DNA of 64,000 bases from Thalia democratica (Eukaryota): the NCBI GenBank assembly GCA_965202585.1, contig OZ241826.1:28520001-28584000 (forward strand), in the 5' to 3' direction. Positions within the stretch are counted from its first letter, which is position 1. Each line of letters opens with the position of its first letter. The translations under genes were made by a program, and so were the position numbers. This document shows, piece by piece, positions 1 to 64,000 of the stretch. The notes under the pieces were generated by a model that was not told the DNA's origin, did no database searches, and worked only from the letters and a program-made list of their open reading frames with translations.

Positions 1-194
1 GAATAGTTAATTAAATCTAGCGCAAAATATCGTAAACTTGAGTTAACAAAACTTTTTTAGTAAGTTTCATTCGAATACATAAAAAAAGCCATGGTCCCCT
101 TCTGACAAAATTTATTAAACAACTACCCTTGAATACGTCTTAAACCTTTTCTCGTTACGCAACCTTATACTATCTCGTAGAAGGTTCTATTTAT

Positions 195-401
195 GACCTC
201 GCGCCCCACTCCTCAGCCTATGACACCCTAAATTATAAAGTTTTTTCTTGATATCTATGACTAAGGCTATTTATGCCCTTCATCACCAACTCCTGAATAT
301 CTGATGTAGTTATCTAGTCATTGCCCCTCAAAATTACTCCTGGACCCTTGTTTGCAGCTTATGGCCTCAAAGGGTCCTATCGCCTGCGTAGGTAAACCCT
401 G
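195..401 (-). mobile_element. Probable terminus of a degenerate hAT-type MITE
   Basis: Reverse complement from 401 reads CAGGGTTTACCTA...GACCCTTTGAGGCCATA, resembling the left end of the 9997 element (CAGGGTTTCCTAAAGTGGACCCCTTGAAGGCCATG). The other end was not found. Confidence 0.3.
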
Positions 402-899
402 CCGCAAACATAGATTTTATAATAGATCTACCAACAAGGTCCTTTTAACGTTTAAATTTGTTTTTGTTGAATTACTAATATAATTACTTTTTGCTCGTCA
501 TAGCACATATTGATAATCCACAAAAGACTTATTACATTAGGCGGTAGACACTTCTACAACCAATTTCATCACGGCTAAGTCAGCTTATTCTGCATTTTCT
601 TGGCGCGTTGCGGTTGCTCGAAGTAGAATCAAATCACCGTCTGATGGCGATGTACGATCAAATTTCCATAAAACCTGATATATACAATTTATCAAAATAA
701 CATGAAAAATTTCATAAACGCCTATATTTTGAACAAAATCACTAAAAGCCTGGAATTTTAACAATTTCACATGTGAAATTTTGATAAGAAACAAAGAATA
801 TACTATAAACAATTCTTTTGTGATCTTTCATAATTTTGGCAACTATAAAAGCTTTTAAGTAGAATTACAGTATCTTTTCATAATTCTATTATTATTAAT

Positions 900-1308
900 C
901 AGGATTGGCACTTAACCTGAAAAAACCTGGAATTCGACAATTTAGGCTAAAATAACCTAGAAAAACCTGGAATTTGAGAAATTAAAAAAAAAACTTGGAA
1001 AAACCCAGAACTCTACACAAAAATCACTAAAAAACAATTTCAATAATTTTCACATGTCTAGTAGTTAAGTTCCATTTTGACTTAAAAAATCTAACATGTA
1101 AATAAATTTTTATCACCATCAAAATTTTTATTTAAAAAAATAAATAAAGCAGCTTTACATTATCTTTTCAATGTTTTAATACTATTTAACACAGTTTCTT
1201 ACCTTAGACTCAAATTGAGATTAAAAATAGACCCAAAAATGTGTACTTAAAACCTGGAAGAAATATGAAAAACCTGGAAACTTTTTGAAAAAAGAAGTGG
1301 TAACTCTG
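900..1308. mobile_element. MITE with CAGGGTTGCCAC-type TIRs and an apparent 6-bp TSD
   Basis: Left end CAGGATTGGCAC; reverse complement of right end CAGAGTTACCAC. ATTAAT flanks both sides (894-899, 1309-1314). AAAACCTGGAA subterminal repeats occur near both ends. Confidence 0.6.
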
Positions 1309-1660
1309 ATTAATACATGTCAAGTTTTGATATGATACAAAGAATAAACCATGAACAATTCTTCTGGGATCATACACAATATTGTTTACTATTTTTAAAA
1401 TAGAATTACAGTATTTTTACAATTTTTTTTTATACTATTTAAGACCGTTTAACCTTAAATATTTAAATTTACGAGAAACTTTGAAATACCTAGAAGAAGT
1501 TCATAAAAATCTCATAGCAACTCGGATACGATGTTTCTATGTACATGGTTGCCAAAAAACATAGAATTCAAGAAAAAACGGGAGATTTTAACAAAAATAA
1601 ATGAAAATTCTGGAGTTATTAACATGTTAAGTAGTAAAACTTCAAATTGACTCAAAAAAC

Positions 1661-2060
1661 CAGGGTTGCCACCTACTCAATGAATTCAGGGAATTTCAAG
1701 TTATAGAAATTCTCAATGAATTTTGATTCTTTTTTTTTTAACACAGGGCAATTTTAGTTTTTCTCTTTAAATTTCAGGGAAATTTTAGTATTAAAAAAAA
1801 TCTCAAGGAAATTTTTTCGATCTAGAATGAGATTTATTTAACCCAGCTTCAATATTTTGTTCAAAAAAGTTAAAAGTGCTTAATTTTATTTTCAAGTTCT
1901 TAATTAAAAGTTCTCTAGCTTCACGGCTAGTTATTCAATATTCTTGAAATTTGTCTCGTAGTTTTTTAATAATAAGTAAATTTTTAAGGATTTGGTAAAA
2001 AACTCAACGAAGTTAAAGGTTACTCAGGGAAGAATTTTTAATCAAAGAATTGCAACCCTG
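1661..2060. mobile_element. MITE with CAGGGTTGC TIRs
   Basis: CAGGGTTGCC at 1661 and TGCAACCCTG ending at 2060, with internal TCAGGGAA repeats. No TSD match. Confidence 0.55.
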
Positions 2061-2129
2061 ATATAAAAATTTTTTTTTTGCTTTCATCAAAATATTTTTA
2101 TTAAAAACATATTTATAGTAGCTTTAGAG

Positions 2130-2400
2130 CAGGGTTTCCTAAAGTGGGCCAAGTGGCCCCCTAGGGGGCCATGAGCAGCAAAGGGGAAAGAGGGGGCCAT
2201 GAGCAGTAAAGATGCCACAGGGGGGCCATGAGGCCATAACTTGAAACTTACACTAGATACTTTTGAGTTGCAGATGAAGAGCAAAAAAAAGGTCTTATGT
2301 GTATTTTATGGTAGTTTAGAAACTTACACTAGATATTCTGGAGTTGCAGATGAAGAGCAAAAAATCTTATGTGTATAGTTTATGAGTAACTTATATGTTG
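2130..2400 (+). mobile_element. hAT-type MITE, same family as 9997-10362, right end degenerate
   Basis: Starts CAGGGTTTCCTAAAGTGG and shares GGGGCCATGAG repeats and the GAAACTTACACTAGATA duplication with the 9997 copy. Confidence 0.55.
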
Positions 2401-3989
2401 ACTTTTTTTTCGTTTTGTTTTGGTAAGGGTGTAGATCAAAAATTTTGGGTAAGGTGAGATAGGAATAAGGGTATAAATGTTCTTAATACTCTGCTATATA
2501 ATTAAATTATTTGCATAATGTTATCAATGAAAATATTTTCAAAAACTTACAACTGCAGCAAACCCCTTAAGCTAGCACAAAAGTTTTCTTTAGTTTTTGT
2601 TGTTAATAAATAGAAACTTATACAGAAATGTTTATATAGCTTAACTTTTCAAATAGCTAACGTTAGTTTTCTGTTGGAGCTATACTAAATAAGATAAAAA
2701 AGGTAAAAAATAGACATACATAAATCTTGAAGCAAACTAAAAAAGCAAAACAAACTACTTTATTTCAAAATTTGTCTTATTACACAAATAAAGTTTATTT
2801 TTTTTGTGAACTAAAGAGTTACGACCTCCGTATGGGCAAGTGCATTTATTTGAATGTCTAACTAAATGAACTAAAAAACTCAAAATTGATTTCTGAAAAT
2901 ATAAAAGAGTATAGATAGTTTTGATACGAAAATGGCTTTAAATCTGGACTAACAAAAAAGTTATTTAGTTCTTGGAACACAAAAGAGTTAAAATTCTGAG
3001 TTAAAAGTCAGGATCAATCGTGTTTTATCAAAAATATTTATTTTAGTTTATTTTGAAAAGTTAATATTTTTTTAGGTACTTATAAAAGTTCAGGATGACT
3101 CAGAACAGTTCAAAAGGTCACTCAGAGATTTTTTTGACATAAAATTAGGCAACCTTGAAAAAAGCCACAGAAAAGTTGTTTCAAAGGAAACAAATTTATT
3201 TTTGTTTTAATTTGCAGTGTTTTAATTTCGTGAATTCTTTTTTCATTTGACATGAACTTTTATTGTAAACAAAACTTTATTTATAAGTGTTGGTCAACCA
3301 AAGGTCAACTAATTAAATTAATTTGTAATTGATTTTAAATTAACCAATATAAGTTTATCAGGACACTAGAAATTTTTTGTTATTACATAAGATGAGTTTC
3401 AAACAGAAAAGTACATACCAACGTTTTTACATCATCGTGTCAACACTGTTTAAGTATGCTAATTCCAGATTGCCAAATTTTTTTGAGACCATTTAAAAAA
3501 CTTAAGCATGTGTTTGTTCAATATTCAGGCTATATTGGATGTTCTTCAATTTTAAAACAGTTTTAATGTCATATGTGGTCAAAAAAATTTTTTCAAAGAT
3601 ATTGAGTACTTTTTTTTAATGATTTTTCAGTGTTAAAATTTAACAAACAGTTATCTTTGCTCTCAGGCATACATGCCAAAAACTAAAAAAAAAAAATCAG
3701 GCTGGCTTTTTCACTACAAATGAGTTGAGGACTTTAACCAGTAGTTTTCAGTTATAAAAACTGAATTTTACCGAAAAGCATTCATTGAAAATAGTTGTAG
3801 CTGTGAAAAGCTTGAGGCAACAGCAACTGTGAAAAGCTTGAGGCAACAGCTTAAAATGTAAAGTTTTAAGCATACAAATATAATTTTAAAATAAGTTCAT
3901 TTGATGTTATTTGATACTAATCTTTTGGGTGTTAAAGTGTTTTAAAGTGTAGAGTGAAAATGTTATTTTTGCTTTACTTGATGGACATA

Positions 3990-4370
3990 TTTAGCATTGC
4001 ACATTAATTTAAATTTGAAAGTTTTATGCAACCAAAGACAAAAGTTTAAATATAAAATAATCATTGAAATAATTTGTTATATCTCCTATTTTCATTAAAG
4101 TATACAAAGGATTAAAAGAACAAAGAAGTATTTAACTTATATGACGTGTAACAGGATATCAAACTTCATTTGATAATTGTTTAAATTTAATGGAAAGTTC
4201 TGAGTTCTTTTCTTGTTCATCCAAGCGTTCAAGATAAAGCTAGCAAGTTCAGGTGTTTTACTGATGCAAGTTTGCATTTGCATACTACAGCCATATATAG
4301 ATACTCATCAGTTAGAGAGGAGATTATTCTAGAATCTAGATCACCTTGCTGTTGCTAACAAGTTGTTCAA
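3990..4370 (-). pseudogene. Decayed reading frame of unknown function (paralogues at ~6790-7100 and ~8200-8460)
   Basis: Minus frame SKTPELASFILNAWMNKK versus SKTRDLASLLLNAWINKK in copy 3, with synonymous or conservative changes. The in-phase plus frame gains a stop in copy 3. Confidence 0.45.
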
Positions 4371-7279
4371 AAAGACATTTGTTTTTTTGTTGTTTAATGC
4401 AAAATTATTTTTTAAAACAGTGTTGTTTCTATATAAGTGATTTTGATCTAAATTAAAGGTAAACGAATCTTAATATGATTTATAGATTTTGAAATACAAT
4501 GCTTATAAATTTATAGATTTGCCTTACATGGCGTCAAAAAAGAATGAGAACAACCAATTTTTTAACAAACGTCTAAGTTAGTCAGAGACTGATAAAAATA
4601 AGATACATACCATTGGTAAAAAATATGCTATACACTATTCATGAAAACAAACTACAAACCTTTCAAAATTTTATAAGCTGCACACCGTTCACAGTAAAAA
4701 TATTCCAAGCTTTTTTTTTATTAACCAACAGGTCACAGAAGGTATATTAAGACAACAGAACTCAGGGGTAAAGCCTAATAAAAATAACATAGAAGATACT
4801 TATAATTTAAAAGACATGGGGGAACTTAATAAGCTACATGCTTTCATAGTCAGTCAGAGCTCAGTACTAAAGAGATTAATACAAAATCAGTCTTTTGATT
4901 ATCAAATTATATTAGGGGGCAAGATTTTGAGATTGCAGAATTGAAAAAATTAGTAGCTAAAGCTAGAATTTTATACAAAGAAGTAATTAGTAAAAGAAGT
5001 TTAATCTAATAATAATAAAATAAGTGAGGTTCAAAACAAACCTCAAGGCAAGCTAAGACACAATAGCAGCAATCATTTAGATAACATCTCTCACACTGTA
5101 GGTGTTACATATAACAGTAGTTTGAAGCAAAGTACATTGAAAACTTTTAACCTTTTTCCCCTTAGATTGACACTGTACGCGACCATGTTATGTTTTTTGA
5201 GGATAGGTGTAGTGTAAGGCGTATGGCGTTAAAAATGATAAAGAAATATTTTATTTTTTTTGGAGAATCTGGCCACGTCCTGATATAATAGAATTTGTTA
5301 AGCACACGACTAGGAGAGAACTTACAATTTGGAAGTATACTATTCACGACAAAAAGGTAAAAAGCAAACATAGATAAGTGTGGAAGCAAACTAAAAAAGT
5401 AGAACAAAGACTGCTTTATTTAAAAATTATCTTATAAGACAAATGAAGTTTATTTTTTTGTGAACTAAAGAGTTGCGACCTCCATATGTGCAAGTGCGTT
5501 TATTTGAATGTCTAACTAAATAAACTAAAAGACTCAAAATTTACCTCAATAAAAAATAAAAGATTATAGGTAAAACCTAAAGGACCTACGAAAATGGCTT
5601 AATCAAAAAACAAAATGGTTTATATAAAGTTATTTAGTTCATGTAACACAACAGGGTTTCCACTGGTATACTCAGACTACTCAGGACAATTTAAGTTTTT
5701 GAAATTTTCAGGATAGCTCAGGCCAGTTTTAAATTATTTTTATATAGTTGAAATTAAATCTGACTAAAAACTTAAGATCAATCGTGTTTTGTTAATAATA
5801 TTTATTTTCATATATTTTTAAAAATTAATTTGATTTTTATTAAGTATTTATAAAAGTCCAGGATGACTCAGAACAGTTTAAAAGGTCACTCAGGGATTAT
5901 TTTTAACTTAAAGTTAGGCAACATTGAAAAAAGCTGGAGAACAGTTATTTTAAGGAAAACAAACTAATTTTTGTTTTAAGTTGCAGTGTTTTTATTTCGT
6001 GTGTTGTTTTTTCATAAAAAAAACTTGTATTGTAAACAAAGTTCACCTTATAAGTGTTGGTCAACCAAAGGTCAACTAATTAAATTAGTTTGAAGTTAAT
6101 TTTAAATTTTCCAAATAAGTTTAACAGGACACTAGTAATTTTTGTTAGTTAAAGATGAGTTTAAAGCGAAGTAATACATACCAACGTTTTAACATCATAA
6201 TGTCAACCCTGTTAAGTATAGCTTGTTCCAGATTGCCAAGTTTTTTTGAGACCATTTAAAAAACTGAAGCATATGCTTGTTCAAAGACCAGGCTTTATTG
6301 GATGTTTTTTCAAACTAATATTAGTTTTAATGTTATTTGTTGTCAAAAATATCATTTTAAAAATATTGAATTTTTTTTGTGAATTTTTCAGTGTGAAGTT
6401 TGATAAATACTTATCTTTGTTCTCTGGCATAAATGACAAAAAAAAATCAGGCTAGATTTTTTACTACAAAATAATTGATCAGTATTTTATCAGTAGATTT
6501 CAGTTGATGAAACTGAATTTTAAAAAAGAGCGTTCATTGAAAATAGTTGTAGCTGTGAAAAAGAGGCAAGAGCTTAAAATGTTAAATTTTAAGCAACCAA
6601 ACATCAATATAAAATAAGTTTGTTTGATGTTATTTGATACTAATCTTTTGAGTGTTTAAGTGTTTCAAAATGTACAGTGAAAAATGAACAGTATTTATGC
6701 TACTTTTGCTTTATTTAATAAGCATATTTAGTATTGCTCATTAATTTTAATTTGATAGTTTTATGCAACCAAAACCAGAAGTTTAAATACAATATAATCA
6801 TTGAAATAATTAATTATACCTATTTTGATTAAAATATACAAAGGATTAAAAGAACAAAGAAATATTTAACTTATATGACGTGTAACATGATATCAAACTT
6901 CATTTGATAGCTGTTTAAATATAATGGAAAGTTTTGTGTTCTTTTCTTGTTCATCCAAGCGTTCAAGATAAAGCTAGCAAGTTCAGGTGTTTTACTGTTG
7001 CAAGTTTGCAGTTGCATACTACAGCCATATATAAATACTCATCAGTTAGAGAGGAGATTATTCTAGAATCTAGATCACCTTGCTGCTGCTAACATATTGT
7101 TAAAAAAGATATTTATTTGTTTTTGTTGTTTAATGCAAAGTTCTTTTTTAAAGCAATATTGTTTCTATATAAGTGATTTTTTTATATTTAAATTCAAAGT
7201 AAATAATTCTTAATATGATTTATACATTTTAAAGTACATTGCTTACAGATTTGGTTTATGTTTAAAAGATTTACCTTAC

Positions 7280-8190
7280 ATGGCGTCAAAAAAGAATGAG
7301 AACAACCAATCTTTTATCAAACATTTAAGTAAGTCAGACACTGCGAAAAATAAGATACATACCATTGGTAAAAAAGTATGCTATACACTATTCATGAAAA
7401 CAAATTACACACCATTCAAAATTTTAACAAACTATACACCATTCAAAGTTATAACAAACTACACACCATTTAAAATTTTAACAAGCTGCACACCATTCAC
7501 AGTAAAAACAATCCAAGCACTTTTTATTCAACCTACAGGTTACTGAAGGTAATATTATACAGCAGATCTCAGGGGTGAAGCTTAATCAAAATAACATAAA
7601 AAGTACCTATAACTTAAAAGACATGGGGATCATAATAAGCAACATGCTTTCATAGTCAGTCAGAGCTTAGCACTAGAGATATTAATACAAAATCAATCTT
7701 TAGATTATAAGATTTCATTAGAGGGGATGATTTTGAGATTGCAGAATTGAAAGAATCTAAAGCTAGAGTTCTATAGAATAAAAAAAGAATTGGAAAAAGA
7801 ACTAGAATCTGTTAAGAATAAATTAAGTGAGGATCAAAACAAACCTTAACGCAAGATAAGACACAGTAGCAGCAGTCATTTAGATAACATCTCTCACACT
7901 GTAGGTGTTACATATAACAGTAGTTTGAAGCAAAGATTATTAGAAAACTGTGAGCTTTTCCCCACCCTATTGCATTTTTTGAGTTTAGGTGTAGGACCAT
8001 TAGCATTACAAATAATAGAGAAACATATGAAATTCTCCAGAACATCTAGTCCTTAACAGATGTATTAGACTTTGTTGAAGCGCACGACCAGGAGAGAACT
8101 TACTACAATATTTATAAGTTCTTAGAAAGTAAAGGCAGTAAATTGCCAGGTATCTTAGGATATAGTAAAGTCATTGAAACAAATAGTTAA
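7280..8190 (+). pseudogene. Decayed reading frame beginning MASKKNENN (paralogues from 4528 and 8644)
   Basis: ATG conserved in all three units. Protein-like text continues past frameshifts and stops (HAFIVSQS, coiled-coil-like KKELEKELE, PIAFFEFRC, DFVEAH). Confidence 0.45.
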
Positions 8191-9996
8191 ACCTCCTACT
8201 TTGATTAAGTTATTGAAAGGTTTGAAAGAACAAAATAGTATTTAATTTCTAACAGATGTTTCAGGATATCAAACTGCATTTAGTTTAAATTAAATGGAAA
8301 GTTTTGAATTAACTTTCTTGTTTATCCAAGCGTTTAAGAGAAGGCTGGCAAGGTCACGTGTTTTACTGATGCAAGTTTGCATTTGTCACTACAGCCATAT
8401 ATAATTACTCATCAGTTGGAGAGGAGATTATTTTAGAATCAAGACCACCTTGCTGCTGCTAATATGTTGCTCAAAATGACATTTAAATTTATTTAATTTA
8501 ATATTAAGTTGTTTGTTTTAAATGATTTTATTTTATGTAAGTTATTTTTGGTTTAAATTCCAAGTAAGTAATTATCAAATTAATTATACAGTTAAAAGTA
8601 TATTCCTTATAGATTTGATTTATGTTCATAAGATTTACCTTACATGGCGTCCAAAATTAGTGAGAATAACTCATCTTTATCAAACATTTAATTGAGTCAA
8701 AGAATGATAATTATAAGATATATACATTTGGTAAAAAAATAGGCTGTATACCATTTACTAAAGCAAGCTACACATAATTCAAAATTATATCAAGCTACAC
8801 ACCATTCAAAATTTCAATAAGCTGCACATTATTCACAGTAAAGTTTTTTTCATTATTTACATCTTTTTTCAACCAACAGGTTACAGAAGGTATATATTAG
8901 ACAACAGAACTACAGAGTAAAGCCTAACAAAAATAACATAGAGGATACTTGTAATATAAAGACATGGGGATCTAAATAAGCAAAATGCTTTCATAGGTAA
9001 TAGCAGTCAGAGTTTTGTAAAAGAGAGAAACATACAAAATCAGTCTTTAGATTATGAGATTCCATTAGAGAGGGAAGATTTTGAGATACAGAAACTGGTA
9101 GCTGAAGCTAAAATTCTAGAAAGAAAAAAGGAATTAGAAAAAGTATTTAAGTTTATCAACAATAAATTAGGCAAACAAACCTCAAGGCAAGCTAAGACAC
9201 AATAGCAGCAATCATTTAGATAACATCTCTCACACTGTAGGTGTTACATATAGCAGTAGTTTGAAGCAAAGAATATTAGAAAACTGTGAGCTTTTCCCCA
9301 TATGACATTGTACGCGACCCTATTGCATTTTTTGAGTTTAGGTGTAAGACCATTAGCATTACAAATAATAGAAAAAATTTGAAATTCTCCAGAACAGCTG
9401 GTCCTTAACAGATATATAAGACTTTGTTGAAGCACATTACGAGGAGAGAGCTTATTACAATTGCTAGGTATCTTAGGATCCCGTCCATCACGGGAGAGGC
9501 CAGTAAAATTTCAAAAATTGAACTTGTCAGCAAAGAACAAAGGCAAAGCAAATGAGGAACATAGAATTAAGAACTTTATGTGTGTGCAATGTGCATGCAC
9601 CTGATAAATTGAAAAGGAAAATTAAGGAACTATTTGGGCTAAAACATGAGGATATTAAGGCGCGCAGAGTCTATATGTGAGGTAGAAAAACAGGGATTTA
9701 TAGAGCAAGCCATAAGTTTTTCATACGAACCTCACAAACCGTATGATAGTAGGTATAGAAGTAAAGTTACTAGATAAACTTTAGTTAGATTTAAATGTTT
9801 GAAAGTTTTTTATGTATATTATAGCTTATTGCTCACTAAAAGTTTTATTTAAGGTATATTTAATTGCTAAATATATTACTGGACTAAAACTTGGTCTGTT
9901 ATTAAGTTTTAATTGTTTACAAGTTATTTATAAAACAACTTATATTTTTGAAGTAGAGATTTTGTATAGTGTTTTCTGGTTTTTTATATAATAGAT

Positions 9997-10362
9997 CAGG
10001 GTTTCCTAAAGTGGACCCCTTGAAGGCCATGATAGATATTTAGGGGGCGACGAGCAGCAAAGGGACCACAGGGGGCCATTAGTAGTAAAGGACCCACAGG
10101 GGAGCCATGAGGTCATAATTAGAAACTTACACTAGATAATCTGGAGTTGATTGATGGAGAGCAAAAAAAAATGAATCCAAGTGTTTTTAAAGGTAGTTTT
10201 GAAACTTACACTAGATATTCTGGAGTATATGATGAAAAGCAAAAATAAAAAAATGTCTTAGATGTTTGTAAAGGTAGTTTTTTGAGTAATTTTGTTGGAT
10301 AGGGCCATAGCTTTTCAATTTTTAAAAAGGGGGCCTTTTGTAAAATAGTTTGGGAAACCCTG
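9997..10362 (+). mobile_element. Non-autonomous hAT MITE
   Basis: TIRs CAGGGTTTCCTAAA / TTTGGGAAACCCTG. 8-bp TSD TAATAGAT (9989-9996) / TAATATAT (10363-10370), a 7/8 match. An 8-bp TSD is established for hAT. Confidence 0.85.
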
Positions 10363-10624
10363 TAATATATACATTGTTGAAACTGTCTTGTCTGATTTAT
10401 ATAAAGTAGACTAAAAATTTAGTATTTAGATCGTAAGTTTACCATCCATACCTTACAAGGGCACAATAATATAATGTTTTTGCATTTTTTTTTGTTAATT
10501 TAAAACCTTTAAGTTTTTTGTAAAGCCCAGACTAACTCAGGCTTGTAGTTTTTGCAACGTCTTTTAACATATGTTTTTAATGCATGTTATTTATTTTAGA
10601 TAAAAAATACGCTAGGCCTTAACA

Positions 10625-11281
10625 ATGGATAAAAAAACAAATTACACTAATGACGCTTCCAAGTACAAGAAAGACGAGCTTAGTTCTAGTTTAGATGAAT
10701 ACAAGTTAATTAAAGACTTCTTTGATAGAGCAAGTTACGTTTCGTCTCGAATGCCATCAAGCTTTAGAGTCTACAAGATAACAGAAAATCATCCAACAAA
10801 AGTTTCAGAAGAAAAACGCAACAATTTAATGCTGTTTCACGGCACAAACAATGAAGGAGTAGAAGGAATATTGAAAGAAGGTTTCAAAAACTCTGAAAAA
10901 GGGTGGTTTGGAAAAGGAGTGTACATGACCGACAGTTCGACCGCGGCCCGCCTTTATTCTTTCGATCGAGAACACTTGAACACCAAATATGTGTTTGTCA
11001 ACGAAGTGCTCGGCTCAGAAAAGCTACAAACGTGCGATCACGGCGTTTATTGTGCAAAGCCCGATCGCGAGTACAAACCGTGTGAGGCGTTTAAAAAACA
11101 TTATTATAGAGCAAGTAAGCAACTTGCTGAAGACGACTATAAAGAAGATGATCTGGGAAGGAGGTACAGAAACGTACCACACAGTTTGGAGAGTAACGAG
11201 GACGAATATTTGGCGGATGAAAGTATAACTGTACCGAGATATTTGGTTGAAGTCGGTTTGATGGAGGATTGTTGGGTGTAA
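10625..11281 (+). CDS. Single-domain PARP-like (diphtheria-toxin-fold, H-Y-E) ADP-ribosyltransferase, 218 aa
   Basis: Motifs LFHGT, GWFGKGVYMT, NEDEY and PRYL in the correct order. In-frame stop upstream at 10613. The ORF is uninterrupted and richer in GC and CpG than its flanks. Confidence 0.85.
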   Translation: MDKKTNYTNDASKYKKDELSSSLDEYKLIKDFFDRASYVSSRMPSSFRVYKITENHPTKVSEEKRNNLMLFHGTNNEGVEGILKEGFKNSEKGWFGKGVYMTDSSTAARLYSFDREHLNTKYVFVNEVLGSEKLQTCDHGVYCAKPDREYKPCEAFKKHYYRASKQLAEDDYKEDDLGRRYRNVPHSLESNEDEYLADESITVPRYLVEVGLMEDCWV

Positions 11282-11690
11282 GAGTCTAAAATGCACGAAG
11301 GGACAATTTTGCACGAAGACACTTTTGCACAGGTCGAAAATTTAATAATTATTATAATTTTCTATTAACTTTAGTTAGTTATTAATTTTCTTTTACTATC
11401 ACTGTTACCTTTAGGTTGGTAATTTTTTTTTTCTCTTTTGTCTTTTTATTTTCTTGTTTTATTTATAACTTTTATTAGGCTTTTTTTTTTCTATCACTGT
11501 TACCCCTTACCCTCGGTCAGTAACTTATTATTTTCTTTTTTTATTAATTTATTCTCATACTTTTTCTTGTCTTTCTTAAACTTTATTTCTTTGTATTTTT
11601 TTACTCTCGTGCAAAAGTGTCTTCTTGCAAAAGTGTTTTCGTGCAAAAATGTCTTCGTTCAAAAGTTTCTTCGTGCATATTTGACCCGTC
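11282..11690. mobile_element. MITE with inverted arrays of TGCACGAAGACACTTTT subterminal repeats
   Basis: Left arm AAAATGCACGAAG...TTTTGCACGAAGACACTTTTGCAC; right arm is a multi-copy reverse complement ending CGTGCATATTTGACCC. Exact termini and TSD unresolved. Confidence 0.65.
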
Positions 11691-13627
11691 CCCACTTTTA
11701 GATATCCGAGATGCAAAAAAGTTTGAATGAAGATGAATGGTATAATGTTTATTACGAATTTGAAATAGTTTTTGATGACATGTTCATTATCAATAATTGT
11801 CTGTTTATTTATTTCAGATAATAGTTATAATAATAAATTAAATTACTTGAACTTTTTGAACCTGTCCGAAATACTTAATTGTTTTACTTGCATAACAGAG
11901 TGAAAACTTAAATTATTTTTTTGACAATATTTTTATATACATACTCAGTTTTTATAACTACATAGTAATGATGGTATTTAATATTAAATGAATAAAAAGT
12001 TAACATTTTCTATATGAATAGTTACGTTTAAAAACAGTGCAATTTAACTGTACAGTGTACAGTGTACATACTAACCTTGACAAAAAATAGTAAAAGTATG
12101 AGCTTTTTGTACTAATTCTAACTAAGATCCTTGAAACTTTTTACTTGCATCCGTAGAGTCTTGTCTAAAGCGTAATAAGTTTTTGCCAGTCGACCGTTGT
12201 TGGACGATTAATAATGTTTTATTAAAACGAAAGTTTTCTGTGTATTTAAAAATAATTTACGGTTGTATGTTTGTTTTAAATTTCCAGCTTTGTAATAAAT
12301 TTTAACATGCTGCGTCACTGCTAGATACTAAGTAGGGCATGTCTAAATAATCACAAAAATAAAGAGTTAAGTTAATGGTGTTCTTTAGAAACAAAGTATC
12401 TTAAGTTCTAAGATTGTAAACTTTCAAATACTGATCAACGAGACTAAAATTAATTATGTTTTGTTTTTAAACTGGCCATAAATGCATACTTACATATTAC
12501 GGACATTATCAAAGTTCAAAATTACAACACAAACTATTAAGAAACATAAAAGTTATACTAGGTAACCTACAAACAACATAAACAAATAAATATAACATAA
12601 ACACATTTTTAATAAAACTAAACACCTTGTCAATAGTTCTGTGTTTAACGTTTGACTTCTGGTTTAAATAATTATTTTTATAACATATTCAAGTATACTG
12701 AAAGTTTTGTTTATTTCTATATTTAATATGTTTTATAATTTTTGGTCTAAAGTTTCAGATAAAACAATGCCTGCTTTAGTTTATTACGAAATGGCTTGTT
12801 AATATTTTGTATGAATAGTTCTAAGGAATTGAGTAGTATATAATTTGTACTTTTATTTAATAAAATGTCACAGAAAATAGAGCTAAAAATTGTATAACTT
12901 CTATCACTAACAGTTTATATTCGTAAATTATAAGTTTAATTATTATAGTATAAAAATAGAACGCAATATATTTTACAAATAAAATCTTTTTACCTTTACG
13001 TTAAGCTAAAGTTAGAAAAAACCACACAAGTATTCTGAATAGACTAATAAATTATGAAATTTTATCAACTAAGTTTGTAAAATGTTTACAAACAGTTGAC
13101 ATGAGTTGCATTTTCTTTTAGTTTTACTTTTGTTTTTCATGCTTCTATGTCTTGTATGAACGACATTGTATTTTTCTTATTTTTAAATTTTGAAAACGTA
13201 AAAAGTAAAATAACCACAAACGTTATAAATGTAGTTATAAGAATTTTAAAGTAGTTTACTACTACTATTGTTTACTTTACCGTTTTTTATAACCCGGTGC
13301 TAAAGATTTTTGGACAGAAAATTTACATTTAGTAAAAAAATTAACGAACAGCTATAAAAACTAAGAATATAATAGAACAAGCTATTAACATTCGAAAATG
13401 TTCACCGATCAAACAGTAAGTTTATAGGTAATGACAAATAACTCTTTTTAAGTTTTACTTTTAGTTAAAGTTTAATCTTAAACTTGATTTTAACTACTAA
13501 ATTGCTTACTTATCTTCTAAAAAATAGGTAAATAATAAATAATTTGTATTATTTACCAGTAGTGACGCGTGATAAAGTCAAAGATGGTTGCGAGCACTTC
13601 ACACTAGCTCGATTGGAGTCTTGTTAA

Positions 13628-13824
13628 AATGTGGAGGTGTTTCCCCTACTACTTGCTGAGTCACCATAATGAAAAAGCCTTTTTCATGACTTTTTTTTAA
13701 TTTAGTTATTAGAAATTTAATTTTTGATTAATATTTAGGTAAGGTGGGTTAGGGATATGGGTATTAAAAATAAGCTTCTTCACTTTGACGATATAGAAAA
13801 TATTAGGGGAAACACCTCGACATT
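13628..13824. mobile_element. Small fold-back element
   Basis: AATGTGGAGGTGTTTCCCCTA (13628-13648) and TAGGGGAAACACCTCGACATT (13804-13824) form a 20/21 inverted repeat around TAGGTAAGGTGGGTTAGG. Confidence 0.5.
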
Positions 13825-16800
13825 CCAATCGGCCTTGCCCGATTGTTAGATTGTTATTGCATTTAAAGCTCAGTTTGCAGTTTTAAAAGATCTACAATAT
13901 AAATTAAAATGGAGCGTTCAACTATAGAGACAACTGTTTCAAAAGCTGTTTTAAAATAATAAAACAATCTTAAAGAATTACTGCTAGGTTTACGCCATAC
14001 TCAAGTCAGTGAAATATAAGTACCTTATATACTTAGTTGAAACCTTTTTTGTCGGTTGTTTTTATCTAGTTAAAAAAATTTAAAAGTGTTTATAAAGTTT
14101 TTAGAAAAAATGGTGTTTGTTTTAGAAGTTTTAAGGAAAGCTAAAAAAATCGATTGAAATAGTTTTTTTTGAATGTTTTTATTTATAAAATTGATTATTC
14201 AAACAACTACATCTGCTAGGTTAGTTTAATTTTTTTAACCAAAAACAGTTATTGCCTATTGTAATTATACAAAAGTAATTATAATCGTGCTTCATTAAAC
14301 TTAAAGTTTTCTGAGAGTGGCAAAAATTGCTTGTTAAGTTTCAGATTAAAAAATATTTAATACTTTTCGAAAATAGCTGAATATAATTTAGAATTTACTT
14401 ATTTTCCCTTCCACAAACAGATAACTTAAAAAGAAGTACTGTACAAAATCAAGATTTAACCAATAAGAAACTTACCTTATTTAGGACAGATTTAGAAAAG
14501 TGTAAAAAATAATGAAAAGTGTGCATGAGAAAGAAAGTTCATAACAAATTAATTTAAACGTTTCAAAAATTTATTATTTTATATTTCAAACTCATTACAA
14601 AACCACAAGTTTTTTAAAACGTAAAGGTTGTAGAAATTACAACAAAAATAAGAATTACTCTTCATTCAAAACTTAATTAGGGTACTTTAAGTTTTTTACT
14701 TTAAAAGAAGTATTAACTGTTAATCATTAAATTAAAGATTAACGTACTTTTATTTTAAACTTCATTTGTTATATGTTCATACAGCTTAACTTTTGAAACT
14801 TTTAATTAAAAAATTGGTATTTAGTATGATATACTTCCCTAAAACAGTAAATAGAACCTAAGAAAACCTAAAACTTTTAAAAAAGTAATAAAAGTGTAAT
14901 GATAATTTTGTTTAATTTGTAGTTTAAACTTTGAAAACTGTAAATCTTAACAGCATCAGAGTAAAGATTAAATAATAAAAATCTCATACATGCTAAATAG
15001 TTATGAACTAAAGTAAAAAAATAATCAAACATTTCTACAGTTTATTTTTTTAAATTTTATAAGCTATAACAATAGTTAATTAAAAAAATCTAGACACAAA
15101 GTTGTTATATGTAAATTTAAGAAAACTGTTGTGTATTACTAATTTAAATTTACATTTAATTTTTAAAGATGTTTGAAAACTAACAACTGAAGTAGTGATA
15201 AATGAATATAAATACTTAATAGTAAAAAACAACTTTTGGTTTATTTTATTATTATGTTTCAACAACAATATTTTTGAAGTTTGAACAAAGTAAAGATTTA
15301 TCAATAATGCTAAGATACTTTGTATGCTATGTCTTTGTAAATATTCAAGTAGTTAAAGTTTGTGTATTATGTTTATTGTAGTTAGTTTCATTTAAAATTA
15401 AAACCTAGTATGTTTAACTTAACTAAACAAAACCTCTCATTAATACATGAAATAAACAACTGTACTGAAAAGTACTTTTTTGTTATTGAATTTTACAAGT
15501 TAGAGTAATAAGACTAGTTGTTTTATATAATTTAACTTACAGTAGACAATGTAAGATTTTGACTAAATATAATGTTTTTTGATTATTTTCAAAATAAAAA
15601 TTACTTAAAAAAACGTAAGTTTATTTGATTTTGTAATTTTGACCATAGATAGACTAAATAAATAACAATTTAAAGAACTAGTTATTGTTAAAAGTGAATG
15701 AAAAACAAAAAAGTTGTTGAATTTATTTGCTTAACAGTTATGATGTAAATAATTCTAGTCTTTGAAAACTACGTATATAAATAATTTTGAAAATTAGTCA
15801 ATTTAAAAAATGTCAACAATTTTGTTTATAAAAGAAGCAACATTGTTGTTCTGTGGCACTTTGTACACAACATTTTCATTTTTTATTGACTTAAGTAGGT
15901 TTTTTTTTGAACGACAAAATAGCTCTCAAAACATTAGGTTCTAAGACCTGGCGAACAAAAAACTTTTTGGCTACCGAGTCTTACACCGAGTTGTAAGAAA
16001 ACAAAATTTTAAGTTGCTTTGATTTTTAAGTTAACTATAAATCCTAAATAAAAGAAAATGCACAATCTTTTATGTTATTTAATGTAATGTATGCTCTGTT
16101 ATTTAAGTTATTAATAAAAGAATGTTTCGTCCCAAAATTTAAATACGTATCAAAGATTTAAAAAGTCATTGAGGTGACAAATGTTTTCATATAGCAAAAA
16201 GTTGTAGTTTTGTCACATGATATACTTAACTATATGTTAGAAAACCAAACAATAGTAAGTTTCTATTCAAAGCTTTTAAGTTGTAAAAGAGTGCACTAAT
16301 ATTTATAGTATTTAGTTAATAGTATAATAGTTTATTAATAATAAGTTTTTATATAATAAATTACTAGAAGTAAAGAACAGCAATTAACATTTCTTCGAAA
16401 AATTACAGAGCTAATCTTTATTCTAAAAATCTGGAGTAATCTTTAAATTTAAAAATTTTATCTTTAGAATAAAATACGTTAAAAATTTAATAATTTTTGC
16501 TCTAAAGTTAACATTACAACAGCTTATTACCAAAGTAGACCTCTATTTCAATTTTTTTTTCAACTTTAAAGCTTTTTTTAAAACTGTACTGTTAAAAGTT
16601 GGTTAATTCAACACACAAATAAGAGCTAATACAACTTTGAGCCTAACAAAGTAAGTAAATTTAAAGTTCTTTCAAAAAATCTATGTTTTTTAACATAAAA
16701 CGACTGCTGTGTATAAGTGAAAAACAAATTAATTCTTATACAATTTTTAAGACAAGCAAAAACTTATTTAAAAGCTTAAAGTAGTCTGTAAGGTAAAATT

Positions 16801-17869
16801 TTACAAGCTTGCTGTATTCAACACTGATCAGATAAACTAACGCTTCATTAAGACTTAAAAGAGTTAAACTTTTTCCCGCTATGCGCTCGGTTGAACTTCT
16901 TCACTTTGAAATTCAGAGCACTAGGCAAAAAATGCGTTGCGAGAACCCCAGGTGGTGGCCAATGCATTTTTTGATTAAACAGTCGGTTTCCCCCCAGCTG
17001 TGCCAGTTCTAATGTTCACGCGGCCCGTGAAGAAATATAGATGCAGCATTATTATAAAATTGCCTACACAGATCTATGACCACTATTAAAATATGCATTC
17101 GCACATTTTAATGTGTTCCCGCGTTGTTACATTTTACTACAGCCTCATAGACAACGGTATCTATCTCCGTCCATCCGTTTCCAGAGTCACTGTACACTAT
17201 CAAAAAAATATAACAATTTCCCATACTCGCGTCAGTGTTTCCGAGTTTGTTTGCGTCACCGTTCTTACAGGCGTGTATCCTCGTCAATGTTCTGTGTTTA
17301 ACATGTTATGGTTTAGCCAACGGAAGCAATGCGAGCACCACTCCTCATTTCAAAGCGTTGTTCACCCAACTGCTTTTCAACTGGAACGACTTTGACATTT
17401 GAAAAAGTTGTTGTTTGAATGTTAACTGCTTCTACCAAGATCTGCACTGACAAGACTCTTTCGCCCAAAGCATCTGCTCCCCGGCCCTCCTACTCTTCTG
17501 ATCTTTATAGTCTTGAAATCATTAAGGGCAGATTTTATGGCCACCGTCCTGCTGTCAAGATAAACCGACACCTTTTGTTGTCAACCGAAAAAAGTCTTCC
17601 GTTTCCTTACTTCCAAAAGTAAACAATTCAAAGTTTTTAAACAGTTTGAGATCGTTTCACCTGAAGGCCACTAGTCACTTGCTTTGCAGGTAAAACCGCT
17701 ACTGAGTGCCAGAAAGAAGAAAATTTTAAAAGAAACTAGTTGCTAGATTAAGGGTTCGAACACCTTTTAGTCAATGAACAAGATTTACTAGAAAAATTAT
17801 TTAGTGGCCCAGACTTAAACAATTCCTCTAAGGTCATTTAATTGAAAAAATTATACTTTAGAAGCTAAA

Positions 17870-18310
17870 ATAGTAATTATGCAAAACTGTAACCAACAAA
17901 AACACAATTGAAAATAAACACTATTTCCAGCTTGAAATCACCTTATTTTTTACAGGCTTTTGACATTTTTCAACTTGAATAAAAAACAGGTCGCAGGATA
18001 GAGTAAGATTCGACCCGCGGGGGCTTTATTTGCCACCCTAACGCTTGAATGCTCAACCTTACGCCCCAATTCGTTTTGATCAAATTCAACGTCAGAGTGG
18101 CTGTCTACTCTCTGCTTTCAATCCGTTCATGCATAGTCAACCACTTATTAAGTTTGAGTTCTCGCTCGACGCCTAGAACGCGGTGTGTGAATTCGGTCCG
18201 CGACGCTTTCACTACCCTTTGTTGTTTTTTAAAGCTGGTCTGCACATAAGATGTAATTTCTCAAAGTTGTGGTACCCCGTAAAAGACATTGTTCAGTAAA
18301 AATATTTTTA
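17870..18310 (-). pseudogene. Decayed coding-like segment within a GC/CpG-richer island (16860-18310)
   Basis: One minus frame reads LLNNVFYGVPQL*EITSYVQTSFKKQQRVVKASRTEFTHRVLGVERELKLNKWLTMHERIESRE*TATLTLNLIKTNWGV with isolated stops. No family recognised. Confidence 0.3.
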
Positions 18311-19299
18311 GAAACCATACAATCTACTATTATTACTATTATCTGAGTAGCAAATAAAAAGCAAATAAATTAAACAACCTAAAGAAGTTTTTTAAAGACG
18401 CATTATTGCTTTGTATCACAAAAACTTATGATTTTATTACCTATATAATACTCATTAGTAGTATGTAAAACATGTTTTATCTGAAAGCTGTTTAGCGCTT
18501 GATTCTAAAAACTTATCAGCTTTTACTGTTAGATCTACTTCAATAAATGATATCCTTCAGACTTTTTATCATAAGTTCTTTAAGCGAGCTATAAAAGTAA
18601 CTGAACTAAAAACTGTTACATATTTGGCTAAAAATTCATTTAGCAGCAAACTACTAATGAAAGCTCTCAATTTAATTCAGGAGTCGGCAGTTCTTGTTAT
18701 TAAAAGGCCAATTTTCCCAGAAAAAGTTAGACGTCGGCTGTACTTCTTTAGAACAACTGTGATTACCAATAAAAGTACTATTTTGTTTTAAAGTAAGTCA
18801 AAATATGCAACATAAAATAAATTTCAACTATGAAAATAAGAGTCTCTTATAAAGTTTTTAGCATTAAATTAATAAAAAATATTTTAAACATGTAGGCTTT
18901 TAGTAGAAAACTACATAGCGGTTCGCAAATTTGTTCTTTGCTGAACTTTGATTCTACTAATCTTTTTAATTTTATGTATCAGTTATCAATTGTTTTCTTC
19001 AAGTTAGGTATAACACAATTCAAAATTATCAATTTTTTATGAAGAACTTAATACGTACATATTAAACGTTGTGTCCAAACTTGTATACGTAAAAACTGTT
19101 AAAGTTTGTATATTTTTTACTTTATTAATGAGTATAGTTTTATATTTTATCTATAATGTTCTAAAATGATAGTATTAAAGTTGTTGGAGAAACGAGATAA
19201 GCATAAGTAATTTGTATACAATATATACAACATGACGTACATTATCGAAAATTTCCAAAATGCACCGGATATTTACTTACGTTTTGATTACTGATACGT

Positions 19300-22200
19300 A
19301 TTGAAAACGTGGTTTTTGGAGAAACATTTTCGTCTTTTACAAAACTATCATAAAATATTTAAATTTCTGTTACTTCTGCACAACACAAACAAAAGCTCTA
19401 AAATTTTTAACTTTTTGCTTTTTAATTAATATTATAACGGTTTATGCACGAAAATGCAATCGCTTTACAAATTTTCAATATAAAAGAATTTAAGTATATT
19501 TGCAAAAAATGCAAAAGTTACGTATATCCGGAAATATGCAGTAATTTTTTCAATTTGTTCTTTTCTGGTATAACTCTTTGATATTTACTGAAACAAAATG
19601 AGATTGTTGGTAAAGTATATAAGATTAATGTTTTCAAAAAACAGTGAAGCATAAAACTTAAAATGCTGGGGCCGACTTTTCTTAAATAGATGACCATAAA
19701 AAGTTATAATCAAAATATGATGTAGTAAATAGATATGTAAAGAAAAATAAATAGTTTACACAAACTTGAGATGCTTTAAGCTCTACTCTCTATTGTAAAA
19801 TGTGCATGAAATGGACTTAAAAACCCATTTAAGAGCCTTAAATCAGCTAACCTTTGTTTTTTCAAAGAAATGTTCACAAGAAAATAACTTAAAGAAAAAC
19901 TATTAACAATATATAAAACCCATTTAAAGTTTGTTTTTGAAAGCTTAAAACATTTTTTATACAATTAACTAGTAAAAAGTAATTTACTAAAAGTTATAAC
20001 TAGGATGAATACTTATTTAAATATGGTCTACGAGAATTTTTTTTAGTACTTAACACATTGTATTCTTAAATTTTAAGTGCTTGACCCTTATTATATTTTA
20101 GTAAAACCATCTTTTTGAATATTAAAATACAAAAACATCGGTGCCTTTTGGCTGTATTTGACTAAGTTTTTATATAATTGTCACAAAACTGTGTTTTGTT
20201 TTTTTTTCGTAACATCACAATTAAAACCGCATAAATTTATAAACTTTTTTTTTTTTAATTAATTTCTTAACGGCTTGATAGCAGAGGAGCTATCCTTATA
20301 GAAAAGTTTTATTCCAAAATCAGTTATAAGCCTTTTATACAGTTGGGTATAAAAGTTTCTGAAGTCTATAAATATATTGCAAAAAAAACTATAATTATTT
20401 TAAATTAGATCTATGTTATTTGAAATAACAAAATAAAACTTTACTTGTCTTAAAAAAGACTATTGATTTCCGAGAGCTTTTTTTACAAATCTGCCTATAC
20501 TATCTTTTAATATGAATTTACTTAAAGCATAAAGCGCAGGTATTAAACCCTAATTACATTTTTCGTTATTTTTGATGAATGCTGAAATTAAAAAAAAAGG
20601 TGCTTTTAGAAAAATTGATCTTTTACAAAACTGTCATAAAGTATATTAATTCAATTTTTATTTTATTATTTAGTATGTTGTAAAAGTGCTATCCTTTATA
20701 AATTTTTGACTTATATATAATTTCTCAACCGCTTATGCGCAAAGGAGCTACATTTTTACAAAGTTTTACCAAAAAGTAATTGCAGTTTTTTTTTGTATCA
20801 CATACAAAAGTTGCTTAAGTCCGGAAATAAACACTGCTGAAATTTGTTTTCTTTTAATTAAAATCGGGGCTTAAAAAAACACAACGGCTACATGTTGCCA
20901 TATAAACAGGACTTATAACTCAAAAAAACCTGGCATAAAAATACTCTCACTGTTCTTTACACTTCATTTGACTTAAAATATTAATCAAGTACAGTTTTAA
21001 CTAAGTAAAGTATCAAGTAACTCCAACACCTCAAAAATTTTTACATAGTCTGAACACCTTATTGTTTACTGAACAAAAAAAAAAAAAAAACGTATAAAAT
21101 ATTTAGCCCTAGGAACTAGTGCACGAAGAACCTTTCGGTTATCGAAACGTACACCATTTGGGTACCTTTTAACGTCTTGTCCAGGACATATACTTTAATT
21201 TGTTTCGTAACCTGCTTATTAAGAACTATTAAACACTTTGTTAACTATATTTCTCTAATATTCTTAGTTGGCATGATCTTTTTGTTTTGTAGTTACAAAA
21301 AAAATGATACTAAAATGATTTTCAGATCCTCATAAGCATACACATTTCATGCCTAAAAACTGAAACTAACAAGTGTTTCTAAGAAGCACCTTTTTATTTT
21401 GTACTTCAGTATTCGAAATGATAATTTTATCTGAATCCCACCCGGGTAAAATAGTTAAAACTAAGAGTAAAGTATAGTAAAAAATTCAAAGAACAACATT
21501 CATTATTTGCTTTTTTGTATTCTTAAAGATAATAGAGTATTTGAAGTTGATTATAAATTAATACACCTATCATTTTGAATACTGAAATTAAAAAATAAAT
21601 CGGTGCCTTTTGGAAAATTTTTCTCAGTGTTTTACAAAACTGTCATAAGTTTATTTATTTGTTTTACTTTGACAAAATAGAAATAAAACCGCAAAACTAA
21701 GTATTTTTTGTATTTAATTAATTTCTCAACGGATTTTAAGCAGAGGAGCTATTTGTTTACAAAGCTTTAATCCAAAAGTTTTAATTATTTTATAAAAACT
21801 GCATAAGACCATAGTATGCTGCTTTTCAAAAAATTCAAAACGTGTTTAATACTTGTCATTAAAATGTAATCTAAATTTTTATTATTTGTCATTAATTATA
21901 AGAATTAAAACAATCTGTATGTTTTTTGGCTGTTTTAAACTGTTTTTTCTAGTTTACTGTTAAAATTAAAGTGTCTATAACTTTTATTAGAAATAAAAGC
22001 GCATACTATTTTGAATACTGAATTATGAAAAATAAGTGTTCATTTGAAACATTTCATCAGTCTTTTACAGAACTGACATAAGACGTATTCTTTTCGATTA
22101 CTTCCGCACAACACAAAAAAAGCGCTTAGATTTATAATTTTTTTTGTATTTACTTAATGATAAAATGGCTTACACGCATAGGAGCTATTCTTTTACAAAA

Positions 22201-24060
22201 TTTTTTATTCAAAATTAGTTTTAATACCTTTTTAAAAGTTGTAAGCAAAAATTGCTTAAGTCTAGGAGCACGTTGTAGATAAATGTTTTGTGGTTTGCTT
22301 TAAACAACATAATGAAACTACATTTTTATAAACAAGAGTATTGATTGGAGAGAGTTTTATACTAAACTATTTATATTTTCTTAAAACTTTACTTAAATCA
22401 TAAAGCACACTTATTTGACAATGATAATATGTTTTATTCATTTTCTGAATAGTGAAATTACATAACAATCGGTGCTTTTGTAAAAACATAATTTTAACAA
22501 AACTGTCATAAAACTTTTTTATTTCGTGTTTTATTATCTAAAAAACAAATTAAAACCGCGCTACTTAACAACTTTTTGGTTTTTAATTATATCTCAACGG
22601 CTTATGAGCAGAGGAGCTATCTTTTTACAACATTTTAGTCGAAAACTAGTTTTAATACTTTTGAAAGTTCCTTGAGCCCTGAAAAAGGTGGTTAGTTTGT
22701 ATAAGAATTTGAATTTATACCAACTTTAAATTTATAAAGAAGTATTTGTTATTTTACAAGAGAATATTAGTTTTAATGGGAAAAAACTTGCTTAACTGAA
22801 TTCAATATTTAAATAAGATTATCATTATTAATCTTAATAAGTAACTAATAATTAACTAATCATTAATTATTAACAATTATTATAAGCATAAAAAATTTCT
22901 ATAACTGCATGGCATTTTCAACAACAGTAATGTTATAAATACTTAACTTGGTTTAATTGTATTCAATGTATAAAGTAGATTATCATTAATAATCTTAATA
23001 AGTAATTATTGTTAATAGTTGATGAATAGTTACTAGTTTGTTACTTATTAAGATTATTTTTGATAATCTAATTGAAACATTGAATACAGTTAAACCAAGT
23101 TAAGTATTAACAATGTTACTATTGTTGAAAATACCATACAGGCATAGAAGTTTTTTAAGCTACCAAACGCATCCTACTAAATTTTTCTAAAAATGCCTAA
23201 CTTCAAACTTAGACATTAGAAATAACAGTTTATTAGAATATAATAAGAGTAGAATAGTTACAATTTAAAATATACAAAAATTAACTTAAAGCTTTAAACT
23301 ATAACCGTTAATTCTTAAAGTACTTGAAATATTAGACCCTGATTATACCTTAGCATAAATAACGTTGTGAACATTGAAATATTAAAAATTGGTAATTTTT
23401 AGAACTATTTACTTGGTCTTTCACAAAACTATCATAAACTGTATTTATTTATTTTATTTCTGCACAACACAGACAAAAGCGCATAACTTTATAAATATTT
23501 CTTTTTTAATTATAGTTACATCAGCTTAGCGCTTAGGAGCTATACTTTTACAAAACTTTAATCTCAAACTAGTTTTAACTAGTTTTATAAAGTTGCTTAC
23601 AAAAGTTGCTCAAGCTAAAAGTATGTTGCACATAAGTTATTTAATTCATTTCAAATTTAGGATATTTCAATTAAAATAATGACAATATTGTTGTAATAAA
23701 TAGGACTATTGATTTCAAAGAGTTTTTATACAAAACTAGTTTTTCTAATTAAGACTTATCTAAAAAAATATTTACAACTGCTTAACCCTGATTATGTTTT
23801 TTATTATACTATCCTGAATACTGAAATTAAAAAAAAAGGTGCTTTTGGAGAAGTGAATTGTCTTTTACAAAACTGTCATAAATACTTTAATTTTTTTTTA
23901 TTTTTGCACAAGTTAAATAAAACCGCTTCACTTTATAAACTTTTTTTTAAAATTAATATTTTAACGGCTTAAGCACAAAGGAGCTATCTTTTTACAAAAA
24001 TTTAGTCTTAAAGTAATTTTGATATACTTTGAAACTGCATACAAATTTGCTTATGTCTGG
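19300..24060 (+). repeat. Array of at least 8 diverged ~430-460-bp units with conserved codon structure
   Basis: Recurring ACAAAACTGTCATAAA and GGAGCTA motifs (GGAGCTA near 20286, 20744, 21745, 22181, 22613, 23536, 23980). Spacings are 431-458 bp, or about twice that where insertions lie. Confidence 0.85.
22885..23161. repeat. ~277-bp palindrome (arms ~120 bp, loop 35 bp) inserted in the array
   Basis: 22885-23005 aligns without gaps to the reverse complement of 23041-23161, with 17 mismatches counted by eye. Confidence 0.85.
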
Positions 24061-24746
24061 AAACACTTGACAACTTATCTTTTTGGTTTAGTTTTAAGCT
24101 ATTTTCAAGTCGACACGATTTTTTTCAAGCAACTTTTTAAATTAGTTACCATCTACTCAATAAAGTTTATTAAACCAAACTTATATAATTAATACTGCTT
24201 TGTAAGTTTTACAAAACACCAAGTTTTAAATGCAGCTATTTGGTTGATTCATAGACTGTTAATGGTTTAAACACTTAATCTACTAGTATTAAAATTTTGA
24301 ATAAAGATACAACAATTCAAAATTAAAAAAAAATTTTTTAACATTTTAAACTTTAAGTATTAAAACATTTTTATAATAAACCTTTGGTGAATTTCGTAGT
24401 AGAAAGTCTTTAATCTAAGTTAAAATCATTTTCTTATTTTACAAAAACATTAAACCAGACATCATAAAATAAAAATTTTATCACATAAACTTAATATGTT
24501 TAATCAACAAAAACTTGTAGCATGCGTAAGTTAATAAACACTAATTTATTCTATTTACTTTCTTCCAGAAGTGATGTATTCTTTTCAACTAGATCCAGAA
24601 GAACCTTTATTCGAAAAATCTATTGAAAAAAAAATTTCTCCAAATTTCCATTATGATTAATGTTTTAGCAAACTAAAGTTCAAAATGCGTAAAATCTCAT
24701 TCATAAACAAAAAACAAGCATACCTTACAAATATTCCGAGTTGTTA

Positions 24747-24869
24747 CTAACTAGGTGGATAAATTAAACTCAAGCAGTGACCATATCGAAGGCATCTTTT
24801 TATGATTTCCTGGGGCAAGAGGAACCTGTCATTTGTTTTGAACCTTCTCCTTTTGTTCATCAACCAATT
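24747..24869 (-). CDS. Homeobox gene exon 7: homeodomain recognition helix and C-terminus
   Basis: Acceptor ttttgttacag then NWLMNKRRRFKTNDRFLLPQEIIKRCLRYGHCLSLIYPPS*. W48, N51 and R53 are present. Confidence 0.8.
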   Translation of the reverse strand, partial: NWLMNKRRRFKTNDRFLLPQEIIKRCLRYGHCLSLIYPPS

Positions 24870-27800
24870 CTGTAACAAAAAAGTTTATTATTTATAATTT
24901 AAAAACAGTTAAGTTAAAAGAATAAACTTTGAATTATTTATGTTTCTGAATTGTTCTATGTAGTAGCTTTTACCTCTATGATGGATGTATCCAAAATACC
25001 CAGTGCTCTGGCCAGCAACTTTTTGTCCTGTTTTCTCCACACGTTCAAGTTGTAGCAGTAAAGATACGAGTGAAGAACGAGCAACTGCCACTTTTGAAAC
25101 TCGTACTTTTTCTTTCTGTTATGATAACCATTTAGTTTTCTTTTCTACAATTACAATTCCTACATAAGAAACAGTTTTTAAATTTATATAAAAAATGCTG
25201 CTTAATCTGTCTTTGGTTATTGTAAGAGCTAATTAAAGTTTAAAACGATTTTCTTGTAAGTTTATTTCTCATTATAAAATTTTTGATTAAGTAATAATTA
25301 GTATATATAAATCTTTAAGACCTAATAAAAACACCTGAACTTGAGTTATAATATCTTACCCTCTACGAGCCTTTTTGAATTTTCTTCGTTCTTCTGTTGT
25401 ATCCTCGTTTTCACTGGTAAAGTCTTGTGGTGATTCTTGTTGGCTACAAGTTGAATCTTGTGGTGATTGTTGCTGGCTATAGACTGAATCTGGTGGTGAT
25501 TGCTGTTGCCTATAAGTTGGATCTTGTGGTGATTGCTGTTGTCCATAGGTTGGATCTTGTGGTGATTGCTGTTGTCCATAGGTTGGATCTTGTAGTGATT
25601 GTTGTTGTCTATGAGTTGAGTCTTGTAGTGATTTTTGTTTCCCATATGTTAAAATATGTGGTGATTGTTGTTGCCCATATGTTGGATCTTGTGGTGATGT
25701 TCGTTTCCCATAGGTTGAATCTTGTGGTGATTGCTGTTGTCCATAGGTTGGATCTTGTAGTGATTGTTGTTGTCTATGAGTTGAGTCTTGTAGTGATTTT
25801 TGTTTCCCATATGTTAGAATATGTGGTGATTGTTGTTGCCCATATGTTGGATCTTGTTGTGATGTTCGTTTCCCATAGGTTGAATCTTGTGGTGATTGCT
25901 GTTGCCCATATATAATGACTTGTGGTGATTGTTGTTGTCCATAAGTTGAGTCTTGTAGTGATTTTTGTTGCTCATATGTTAGAAAATGTGGTGATTGCTG
26001 TTGCCCATAAGTAGAATCTTGTGGTGTTTTTTGTTGCCCATAAGTTGGATCCTGTGGTGATTGCTGTTGCCCATAGGTCAATTCTTGTGGTGGTTTTTGA
26101 TGCCCATATGTTGGATCCTGTGGTGATTTTTGTTGCCTACAAGTTGGATCTATTGGTGTTTTCTGTTGCCCATAGTTTGAATCTTGTGGTGATTGTTGTT
26201 GTCCATAGGCTAGATTTTGTGGTGGTTGCTGTTGCCCATAGGAAGGTTCTTGTAGTGTTTTCTGTTGCCCATTAGTTGTATCTTGTGGTGATTGTTGTTG
26301 TACTTGTGGTGATTGTTTTTGTCCAAAGGTCAAGTTTAGTTGTATTTGGTGGTTTTGTTCATTGGTTAGTTGATCTGTATAGTTCAGTGTTTGTTGTACA
26401 CTACTACCTACCTGGGCCATCTGATCTAAACTTTCACTGCGCAACATTTCAGATAGTTCATTAAGAAAACTGCAGTTAGTCGAGTTGGAAATTTGGTTAA
26501 TATGTGCCATTTCATCATCACAGCACCTGTTTTCAAATGGCCGTTGTCCACTGGGCAGTGCTTGTTCTGATCTCTGATTTCCACTAAACTGTAACTGTGA
26601 TGTTATATGCTGTCCACATGAAATTGCATTTTCCGTCTCATTCGGTGTTTTTTGTGCACGATGTTCTGTTTCACTCTCATCAAGTTTACAATTAGACAGA
26701 AAGTCTGCGCATTCAGTCAATTCTTTAGCGGTATGTGCGTCCTTTTTTCCATAGATTAAAGCTTTTTCTGTCTCGTTCGATGTTTGTTTTCTCTTGTTTT
26801 CTTCCGGTTTTGACTCGTCAAATGTTTCACAGCTTTTCATTCCAGTTTTTTCACTATCAAGTGTGAAGTGTGCCACCCAAGACAGTTCGTTAAATTTTCT
26901 GCAGCTACTCACTTCAGCTTGTTTGTTAGAATCTTTATGGTTTTTAATCTGAAATGTCTCAATAAAACTACTAACGTTTTGAAATTTTGCACTTTCTGTC
27001 AATTGTGCGGTCATATGAATACTTTCCTGTACAATGGGCAGGGCTTGTTTTGATTTTTCATGTTTACTGGTTATTTCTTGTTCTATATGGTTTGGTATTT
27101 GTCGTTTAAGGTCAAAGTCAAAATCTTCAACACTACATTTTTTTAAAATGCTTGCATTCTCTGTAAGCGCAGTCGTATTATCATGTTTCTGTCCGTAGGC
27201 AAGGTTTTGTCGTGTCTCGTTCGATATTTCTGGTCCATGATTTGCTACCTGGGCTATACTGTCTAAATTTTCATCGTACAACATTTCAGACAGTTCACTA
27301 AAAAGACTAAAATTAGTCAAGTTAGACATTTGGTTTACAACTGTGGAACTATTCATCTGAAACGGTTGGTTAAAATCACCACAATTGGCCATTTGACTCG
27401 GTTCATTCAGTTGTCGACTGTTTGTTGAGCTGCATCGGCTGTTAAAATTCATATGGGTTGTTTTTTGAGTTGATCTAGTAGAATCTCTATTGCTTGTCGA
27501 TGTAATCGGGTTACTAAAATCCCCACAGATTATCTTGTTAGCCGGTTCGTTAAAGTATTCCCACGTCACCGCCTCAGTCGGTTGGTTAGAATCTTTAGAT
27601 TTTTCTTTGGAACGCCTACGTTTTAGAACTTTAGACGGCTCTTTAGAATTTTCCGTTTCGTATAAGTGTTTGAAACTTCCGTAGGTGTCCCTCTGGTCGA
27701 GCTCGTCAAAATTGCTGCAGTTTTCCTTGTCCGCACTCAGGTTTACCTTCACAAACTTCTCGGCATCCTAAAGTTTGTTCATGAGTTTTGTATATTAATT

Positions 27801-30128
27801 TTATTAGTAGTTACTTGTGCCATAGAGTTGTTGTGTATTCTAAACTTACGTGATCAATTAAGTAGTTTTTTTTTAACTTTTGTTTAACTAATTTAATCTG
27901 TTTAACTGTTTATGTAATTTATACACCATAAGTAAACCTTTTTTATTAGATTTATTTGTTTATGAATACAATTATAACTAAATATATGAATTTACACAAA
28001 TTGTACGTTTATTTTATTCATATTATTATAATATTATTCATCTTATAATAGTTTTTGCTAAAGTGAGTTTTGAAGATGGCCATGTATGTTTATTAAAATA
28101 ATTTTACCATTTTACTTTTTATTATTTATCATTATTTTTATCATTATAATTTATCATTATTTTACAAAGAATTTCACTTTTAAACTGACCTCATACACGA
28201 CTCTCCACTCCCCAGGAATAAATTCTTTTCCCAAATATTCCACGTAAACTTCGTACGGTGCTGTTAATTATTAAAAAATTAAAAACCTATAAAAAAAGAG
28301 GTTTTACATAAAATTATTTTATTAGTTTTTTATGTTTAATAAAGAAATTTTTAAACTGTTGGAGTTTCCTTGTAAAAATAAAAAAAAAGGTTATAAAAGG
28401 TTATTGTTTATAACATATGCAAAAGTATCCTAAGTAAAACACAACAAAGTTTATGTCAGTCGTGCTACTTACTTTTTTCTAAGTGGAAAATATGAAAAAT
28501 TAAGTAGTTTAATAATTTTATTGCAACACTGCAAAGGCTAAAAAGCAAAATGAGCTGGTGTATTTTATTAACCTTCTTTGGTTTGTCATACAGAATGCAC
28601 TTACTTAAATTTTTACAAAACTGTCATAAGTAAAATAAAACAAAGTTGTCATAAGTTTTTTTTAGTTTACTTTTTTTTGTCAAAGTAAAAAAAAATATCA
28701 AAAACTGTTATTCAATGAATTTTTATCAACACATATGCAGCTTAAAAGTAGGGGAGGTGTTATTTTTCAGGTAATTTTTAGTATAACACTTAAAAGTTCA
28801 TAATCTTTTCAAAATTTACATAACTGTCATAAATAGAACAACAAAAGTGTCTTAAGTTTTATTATTTTTAATTATTATACTCAGTGTTGAAAAAATTCAG
28901 AACTGTTATATTCATTTAATTTCACTTATACTACAGCGGATTAAACAAAACGGAGCTATAAAATTTCAGAATACATGAAGCTATAAAGTTTAAATTAGCT
29001 TAAAAATTTACAAAACTGTCCTAAATTAACAAAACTTCTTTTTCGCAAAATATTTTAGTTTAAAACTTAAATGAAATTAAAAACATGGAAAAATTAAAAA
29101 GTTTTGTTGGTGCTTAGTAATATAGAAGCTGCGGAGCTATAGTTTTACTTTTTAATTGCTAAAATTGCTGAAAATTCTTTGAAAATTGAATATTATTAAA
29201 ACTGTTGCAATAAATATCTAAAGATGTAAAATTTAAAAGCCCAGAAGTAATAAAATTTTTGTTTTTAAATTAATTACAAATTTTATATACTTAAAAGGTG
29301 TAAGAACAAGAATCACTACACTGATTTTTTCTTTTAGTAACTATTTTTTTTTTTAAACATGCTAAAACTTATTCAAAAAACTTAAATTAAAACACATACC
29401 TAAGGTAGCTATCAACGGGTAGTAAACTGTCCAAAATCTTTCAGTACCGTGTCTGTTTTTGTCTGAAAAGTTAAAACTTATAAAAATATTGTCAAAAAAA
29501 ATATGCAAAAAACTCATAATTTAAAATCAAAAAAATTAATTTAGTATATAAACTTATATATTACAGCAAAATTTTAAACTAATAGATTTTATACTTATTA
29601 ACTTATTTCACTTTGAAGTAGAATGATCTTGCAATTATTTATTACTAAACAGTCATAACAGTTGTAACTTACATCTTTCAAAGTTGATTCTTGCGCAGTT
29701 GTCAAGATCAAAGTCTTTATCTGTGTAAATAAAAAACAATTAATAAACTTTCTAATACGTTTAATTTGATTAAAATATTTTTTGACTAAGAGTACTATTT
29801 ACTAAACCTGAAGTTTTTATACCTTTATACTGGCTATTTGATTAAAAATTACCAACAAACCAAAATAAAATTACTAAAATCGAGTGCTTATTTAAAATAA
29901 GTTGTTTTTTAAATCAAGAAAATAAAACTGTTACTATTGCTAATCAAAACTAGATTTAAAACTAAACATCTAGAAACATCTACTTACTATGAACATAAAG
30001 CACATAAAAACGTATTAGATCTTAAGTTATATACTTGTTTAACGTTTGCACTTTTATCTTATAACAAAACCTATATTAACAAATATTAATTAAAAAACAA
30101 TTAATTCAAAACCTTTCTCACAATCCAT
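24747..30128 (-). CDS. Multi-exon atypical homeobox gene, ~968 aa if a 1-nt frameshift is corrected; possibly a recent pseudogene
   Basis: Seven exons with GT-AG introns. Phases match at every junction except exon 5/6. The joined translation begins MDYKDFDLDNCARINFERYKNRHGTERFWTVYYPLIATLAPYEVYVEYLGKEFIPGEWRVVYEDAEKFVKV and ends with a homeodomain. Confidence 0.75.
24974..25159 (-). CDS. Homeobox gene exon 6: homeodomain helices 1-2 and start of helix 3
   Basis: Acceptor ttcttatgtag, donor GAG|gtaaaa. Reads RKKKYEFQKWQLLVLHSYLYCYNLNVWRKQDKKLLARALGILDTSIIE and joins exon 7 in phase 0 across a 104-nt intron. Confidence 0.8.
25360..27767 (-). CDS. Homeobox gene exon 5: large low-complexity/repeat exon (the 798-aa ORF of the track)
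   Basis: Acceptor aaactttag|GAT and donor AGAGG|gtaaga overlapping the apparent stop. 2408 nt open. Basic NLS-like stretches KRRRSK and RRKFKKARR. Confidence 0.85.
25419..26243 (-). repeat. Coding 33-nt tandem repeat, 25 copies of (T)YGQQQSPQD(P/S)
   Basis: Counted from the ORF translation (aa 504-778). It includes a near-exact 165-nt five-unit duplication (25584-25913). Confidence 0.95.
28190..28260 (-). CDS. Homeobox gene exon 4 (71 nt)
   Basis: Acceptor ataattaacag, donor GAG|gtcagt. Reads PYEVYVEYLGKEFIPGEWRVVYE with a phase-0 join to exon 5. Confidence 0.75.
28540..29150 (+). repeat. Further degenerate units of the 430-bp family, inside a homeobox-gene intron
   Basis: ACAAAACTGTCATAAG at ~28614, ACATAACTGTCATAAA at ~28818, ACAAAACTGTCCTAAA at ~29010; GGAGCTAT at ~28952 and ~29133. 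Confidence 0.6.
29400..29462 (-). CDS. Homeobox gene exon 3 (63 nt, phase 1-1)
   Basis: Acceptor ttttaacttttcag, donor TAG|gtatgt. Reads (Y)KNRHGTERFWTVYYPLIATL(A). Confidence 0.7.
29673..29720 (-). CDS. Homeobox gene exon 2 (48 nt, phase 1-1)
   Basis: Acceptor ttttttatttacacag, donor GAT|gtaagt. Reads KDFDLDNCARINFER. Confidence 0.7.
30122..30128 (-). CDS. Tentative coding part of homeobox gene exon 1 (ATG GAT T)
   Basis: ATGGATT|gtgaga gives the required phase 1. An alternative is ATG at 30178 with the weaker donor T|gtaaaa at 30141. Confidence 0.4.
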
Positions 30129-32039
30129 AAAGCTGTTTTACAAACAAATGCTGAACTGACAAATTTCTCACACGACATAGAAAAGAAAAAATACTCTCTA
30201 CTTCTTAACTTTTCTCTCTTGTTACAAAAGCGATTATTCTCTCATTTTGAAATTAAAATGTTCACATACCTAATAATAAAAACCCAAAAAATTGTTGTTT
30301 AATAAAAAAATATTTTATTTTCAAATTAATATTTTTTTTATGTCAACTTCGCAATTTTGAAATACGAGGATCAAACAATAAAAAATTACTTTTTTATTTT
30401 AAAAATTACAACATTAGTATCCTGTTGTATTTATACTTCTTCAATGTTATTGTTGAAAGCATAGAAAAAGTTTCAATAGTTTAGTTGTAAAAAGCAACAT
30501 TGAAACAAAGGCTTGGACACTTTTGAAGATGATTTTAAAAATTCTTAAGTGATATAATTAAGATATATGCAATATGTTTAAAGTTTAAGAAAGTATAGTT
30601 TTAAAACAAACTTCAAACATATAAAACACAAACAAAAAAGCTATTACTTGTACAGTTTTTGCTTTCAAATCAAAGATATGTTTCAAAATAGAAAATATCT
30701 ATACGTTCAAAATTTATACTAAAATTTTTCTTAGCATTAAAACCTTGGTTGACAAAAACAAACCCTAAAATATGTAGCTTTAAAACAAATAGTAACTAAC
30801 GTTCTATTTATTTTAAAAGTTAACGAAACCAAACTTTTTGAGCATAAATTAAAGTTTTTCTCAGATTTGATCGCTTAAATTTAACAAACTTTGTTTATAT
30901 AAAAAAAAACGTCAACTTTTTCGTTTTTAAAATTATCAAGCATTTGTTGGTAAGATGTCACTTAGTTGTTTATTTTCGCAATGAAACTTTATTAATTTTG
31001 ATTTCACTTTTGTTCTTTTCTTAAAGTTTTTAAGTTAATGTAAAAAAGTGTCAAAAGTTTAGTATTAATTCCTTTTTACAATAAACAACAACAATAATTA
31101 ACTAGGGTTTTTGATTAATAAATTAAGTTTTCATAATTTTTTTTAAAGCAGTAGTATTTCATGTTAATATAAATTTGTATTCCTAAAGTTACAAAAGTTT
31201 CTTAAGTATAAAGCTACAGAACATACGCAAGTTTTAAAACATCTTTGCTATAATTAGAAAAGGAAAAAGTTGTATCAAAAAATATATTTACAGTCAGCTT
31301 AAAACAGATTACATGTAATGGAGCTGCTGTATTTCAAAATTTTATTATAACTTTTATTATATAACAGTAAAGCGCTACGTACTAAAGCTGATAAACTAGG
31401 ATAAAAGGGGTTTAAATTTTTTTAAGCTTAATTTTTTGTTTGTCATATATTTTACAGATTTTTAACTTAAGCTTCCGATAAAAATAAACTATATATTTGT
31501 TTTAAATAAAACTATTTTTTAAAGCTCTACAACAAACTTACTTTATATGAAACATAGTTAATGCATGTATACCTTCAATCTATTACTTGAAATACATATG
31601 TTATTTTAAAGTATTAATCAAAAAAAAAAAAAAAACATTTTCAGTGATTTTTACAGGTTTTATAATTTTTAAGCACGAAGTTCATTTAATACATTGACTT
31701 GTGTTTAAAAATTTGAACTTTTTTAACACTGAAAATGGAATTTGTACAAGTAGTTGAAATTGAAAACTGTAAAGAAATATCGACTAAAGTTTTCAAGCAT
31801 TTTTTAAACTGTTGTTTTAAAGTGAGGTAGGATCGTTTCAGTTTGATTTACAAAAAATTATTACTAAACCAATTGATTTTGAAAGAAACGAATTCAGTCT
31901 AGTGTAAGTTTCATAATTATTCAACGCATACCGAAGTTTATATCGTTTATTGGCTGCACTTTTCACCTTCGCGGCAGTTTTCTCAAAGTTTACCGACCCC
32001 TGATCTATCAGCATCCCAGTTTTATTTAAACAACAAAAA

Positions 32040-33400
32040 TTAACTAATAATCCAACTAGATATGAAAGAGCTTTTAAATGACACCAGAGTATCTAATGCA
32101 AGTTTCGTTTTCTTTGGACCCTGCATTTTATGGGCCTTCATGACAGTCTCGTCACTGTTTGATGACCCCTGATCGAGTTTGAGTTAAAATTTTGGCCTAG
32201 TGAGCCGATTTCACATGCTTGTGGGCTGTAGCTTTGCCATTCACATGCCTCATTCAACTAATTTTACCAAACACAAGCATGTCGGCCATTTTCACTCCAT
32301 GCCACCCACCAGTGTTTCAAGAAAGCATTTCGTTTTTACAGTTTTTTCTATTTTTTTAAGGAGTATGGTGTGCTACAAGCTATTGATTTTAATAAAGAAA
32401 ACAAACTAAAACACGCTTGAATAAAGAGCTAAAAATATTGATTTTTAACTGTGACATGTATGTTACCCATCCCTATTCTAAAGTACATATGCCAGATTCT
32501 TTTCGCCCCATTGCTTAACCTTATTTGAATTAAAATAGCATTTAAAGTAAAAAAGAGTTGTGTTCTGTATACAAAGCTGTTTGTTTTAAAAGTTCTAGTA
32601 ACTCTATGCTTAAGTGTCTTTTGTACTTGAAAAGTTAGTTAAAGCTTGTTTAACTTCTTGGTAATACTATTTAATTTCTTGTTTTTTCAAAGCTTGTGGT
32701 AAATAAAAATGTTAAGTGTATGCTAGATACAATATATACTGTTTAAAATAAATGGTAATGGTTGTAACACGAATTCGGCAAAGTAACTTGTACTTTACGA
32801 AACTGAAATAAAAATTTACTTTTAATAAATTCTTTATTATACAGGTATTATTGTTAAACCTCACAAGTTCGGAGATCTATTATTTTATATTGTATTAATT
32901 TTAATACATTTTATGTTTTTTAACGTTTCATAAACTTGTGTACAAAATTTGCTAAGTAAGGAAATAAGCGGCAACTAAAACTGTATCGATTTAAGTTATA
33001 AAAATAATGAAATTGATGTCATTTTTATAAACAAGACTGCAAAGTTCTAAGAGATTGATCGACTAAAATAATATAAAAACAGTTTATCAAATTGAGGAAT
33101 ATAAAAAACAATTTTCTTAAGTTTTAAAAAACAAATTTTTATGTACAATTTTAAAGTTCTATAGAAGTTTGTTTAGAGAAACTAATTTAATTTATTTTTT
33201 CTTGTTAATTAATTAATCATTATAATTTTTATGAATCTTAAAATTACGAAGTATAATAGTATTTTTATCAGTACGGATATAATTTGTAACCCATTAAACT
33301 TATTCGTTTAAAATGTTAGATTTTTTTTTGTTCATTAGGTCCTGGGACCATGTCATTTATAAAATAGTCAATCATAGGTCTTAATTATTGTTTATTAAAC
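32040..33400. repeat. Segment duplicated at ~35110-36200; its left part is also related to 49160-49520
   Basis: Shared ATGCCACCCACCAGTGTTTCAAGA, GTTACCCA..CCCTATTCTAAAGTAC and CGAATTCGGCAAA. Minus frame PKKTKLALDTL versus PKKMKLTLDAL. Confidence 0.75.
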
Positions 33401-33426
33401 TAGAAAAAAAACTCTTAAAACAGTTA

Positions 33427-34200
33427 ATCCTAGGACTTAATGTACGAAAAAAATTCTGGTTATCGAGCTGTATACGTCTTGTCCAGGACATGGCATTATA
33501 AAAACATTTTGTTAATATGATGACTGTTAAGAATGTAGTTTTAGTCTTCTTTGTAACCTTACTAAAACACAACTTCATCTAAAGTTAAAACCCTTTGTTG
33601 TTTTTAAAAAATATTTAGAAAAGTCTATGTTATTATATGCATACTGTGTCCCCAGAAGAAAGACGTAAATAAGCGAGAGGTAGCAATTATTCCTATTATA
33701 TTGGCTGCTTTCTTACAATGCATTTTAAAGAATACAGCTTGGGGACTTTTCTAACCTTTTTTTTACAAAAACAGTTTTAGTTTAAGTTTTAGAACTGTTT
33801 AGCAAGTTTTTTAATAATTTTTTTTATATGTAAACAAAGTATTTGTATACTTTGTTTCTTACCCACCTAAAGTTTAAACTTGTCTTGCACGATATTAGAG
33901 AAAGATCTATCTCAAATACTATGCTAGACAAGTTTAATCTTAGGTGGGCAAGAAAAAAGATAGCTAAAAATAAGAGGCTTATAGAGTTCAAATTAAACGT
34001 TAAGCCATGAATATTGAGCAGGAATTAAGCATTGTATCTTGTCTGATAGTAAAAGAGGGGCTAAGACACCTTAAAAATAATAAGCAAAACTATACTGTTT
34101 AATAATTTTCTTATGAAAGGCACAAACTTAAAATGCCCAAATATTAATTTTATGTTAAAACTATATCCTCCCTTTTACAAAAAAATGTTAATTCTAAAAC
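33427..34200 (+). pseudogene. Decayed gene family copy 1 (others at ~42930-43420 and ~46815-47620)
   Basis: Conserved plus frame AAFLQCILKNTAWGLF...LVLHDIRERSISNT...WARKKIAKNKRLIEFK, versus LVLFGIKEISFSNT...WARNKIANNKRLIELK and LVLHGIRERSISNT in the other copies. Confidence 0.55.
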
Positions 34201-34379
34201 TAAATATAAATAAGTATTTAGAATTATATATAAAAACTAAACATACCTTTTCGTTTATTTACAAAACTAAACATTTTTTGACACGCTAACAAATTCTTTC
34301 AAACATTATAAATAAGACTCAATTTTTCAGAACAATATATATTTCATGCTTTTTTCGTCAGCTGTATACTAAGCAATAA

Positions 34380-35065
34380 AAATTCTACCCATGGTGAACT
34401 CTGCTCAACATAAATTGGCAAAATTTCTTAATGACCAACTTTATCCGGTATTGTAACATATCTCCTCCTATATGTAAAAAGACTTATTTTCTTTTCCTGA
34501 TCAAATAAAAAGGATTAATTCAAAGAATACTTTTATGGCATCCTTTGATGTCAAGAGTTTATTCACAAGTGTACCACTAGATGAAGTATTGAATATTTGT
34601 CTTAATACTTTGTACAGACTTGAGACACCCAGTATAAGCTAAAATATTTTTCGTAAACTTTTAAGTTATCAACTAGTGGTGTAAAATTTGCAATTAATTC
34701 ACAAATGTATTTCCAACATGATGGAATAGGCATTAGGGCCAACTTTGTCAAATATATTCATGGGCTTTATAGAAAGAAAGGTGATCTCTAAGTACAAGGT
34801 AACTTATTATAGATATGTCGACGATTGTTCCGTGCTAGGAAAAGATGAGGAAGAGATTGATGAACTCTTTAGTGTGTTGAACAAAAGACATTCTTCAATA
34901 AAATTCACATTAGAAAAGGAAAACAACGATGATTTGCCTTTTCTTGACGTTTTATTTAAATGACACAAAAACCAATTTTTGGAATCTGTTTATATATAAA
35001 AAACTTTTACTGGGAACTGTTTAATCTTTCATTCATTCTGTAGCATTAAGAGAAAGACAAATTAA
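34380..35065 (+). mobile_element. Truncated, frameshifted Penelope-like element reverse transcriptase fragment
   Basis: SAQHKLAKFL, MASFDVKSLFTSVPLDE, LGPTLSNIFM, YYRYVDD and IKFTLEKENNDDLPFLDV form the motif set typical of PLE-type RTs. Stops and a deletion of the MGSP motif are present. Confidence 0.85.
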
Positions 35066-36109
35066 AAATTAAAGAACTACAAATTGTTAAATATTTTTAC
35101 TCTGTTCGTAGCATGCCACCCACCAGTGTTTCAAGACAGCATTTTGTTTTCAGAGTTTTTTATATTTTCTAGTAGAACAAGGAGCTTCAAGCTTTTGATC
35201 AAAATAAAATAAACTAAATAGCACGCTTGAGTAAACATCCTAAGTTATTGAACTTTTTTTTTTGACCTGAACGTTACCCACCCTATTCTAAAGTACGATT
35301 GGCAAGTTGTTTTTACCCCTTAACTTAAGGTTAATTGAATGAGCATAACAGTTTAAGTAAAGAGAATAATATAAAGTATTTAAAGTTTTTCATTAAAAAT
35401 TTAGTAACCCTAGGCTGAAGTGTCTTTTGTATTTAAAAAGTTATTTATAGCGTTTTTAACTTCTTATTAATACTAAAAAAAATCTTTTTTCATTAACCAT
35501 GTGGTAAATAAAAGTGTTCAGTATAACTGGTTATATTATTTACAGTTTAATATGGAAGGTAATGTTTGGTACGCGAATTCGGCAAAAGTAACTAGCTTTT
35601 TACAAAACTATCATAAAAGTTTACTTTTTTATATTTTTTTGCAAAAAAATAGAATACAACAAAATTTTATAATATTTTGTTCAACAGGTATCATCGTAAA
35701 AACTTATAAGCATCGTAGCTCTCTTATTACAGTACTTTTTGTAGGAATTCTGCTTTTTAATACAATTCATATGTTTGTGTACAAAAGTTGCTCTGGTCCG
35801 GAAGAAAGCAACAACTTAAACTTTATTTACTTGAACTCTAGGCTAGAATCTGAAATTATATCGAAACTGATGTCTTTTTTTAAACAAGACTACTAATCTT
35901 GAAGACTTTGATCTACTAAAAGAATAAAATACAGTTAAATCAAGTTAAGGGTTATAAAATACAAGTTGCTTAAGATTTAAAAATAAATTGAAGGTAAAAG
36001 TTTGTTTAAATTTGTTTGTAATGTTTAAATATTCAGATTTCTTGTTATTTAATTAATAAATATAGTTTTTATGAACTTTTCAGTTACAAGACATAATAAT
36101 ATTTTAGTC

Positions 36110-39100
36110 AGTAAGGATATTGGTAGTAACTCAGCTTCATTTTTATTCGTTTTTATACTTGGGATTTTTGTAATTAGTTAAAAAGCTTGTATAATAAAAA
36201 TTCAAAACCTAAAACAAGTTTATATGTTGAGTTTACTCTCGTTGATAAAATAAAACCATTAATATTAAAAAAGGAGTGTAATACATTCTAGTTTAGTTAT
36301 TATCTTATAACTATCTAGTTACACAAACCACTAACAAATAACAACTTTTTATATGAGTTAAATATTTTTTATATTTCAACTGTAGCAAAATTATTTTTAG
36401 TTCAAAAACGGTTTGAACTGCTAAGAAGTCATAAGGAATTTATTTATCCAAAAAGCAAGGTTTTAGTATATACAGAATTTAAATATAAACAAAAAGTCAC
36501 CAGCTTTTTCTTCAAAAATTTTTAATTAAAGTGTTAAAGTAAACCGTAATTATCAAGTTACTTCATAAAATAATTTCTTTTAAAGTGTATTTGTTTACTG
36601 CAAAAGAGTAAGGTTTGTTTCTTCACCATAAATTATTATAATTCTCCATAAAAATTTAACATAAAACTTTGAAAAAGTAGTTTTAGAGCTTTGTTAATGA
36701 ACAAGTTTCAACACTTTAGTTAAACATTTATCAATAACAAAACCTGAAGTTATTCTTATATATAACTTTGTTAGCTTGATTTCAACTATGTAAACTAAAA
36801 AAAAAGCACAAAACAGTTTCCTAAAGTAAATTAAAAAAAACACACCAGTAGTTGTTATAAAACACTGCGTCTTAATTTTTAAAGTTACTTCAAGGTTAAA
36901 TAAAAATAAAAAATAAATTTTAGCGATAATGCTTAAATTTCTGTATAAGAAACAATAGTATTTTTTTTAAATTTCGGCCTTTTAAAATATAAATTACATT
37001 TTTAGCAAGGATAGCTCTTGGCTTTTTAAGTGAGCTAGCACATTTACTACTTGTTATTTAAAGACAATTTTTATGTTAGTTTTTCAATAATACTTTATAA
37101 AATAAATCAAATGTCTACTACTAAGTTATAGCATTTAATTTTTACAATGTAAATAAAAGTAAGTTATAAATATTAATAAAAATATGTTACATGTTTTTAA
37201 AAGTATTTGTAAAAGTATATTATAAGTTTAGCAGAAAGATAAATAACATATTCAAAAAAAAAAAACTAAGCCTTTGAATTAGGAAATAATAATAAAAATA
37301 CTAGTAAACGTTTATAAATTAATTGCAAGTTTTTAAAAGTTCATAGATATTACTATAAAGTTCTTTCCAAATTATCATTTAAGTTTGAACTTTTAATTCT
37401 TTTACATTAAGACATCTTTAGTTAATAAAATAATTTAGTTATGATTTTAAAGTAAACTAAAACGTTAAAATGTCACTATAGTAAAATAAAATCAGTTAAG
37501 TATTAACTTTTCTTGTCAAAATATCTTTTAAGGAATAAATAACTTTTTCGTGAAATATTAATTTAAAAGAATTAAGAAATATAACCATACTAATATTGTG
37601 GTCGAGTATTTGAAATTTTATCTTGATTTTTAAAAATTGAACTATTAGAATTAAAAAATATAAAAACTTAGAAACAAATAACATTTACAAAATATGATTA
37701 AAAATGAAATGCAGCCGAAAATCTGTTATATTAAAACTTATTTTAACATGCTATATACACAGTAGTGAAGTTGTAACTTACGCACCTGTGTAAGATATGC
37801 TATCAGTCTCGAAATTGCATGAGATCAAGTTTTTGTTAATCAAGTTATTTGTTTGATTTTTCTTAATCAAATAAGCAAACGATCTTTTAATGCATCGCAA
37901 ACAGTCAAATATAACACATTTATATTTCGAAAAATCATAAAAAGTATATTTAGATTGAACTTTTTTAAGTTATAAAAAGTAGAGTAGATAATGGTTGATT
38001 TATTTGTTAAAATGTCTTAATAGTCTCCTAATGATTTACATATTATCTGAGGCATACCATTTTTCCTTGGTTTAAAGTGCGTAATTTAATAATGTTCCCA
38101 CTGTTTAGAAAAACATAAGTTCTTCACATAAGATTATTTTCTTTTAGTGGATTGTGTTTTCTGCTTAGATGTATTTTTTGGAGTAAAATCGTATATACTA
38201 GATAAAAAACAGTTAATTAACATTTAGTTAATTAATAATTATATTAGCACTTCTAAGTGAATACATCATTTTACCAGTTGAAAGCCTTTAATAAGAATTC
38301 GACATCACAATTTTTTTAAAGATTATACAGCTAGTTTTAAGGTGATCCCAGCCGTAGTTTTAATTTGTTTTGTTATTTGCAGAAAAATGTTTTTGAAGCA
38401 GACCGCTACATTTGAAGTTCTATTAAATTTAGCTGTTCTAAAATTTTTCATAACTTGAGCATTAATTTGTCGAAGTTAGAGGCTAGATGTTTTAAGTTAA
38501 AAAACTATACTACTTACAATCACTAGAACTATCGAAAATTCAGACTATGGAAACTTTGCTATAAGCACTAAAATGATTTCAAAAATTTCTAATAATTACA
38601 TTTTGCAAATAACAGGGTATATTATTTGAAGTTTTGTTAATAAAAAACAAGCACTGTTATTAACAGCAGAAAAAGTTTTCATTTAATAATCTAAAATGCT
38701 AGTTTTTTCCTTCTTTGAGGGTTGTACTGTTTTCAAGAAACCAGTTCAGAGCTATAATAGATCTAAAGTCTTACTAAAATCTAAATTTTAAAATAAAAAA
38801 GCAAGTTCAATACTTATAGTAACAAAACTTATGAATGTTTAAAGAAAAAAACGTTTTAAAAACTGGAAAAAGTAATCAGATAGTAAAAATTAATTACTTA
38901 TTTATTGAATACACTAAACACAATGATATGCTTTTTTAGTGAAGAAGTTAATCATAATGAAAGAACATGTTGAGTCATGATAAGTTAAAAAAGTTTTCGG
39001 TTTCAAAAAAACAAAATTTAATAAAATTGTTCTCCCTTCATGCGCTTAAGTGTTTTGATTTAAAGCAGTCAACAAAATATACAAACTAGTTTTAAGAAAA

Positions 39101-40150
39101 CGGGTACTGCATGTTACAAACTAAATAATTTGAATACAAGCTGTTAACAATCGTAAGTGGTAATAAACTACATTGTTTTGAACTACTTCTACAATACAAA
39201 AAACGTGTATCTACGTTCCTTTATTCAAGGGGGCTTTATAACCATAACTTGACTAGATAAAATGTTAAACGTAAATTATAGTTTATAATAGAAGAATGTT
39301 GAAAGTTTTTTAGATATTTGTTTTCAGAAGTGTTGCTAAGATTTCTTGTTGTTAAAATCATATACTTGGTTGTGTTTTAAAAATTTTAATCTACTTAACT
39401 AAATTATAATAAAAAGTACATACCTACATACTGCAATAATATATTCAAATTATGATAAACTAAGTTTATTATTTATTGATTAAAATTTTAAAAATTAATT
39501 GGTTTTCTTGTTCTTATAATTACATTTTATTTTAAAACTTATATCTTTAAGACTACTCAATAAAATAAATTACAGACTGAGTAATAGCTTGGGACAGAAG
39601 AAAATTAAAAGTTTTATGAATTTTTTTAGTTAGTTTTATATTAAATGTACCAAAATTAAATTTAGACATAAACCTAAAATTACAGAGTTAAATGACTGAA
39701 AAGTATTTACAGTGTATCTAAGGTTTTTGATAAATATATTATTTGGATAGAAGTTTTAAAACTTGCAACGTATTTAATTCAAAAAAATATTAGTAAAAAC
39801 TAAACACATGCGTTGTTTTTATGTATTAAAAAACTGAATACACTCTATTAACCTTTTTTAAATGAAGAAATAAAGTTTTATTTCGTAATTCAGCATGTCA
39901 TTTAAACTAAAGTTTTGTAACTGAGTTAGTATGACAATAAAACTTTTTAATTTTTTGCTTTTTTAGATTTATAGTTTTATATATAATAGTATAATATTCT
40001 TATTTTACTATTCAAGCTAAAAAAAACCAAACAGTCATTATACTTTCCTAGAATTTTTACAATAATATGCATTAAATAAAATAATAGTGAAAAAAACAAA
40101 AAAATAAGTAATTATTTTTTGTAATAGATACATGTTTAATTTTTTTAAAA
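36110..40150. repeat. ~4-kb segmental duplication, paralogue at ~57540-63960
   Basis: Colinear anchors: CTAAGAAGTCATAA, AAACCGTAATTATCAA, TTATAAAACACTGCGT, AACTAAGCCTTTGAATTA, CTAGTTTTAAGAAAACGGGTACTGCATGT, AAACACATGCGTTGTTTTT. The length difference matches the two transposon insertions. Confidence 0.9.
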
Positions 40151-43100
40151 AACTAGTTTTAATTTCTTAAACTGATTTAAAAAGAATTAAAAAAAAAACC
40201 TTTGCTCGTTAAAGCATAAATAAAAAGGCATATAGTTTATTTTGTGTTTACAAAAAACAAAAAAACAGTTAGATTCTTTTCGATTCAAAAGTTAAAAAAA
40301 ACCACTAAAACATGTCAATTTTTATTCAACTTTAAAATAGTTATATTAAAAGCATTAGTTTTCTTTAAAAAAAATATTACTTTTTCAAAAAACTAACTCA
40401 ATATAATAATGTAGGTTTTAAGTTCAGTTTGAAATGTTTAACAAGATGTATTAGTTATTAAATACAACTAGCGTTTAAACTATGTTCTTTTAAAACAAAA
40501 ATAATTATGACTAAAACTTATAAAATTTGCTCTAGTGGCCGTGCGTAACTATACTTTAGACTCGTGTAATTGATTTTAATTAATATTAGAAAATACAGGT
40601 TTTAAAAAGTTAAGATATTAATTTTAATATTATTAGATTTTTTAATTTTCAAAGGGTTATTAAACCGTAGTCAATGAAATATAGTTTATTACCAATTAAA
40701 GTTCGTTAAATATATATAAAATTTTAATTAGTAATTTCATGAAAACTTTTATTATTGTAATAAATATACTATAATAAAAGGCTTAACAAAATTTAGTTAA
40801 GTTGTTGATTGACTAAAACATATTTTTTTTTATTATACATAATTTCTATAAGTTTCATTTGAAAAAGACTATTAACTTTGAGTCATTGGTTATGATCAAA
40901 ATATTGTGTATTACCTATAAAAGCATAACAAGAGATTACTTTAAATTTGTTATGAATATTTGCAAAAACTACTTTACTAATATTTTTTCCATTACACTTC
41001 AGTATTACTAACAAGAAGTTACTGCGAATGTAAAAACTTAAAAAACAAAAAGCTCAAGACAACAAAATACACAGTAATATTATATAGGACCAAATGTTGT
41101 CAAACAGCTTAATTTGTATATTGTTAACACATTTTGACTATTTATACTAAAAAAACCTTAGTAAGCTTTTTTTTAAATTTTGCATTTTTACCAAGTAAAG
41201 TAGCTAAGTAAAACTATTTGAAAAAATTGTTAACTGAACAATCACGTTCTAATTTCACTAGTTAAACTATAACCGTCTGATATAACAGTAGTATAAAGAT
41301 CTTAACTAGAGTCATTATGACTAAGTGAACTAGTGTCAATATAAACATCTGACCTAATGTCATATCGATCTGACTGTTATTATGGCTACTATAATTGCCT
41401 GTAACAATGTTATACCAATGTGACCTGCGGCTATAACAATCTGACCCACTGAAATTGTAGACGCCTGACCTAATACTATTACGAGGTGCAGGTATATTGT
41501 CGTCATGACTAAAAGGTCTATTAAGGTTACGGGGGGTGAAGAACATGTTTAGTAAGGGAATAGGGAAAAGATAAATATTATAGTATTATTAGTGCGCTAC
41601 TAAAAACTAAGTAATTGTATAAATGCTACTATATTCAAAACTTGTAAATCGGCTTACAATAAAATGTTATAAGGTCTTCGTCGAAAAAATTATGTTAAAA
41701 CTAAGTTAAAACACCGTAAGAGTAAGTGTTAAACAACTATAACAGTATTAGAAAACTGAAAACTAATAAATTTAGTTTTCGTTCTAGTTAAAAAAATAAT
41801 TTTAAGTTAAACAAATATATTTTACATAAACTTTCAAACAACAAAATATTTCTTACTGTTTAAATCTACAAATACTTATTTGTACTTTATGGTTATGTTA
41901 CAACAAAGTTTAAACGAGTATAACACACACACTACGATTTATTACTACGTTTTAAAAGTGCGGAAAAAGATAAAAATATGTAATAACAACTTCCAAAAAG
42001 CTATAAAAAGTACACACAACAAGTAATTACTATTATTTAAGCGACTGAGTAAAAATGCAAGAAAAACACTTACTTTGACAACAACAACTGGAAGTAATTG
42101 AACACACACTGAGCATTAAACAAAGGAAATGAGATAAAACGTACCGAAATTAGAAGTTGCTGCTAAATAAAGCAAGAGCTGAACTTCAACTGAGCTTGTA
42201 TATTAGAAGATGCGACAATTTGTAAAATAACGAGCTTGTAAAAGATAACACTGAGCTAACTGCTTAGCCCAAGCTAGATTGTGGGAAGCGCATTGCAATA
42301 GGCAAAACTAGTGTTCTTATACAGAACCGATTCGAGAGAATTTGCTTTTCTTTCGAAAAAATTTATGTTTGCGCGGAAACTTCCTATACTTTATCAAGTG
42401 CTTTCATAACACTCTTTTCAACGCGGGAAAATCGAATTTTTAATATGACAGTATTTACTCGAAAGAATATGTGCTTATCAGAGGACAAATGGAGACAATG
42501 TCCTTACAAAACTACTTAAAATACTTTAGAATGTGTTCTTTAAAGTAGATTTACGTTTGATTATTTAAAAAAAAAAACTTTATTTTTTAATCAGAATTTT
42601 TTTTACAAAATTATGTATTTGAAATCATAAACCAACTTGTTAGTTCTATCTACTCAGTACTGTTTTTACATTGAAAGTATTTCATTATTAGTTTTAAAAT
42701 AGTGTGTCTAGATCCGCGTATGATGGATGTAACTATATCTTGCTAAATAGGTACATCCAGATAACTTCAAAACGTTATAAACTTTAGTGTAGTTGTATTT
42801 TTGTAAGTACACAAAGAATATTAAAACTATATGTACACTTTTAAAGAAAATTTTCAAAACGGTTACAAAAAGCATCATAAAGTAGTTCTAGTAAGGAAAT
42901 ATAAAAAGTATTTTAAATTGAGTCCACAAAAAAAGCGTAACCAAAACGAGAGAGTGTAACCAAACGAGAGAATGTAAATAAATTAGAGGCAGCAAATATG
43001 CCAACTGTAATTGCTGTTTTCTTTTGATACATTTTAACAAATACACTTTTCCAATCTTTTGGTTACAAAAACACTTTTATTTAAGTTGTAAATACATGTA

Positions 43101-43769
43101 TTAAGTATTTTAACAATTTTTTTTATGTTTATATAAAATAATTTTTCTACTTTGGTTTTTACCCAACTAAAATTTAACTTGTCTTGTTTGGTATTAAAGA
43201 AATATCTTTCTCCAATACTATCCAAGACAAGTTAATTAAGTGGGCAAGGAACAAAATAGCTAACAATAAGAGACTTATAGAGTTAAAATGAAACTTTAAA
43301 CCACAAATATTAAGAAAAATCAAGCATTGTACCTTGTTTGATAATGTAAAGAGGGGATAAGACATCTTAAATGTAATAAGCAAAGTCATACGGTTCATTA
43401 AGTTTCTTAGGCACAAAATAAAAATGCAAAAGTCACTATTTTATTATAATAAATATATTCTTCCTTATTTTTAAAGTTATTTATTTTAAATGAAATTAGC
43501 TTAAAGAATTTATATAAAAAACTAAATTCACTCTTCGTTAATTTATAAAACATTAACTTTGGATTTTAAAAAAATGATATTTTAAAGCATACATGGAGTT
43601 ATTTATAAACTCTATACATACACTAAATTTACAATGTTTAGGTTTTTAAACTTTTTTTTGCGTCTTTTTGAGAGTTCTAAAATGTGTAAATAAACGAGAG
43701 TACCTAACCAAATGAATCCGTAAATGCCAACGAAGTGACTGTAAGTTGTAATCTCTCGCTGAAACTATT

Positions 43770-43930
43770 GAAGCAAATCTCTACTTTTACTGCTCTCTTT
43801 TATTCTGACGTCACGACGCAGCTTGTGGCTTCACAAAAATAATACTGATTGAACGCATGATCCCTTAAACACGAGTTTCCATAAATAAGTTCAAAGCACT
43901 ATTTGAAGCCGCAAGCATACGCGGTAACAA
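43770..43930 (+). promoter_or_regulatory. Conserved CpG-retaining non-coding element with a CRE palindrome (copy 1)
   Basis: TGACGTCA at 43806-43813 and CCGC-N8-GCGG at 43909-43924. Homologous to the reverse complement of 55595-55760. Confidence 0.45.
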
Positions 43931-44409
43931 CATTTCATTATTGTTTCTTTTTGTGACTTGTGAAAAACAATGATGGAGTTTGCAAAAAAGCAACAAGAAA
44001 GTTATTTGATATAATGTTTATTTAGGTTTATTTACCTGCATGGTAATTTAATTTACACATTACAAATTCTACCTAATTCAAAAATATTTATATACAGATA
44101 TAATAATTATATATAAATGTTTCTTTGCTATCGAAATTAGCAATAAAAAAAAAACACTTTTTTCTTCAAATCTTGAAGTTACTTCGATTTCCGATAACTA
44201 CTAATTTTACAAAACTCAAAACATTCTATTTGCCTTTTTTTATGAAAAAAAGTTTATTTGCACAATTCAGTATGTCATAAATTAAAGGTTTATAACTTAT
44301 TTATAATAGAAATAATTTTTTTTTGCTCTTAAATTTTTTAAAACATTTACTTTATTACTTAGTTTGTTCGCTGTTTTAGTAATTTTAGTATAAGAGCTCA
44401 AAATAATTA

Positions 44410-44490
44410 GTCTTAGGACCTGGTGCACGAAGAACCTTTCGGTTATCGAGTAGTACACCTTTGGAAACCTTTCAATGTCTTGTCCAAGAC
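44410..44490. repeat. ~80-bp dispersed module, six copies (15939, 21106, 33427, 44410, 46815, 50943)
   Basis: Core GGACCTGGTGCACGAAGAACCTTTCGGTTATCGAG...GTCTTGTCCARGACAT. 21106 and 44410 share a 24-nt exact core (GTGCACGAAGAACCTTTCGGTTATCGA region) despite unrelated flanks. Confidence 0.75.
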
Positions 44491-47400
44491 ATAATAATGT
44501 TCTTATTTAAGTATCAAGCTCAAAATAGACCAAATAGTTATAATATTTTTCTAAATAAATTGATAATTAAAGAGATATAAAGTTAAGTAAATATTAATTT
44601 TTACTAGATATATGTTGAAAAAACTAGTTCAAATATCTAAAACTTATTTAAAAAACAATTATTTTCTTTAAGTCATAGTTTTTTTAAAGTCTTTTTAAGT
44701 CATCGTTTTTAATTTTCTAAAAATTTTCAAACGGTTGTTAAACCGAACACAATAAAAAAAAAAGTTTGAATACTAATTCAAGTTTGTTAAGTATTTACAA
44801 CTATAGTTGAGTAATTTATTGAAATCTTTATCATTGTATTATATATATTATAACAAAAGGTTTAACTAAAATTAATCTAGTAATGTTTAACTATTGCATA
44901 CTTACTTGTTAATATTACATAATTTATAAAAGTTTTCTTTAATAAAAATAATACCTTTTAGTCATTGGTTATTAAATAAAATATTTGTATTTCTAATAGA
45001 AGTATAAAAGTATGTTATTTTTAATTAATGAGCTTAATTGTTATGAGTCTTTGCAAAAACTACTTTACTAATAATTTATTTCCATTTGACTCAGTATTAC
45101 TAACAAAAAGTTATTGCGATTGTAAAAACTAAAAAAAAGAATTTAAGGAAATAAATAACACAATAATATATTATATAGGACCAATTGTTGTTAAACAGTT
45201 TAATTTGTAAACTTTTAACATATTTTGACCATAAATACTATAAGATTTATACTGTTTTTATTATTTTTTTTGTGTTTTTACTAAGTTAAATCAATAAATT
45301 AAGCTATATGAAATATTTGAAACTAAAGAATCAAGTTCTAATTTCACTAGTTTAACTACTTAAAATGTTTTAATTTGTGTTCTTTAAAATAGTTTTAGTT
45401 TTTTATTGGTTTCTAAAAATATTTTAAGTTTTTATATGTTTTCATCGGAAAAATTTAAGAAAATTACGAAAGTCATAAGTAATTAATTAGTTCTATCATA
45501 TCAATACTGTTTTTACATTGAAAATATTTCTTTACTAGTTTTAAATTAGTTCAAAATTTTTTAAATATTTTTTTACTATAATAAAGTATGGTGCTTTTTA
45601 CATTTAGAAGAAGTTCGCTCCGAAATTTTTCTTCTAAAAGAGAACCTAGAAGTTATGTTTTATTTACCAGACTATTTATAAATATATATTGCACTTAACA
45701 ACAACTATTTAACAAAACAGCGGTTTTACATAAGCGGTAGCAGAATTAATTATATATACCAGACTTTTGCTTATAAATAAGTTAATTTATAGTTACAAAA
45801 AATAGTTTAATGTTATTATAATATTAATTTTTCGCAGTTAAGTTAAAAAATTTACTAATGTTTTAAAATAACTTAAAAATGTATAACATTTTTTAAACTA
45901 TTTGGTCGTTTATAACTAAAATAATTTTATTAGGTACTTTATAATAAGAAGAGCTGTTATAGAATTATTATTAATAGTTGAGATACCATTCTACATTTAA
46001 GTTTTAAATTAACTACAAATAATTTCATTTAGAATCAGTGACAAATAAAATGTGTGTTTGATAAAATAAGTATTTCTACGCCGTATTTTTTTCAAGTAAA
46101 AAGAAATCTGAATGTTTTTCGATATAAAATGACACACTTACAAAGAATGGTAGTTTTTTATATTAATAAACTAATTAAAAGAAGTTCTAATTGACAAAAA
46201 TTATATTTACCTCTAATGCAATTATAAATAAATAGTTTTAAAAACAATTTAGTAATGCTAATTTTGTTTTTGGAAAATTAAGTTATAACTCTGCATTTTT
46301 TAAGCGAACTAACTATAAACTTAATTAAATGAACATTAAAAACACCAAGACAAAGTAAAAACCAAGAGAAAAATTTTCTAAATTTATCAACAAAAATACT
46401 GAAATAGGTAAAGAAAATTTTTAAATCAAATAGAATACAAAGTTCAGTAAGTATACAGTAAGCAATCAAGTCCTTTTACCCCAATGAAATTACTGTTTAA
46501 GTCACTGAGTTTTTTTTTGAAGGAGTCTTAACTAGTCACATAATATTCTAAAAAAATATATGTTCTTAAACACTGGATCTAACACTAATGTACAAAAGGT
46601 TTGTTCAAAGTGGTATATCTACTTTTGATATAATATTAGCTTAACTGATTTATAAATAAAGAATTATTTAGCTTGAGAAATTTTAAATAAACAGTAAAGG
46701 AGAATAAATAAACAACTTAAAATTTATACGCTGTTATTTCTAAAAAAAGTTAATCATTGATAGATCTTCATTGCGGTTTGCTGAATGAGAAAATAAAAAG
46801 CTAAAAATAATAGTGTCTAAGAGCTAATGTACAAAAAAACTTCCAGTTATAGAGTCGTATACTACTTTGGATTCAGTTTAACGTCTTGTCCAGGACATGA
46901 CATTATAAAAACATTTTGTTACTTTGACGATTGTTTGCAAATATAATTTTAATATTCTTTGTAACCTTACTAAAATACTATTTTATCTAAAGTTTTGATC
47001 CTTTGTTGTTTTTAAAAATTATTTAGAAATTTAGAGTTACTTTCGCCTAACGCTAATCTACGCAGAAAAAAGGCGTAACTAAACGAGAATAAGTAACCAA
47101 ACGAAAGAATATAATCAAATGAGAGAATATAACTAAATGTGTGAATGTAGCCAAACAAGAGAACGTGACTGAACGAGTGGTAGCAAATATAACTACTATA
47201 TTGGCTGCATTCTTATAATGCATTTTAAAGAACACATCTTGGGGACTATTCCAATCTGTTGTTTGCAAAAATAGTTTTATTTTATAATTATAAAATACGT
47301 AACAAGTTTTTTAATAATTAATTCTAATGTGTAAACAAAGTATTTTTCTACTTGGTCCTTACCCACCTAAAAAATATAAACTTGTCTTGCACGGTATCAG

Positions 47401-49839
47401 AGAAAGATCTATCTCAAACACTAGATGAAGAAAAAAGGTAGCTGAAAATAAAAGGCTTATAGAGTTCAAATGAAACGTTAAGCCATAAATATTAAGCAGG
47501 AATTAAGAATTGTACCTTATCTGATGTTAGAGGAGAGGCTAAGACAACTTAAATATTATAAGCAAAGCCTTACCGTTCAATAAATTTCTTATGGAAGGCA
47601 CAAAATAAAAATGCAAATTTCTCAATCTAATTCAAAAATTCTATTCTCCCTTTTCTAGAAAAATATTTTTTTTTAAAATTTTGTATGAAAATAGTATTAA
47701 AAAATGTGTTTAAAGTTCTTAATATATATCTTTTTTTATTAACAAGACATTAATTTTTAATTTTTTTAATAAGAATTAAAAAATATACATAATTTTTTTT
47801 TTGGTTTGTTTAAGAGTTTTAAAATGCGTAACCAAAAGAGAACAAAACGGGAGTGTGTAAATACTTGAAAAGTGACTGTAGTTGTAAAATGTTTTTTTTA
47901 AATTTATTTAAAAAGTTACGTGTTTTGTATTAAAACTTTGACTACCATATATTAAATTTAATTTTTACTTCTAGAACTAGTTGACACAAACGTGGATCTT
48001 ACTTCTTAAGTAGTTTAGGTACCAAAATTACTAAAACTAATATAAACATAATTTATGGAGCTAGTTTTGGTTGTTTATAAGATGTTTTATTTATAGTATT
48101 TAATATATTTACTTATGTTAGCCTACACAGTATCAAAGTTTTTTTTAAAAATTTAGTTAGAGTTCAGGATTCAGAGTAGTTTTAATTTACTAGGAAGTAT
48201 AATGATTTACTTAAGTAAGGTTTTTTTTTTTTTTTTAGGTTTAATTTATTTAATCATTTTTATTATATATACTTGTGAGTATATTTATTTAATTAAAACA
48301 GCTTATTTTTTTAAGCATAATAGTTTTCTCAAAAACTTTCAAAACTTTGCATGTTAAATGGCAAAACTTCTAAAAGCTATAGTTTTCTTACAGTTTGTTT
48401 ATAATTTTTGTACATGCTATAAAAAAAAAGGATATTTAAAAAGTTAATTTTAAAAACTATAAGCTTTAATTTAAAGTATTTTTTTATTTATTACACTTAC
48501 ATAAGTTATATGATTATTTTACTTTGAAAAAACAAATGTCAACTTATTAAAATTTTATTTTTACATTGAGTTTAATAGATTTTTAAACAGTAAAAGCTAA
48601 ACTGTTGATAAAAATCATGTAGGTATGTACTTTATAATTAATAGACGATTATTTTAGTTATTTTTGTTAATAGAACTAAAACGTCAATTAAAAAAGCTGA
48701 TAAACCTTAGATTAATAACAAACTTTGTAAAGCCTGAACAAAGTAAATATTTATAATACTTTGACACTTTGCATGCTATCTCATAGTCAAATATTTTTGT
48801 TGTTAAAGTTTGTATGTTATATTTATTTAATTTTTTATAACTTAAGTTGAATAACTGTTGTGTTTAACTTAAGAAATGTTAAACTTTTATTTAAAATTAG
48901 TTTAATAACTGTATAGATAGTATATTTTAACTAATTATAGTTTGTTCAAATTAGAACAAGAAGACCAGTTAATGTTTAACAACAGTAAGTACTGTAACAA
49001 GTATTACTAATAAAACAACATTACTTATAAACGTTTTAAGTAGTGACTATTTTAAGAAAATTATATGTATTTTTGACCAGTTACTAAATAAATTGAAAGT
49101 TTGTAGAAGTTGTTGAAGATATTTGTGTTTAAAAACTTTTTAGTCTATTTTTAATTCTTGGCGGGCCGTAGCATTTCAGTTTCATCAAAATGTCAAAAAC
49201 AAATTGTCAACATAATTAATTTTGATACAACTTTTGAAAGACACCAGAGAGCATCTAGTGTAAGTTTCATTTTCTTTGGATCATATATATTACAGGCCTT
49301 CAAGCCTTTTTTGATCATTTTCTCTCGCATGCTGCTGATCTTACCTTCATCGCAGTCTTGTCGCTGTTTGCCAACCCCTGAGCTGGTGTGAGTTTGAAAA
49401 TTAGGTCTAAATTTTCTCGGGTTCGCAGCATTGCCTTTCGGTTTTAATTTGCTAAAGACAGACATGTTGGTCATTTTCACTCTGCTCGAAGTATGCCACC
49501 CATCGGATATTCAAAGAAGCACTACTATACTATTAAGTCTTTTCCAATTTTTAACTAAAATTAGAGCTTAGATTTCATTGACATTCAGTCATCTTAATTT
49601 AATAAAATTGTTTAGTCATAAGCATGTACTATAGAAAAGCAGAACAAGCTTAGCACTAAAGTTTAGTACCAAAACACCTTTAAAAGAGTAAACACTTTTT
49701 CAGTCAAATAATCATTTAAAATAACTGCGAAATAACTAATTACTTAACTACAAGAATAAATTATTAAAAAACTAATGAATAAAACAAAAAAATTAAAATA
49801 TCGTTGAAAAATATATATTACAATTTGTTTTTAATATGA

Positions 49840-50900
49840 ACAGTAGGGAAGCTGTAAGGTACGCACCCGTGTAAGACATATGTTAGTCTCAGATTGAATG
49901 GGATCAAGTTTGTGTTAATCAATATGTTTATTTGATATCTCATAATGAAATAGACACACGATCTTATATTGCATCACAAAAGATCAAATATAACACTTTT
50001 ATTTTCAGAAAATCTACTAAGTCTATTTAGATTGGATTTTTATTAAAATAAAGTAGATGAAAACTTTCTTTAGTAGTAAAATTGGTCTCATTAGTCTCCT
50101 AACTGATTTACATATTACTTAAGGCTCACAATTTTTTCCTTGGTTTGAGGTGTGTTATTAATGTTCATACTGTTAAGAAATACATTAAAGTATGCTTAAC
50201 ATGAAATTATTTTCTACACATGGATCAGAATTTTCAACTTAGATAATTTGCATAGTGATATTTGAAGTAAAATTGCAGTTTCAAGCTCAAGAACACTTCA
50301 TGATAATAATTTATCAAGCCACAATTTTAAATTACTTCTCATAACTTTTCTTAAAAGCATACCATATAAATGAAGTTCTATCAAACTTGTCTGTTTGAAA
50401 ACTTATTATATTTTGACGTTAATTCGTGAAAACAAAACGTGGGGCAGTTTAAGTTTAAATCACTATTTAAAACCGCTAGATTTTAGGAATTCTGGCAATC
50501 TTGCTTCAACATTTAAACTGATATTAATAGCTTCTAATATTTTCATGTTGTAAGCAACATAAATTATCAATTAAAGTTTCTTAAAAAACACAAGTAAAAA
50601 TATTAAAATTTGTGAATTTTTTGATCCTAAATGTTTTAGTCAATTATCAGAAATTTATTTACTTTAAAGATAGCACAGTATATAGGAAGCCAATCTTAAC
50701 TAAAACTAAAGTCTTGCAGAAAAAAACTACTTTTTAAAACGAAAGGTTAAGTTTGATTACTTTTGGCAATAAAAAAAAATCCCTAAAAACTGTAGAAACC
50801 ACCAGATAAAAACAATTATTTACAGCCTTACTTTTTTATTACATAAAATACAGTGACTTGTGTTTTTTTGGAAAAAAAATATCAAAATAACATAAAATGT
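49840..50900 (-). pseudogene. Third copy of part of the 4-kb duplication; decayed frame with LRR-like wording
   Basis: Aligns to ~37760-38900 and ~59920-61090. Minus frame MKILEAINISL..RLPEF..LKLPH..TSLIELHL versus MKTLKIISIIL..KLPEF..IKLPR..TGLKELHL. Confidence 0.4.
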
Positions 50901-53414
50901 AGAACCATGAAAAACTATTAGGTTTAGCGCCCAAATAGTTTGGTCTAAGGACCTGGTGTACTAAAAAACTTTTCGGTTACCGAGTTGTACATCCTTTTAC
51001 ATTTTAATTTAAATATTCAAGTCTTTAGCAAAAAAACGATTAACTAAACGAAATAAAAGAAAGGAAAAATAAACAAGATATATATGAATTTTGTGTTTAA
51101 AAATGTACGTCAAAACTTGTTTAATAACATAAAAGCTAAAAAAATATCTTTACACATAACTTTAAATTGTCCTATAAAAATAGATAAAAAAATAGTAAAC
51201 ATGTAAATAGTTGAATAGTAGGTTACAACTTCGTTTAAGAAGGTAAAAATGTGGTACGCTAAAATGTTTTCACTTAAGTTTTATCAGTATTTTGTGCTAA
51301 AAGTGTAACTTTTCTTGTTATTTAACAATGTTACTTGAACAGTAAAATAATTTTACATATGAATAGATACAAAAAAACTATTGTAATAATTTTTTGATAG
51401 TTTTAAAGAAGTGAATTCTACCATAACTGAACTTAACTTTTATAAATGATAATAAAAAGATATCTACTGTAATATTTATTCAATTAATGAAATAAAAACA
51501 ATAATAATGAATGATAACAAATCAACAACAAATTTCTTTTTATTTAAAAATATACTTTTTTATACTTGGAACACTTGTCTAAGTCTATAACTGTAACAAT
51601 AAAAAGGAAACAGTATTTTTTTTCTTTACAAAAAGTTTTGAAACCTAAGTTTGCTTAAAATAGTTATCTTAGCTTACTACTTAAATACTTTATTTCCTCA
51701 TGCATCTATAACCACTTTTTTTTACATTACCATGCTATAAAAACATAAAAGAAAAAGTTTGTAAGTATTCTTAACTAAGTTTGAAAATATTAATCTGAAG
51801 TTAAAATAATAGCAAACATTTTTGTGTCATCTTGTTGAACAAAAGTATCTCTATGAATTTTTTTCCAGCTCTTTACTTTTAATGTTTAATTAAACAAATT
51901 TACCGATTAGTTACTTACTTGCGAGCTAGTTCAATTATTATTAGTATTGTAAGTTTATTGTCTGTATGATATGAATTAAAACCTAGGCCACTTAAACAGG
52001 AAGACACATAACGAAATAAATAAAAAATAATAGATAATAAAAATAACGCAGAAAATTAATTTTATTTAAAACAATGACAGAAATAATATTAAACATAATT
52101 TTTGTAAATAAAATATTCTCTTTTTGAACCACCTTCTTAAGTAAATGTATACTTTTTCGATTAAAAATCAGATGCTTAAGTTTAATTGTTTTTATATTAA
52201 ATTAAAATTATATAATAAATTATATACTTTTTTACCAATGGTAATTTTTATAGACTTTCAATAAATATATTTAAGATGTTTACTTAGTTATAACTCGGAT
52301 TAAAAATATTAACATAAACTTGTTTTTTAACTAACTATATCAGAACATATATGAAATTGATTAAAACAAATGAAACAAACCTGTTAATTTATTTTAAAAA
52401 ATGAATATTTACAATTTATTTTGTTTTAATTTTTTAAAAGAGTTTTACTTTAACTTCTATAAAATAAAAATTAGTTTAAGTAGAAAGTTAGTAGCTGTTA
52501 ATTTATAAAAAGTATCAATTAGTTATTCAATAATGTAATCAAAAGTGTCTTGTATTTAGTTTTTTTTAAGAACTTTGTCAACACAGCTTTTATTCTGTTA
52601 TTCTTAAAAAGTGTTTGGTACTTTGTAATTAGTACTTTTATACATTTTAAGTGTCTGTATAATTAAATTAGCAATATGGTATAAATGCAATTAAAAATTA
52701 AACAAAAATAATGACCACAAAAAAAAGCAAAATTAATTTTGATAATATTTATCAAAATTCGCTTACTAATCATAAATTTTTATAAAAGTTTAAAGAACAT
52801 CATTTTCTTAAATAAATTATAATTTTTTTTTTACAAAATAAGCTCTTTTAAACATCTTATAAATTACCAACGAAACCTACGCAAGCTTAAGGTTTTTCCA
52901 TTTACTTTTTAACAATACGTTTTACACTTTATTTAGTAAGAAATTAGTTTTTTATCTAATAATTTTACGGCTTATTTAAAGTTTATTTATTGTAGTACAA
53001 TAGTAAGTTTATTCATTACCTTAATAAAAAAATCATAAAGTAAATTTATACAAAAACACAGTAGTTGATATTGAGAGCGTGACACTTTATTATACACCAC
53101 ATGAGCATGCCTAACATGATTGAAAAACTTGGTACGATAAAAAATGTATCTATGATAAAGATAGAACGTTGTTTTTAAGTATGAATCTCGATTACCGAAA
53201 GGTCTTTTTATGTACCCAAGTCCTTTGTGTAAAATATTTTTGTACAAATTTTAGTTTTTGTTCAATAAACTATAGTACAATTTTACAGAAGTTGCTAAAT
53301 TAACAGCTCCTTTTAATATACTTCAATCTCGATAAAAAAGGTTTGTTTACCTGTACTGCATACTGCTTCAGAGCTTGAAATTATTAAAGCAGCCAATAAT
53401 TTGATGAGCTATAT

Positions 53415-56400
53415 AGTTAATGATGAAAATGTGTTTGCAAAAAGCCTCTTGTTAGCAGTGCGACTTCATGTATCGTCAAAATCTACATTAAACAACCGAT
53501 AGATAAAACATTGTTTTTAGTAAATAAATAAGTTTAAAAAAAAAAACAATTATTAGTAAACAATAAAGCTAATACGTTTTCCACAAAATTAAAAAATTGT
53601 TGTAAAATCAGATATTGCAAACAATATTTGTTTAATATTCAGATTTGTGCTGTCAAAGCCATAACATTGTTTTACTGTTTCAATATGGATGATTATAAAC
53701 AATTTTAATGGTTACAAAAATGTGATGCAGCTAGGATAAAATAAAATATTTTCATGCAGTTTGATTAAAATGAAAACTTTATTTTTCTAAATAACAAAAA
53801 CTAACTTCGATAAGTCTAAAGAAATCAAAGTTCAAAAATTTTTCTAAAGTTTAACTTAATACGTAAAATTCAGTCATCTCAATGGTTTTTTTCGCTCTTT
53901 TTCACGATGATGATCTTTTAAATGTGAAACAAACAGCCGGGACTAGAGAGGTGTCATTTTTAAATTTTTCTTAAAAATCAGAATAGTGACTTCTGTTTAA
54001 GTAAAACTTTAAAATGGCCATTGAAGGCGTTATTGTCACGTAACGAAGTAGAAGGGTTGATTGTTGGCAAAACAAGTTGATGTTCATTGGTGAAGCTGGA
54101 GCAATTGGCTGCACACGTGTTAATATCATAATGTTTACAAAATTTTGAACGCTAATTCTGATTAAATAACAACTTTTATAGAGAAAAAAAAAATAAGAAG
54201 CTGTTTTTAATGGGTAACATTCTAAAAAATTATTACTAAATAGGATAAACAGTTCCATGAACTAGTGTTTGATTGTTTATTACGAAGCAATGACAAAAGC
54301 TCTCAGAAAATAGTATTTTTCTTTTTAAACAAAAGTTAACGAAAGTCTCACTAGTACTAGTTGAAAAATTGCACTAATTTTGTATAAAAAGTTTTTAGTA
54401 ACGTAATATTATATTTTATCTTTTTTGTTCATTATTCAAACTATAGGTTGTATTTATTTTGAACTGTTTATATGAGGGAAGGGGTATCTTATAACATATG
54501 TTTAGTTTTAACAGTTTTATAAACATAAGTATATAGTTACACAGAATCATATACTTTATATCAAGACTACTTTTGTTTCCTTTTATTGTATTAAAAATTT
54601 TGTTTAACAGCACCATTAGTATAAAATAAAAAAACTTTTAATTAAAAAATTGAATCTAACTCAGTTTTAAATATTAGCGAAAACTGTAAAAAACCAAAGC
54701 GGCAATCATTTTGAGGTGATAGCTTAATTTTAAAAATGTTGTTAAACAGAAGCACATGGTTAGTTTACGTAACTTTAAAGTATATAAAAGTATTGACTCT
54801 GTATTTTTTGATGTTTAATTTAGTTTCAAAGTAGTTTTCTAAACTATTAAAATATTCTTATTCTAGTAAACTTAACATAGGCTATACTTTAGACCATCTT
54901 TGCATTTGACACTTTATGACATAAATACTTTTTGTAACTTTTTCACTATACTAAACAAATACAAACATACAAAGTAAAGTATTTTCAATGAACATAATAA
55001 TTAAATTACACTATATGCTCCAAAACAGATTTAGTTAAAGAAATAAATACTTCACAGTTATGTAGTGTTTCGAGGTTATAAATGGTTCAAGTTGTTATTA
55101 GCTATAGTTTTTTTTTGGTTTTTGTTGAGTTGTTACAACAATTGAGCTAAATACAAATGGTTTAATTTGCAGTATTCTGTAACAAATTAGCTAAATTGTT
55201 TTATGTGTAAATGGAAATTCGGAAACTCAAATTATTTAAATTTTTGTTTGTTTTTTCAACTTAGTAAAAACGACTTTTAAATTGAAATCAGGATTTGTCC
55301 TAAGATATATCAAGGGGCTTTTTATGTCTTCAAAAATAATTATTTAAGTCTGTAGTCAGCAAACTGTTTTCTTTTATCATACAATAATCAACTTTTAATT
55401 TAAAAAATAGTTAACTACATTGTTTTTTAAGCATTTAATAACAAAAAATCAAGAATTAAAAAAAAACATTAATTCTAATTTTAAGTAAAATGGTCACTGT
55501 AAGGTAACAAAACTGATTTTAAGCAGAGTTTTTCTTATTACAAACAGTAACAGCTCAGTAAACAGCAAATTGCATACTTTGATAATTAAACATAGTTACC
55601 GCTTATACTCGCGGTTTCAAATAATATTGAATATTAAAATGAAACTGTAGTTAAATATTTCATGCTCTTATATTTTATAACATTTGTGAAGCTACATTTT
55701 GCTTTGTGACGTCAGCATAAAAGAGATGACTAAAACAAGTGATTTGGTTGAATGCTTTCGAAGAAAGCTAAATAATACTTTAAAATACTTATTAAGTTAT
55801 ACACATATTAAAAAAGGTTTGCTTGGCAATAAAAAAAAAAGAAAAGTATAGGTAAACAATTAATTTAAAAAACCAGAAAAATTTATATAAGTTTTTTTTA
55901 TTTATCATCAGTTAGGGGCTGGTAAAAATATACCTTAGTATAATGAAAAGTTTTTAAAAATATTTATGGTATAAAATGTAGAATGCAAAAACAGTCTAAT
56001 AAAATTCTGTGTTAAGTTTAAGTTAGAATAGAAACACTTCAAGATTATGAAAAATTACTTTGATGTTAGATTATACAGTAAAAAAAACTACATTGTCCAT
56101 ATTTTTAAATACTTTTAAATTCTACTACTAACCATATACTTCTGTTTACAATGTATTTAAAATTAGACTAATATCTCAAAAAGCTTGCCGCTTTGGTTTT
56201 TACAATTTTTGCTAATATTTCGAATTGGCTTATTTTCGATGATTTTATTAATAGTTGTGTTATTCCGTACTAAAGGTATTATGAAAGAAACTTTATATGT
56301 AACAAGATGAAGCAGTACAGTCTTTTTATAATATATGTAACTTTGTATATTCTAATACTTATGTATATCAAAACATTTTAAACTAAATGCTATTTGCTAG

Positions 56401-56800
56401 TGTTATCAAAATTAGTTTTGATTTTGTAAACATATAAAGTTTTCTTTTTAAACAAACTGAACCAAAAAACTTTTCTCTTATTCTAATTGCATCATATTTA
56501 TGTACTCCCCAAAAGACTTTACAATCATCCTGCCATACATATTTGAAACAGTGAAAAAATCTTATGGCTTTGACGGCAGAAAACAGCATATTTAACAAAA
56601 TTAGTTTGCAATATCTGATTTATTACTAGTTTTTAACTTTGTGAAAAAGGTGTTAGCTTTATTTTGTACTATTTATTCTATTTTTCTCGTATTTTATTGT
56701 TTTTGGATAAAACTTAAGGTTTTAAAATAGGTTGTTTATTGTAACTTTTGACAATAAAGGATGCCGTATGCTAAAAAGAGGCTTTTTGCAAACATACTTC
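53415..56800. repeat. Inverted duplication (arms ~53415-54720 and ~56160-56800)
   Basis: TGTTTGCAAAAAGCCTCTT, AAAATCAGATATTGCAAAC, GTCAAAGCCATAA and AAAAACCAAAGCGGCAA each match a reverse-complement site in the right arm. Confidence 0.8.
55595..55760 (-). promoter_or_regulatory. Conserved CpG-retaining non-coding element with a CRE palindrome (copy 2)
   Basis: TGACGTCA at 55707-55714 and ACCGC-N8-GCGGT at 55598-55615. Confidence 0.45.
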
Positions 56801-56854
56801 TTTCTTTTATTTCATATTAAACAATAAACTTTACCGAACGACCAACAACAACAG

Positions 56855-56905
56855 AATCCGAAACAAACTACTCGTCCTTATTAGGACTCATCAGCCTGGC
56901 TGTTT
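56855..56905 (-). ncRNA. Degenerate hammerhead-ribozyme-like motif
   Basis: Minus strand reads CUGAUGA followed by the perfect stem II GUCCU-AAUA-AGGAC, then GAGU instead of GAAA. Probably inactive. Confidence 0.4.
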
Positions 56906-57109
56906 AAAAAGAAAACTTTATTTTTTTACGAAACAAAAACTAACTTCCATAAGACTAACAAATAGAATTTAGTTTAAAATGTTTTTTAAAAACAAAATTA
57001 TATGAACATACAGAACTGCATATTTTGTATAAAGACCGTTTTTGCTTCTTTTATTGTCTATAAATTTCTTTCATAATACAGTTCGTATAAAACAACACAA
57101 CTTTTAACA

Positions 57110-57450
57110 AATAGAAGGATATTTTCAATATTTATTACAAATATTCATAACAGTTGTGACTAACATCTTTGAAATAAATGCTAAACTGACAAATATCTCA
57201 CCCGACTACAGAAAAAAGGAAAAAAAAATCTACTTCTTACTTTTTGTCTCTACCGCTTAACTTTTATTTAGTCTTACATCACCGAATTTTCTCTCATTTT
57301 CCAACTAATAAATGCTCATTACTTAGTAAAAGCAATGTAGATTTATACTTTCAAAAATTAATTTAAATATATATTTTATTTACGTATTTGAAATAAAATG
57401 ATAAAAAAAACTTATTTCTTTTTTAAATTTGACAATAACAATAATATCCT
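57110..57450 (-). pseudogene. Internally deleted paralogue of the 5' region of the homeobox gene
   Basis: Matches ~30140-30450 (GTGAGA.ATTTGTCAGTT.AGCATTT) joined directly to the end of exon 2 and its donor region (CAAAGATGTTAGTCACAACTGTTATGA versus GAAAGATGTAAGTTACAACTGTTATGA). Confidence 0.55.
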
Positions 57451-57840
57451 GTAGTTTATACTTTCCTCTATTATTAGAATAAGATGTTTAAACTCTTTAA
57501 CTATATAATTATTAGTTTAATTGATTGTTTATTTTATTGATATCAGCTTCATTCGTATTAGTTTATAAACTAAAGCTCTTTGTAATTAATTGTTAAGCTT
57601 ATATAAAAAAATACAAGCTCAAAAGTTAAACAAGTATAGAAATGGTGCTTACTCTTGTTGATAAAATAAAATTATTAATATTTGAAAAGTAAAAAAGAAC
57701 AAACAAGTTTATTTGATATTTTATAACGATTTTTAAACATTTTATATAAGCTACACTAACCACTGTTAAAGAACAACTTTAAATGAATGTGAGTTAAGTC
57801 ACAACCTTGTGTGATTAATATATTTTTTATATTTGTTGTA

Positions 57841-58670
57841 CAGTACACTACCGCTTAAGTACGCAAATTGAACCCGACCAAAAAGTGCGTACTTAGCACG
57901 GGTAGTGCGTACTTTTTGACGATATAGTATAATATGAAATTTAGTTGTTTGTTTTCTTTCTTACAACTAGCCACCAAATAATTAAGCCAAATAAACAAGT
58001 CATTTATTTTAAATAACATATAAAACATAATTCTAATTTGCAAATTTTTTTAATATATTTTAAAATGATTTATTTTTTCTATCAAAAGCTTCTACATAAT
58101 TAATACATACATTTAATATAGAAAGTCAATGTCAGTCAATGATTTAAAAAAAATATTAAGCTACATTTTGTTTTGTTAGAGGGAAAGTACCAAACTACTT
58201 TGTGTTTACCAAATATTTTCAAAACATCAATGTATGTACATTTAAATTAAATTATGACTTAACTATTTTGTATATGTATTTTTTTTTAACTTTGTCATCT
58301 AGATTTATTTATTTTATAGCATTACAGCTCAAATATCATTATTCTTTTTACTTTTCTGCAACCACTACATAAGTATTTAGTTTGTTAACATTTAATAACA
58401 GGACTGTCTCAATCTCAGGCCACTTGGCCTACTCAGGATTACTCACCCTAGTTTAAAAGTTGTGAAAGTATCAGGCTAACTCAGCAGGTTGGCCATTCTA
58501 CCTGGAAACATAAAATAATCTGGAAAAACTTGATGATTGAAAATTTAGGCAAAAAACTGGAATTTCTTGAAGTTCTAGTATAACATCCTTTACTTTGTCT
58601 ATCTGGATAAGTGCGTACTTAAGGCGTGATGCGTACCAAAAAAAGTGCGTACTTAAGCGGTAGTATACTG
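57841..58670. mobile_element. Tc1/mariner-type MITE (830 bp)
   Basis: TIR CAGTACACTACCGCTTAAGTACGCA versus CAGTATACTACCGCTTAAGTACGCA, with TA on both sides. The paralogous site near 36380 is empty. A fragment of a CAGG-type MITE is nested at ~58390-58570. Confidence 0.85.
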
Positions 58671-61200
58671 TAGTTATATTTATTTCATTGAAAAAGCGAT
58701 TTGAAGTCTAAGAAGTCATAACTGATTTGTCTAGCCAAAAGTTTAGGTTATAGTATATGAAAATCTTGAACATAATCTAAATTATTATCATTATTTTCTT
58801 AAAAGGTGGTTATTGGAAGTGTTAAAATAAACCGTAATTATCAAATTGTTCAATTAACTAGTTTCCTAAGTATGTATATTCGTATAAATGCAAATTTGCA
58901 GAATATTTTTCTTTACCATAAATTTGTATAATATTTTTTAAAAATACGTTAAAAAAAAACTTAAGGCTATATTGATGATCAAGTATCAATAACAAAACCT
59001 TAAATTGTTCATATACATAATTTTTCGGGCTTACTTTCAATACTAAAAACTTTAAAACATCCATTGTAAAGTTTTCTAAATCAAATTAAAAAAAACCAAA
59101 CCAGCAGTTCTTATAAAACACTGCGTGTTAATTTAACATTAAATACTGATAAAAAGATAAATTTTGGCAAAAATGCAAACAAAATTGATAAACAGAATAA
59201 AAATAAAAAACTTTTTGAAGTTGACAAATCTAAACTTTAAAAAATTCTAACTACATCCTGCAGCAGGGGCAGCTCAAGCTTTTCAAGTGGACTAGCACTT
59301 ATCCTACTTCTTAATTATAGAGCATTTTTAATGGAAGTATTTAATAAAATACTTAATAAAATGAAGTGTCTACTTCTGTGTTATAGAATTTGTTTATTAT
59401 AGTGTAAATAAAGTAAATTATCAATAAGCATTTAAGTTGTTTTAAATGTATATTATTTCTTCAGAAGGAATAAAACTTTTAATGAATAACATACTTAAAC
59501 AACTAAGCCTTTGAATTAAGAAACAATAATCAAACCTTTAGTTAACGTTTATAAATTAAATGGTAGCTATAAAAAATTTATAGATATTTTATGAAATCCC
59601 TTTTTATTCCTCTTTAAAATTATAATTTTGTTTTTCCTTACACTCAGACATATTTAGTCGATAAAATAATTTAGTTACATGTTTTAATTAAATTAAAGCG
59701 TTAACATGTCACTTAAGAAAAATGGAATTAATTTAGCGTAAAAGTTTAGTAGCAAAACATTTAAAAATAGTAAATAAATTTTCACTTATCACCAATTCAA
59801 AACGTTATGACATATCTAATTAGTGAACTTTTAGAGCAAAAGTTTAAAAACTAAGAAAAAAAAAACCAAAGCATCATTAAAAAATACATACAGGCATCAG
59901 CTATATTATAATCTGTTTTAATTTACTATCTGTGTAAGATATGCACTCAGTCAATTAAATTTGATCATTATTTTTTATTTTAAATTGGAAATCGAAATTA
60001 ATGAAATTTGAAAATGAAATCAATACACAATCTTATAATGACTAATCTAAATACAGCACAGTTAAACTTCAAAAAAATCACAAAAATTCTATTTAGATAG
60101 GATCTTTATTAAAATAAAGAAGATAATAGTTATTTTTAGTTCTAAAAATAATATTTATGGTCTCCTAACTGATTTGCATGTTACCTAAGGGAATAATTTT
60201 TTCCTCAGTTTAAAATGCGTACTTTAATGATTTTCCCATTATTTAGAAAAACATAAAATATGCTTCACATAAGATTATGTTCTTCTAGCTATTCGTTGTT
60301 TTCAGTTTAGATAGTTAGCATCAAATTTTTTGAGGTAAAATCATAGTTTCTTATTCAAGTTTAGCGATGATTATCATTTACATATTTATAGCAGCATTTT
60401 GATAAAACAATTAATACAACTTAGTTTAGGGTCTCTATATAGGTTCTGATCTAATTAGTTATAAATTTTGAGGCATCACACAAAATTGTTACAATTACTT
60501 GCAAGGTGCATCCAACTCATAGCATGAATTTCATTCTCTGAACTTTTTTTCAAAGCATACAGTTACAAATGAAGTTCTTTTAAACCTGTATGTTTATTAA
60601 ATTCTAATATTTTGACGTTAGTTCGTGATTAAAAGGCGCGGGGCAGTTTAATTTCAAATACTTTTTAATACCTCCAGATTTATGGGATAATCGAACTCAG
60701 GCAACTTTTCCTTAAACACTAAAATGATACTTATAATTTTTAATGTTTTCATGCTGTAAAGAACTTTAAATTATTATTTAAAGTTTCATTAAGATGTACA
60801 AGTAAAGTTAGTAAAGCTTGTGAACTTTTGGTCTTAAATGTTTTAGTCAACTATCTAAACTTAGTTTTTCTAGGTATAGTACAGTTTCTAGGAAACCAGT
60901 CTAGATATTAACCAAATCTGAAATTTTACTGAAAAAAAAATAATAATAAAAAAAGGCGAAGTTTCATTAGTTTTGGGTATAAATGTTTATGAAAAACATC
61001 TTAAAGCTGTTAAAAAATCACCAGACAGAAACAATTAGTTACACGTTTACTTTTTATTTTTTTAATAAAATACAATGACTTAAATGTTTTAGAATAAGTT
61101 AATCTTAGTAACAGAACATGTTGAATCATGAAATATACTTAGATTTATTAGATTCAACCAATAGGATTTATAACATAATCTGTACCTTCATACACTACAT

Positions 61201-62776
61201 CAGTGGTTCCCAACCTTTTTGATGCCCCTTACCCCTAAGATTTCTTAATTTGATCTCCCACCCCTAGCACTATATGCTATAATTATTTTTTTATAATTTG
61301 ATTAAAAAGTCATTGACTTCATTAATTAATAATTTGTATTTTAATTTTTATGATAGTGTACTATATTAACAAAAAAAACTTGGAAGTTTAAAAATATAAC
61401 AAACTATATTCGAACAAGTTTTATATATTTTTTATAAGGTAGAAAACATCAGAACTCATTCTTTCTTCTGCTACGATAAACGTTTACTGAAGGTCAAGCA
61501 AGTGAGTTTGGAGCTAATAACTTGTAATTCTACCAGCTCATTTTAAAAATGACTAAAAAATTAACTACTTTTTAATTAATCAAAAAATAAAAAACAAATC
61601 TATCTTTATAAAAAACTATTTTTTTTCAATTAACCTTAACAAAAAACTAAACTAATCTTACATAATTAACTAAAATCCTGAATGAAACGTCATTATACTC
61701 ACAAGTTATTTAACAAATTATTAAAATTCCTTTAATGCAATATTATTTTGAAAAGATAAAGAACTTAATTTTAAATCTACTCTAAAGTTAATGGCTTTTT
61801 TGTTCCTGTTTATTGCACAAAACGTTCTGAAAACGTGGAATTTTGTTGCTGATGGGAGTCTGTCTGTGCATTCAAACGGTTTCTTGATTTAGTTTTATTG
61901 ACAAAAGAGTACTAAATCCAGACTCGCACTAGTAAGTATGTGATGTTTTATTTTCATAACTATTAGCAGCTAGGAGGTTTCGAAATAGTAAAGGTTTGAG
62001 TAAAAATTTTACAAAGTTAAAATATATTTAGTCTTAAGTTGTCAAAAGAAATTTATATACGCAAATACAAAAAAAGTTTGTATGCTTACAACACAAAAAT
62101 AAAAGTAGATTAAAAAAGGTAAACGGTTTAAGTTAAAAAAAGGAATGAATAGAAATAAAGTTAATGCATTGAATACTTTTTCTGATCTATAAAAATTGGT
62201 TTCATTAAAGCTAAAAACAAGTTTTCTTGAATGGTATAACATACAGCAATTGCTGTGAACTTTACAATTTACTGATGTTAAATCTTTAATTACCATTTTC
62301 TGCACAACTAAGCTTGATAAAAGATTAAATTATAAATGTAAAAGACTTAACAGAACCTCTTCTTAACAGCTAATAAAAAACCTGCTGAAGATACTAATTT
62401 TTATTTAAGTATTTCAATTAAAATAGATGCTAGCTCATAAACTGTTTTAAAAAATTAATTGTCAGTTAAGAAAATAAAATATTTAAAGAATGATGGTATG
62501 AAATTCACAGGTGTAAAACTCTAAGAAACGTTTACTGAAAAGTTAATTCTAAACTAACAGCTATTAAATAAAATTAGTACATAGAATTTACTTCTAGAAA
62601 AGCGCTCTTGCTCTATGATGTATTAATAAAATTATTTTGTTCAGAAAATTAGCGTCAACTTCTTTTTATAACAAAATGCACTTTTTAACTTTATAAACTT
62701 TATCAGAGAAAGAAAATCTCCTTATTTTTCAAACGAAAATGAAAAGCCATCTCGCACCCCTGGTTGGGAACCCCTG
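61201..62776 (-). mobile_element. Deletion-derivative hAT element (Buster/Charlie-like) with a transposase remnant
   Basis: TIR CAGTGGTTCCCAACC / GGTTGGGAACCCCTG (14/15). TSD CACTACAT / CACTACAG. Minus-strand CESGFSTLLSIK-KSRNRL (~61870-61930) is the hAT dimerisation-domain motif. Empty paralogous site near 39040. Confidence 0.9.
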
Positions 62777-64000
62777 CACTACAGTGTTGTGATTTCAATG
62801 CGTCAAAATATACAAACTAGTTTTAAGAAAACGGGTACTGCATGTAATAAACTAATGAAAATGGTATTCAATTACAAATAATCGCAAGAAGTACTAAATT
62901 ATGTTTATAATAGTTATACTATGTTTTTAAATATTTCTACAATGCAAAATGTGTACCTACGGTTCTTTATTTTAATACGCTTGAAAGATTTACAAGTTAC
63001 ATGCTAATTGCAAAAAAATGTTAATCATGAATTATAGTTTATAGCTTTTATAGCTTAAAATTGTTAAAAGTTTACTTATATTTGATTTTAAAAGTGTTGA
63101 TAAAAAAATTTCTTTGTCAAAAGCAATTTTTTTTTTTGTATTTTAAAACTGCAAGACTTGTTATATTAAACCCTTGTAAGATCCAATGATTTTAAATATC
63201 TACAGTAGTATATTTAATTTTTGATCAACTAAGTATATTAACTACTAGTAATTATTTTTTAAATTAACTGGTCTTTTCATTCTTAATTTTAGGTTTTGTT
63301 ATAAAATTTACTTTTTAAAAATTAATCAATAAAATAAATTACAAACTTAACAACAACTTAGAATATAGTTCTTAAGAAAGATTAAAGTTTTATAAATACT
63401 TCTAGTTAGTTTTATAATAAATGTACCGAAATTAAGTTTGAACATTAACCAAAAACTACAGAGTTAAATGACTCAAAAGTATTTACAGTGCATCTAAGTG
63501 TTATTGGTGAATATTTTATTTGAGTTAAAGTTTTAAAACTTTGTAACTTAATTAGTTCTAATAAAACAGTAGTAAAAACCAAACACATGCGTTGTTTTTG
63601 TTAACTACAAAACGCAAAACACTCTATTAAACTTTTTTTAAATGAAAATATAAAGTTTTATCGCATAATTCAGTATGCCATTTAAATTAAAGGTTTGTAA
63701 TTGAGTTAGGATACAAATGAAACTTTTTTATCCTTTGATTTTAAAAAATATTCACTTTAATGCTCAGTTTGTTTATTCCTTGTTTTATTAACTTTAATAT
63801 AATATTGTTGTTAAAGTACTCAACTTCAAAAATTACCCAAATGCTCTTAATACCTTCCTAAACTTTTTACAATTATATGCATTAAATAAACTAATAGTAA
63901 ACAAAAAATAAGTTATGTAAATATTTTTTGTAATGGATATATGTTTAATTATTATAATTAGTTTAAAAAGCAATTATGATTTAAAAAAAGCTCCTTAGCT

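Follow-up and report, generated by a model that had tools for sequence, protein, structure and literature searches.

A predicted Thalia democratica gene joining a tyrosine- and glutamine-rich tandem repeat to a divergent PBX-like homeodomain

A 798-amino-acid open reading frame in the DNA of the salp Thalia democratica contains a long region rich in tyrosine and glutamine, and it lies close to short segments that together resemble a homeodomain. This locus raises two questions: whether these parts belong to one gene, and, if so, what kind of homeodomain the gene encodes. Throughout this report, "the window" refers to the whole 64-kb stretch of DNA that was analyzed. We consider it fairly probable that the locus is a protein-coding gene on the minus strand, with approximately 956 codons in seven predicted exons (Table 1). 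All tests that were applied agree with a gene model in which a homeodomain of TALE length, at the C terminus, is joined to the low-complexity region rich in Tyr and Gln.

A predicted seven-exon gene

When the seven predicted exons are joined, by direct reading and by scripts, they yield 956 codons with no internal stop, and direct reading of the sequence finds GT-AG boundaries at all six introns. Base composition differs between the parts of the model, as G+C content is 0.33 to 0.44 in exons versus 0.18 to 0.22 in introns. In the initial annotation, the 798-amino-acid frame (25356-27752) was taken to be flanked by splice signals. Such signals are indeed present, with an AG acceptor that starts the exon at 27767 and a donor (GG/GTAAGA) that ends it at 25360; the TAA stop codon of the frame is itself part of this donor. 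In DNA with a G+C content of about 25%, chance cannot account for an open frame of 803 codons.

Four small exons upstream of this frame had also been proposed, and we find that they do join it in phase, all with GT-AG introns. These 5' exons are putative, and are predicted on the basis of splice signals, phase and G+C content. Exon 2, for example, has a G+C content of 0.33, versus 0.18 to 0.21 in the adjoining introns, and exons 3 and 4 form local peaks of 0.40 and 0.44, respectively. Exon 1 is the weakest part of the model, and its donor (AAG/GTTTTG) is weak. The 5' end may instead consist of a spliced-leader acceptor or of another 5' exon.

Near the 3' end, the two homeodomain exons (exons 6 and 7) correspond to isolated islands of higher G+C content (24951-25100 and 24751-24850). 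An AATAAA located 136 nt past the stop codon is a possible polyadenylation signal, although such a motif is weak in DNA that is this rich in A+T. Three sequencing runs matched the locus, none of them an RNA run and all of them as genomic contigs in which the introns are covered. A scan of the whole window with Rfam yielded no match, and a Pfam scan of the N-terminal exons yielded no meaningful match.

Table 1. Coordinates of predicted features, as positions in the window. A slash marks an exon-intron boundary.
Feature	Coordinates	Strand	Length and phase	Signals and content
Exon 1 (putative)	30113..30128	-	16 nt, ends in phase 1	ATG at 30128-30126
Exon 2 (putative)	29673..29720	-	48 nt, phase 1 to 1	Acceptor ttatttacacag; donor gtaagt
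Exon 3 (putative)	29400..29462	-	63 nt, phase 1 to 1	Acceptor aacttttcag; donor gtatgt
Exon 4 (putative)	28190..28260	-	71 nt, phase 1 to 0	Acceptor ataattaacag; donor gtcagt
Exon 5	25360..27767	-	2408 nt, phase 2	803 codons open from acceptor to donor
Module A, old internal duplication	27162..27743	-		Exon-5 residues 9-202
Module B, old internal duplication	26328..26927	-		Exon-5 residues 281-480
Tandem repeat	25423..26300	-	33 nt x 26.6 copies	Higher order 165 nt x 5.3 (TRF)
Intron 5	25116..25359	-	244 nt, phase 2	GT..AG; splits homeodomain codon 2
Exon 6	24974..25115	-		Homeodomain residues 2-46, from the N-terminal arm through helix 1, the extended loop and helix 2 into the first part of helix 3
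Intron 6	24870..24973	-	104 nt, phase 0	GT..AG; between homeodomain residues 46 and 47
Exon 7	24747..24869	-		Homeodomain residues 47-60, 26-residue tail, stop TAG at 24749-24747
AATAAA	24606..24611	-		Possible polyadenylation signal

The junction between exon 5 and the homeodomain

The proposal that two downstream exons encode a homeodomain stands once these exons are joined in frame. It does not stand for the intron-5 acceptor that originally accompanied it (25159), which leads to an in-frame stop after nine codons and was therefore rejected. Only two exon-6 starts keep the frame, namely 25115 and 25139. The latter was also rejected, because one haplotype has a deletion at 25140 and because variants are dense in 25116-25139. 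We favor the acceptor at 25115 because, in the second haplotype, two substitutions and a deletion of 1 nt fall within the 24 nt that extend from it to 25139. The individual intron-5 variants are substitutions at 25126 and 25128 and the 1-nt deletion at 25140, all in the second haplotype, and a deletion at 25264 in another run. Here and below, haplotype differences are a sample, beyond which there are 307 further substitutions and 19 further indels.

The pyrimidine tract of the 25115 acceptor is poor. The best-looking acceptor is the AG at 25161-25160, which is out of frame; it follows the sole good pyrimidine tract (tgtttcttatgtag) and gives the stop after nine codons. A reading in which this AG is used, or in which the transcript ends earlier, would leave the large open frame real but the homeodomain exons untranslated with it. 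The protein would then stop just past the residues ARRG, leaving the homeodomain either as a relic within the 3' UTR or as a piece of another transcript. We regard this as unlikely, however, in view of several properties of the homeodomain exons. They are open, have higher G+C content and provide a phase-compatible pair of junctions. The basic ARRG at the end of exon 5 runs on into a PBX-like N-terminal arm, and the homeodomain frame has no Met at which translation could start independently. Direct reading also locates a CTAAA branch-like site 16-19 nt upstream of the 25115 acceptor. Finally, the sampled variants in exon 6 comprise three synonymous changes versus one nonsynonymous change (L40S), and the latter shifts position 40 toward the canonical Ser/Thr.

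The preferred reading, with exon 5 spliced to 25115, leads to a second junction, between exons 6 and 7. When either of these exons was searched separately, no homeodomain match was found. Therefore, the similarity described below depends on the predicted phase-0 join.

Affinities of the homeodomain

Characteristic features of TALE homeodomains are a three-residue extension between helices 1 and 2, the sequence P-Y-P and N47. The homeodomain predicted here has 63 residues, and a direct count confirms the earlier observation that the L16-W48 gap is 34 residues versus the usual 31. Also as first described, N47, L49 and M50 are present, P-Y-P is absent from positions 24-26, where N-V-W is in the aligned place, and intron 6 lies in phase 0 between residues 46 and 47. 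Among DNA-binding homeodomains, L49 and M50 are unusual residues. The joined translation nonetheless keeps the helix-3 invariants W48, N51 and R53 (I-I-E-N-W-L-M-N-K-R-R-R, in which L replaces F49), as well as the core residue L16. Direct reading shows that R55 is kept too, as is the strongly basic character of the N-terminal arm, that N-K-R occupies positions 51-53, and that ARR precedes the arm. In the HMMER alignment to Exd, one gap falls in the loop and one in the turn between helices 2 and 3. Therefore, the extension may be of two residues plus one, not three.

This homeodomain was initially judged to be unclassifiable, a view that similarity searches do not support. When the joined C terminus was compared with PDB sequences by using phmmer, 25 homeodomain chains were found, the best being Extradenticle (E 3.8e-5). 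The eight best matches are all Extradenticle/PBX1 (E 4e-5 to 3e-3), and TGIF is next. In controls, the reversed and the shuffled C terminus found no homeodomain. The suggested comparison with Pfam gave a divided result, in that Homeobox_KN (PF05920) was matched with an E value of 0.004, yet its 17.4 bits are below the gathering cut-off of 24, and PF00046 was unmatched.

Predicted structure points in the same direction. An AF2 model of the C terminus, made from one sequence and of low confidence (pLDDT 67), has helices at query residues 2-34, 40-50 and 55-75, which fall where homeodomain helices are expected. In a Foldseek search of the PDB, the top nine matches are Exd/PBX, followed by TGIF and MEIS, with E values of 0.2 or worse and TM scores of 0.4-0.64; in Swiss-Prot, PBX2 and PBX1 come first. 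The N-K-R and ARR residues are likewise PBX-like.

Closer relatives were sought in much larger collections. A full HMMER search with the C terminus among 1.84 billion protein representatives gave no matches at E <=0.001. Word-seeded searches of large protein libraries found nothing for the 99-residue C terminus or for exon-5 residues 1-500, and a comparison by ESM Atlas features with the 47-residue exon yielded only noise. The lack of a relative in these very large protein libraries is consistent with the original claim that the gene is lineage-specific.

On the basis of its sequence, we view the homeodomain as very divergent and PBX-like, and not as a member of the PBC class (PBX1-4, Extradenticle, ceh-20). 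This class provides the best sequence and fold matches, and has in common with our prediction a 63-residue homeodomain near the C terminus, N47, N51-K52-R53 and A-R-R before the N-terminal arm. However, the differences are substantial. The PBC-A/PBC-B domain (PF03792) was unmatched when the 798-amino-acid exon translation was searched with hmmscan at E values up to 1. In the loop that forms the pocket for the Hox hexapeptide, P-Y-P is replaced by N-V-W, and M50 and L49 are found instead of G50 and F49. The loop is perhaps one residue shorter than in PBC proteins and the turn one residue longer, and the alignments, of 49-76 columns, show only about 30-39% identity. Also, the homeobox intron is at 46/47, whereas that of human PBX1 is at 44/45 (PMC6219170, Table S2). 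Because PBC domains, the PYP loop, G50 and the 44/45 intron are all missing, the homeodomain is best described as PBX-like but outside PBC.

Some of these changes could mean that the domain is a pseudo-homeodomain, which has kept its fold but lost specific DNA binding, and whose present role, within a disordered protein that evolves rapidly, is that of a module for protein interaction or nuclear targeting. The Pfam score below threshold, the residues L49 and M50, the loss of PYP and the possible one-residue insertion in the helix 2/3 turn would all suit such a history. Given that W48, N51, R53, R55 and the strongly basic N-terminal arm are kept, and that substitutions in exon 6 are mostly synonymous, we assign it a low probability.

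The initial annotation also emphasized a mixture of class signatures. The individual traits are real (the 46/47 intron, M50, L49 and the missing PYP), but a chimera of classes fits them less well, and at the sequence level they appear to fit a fast-evolving derivative of TALE genes better. An origin from PRD-like homeobox families would require that the length of 63 residues be reached by secondary insertions, and that the likeness to PBX be convergent. Many PRD-class genes typically have a phase-0 intron at 46/47 (PMC2211742), versus the 44/45 position in human PBX1 (PMC6219170), and the two HMMER gaps, with an extension that may be 2+1, are also compatible with this origin. We nevertheless consider it quite improbable: PRD-type structures (ALX4, PRRX, DUX4) were below all TALE matches in the Foldseek results, with a probability of 0.3 or less, and N47, K52 and the ARR before the arm are TALE/PBX traits. 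Membership in the PRD class itself was rejected, since the intron position fits but the domain has 63 and not 60 residues, and none of the 25 sequence matches is a PRD-class chain. The ONECUT class is distinguished by a CUT domain together with a homeodomain that carries F48 and M50. Membership in this class was rejected as well despite M50, since W and not F is found at position 48 and Pfam detected no CUT domain.

A comparable situation is that of the spiralian SPILE genes and TALE-I to XIX genes, which are likewise confined to a single animal lineage and have TALE-type homeodomains that evolve fast. Those genes are hard to classify, are often missed in standard domain searches and form local paralog groups (PMC6118893). 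They belong to another phylum, the likeness is one of general traits, and a long Tyr/Gln tandem repeat is not reported in them (PMC6118893).

Selection, repeats and the proposed protein

Among the sampled haplotype differences, 28 are in coding sequence, of which 14 are synonymous and 14 are nonsynonymous, and none creates a stop. The synonymous share (14/28) compares with 20% of sites that are synonymous, which corresponds to a pN/pS of about 0.25 (binomial p 0.0004-0.02). All 12 sampled indels are in predicted introns; exon 5 contains none of them and has no stop variant. The haplotype differences thus show signs of purifying selection and support a functional gene. That the locus is a decaying duplicate whose frame is open by luck, an idea that might draw on the lack of a homologue in the searched protein libraries, is extremely improbable given the pN/pS value, the stop-free second haplotype, the intronic location of the sampled indels, and 956 codons that are open over seven exons in DNA in which a random codon is a stop about 9% of the time.

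The Tyr/Gln region of this presumed functional gene is a young 33-bp tandem repeat. It encodes 27 in-register units of 11 residues, with the consensus QSPQDxTYGQQ, and its composition is 29% Q, 12% S, 11% P, 9% T, 7% Y, 7% G and 6% D. Exon 5 also contains an older internal duplication, represented by modules A and B (Table 1). BLASTP aligns the two halves of the non-repeat part at 28% identity (E 2.5e-11), and the modules have in common a motif of the type CSxFxELSEML and a 123-nt core that is 73% identical in DNA. For exon-5 residues 1-480, AF2 with a single sequence gave no confident fold (mean pLDDT 36).

FET-family proteins combine an SYGQ-rich low-complexity domain with an RRM, RGG regions and a RanBP2 zinc finger. 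The term "FET-like", as applied initially to the repeat region, is apt for the YGQQ(Q)S motif and in part for composition, but does not extend to kinship. Homology to FET proteins was rejected, as there is no FET match among PDB sequences, and Pfam detected no RRM, RGG or zinc finger. As in the low-complexity domains of FUS, EWSR1 and TAF15, YGQQ(Q)S is repeated, tyrosines are regularly spaced, and the region is rich in Gln and Ser. Unlike those domains, S+Y+G+Q amounts to about 55%, there is 11% Pro, 6% Asp and 6% Lys+Arg, and a strict 11-residue period arises from the 33-bp DNA repeat. The arrangement of a DNA-binding domain with repeats N-terminal to it also resembles FET fusion oncoproteins such as EWS-FLI1, and E2A-PBX1.

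If the model is correct, the gene product would be a nuclear transcription factor of a lineage-restricted family. From its N terminus, it would consist of a short region encoded by the four small exons, about 480 disordered residues with the two anciently duplicated modules, the 27 tandem 11-residue units rich in Gln, Ser, Pro, Thr and Tyr, a basic stretch and the 63-residue homeodomain. This homeodomain would be derived from the TALE superclass by fast evolution and stand nearest to PBX/Extradenticle; it has presumably lost both the PBX-MEIS tie (through PBC domains) and the PBX-Hox tie (through the P-Y-P pocket). It probably binds DNA alone via helix 3, in which W48, N51 and R53 are kept and M50 is unusual. 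The repeat region is probably a multivalent activation or self-association domain. Transcription and DNA binding are inferred, as are the exact 5' end and any role in activation or in condensates.

A more specific interpretation, possible but doubtful, is that the gene represents a thaliacean-specific family in which a PBX-type TALE homeodomain, stripped of its interfaces with MEIS and Hox partners, is combined with an expandable Tyr/Gln tandem repeat. Such a family would be a germline counterpart of oncofusions of the EWS-FLI1 and E2A-PBX1 type. If true, this thaliacean fusion could tie in with the unusual development of salps. Lineage-specific, fast-evolving homeobox genes have repeatedly been linked to lineage-specific development, as exemplified by the SPILE genes of spiralians and, in eutherians, by PRD-like genes. 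Embryogenesis in tunicates of this kind is very divergent, and we know of almost no annotated regulators in them. The value of the locus is moderate while its transcription rests on prediction, and it offers a testable candidate for a TALE-derived homeodomain that lacks the PBX partner interfaces and is joined to a repeat region. The number of units in this repeat can change by slippage.

Structure of the predicted gene

The locus is a real and intact gene, apparently under constraint, with predicted splicing of seven exons on the minus strand. It is a new and divergent homeobox gene that derives from TALE, is apparently specific to its lineage and also encodes a low-complexity region made of tandem repeats. 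In brief, exon 5 holds 803 open codons between an AG acceptor and a GG/GTAAGA donor, and the stop of the 798-aa ORF is the TAA within that donor. The window is very low in G+C (about 0.20 to 0.37 in 2-kb bins) and contains no runs of N. Because about 9% of random codons at window composition would be stops, the exon 5 frame is not attributable to chance. G+C is 0.39 in exon 5 versus 0.18 to 0.22 in all six predicted introns. The four upstream exons of the initial annotation do join in phase, although the first may be wrong, being so short and having a weak donor. The complete model has 956 codons, with the terminal stop as its only one. Pfam gave no match to the upstream-exon part, and no further copy of the gene was found in the window. 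Long ORFs at 25427-25915 (plus) and 25346-25645 (minus) were rejected as by-products of the 33-nt repeat periodicity.

Coordinates of features, in window positions
Feature	Position	Strand	Remarks
Predicted exon 1	30128-30113	minus	GT-AG; phase 1; 16 nt, weak donor
Predicted exon 2	29720-29673	minus	GT-AG; phase 1
Predicted exon 3	29462-29400	minus	GT-AG; phase 1; local G+C peak
Predicted exon 4	28260-28190	minus	GT-AG; phase 0; local G+C peak
Predicted exon 5	27767-25360	minus	
33-nt tandem repeat	25423-26300		
Predicted exon 6	25115-24974	minus	142 nt
Intron 6	24973-24870	minus	GT..AG, phase 0
Predicted exon 7	24869 to stop 24749-24747	minus	
PARP-domain ORF	10625-11281	plus	218 aa
G+C-rich patch	16800-18300		G+C 0.43-0.46
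GTCTTTTACAAAACTGTCATAA repeat family	19300-24020		local spacing about 440 nt
Nested inverted repeats	22792-23161		121-nt arms, 35 nt apart

The exon 5 donor leaves two bases of a split codon. From the exon 6 start proposed initially, 25159, translation runs ...ARRG-NCNCRKEN-stop, and that junction proved to be off by 44 nt. When every AG from 25340 to 25060 was scanned, only starts at 25139 and 25115 gave an open frame to the donor at 24974/24973. In the second haplotype (a variant copy seen in genomic runs aligned to the locus), the 24 nt at 25116-25139 carry substitutions at 25126 and 25128, next to a 1-nt deletion at 25140, whereas all of exon 6 has only four substitutions. Since this variant-dense stretch thus resembles intron, 25139 is disfavored and 25115 is the better acceptor. 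Exons 6 and 7 match isolated G+C islands (24951-25100 and 24751-24850). Neither exon alone gives a homeodomain match; the signal arises only when they are joined, which indirectly supports the predicted phase-0 junction.

The only three runs found to cover the locus are genomic, none of them RNA, and their contigs run across introns (one, for instance, spans 24719-25460 unbroken). The second haplotype occurs in one sample, and its variants are fixed in a run labeled as another organism. Among the 28 coding differences listed, which come from a subset of all variants, 14 are synonymous and 14 nonsynonymous, with no stop created. Because synonymous sites are only 20% of coding sites, pN/pS is about 0.25 for these variants, eight of which fall in the repeat and may be affected by register errors. 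The binomial p for the synonymous excess is 0.0004 to 0.02, given a neutral expectation of 20-30%. Three of the four homeodomain-exon variants are synonymous, and the fourth, L40S, is a change toward the usual Ser/Thr. All 12 indels listed fall in predicted introns, with exons making up 49% of the aligned stretch (chance, about 3e-4).

Haplotype divergence in the one sample is about 8-9% (23/292 at 26292-26583 and 28/299 at 27669-27967). With the divergent haplotype as the only one in the differently labeled run, this suggests very high heterozygosity or shared old polymorphism.

Identity of the homeodomain

Within the C terminus encoded by the joined exons lies a domain of 63 residues, with the basic arm R-R-G-K-K-K-Y-E-F, 34 residues between L16 and W48, and a third helix reading N47-W48-L49-M50-N51-K52-R53-R54-R55. 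By sequence statistics, the homeodomain is genuine. A phmmer search of all solved-structure sequences matched 25 chains, every one a homeodomain: Extradenticle (3.8e-5), PBX1 (8e-5 to 3e-3), TGIF1 (0.007), Lhx9 (0.15) and MEIS/PKNOX (about 1). In the same search, the reversed C-terminal sequence matched only a GNAT protein (E 0.49), and a shuffled one matched nothing. Homeobox_KN, the TALE-type model, was the only Pfam match (E 0.004), but its 17.4 bits are below the cut-off of 24; the single-sequence AlphaFold model has helices at homeodomain positions, but a modest pLDDT of 67. Foldseek placed Exd/PBX at ranks 1-9 in the PDB, followed by TGIF and MEIS, and placed PBX2 and PBX1 first among Swiss-Prot models, with IRX4 and MKX far lower. 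All these E-values are 0.2 or worse, so the fold results lend support without settling the matter.

The domain was initially called unclassifiable, with mixed class signatures. The mixture is real but does not make classification impossible: within TALE, PBX is nearest. Overall similarity is highest to PBX, which shares the A-R-R preceding the arm, N47, N-K-R at 51-53 and the position of the homeodomain near the C terminus; other animal TALE classes carry N-A-R at 51-53. Unlike PBX, the predicted protein lacks a PBC domain, has N-V-W in place of P-Y-P, and carries L49 and M50. Its homeobox intron lies at 46/47, as in many PRD-class genes (PMC2211742), whereas that of human PBX1 lies at 44/45 and that of MEIS/KNOX at 48(2/3) (PMC6219170, text and Table S2). 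The HMMER alignment also suggests a loop with one residue fewer than that of PBX and a helix 2/3 turn with one more (G-I-L-D-T-S versus G-I-T-V-S); given this gap placement, the three extra residues may be split 2+1. We class the domain as an orphan of TALE derivation, nearest to PBX but outside PBC. Word-seeded searches and HMMER against 1.84 billion proteins found no relatives. In Spiralia, TALE expansions that are confined to a lineage and difficult to classify have already been described (PMC6118893).

Exon 5 modules and repeat

The non-repeat part of exon 5 (475 residues, rich in S/E/N/T/K) contains an old internal duplication, residues 9-202 versus 281-480 (28% identity, E 2.5e-11), whose 123-nt core still has 73% DNA identity. 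Both modules have a motif of the type CSxFxELSEML. AF2 modeling of these 475 residues yielded no fold (pLDDT 36). They are followed by 27 units, each of 11 residues and all in perfect register, with consensus QSPQDxTYGQQ and an S-P site in every unit, encoded by 26.6 copies of the 33-nt repeat with a higher-order period of 165 nt. The composition is Q 29, S 12, P 11, T 9, Y 7, G 7 and D 6%.

FUS, too, contains the YGQQ(Q)S motif, and the proposed FET-like character holds only in composition. No sequence relationship to any FET protein was detectable, and Pfam found no RRM, RGG or zinc finger, so the likeness is compositional and convergent. Plausibly, the repeat could act as a multivalent region in activation or condensate formation.

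Other features of the window

A single-exon ORF matches the PARP catalytic domain (PF00644 in Pfam, E 5e-17) and shows H-Y-E type motifs; its resemblance to ADP-ribosyltransferase families of polyvalent and toxin proteins is weaker. The G+C-rich patch (background, about 0.25) has no long ORF, its best ORF has no Pfam match, and the patch has no Rfam match. A degenerate interspersed/tandem repeat family with core GTCTTTTACAAAACTGTCATAA occupies the stretch immediately downstream of the gene, and reversed copies fill the 1139-nt intron 3 (about 28400-29300); these copies account for the high contig depth there. The nested inverted repeats, with arms 86% complementary, may represent a small element of foldback or MITE-like type.
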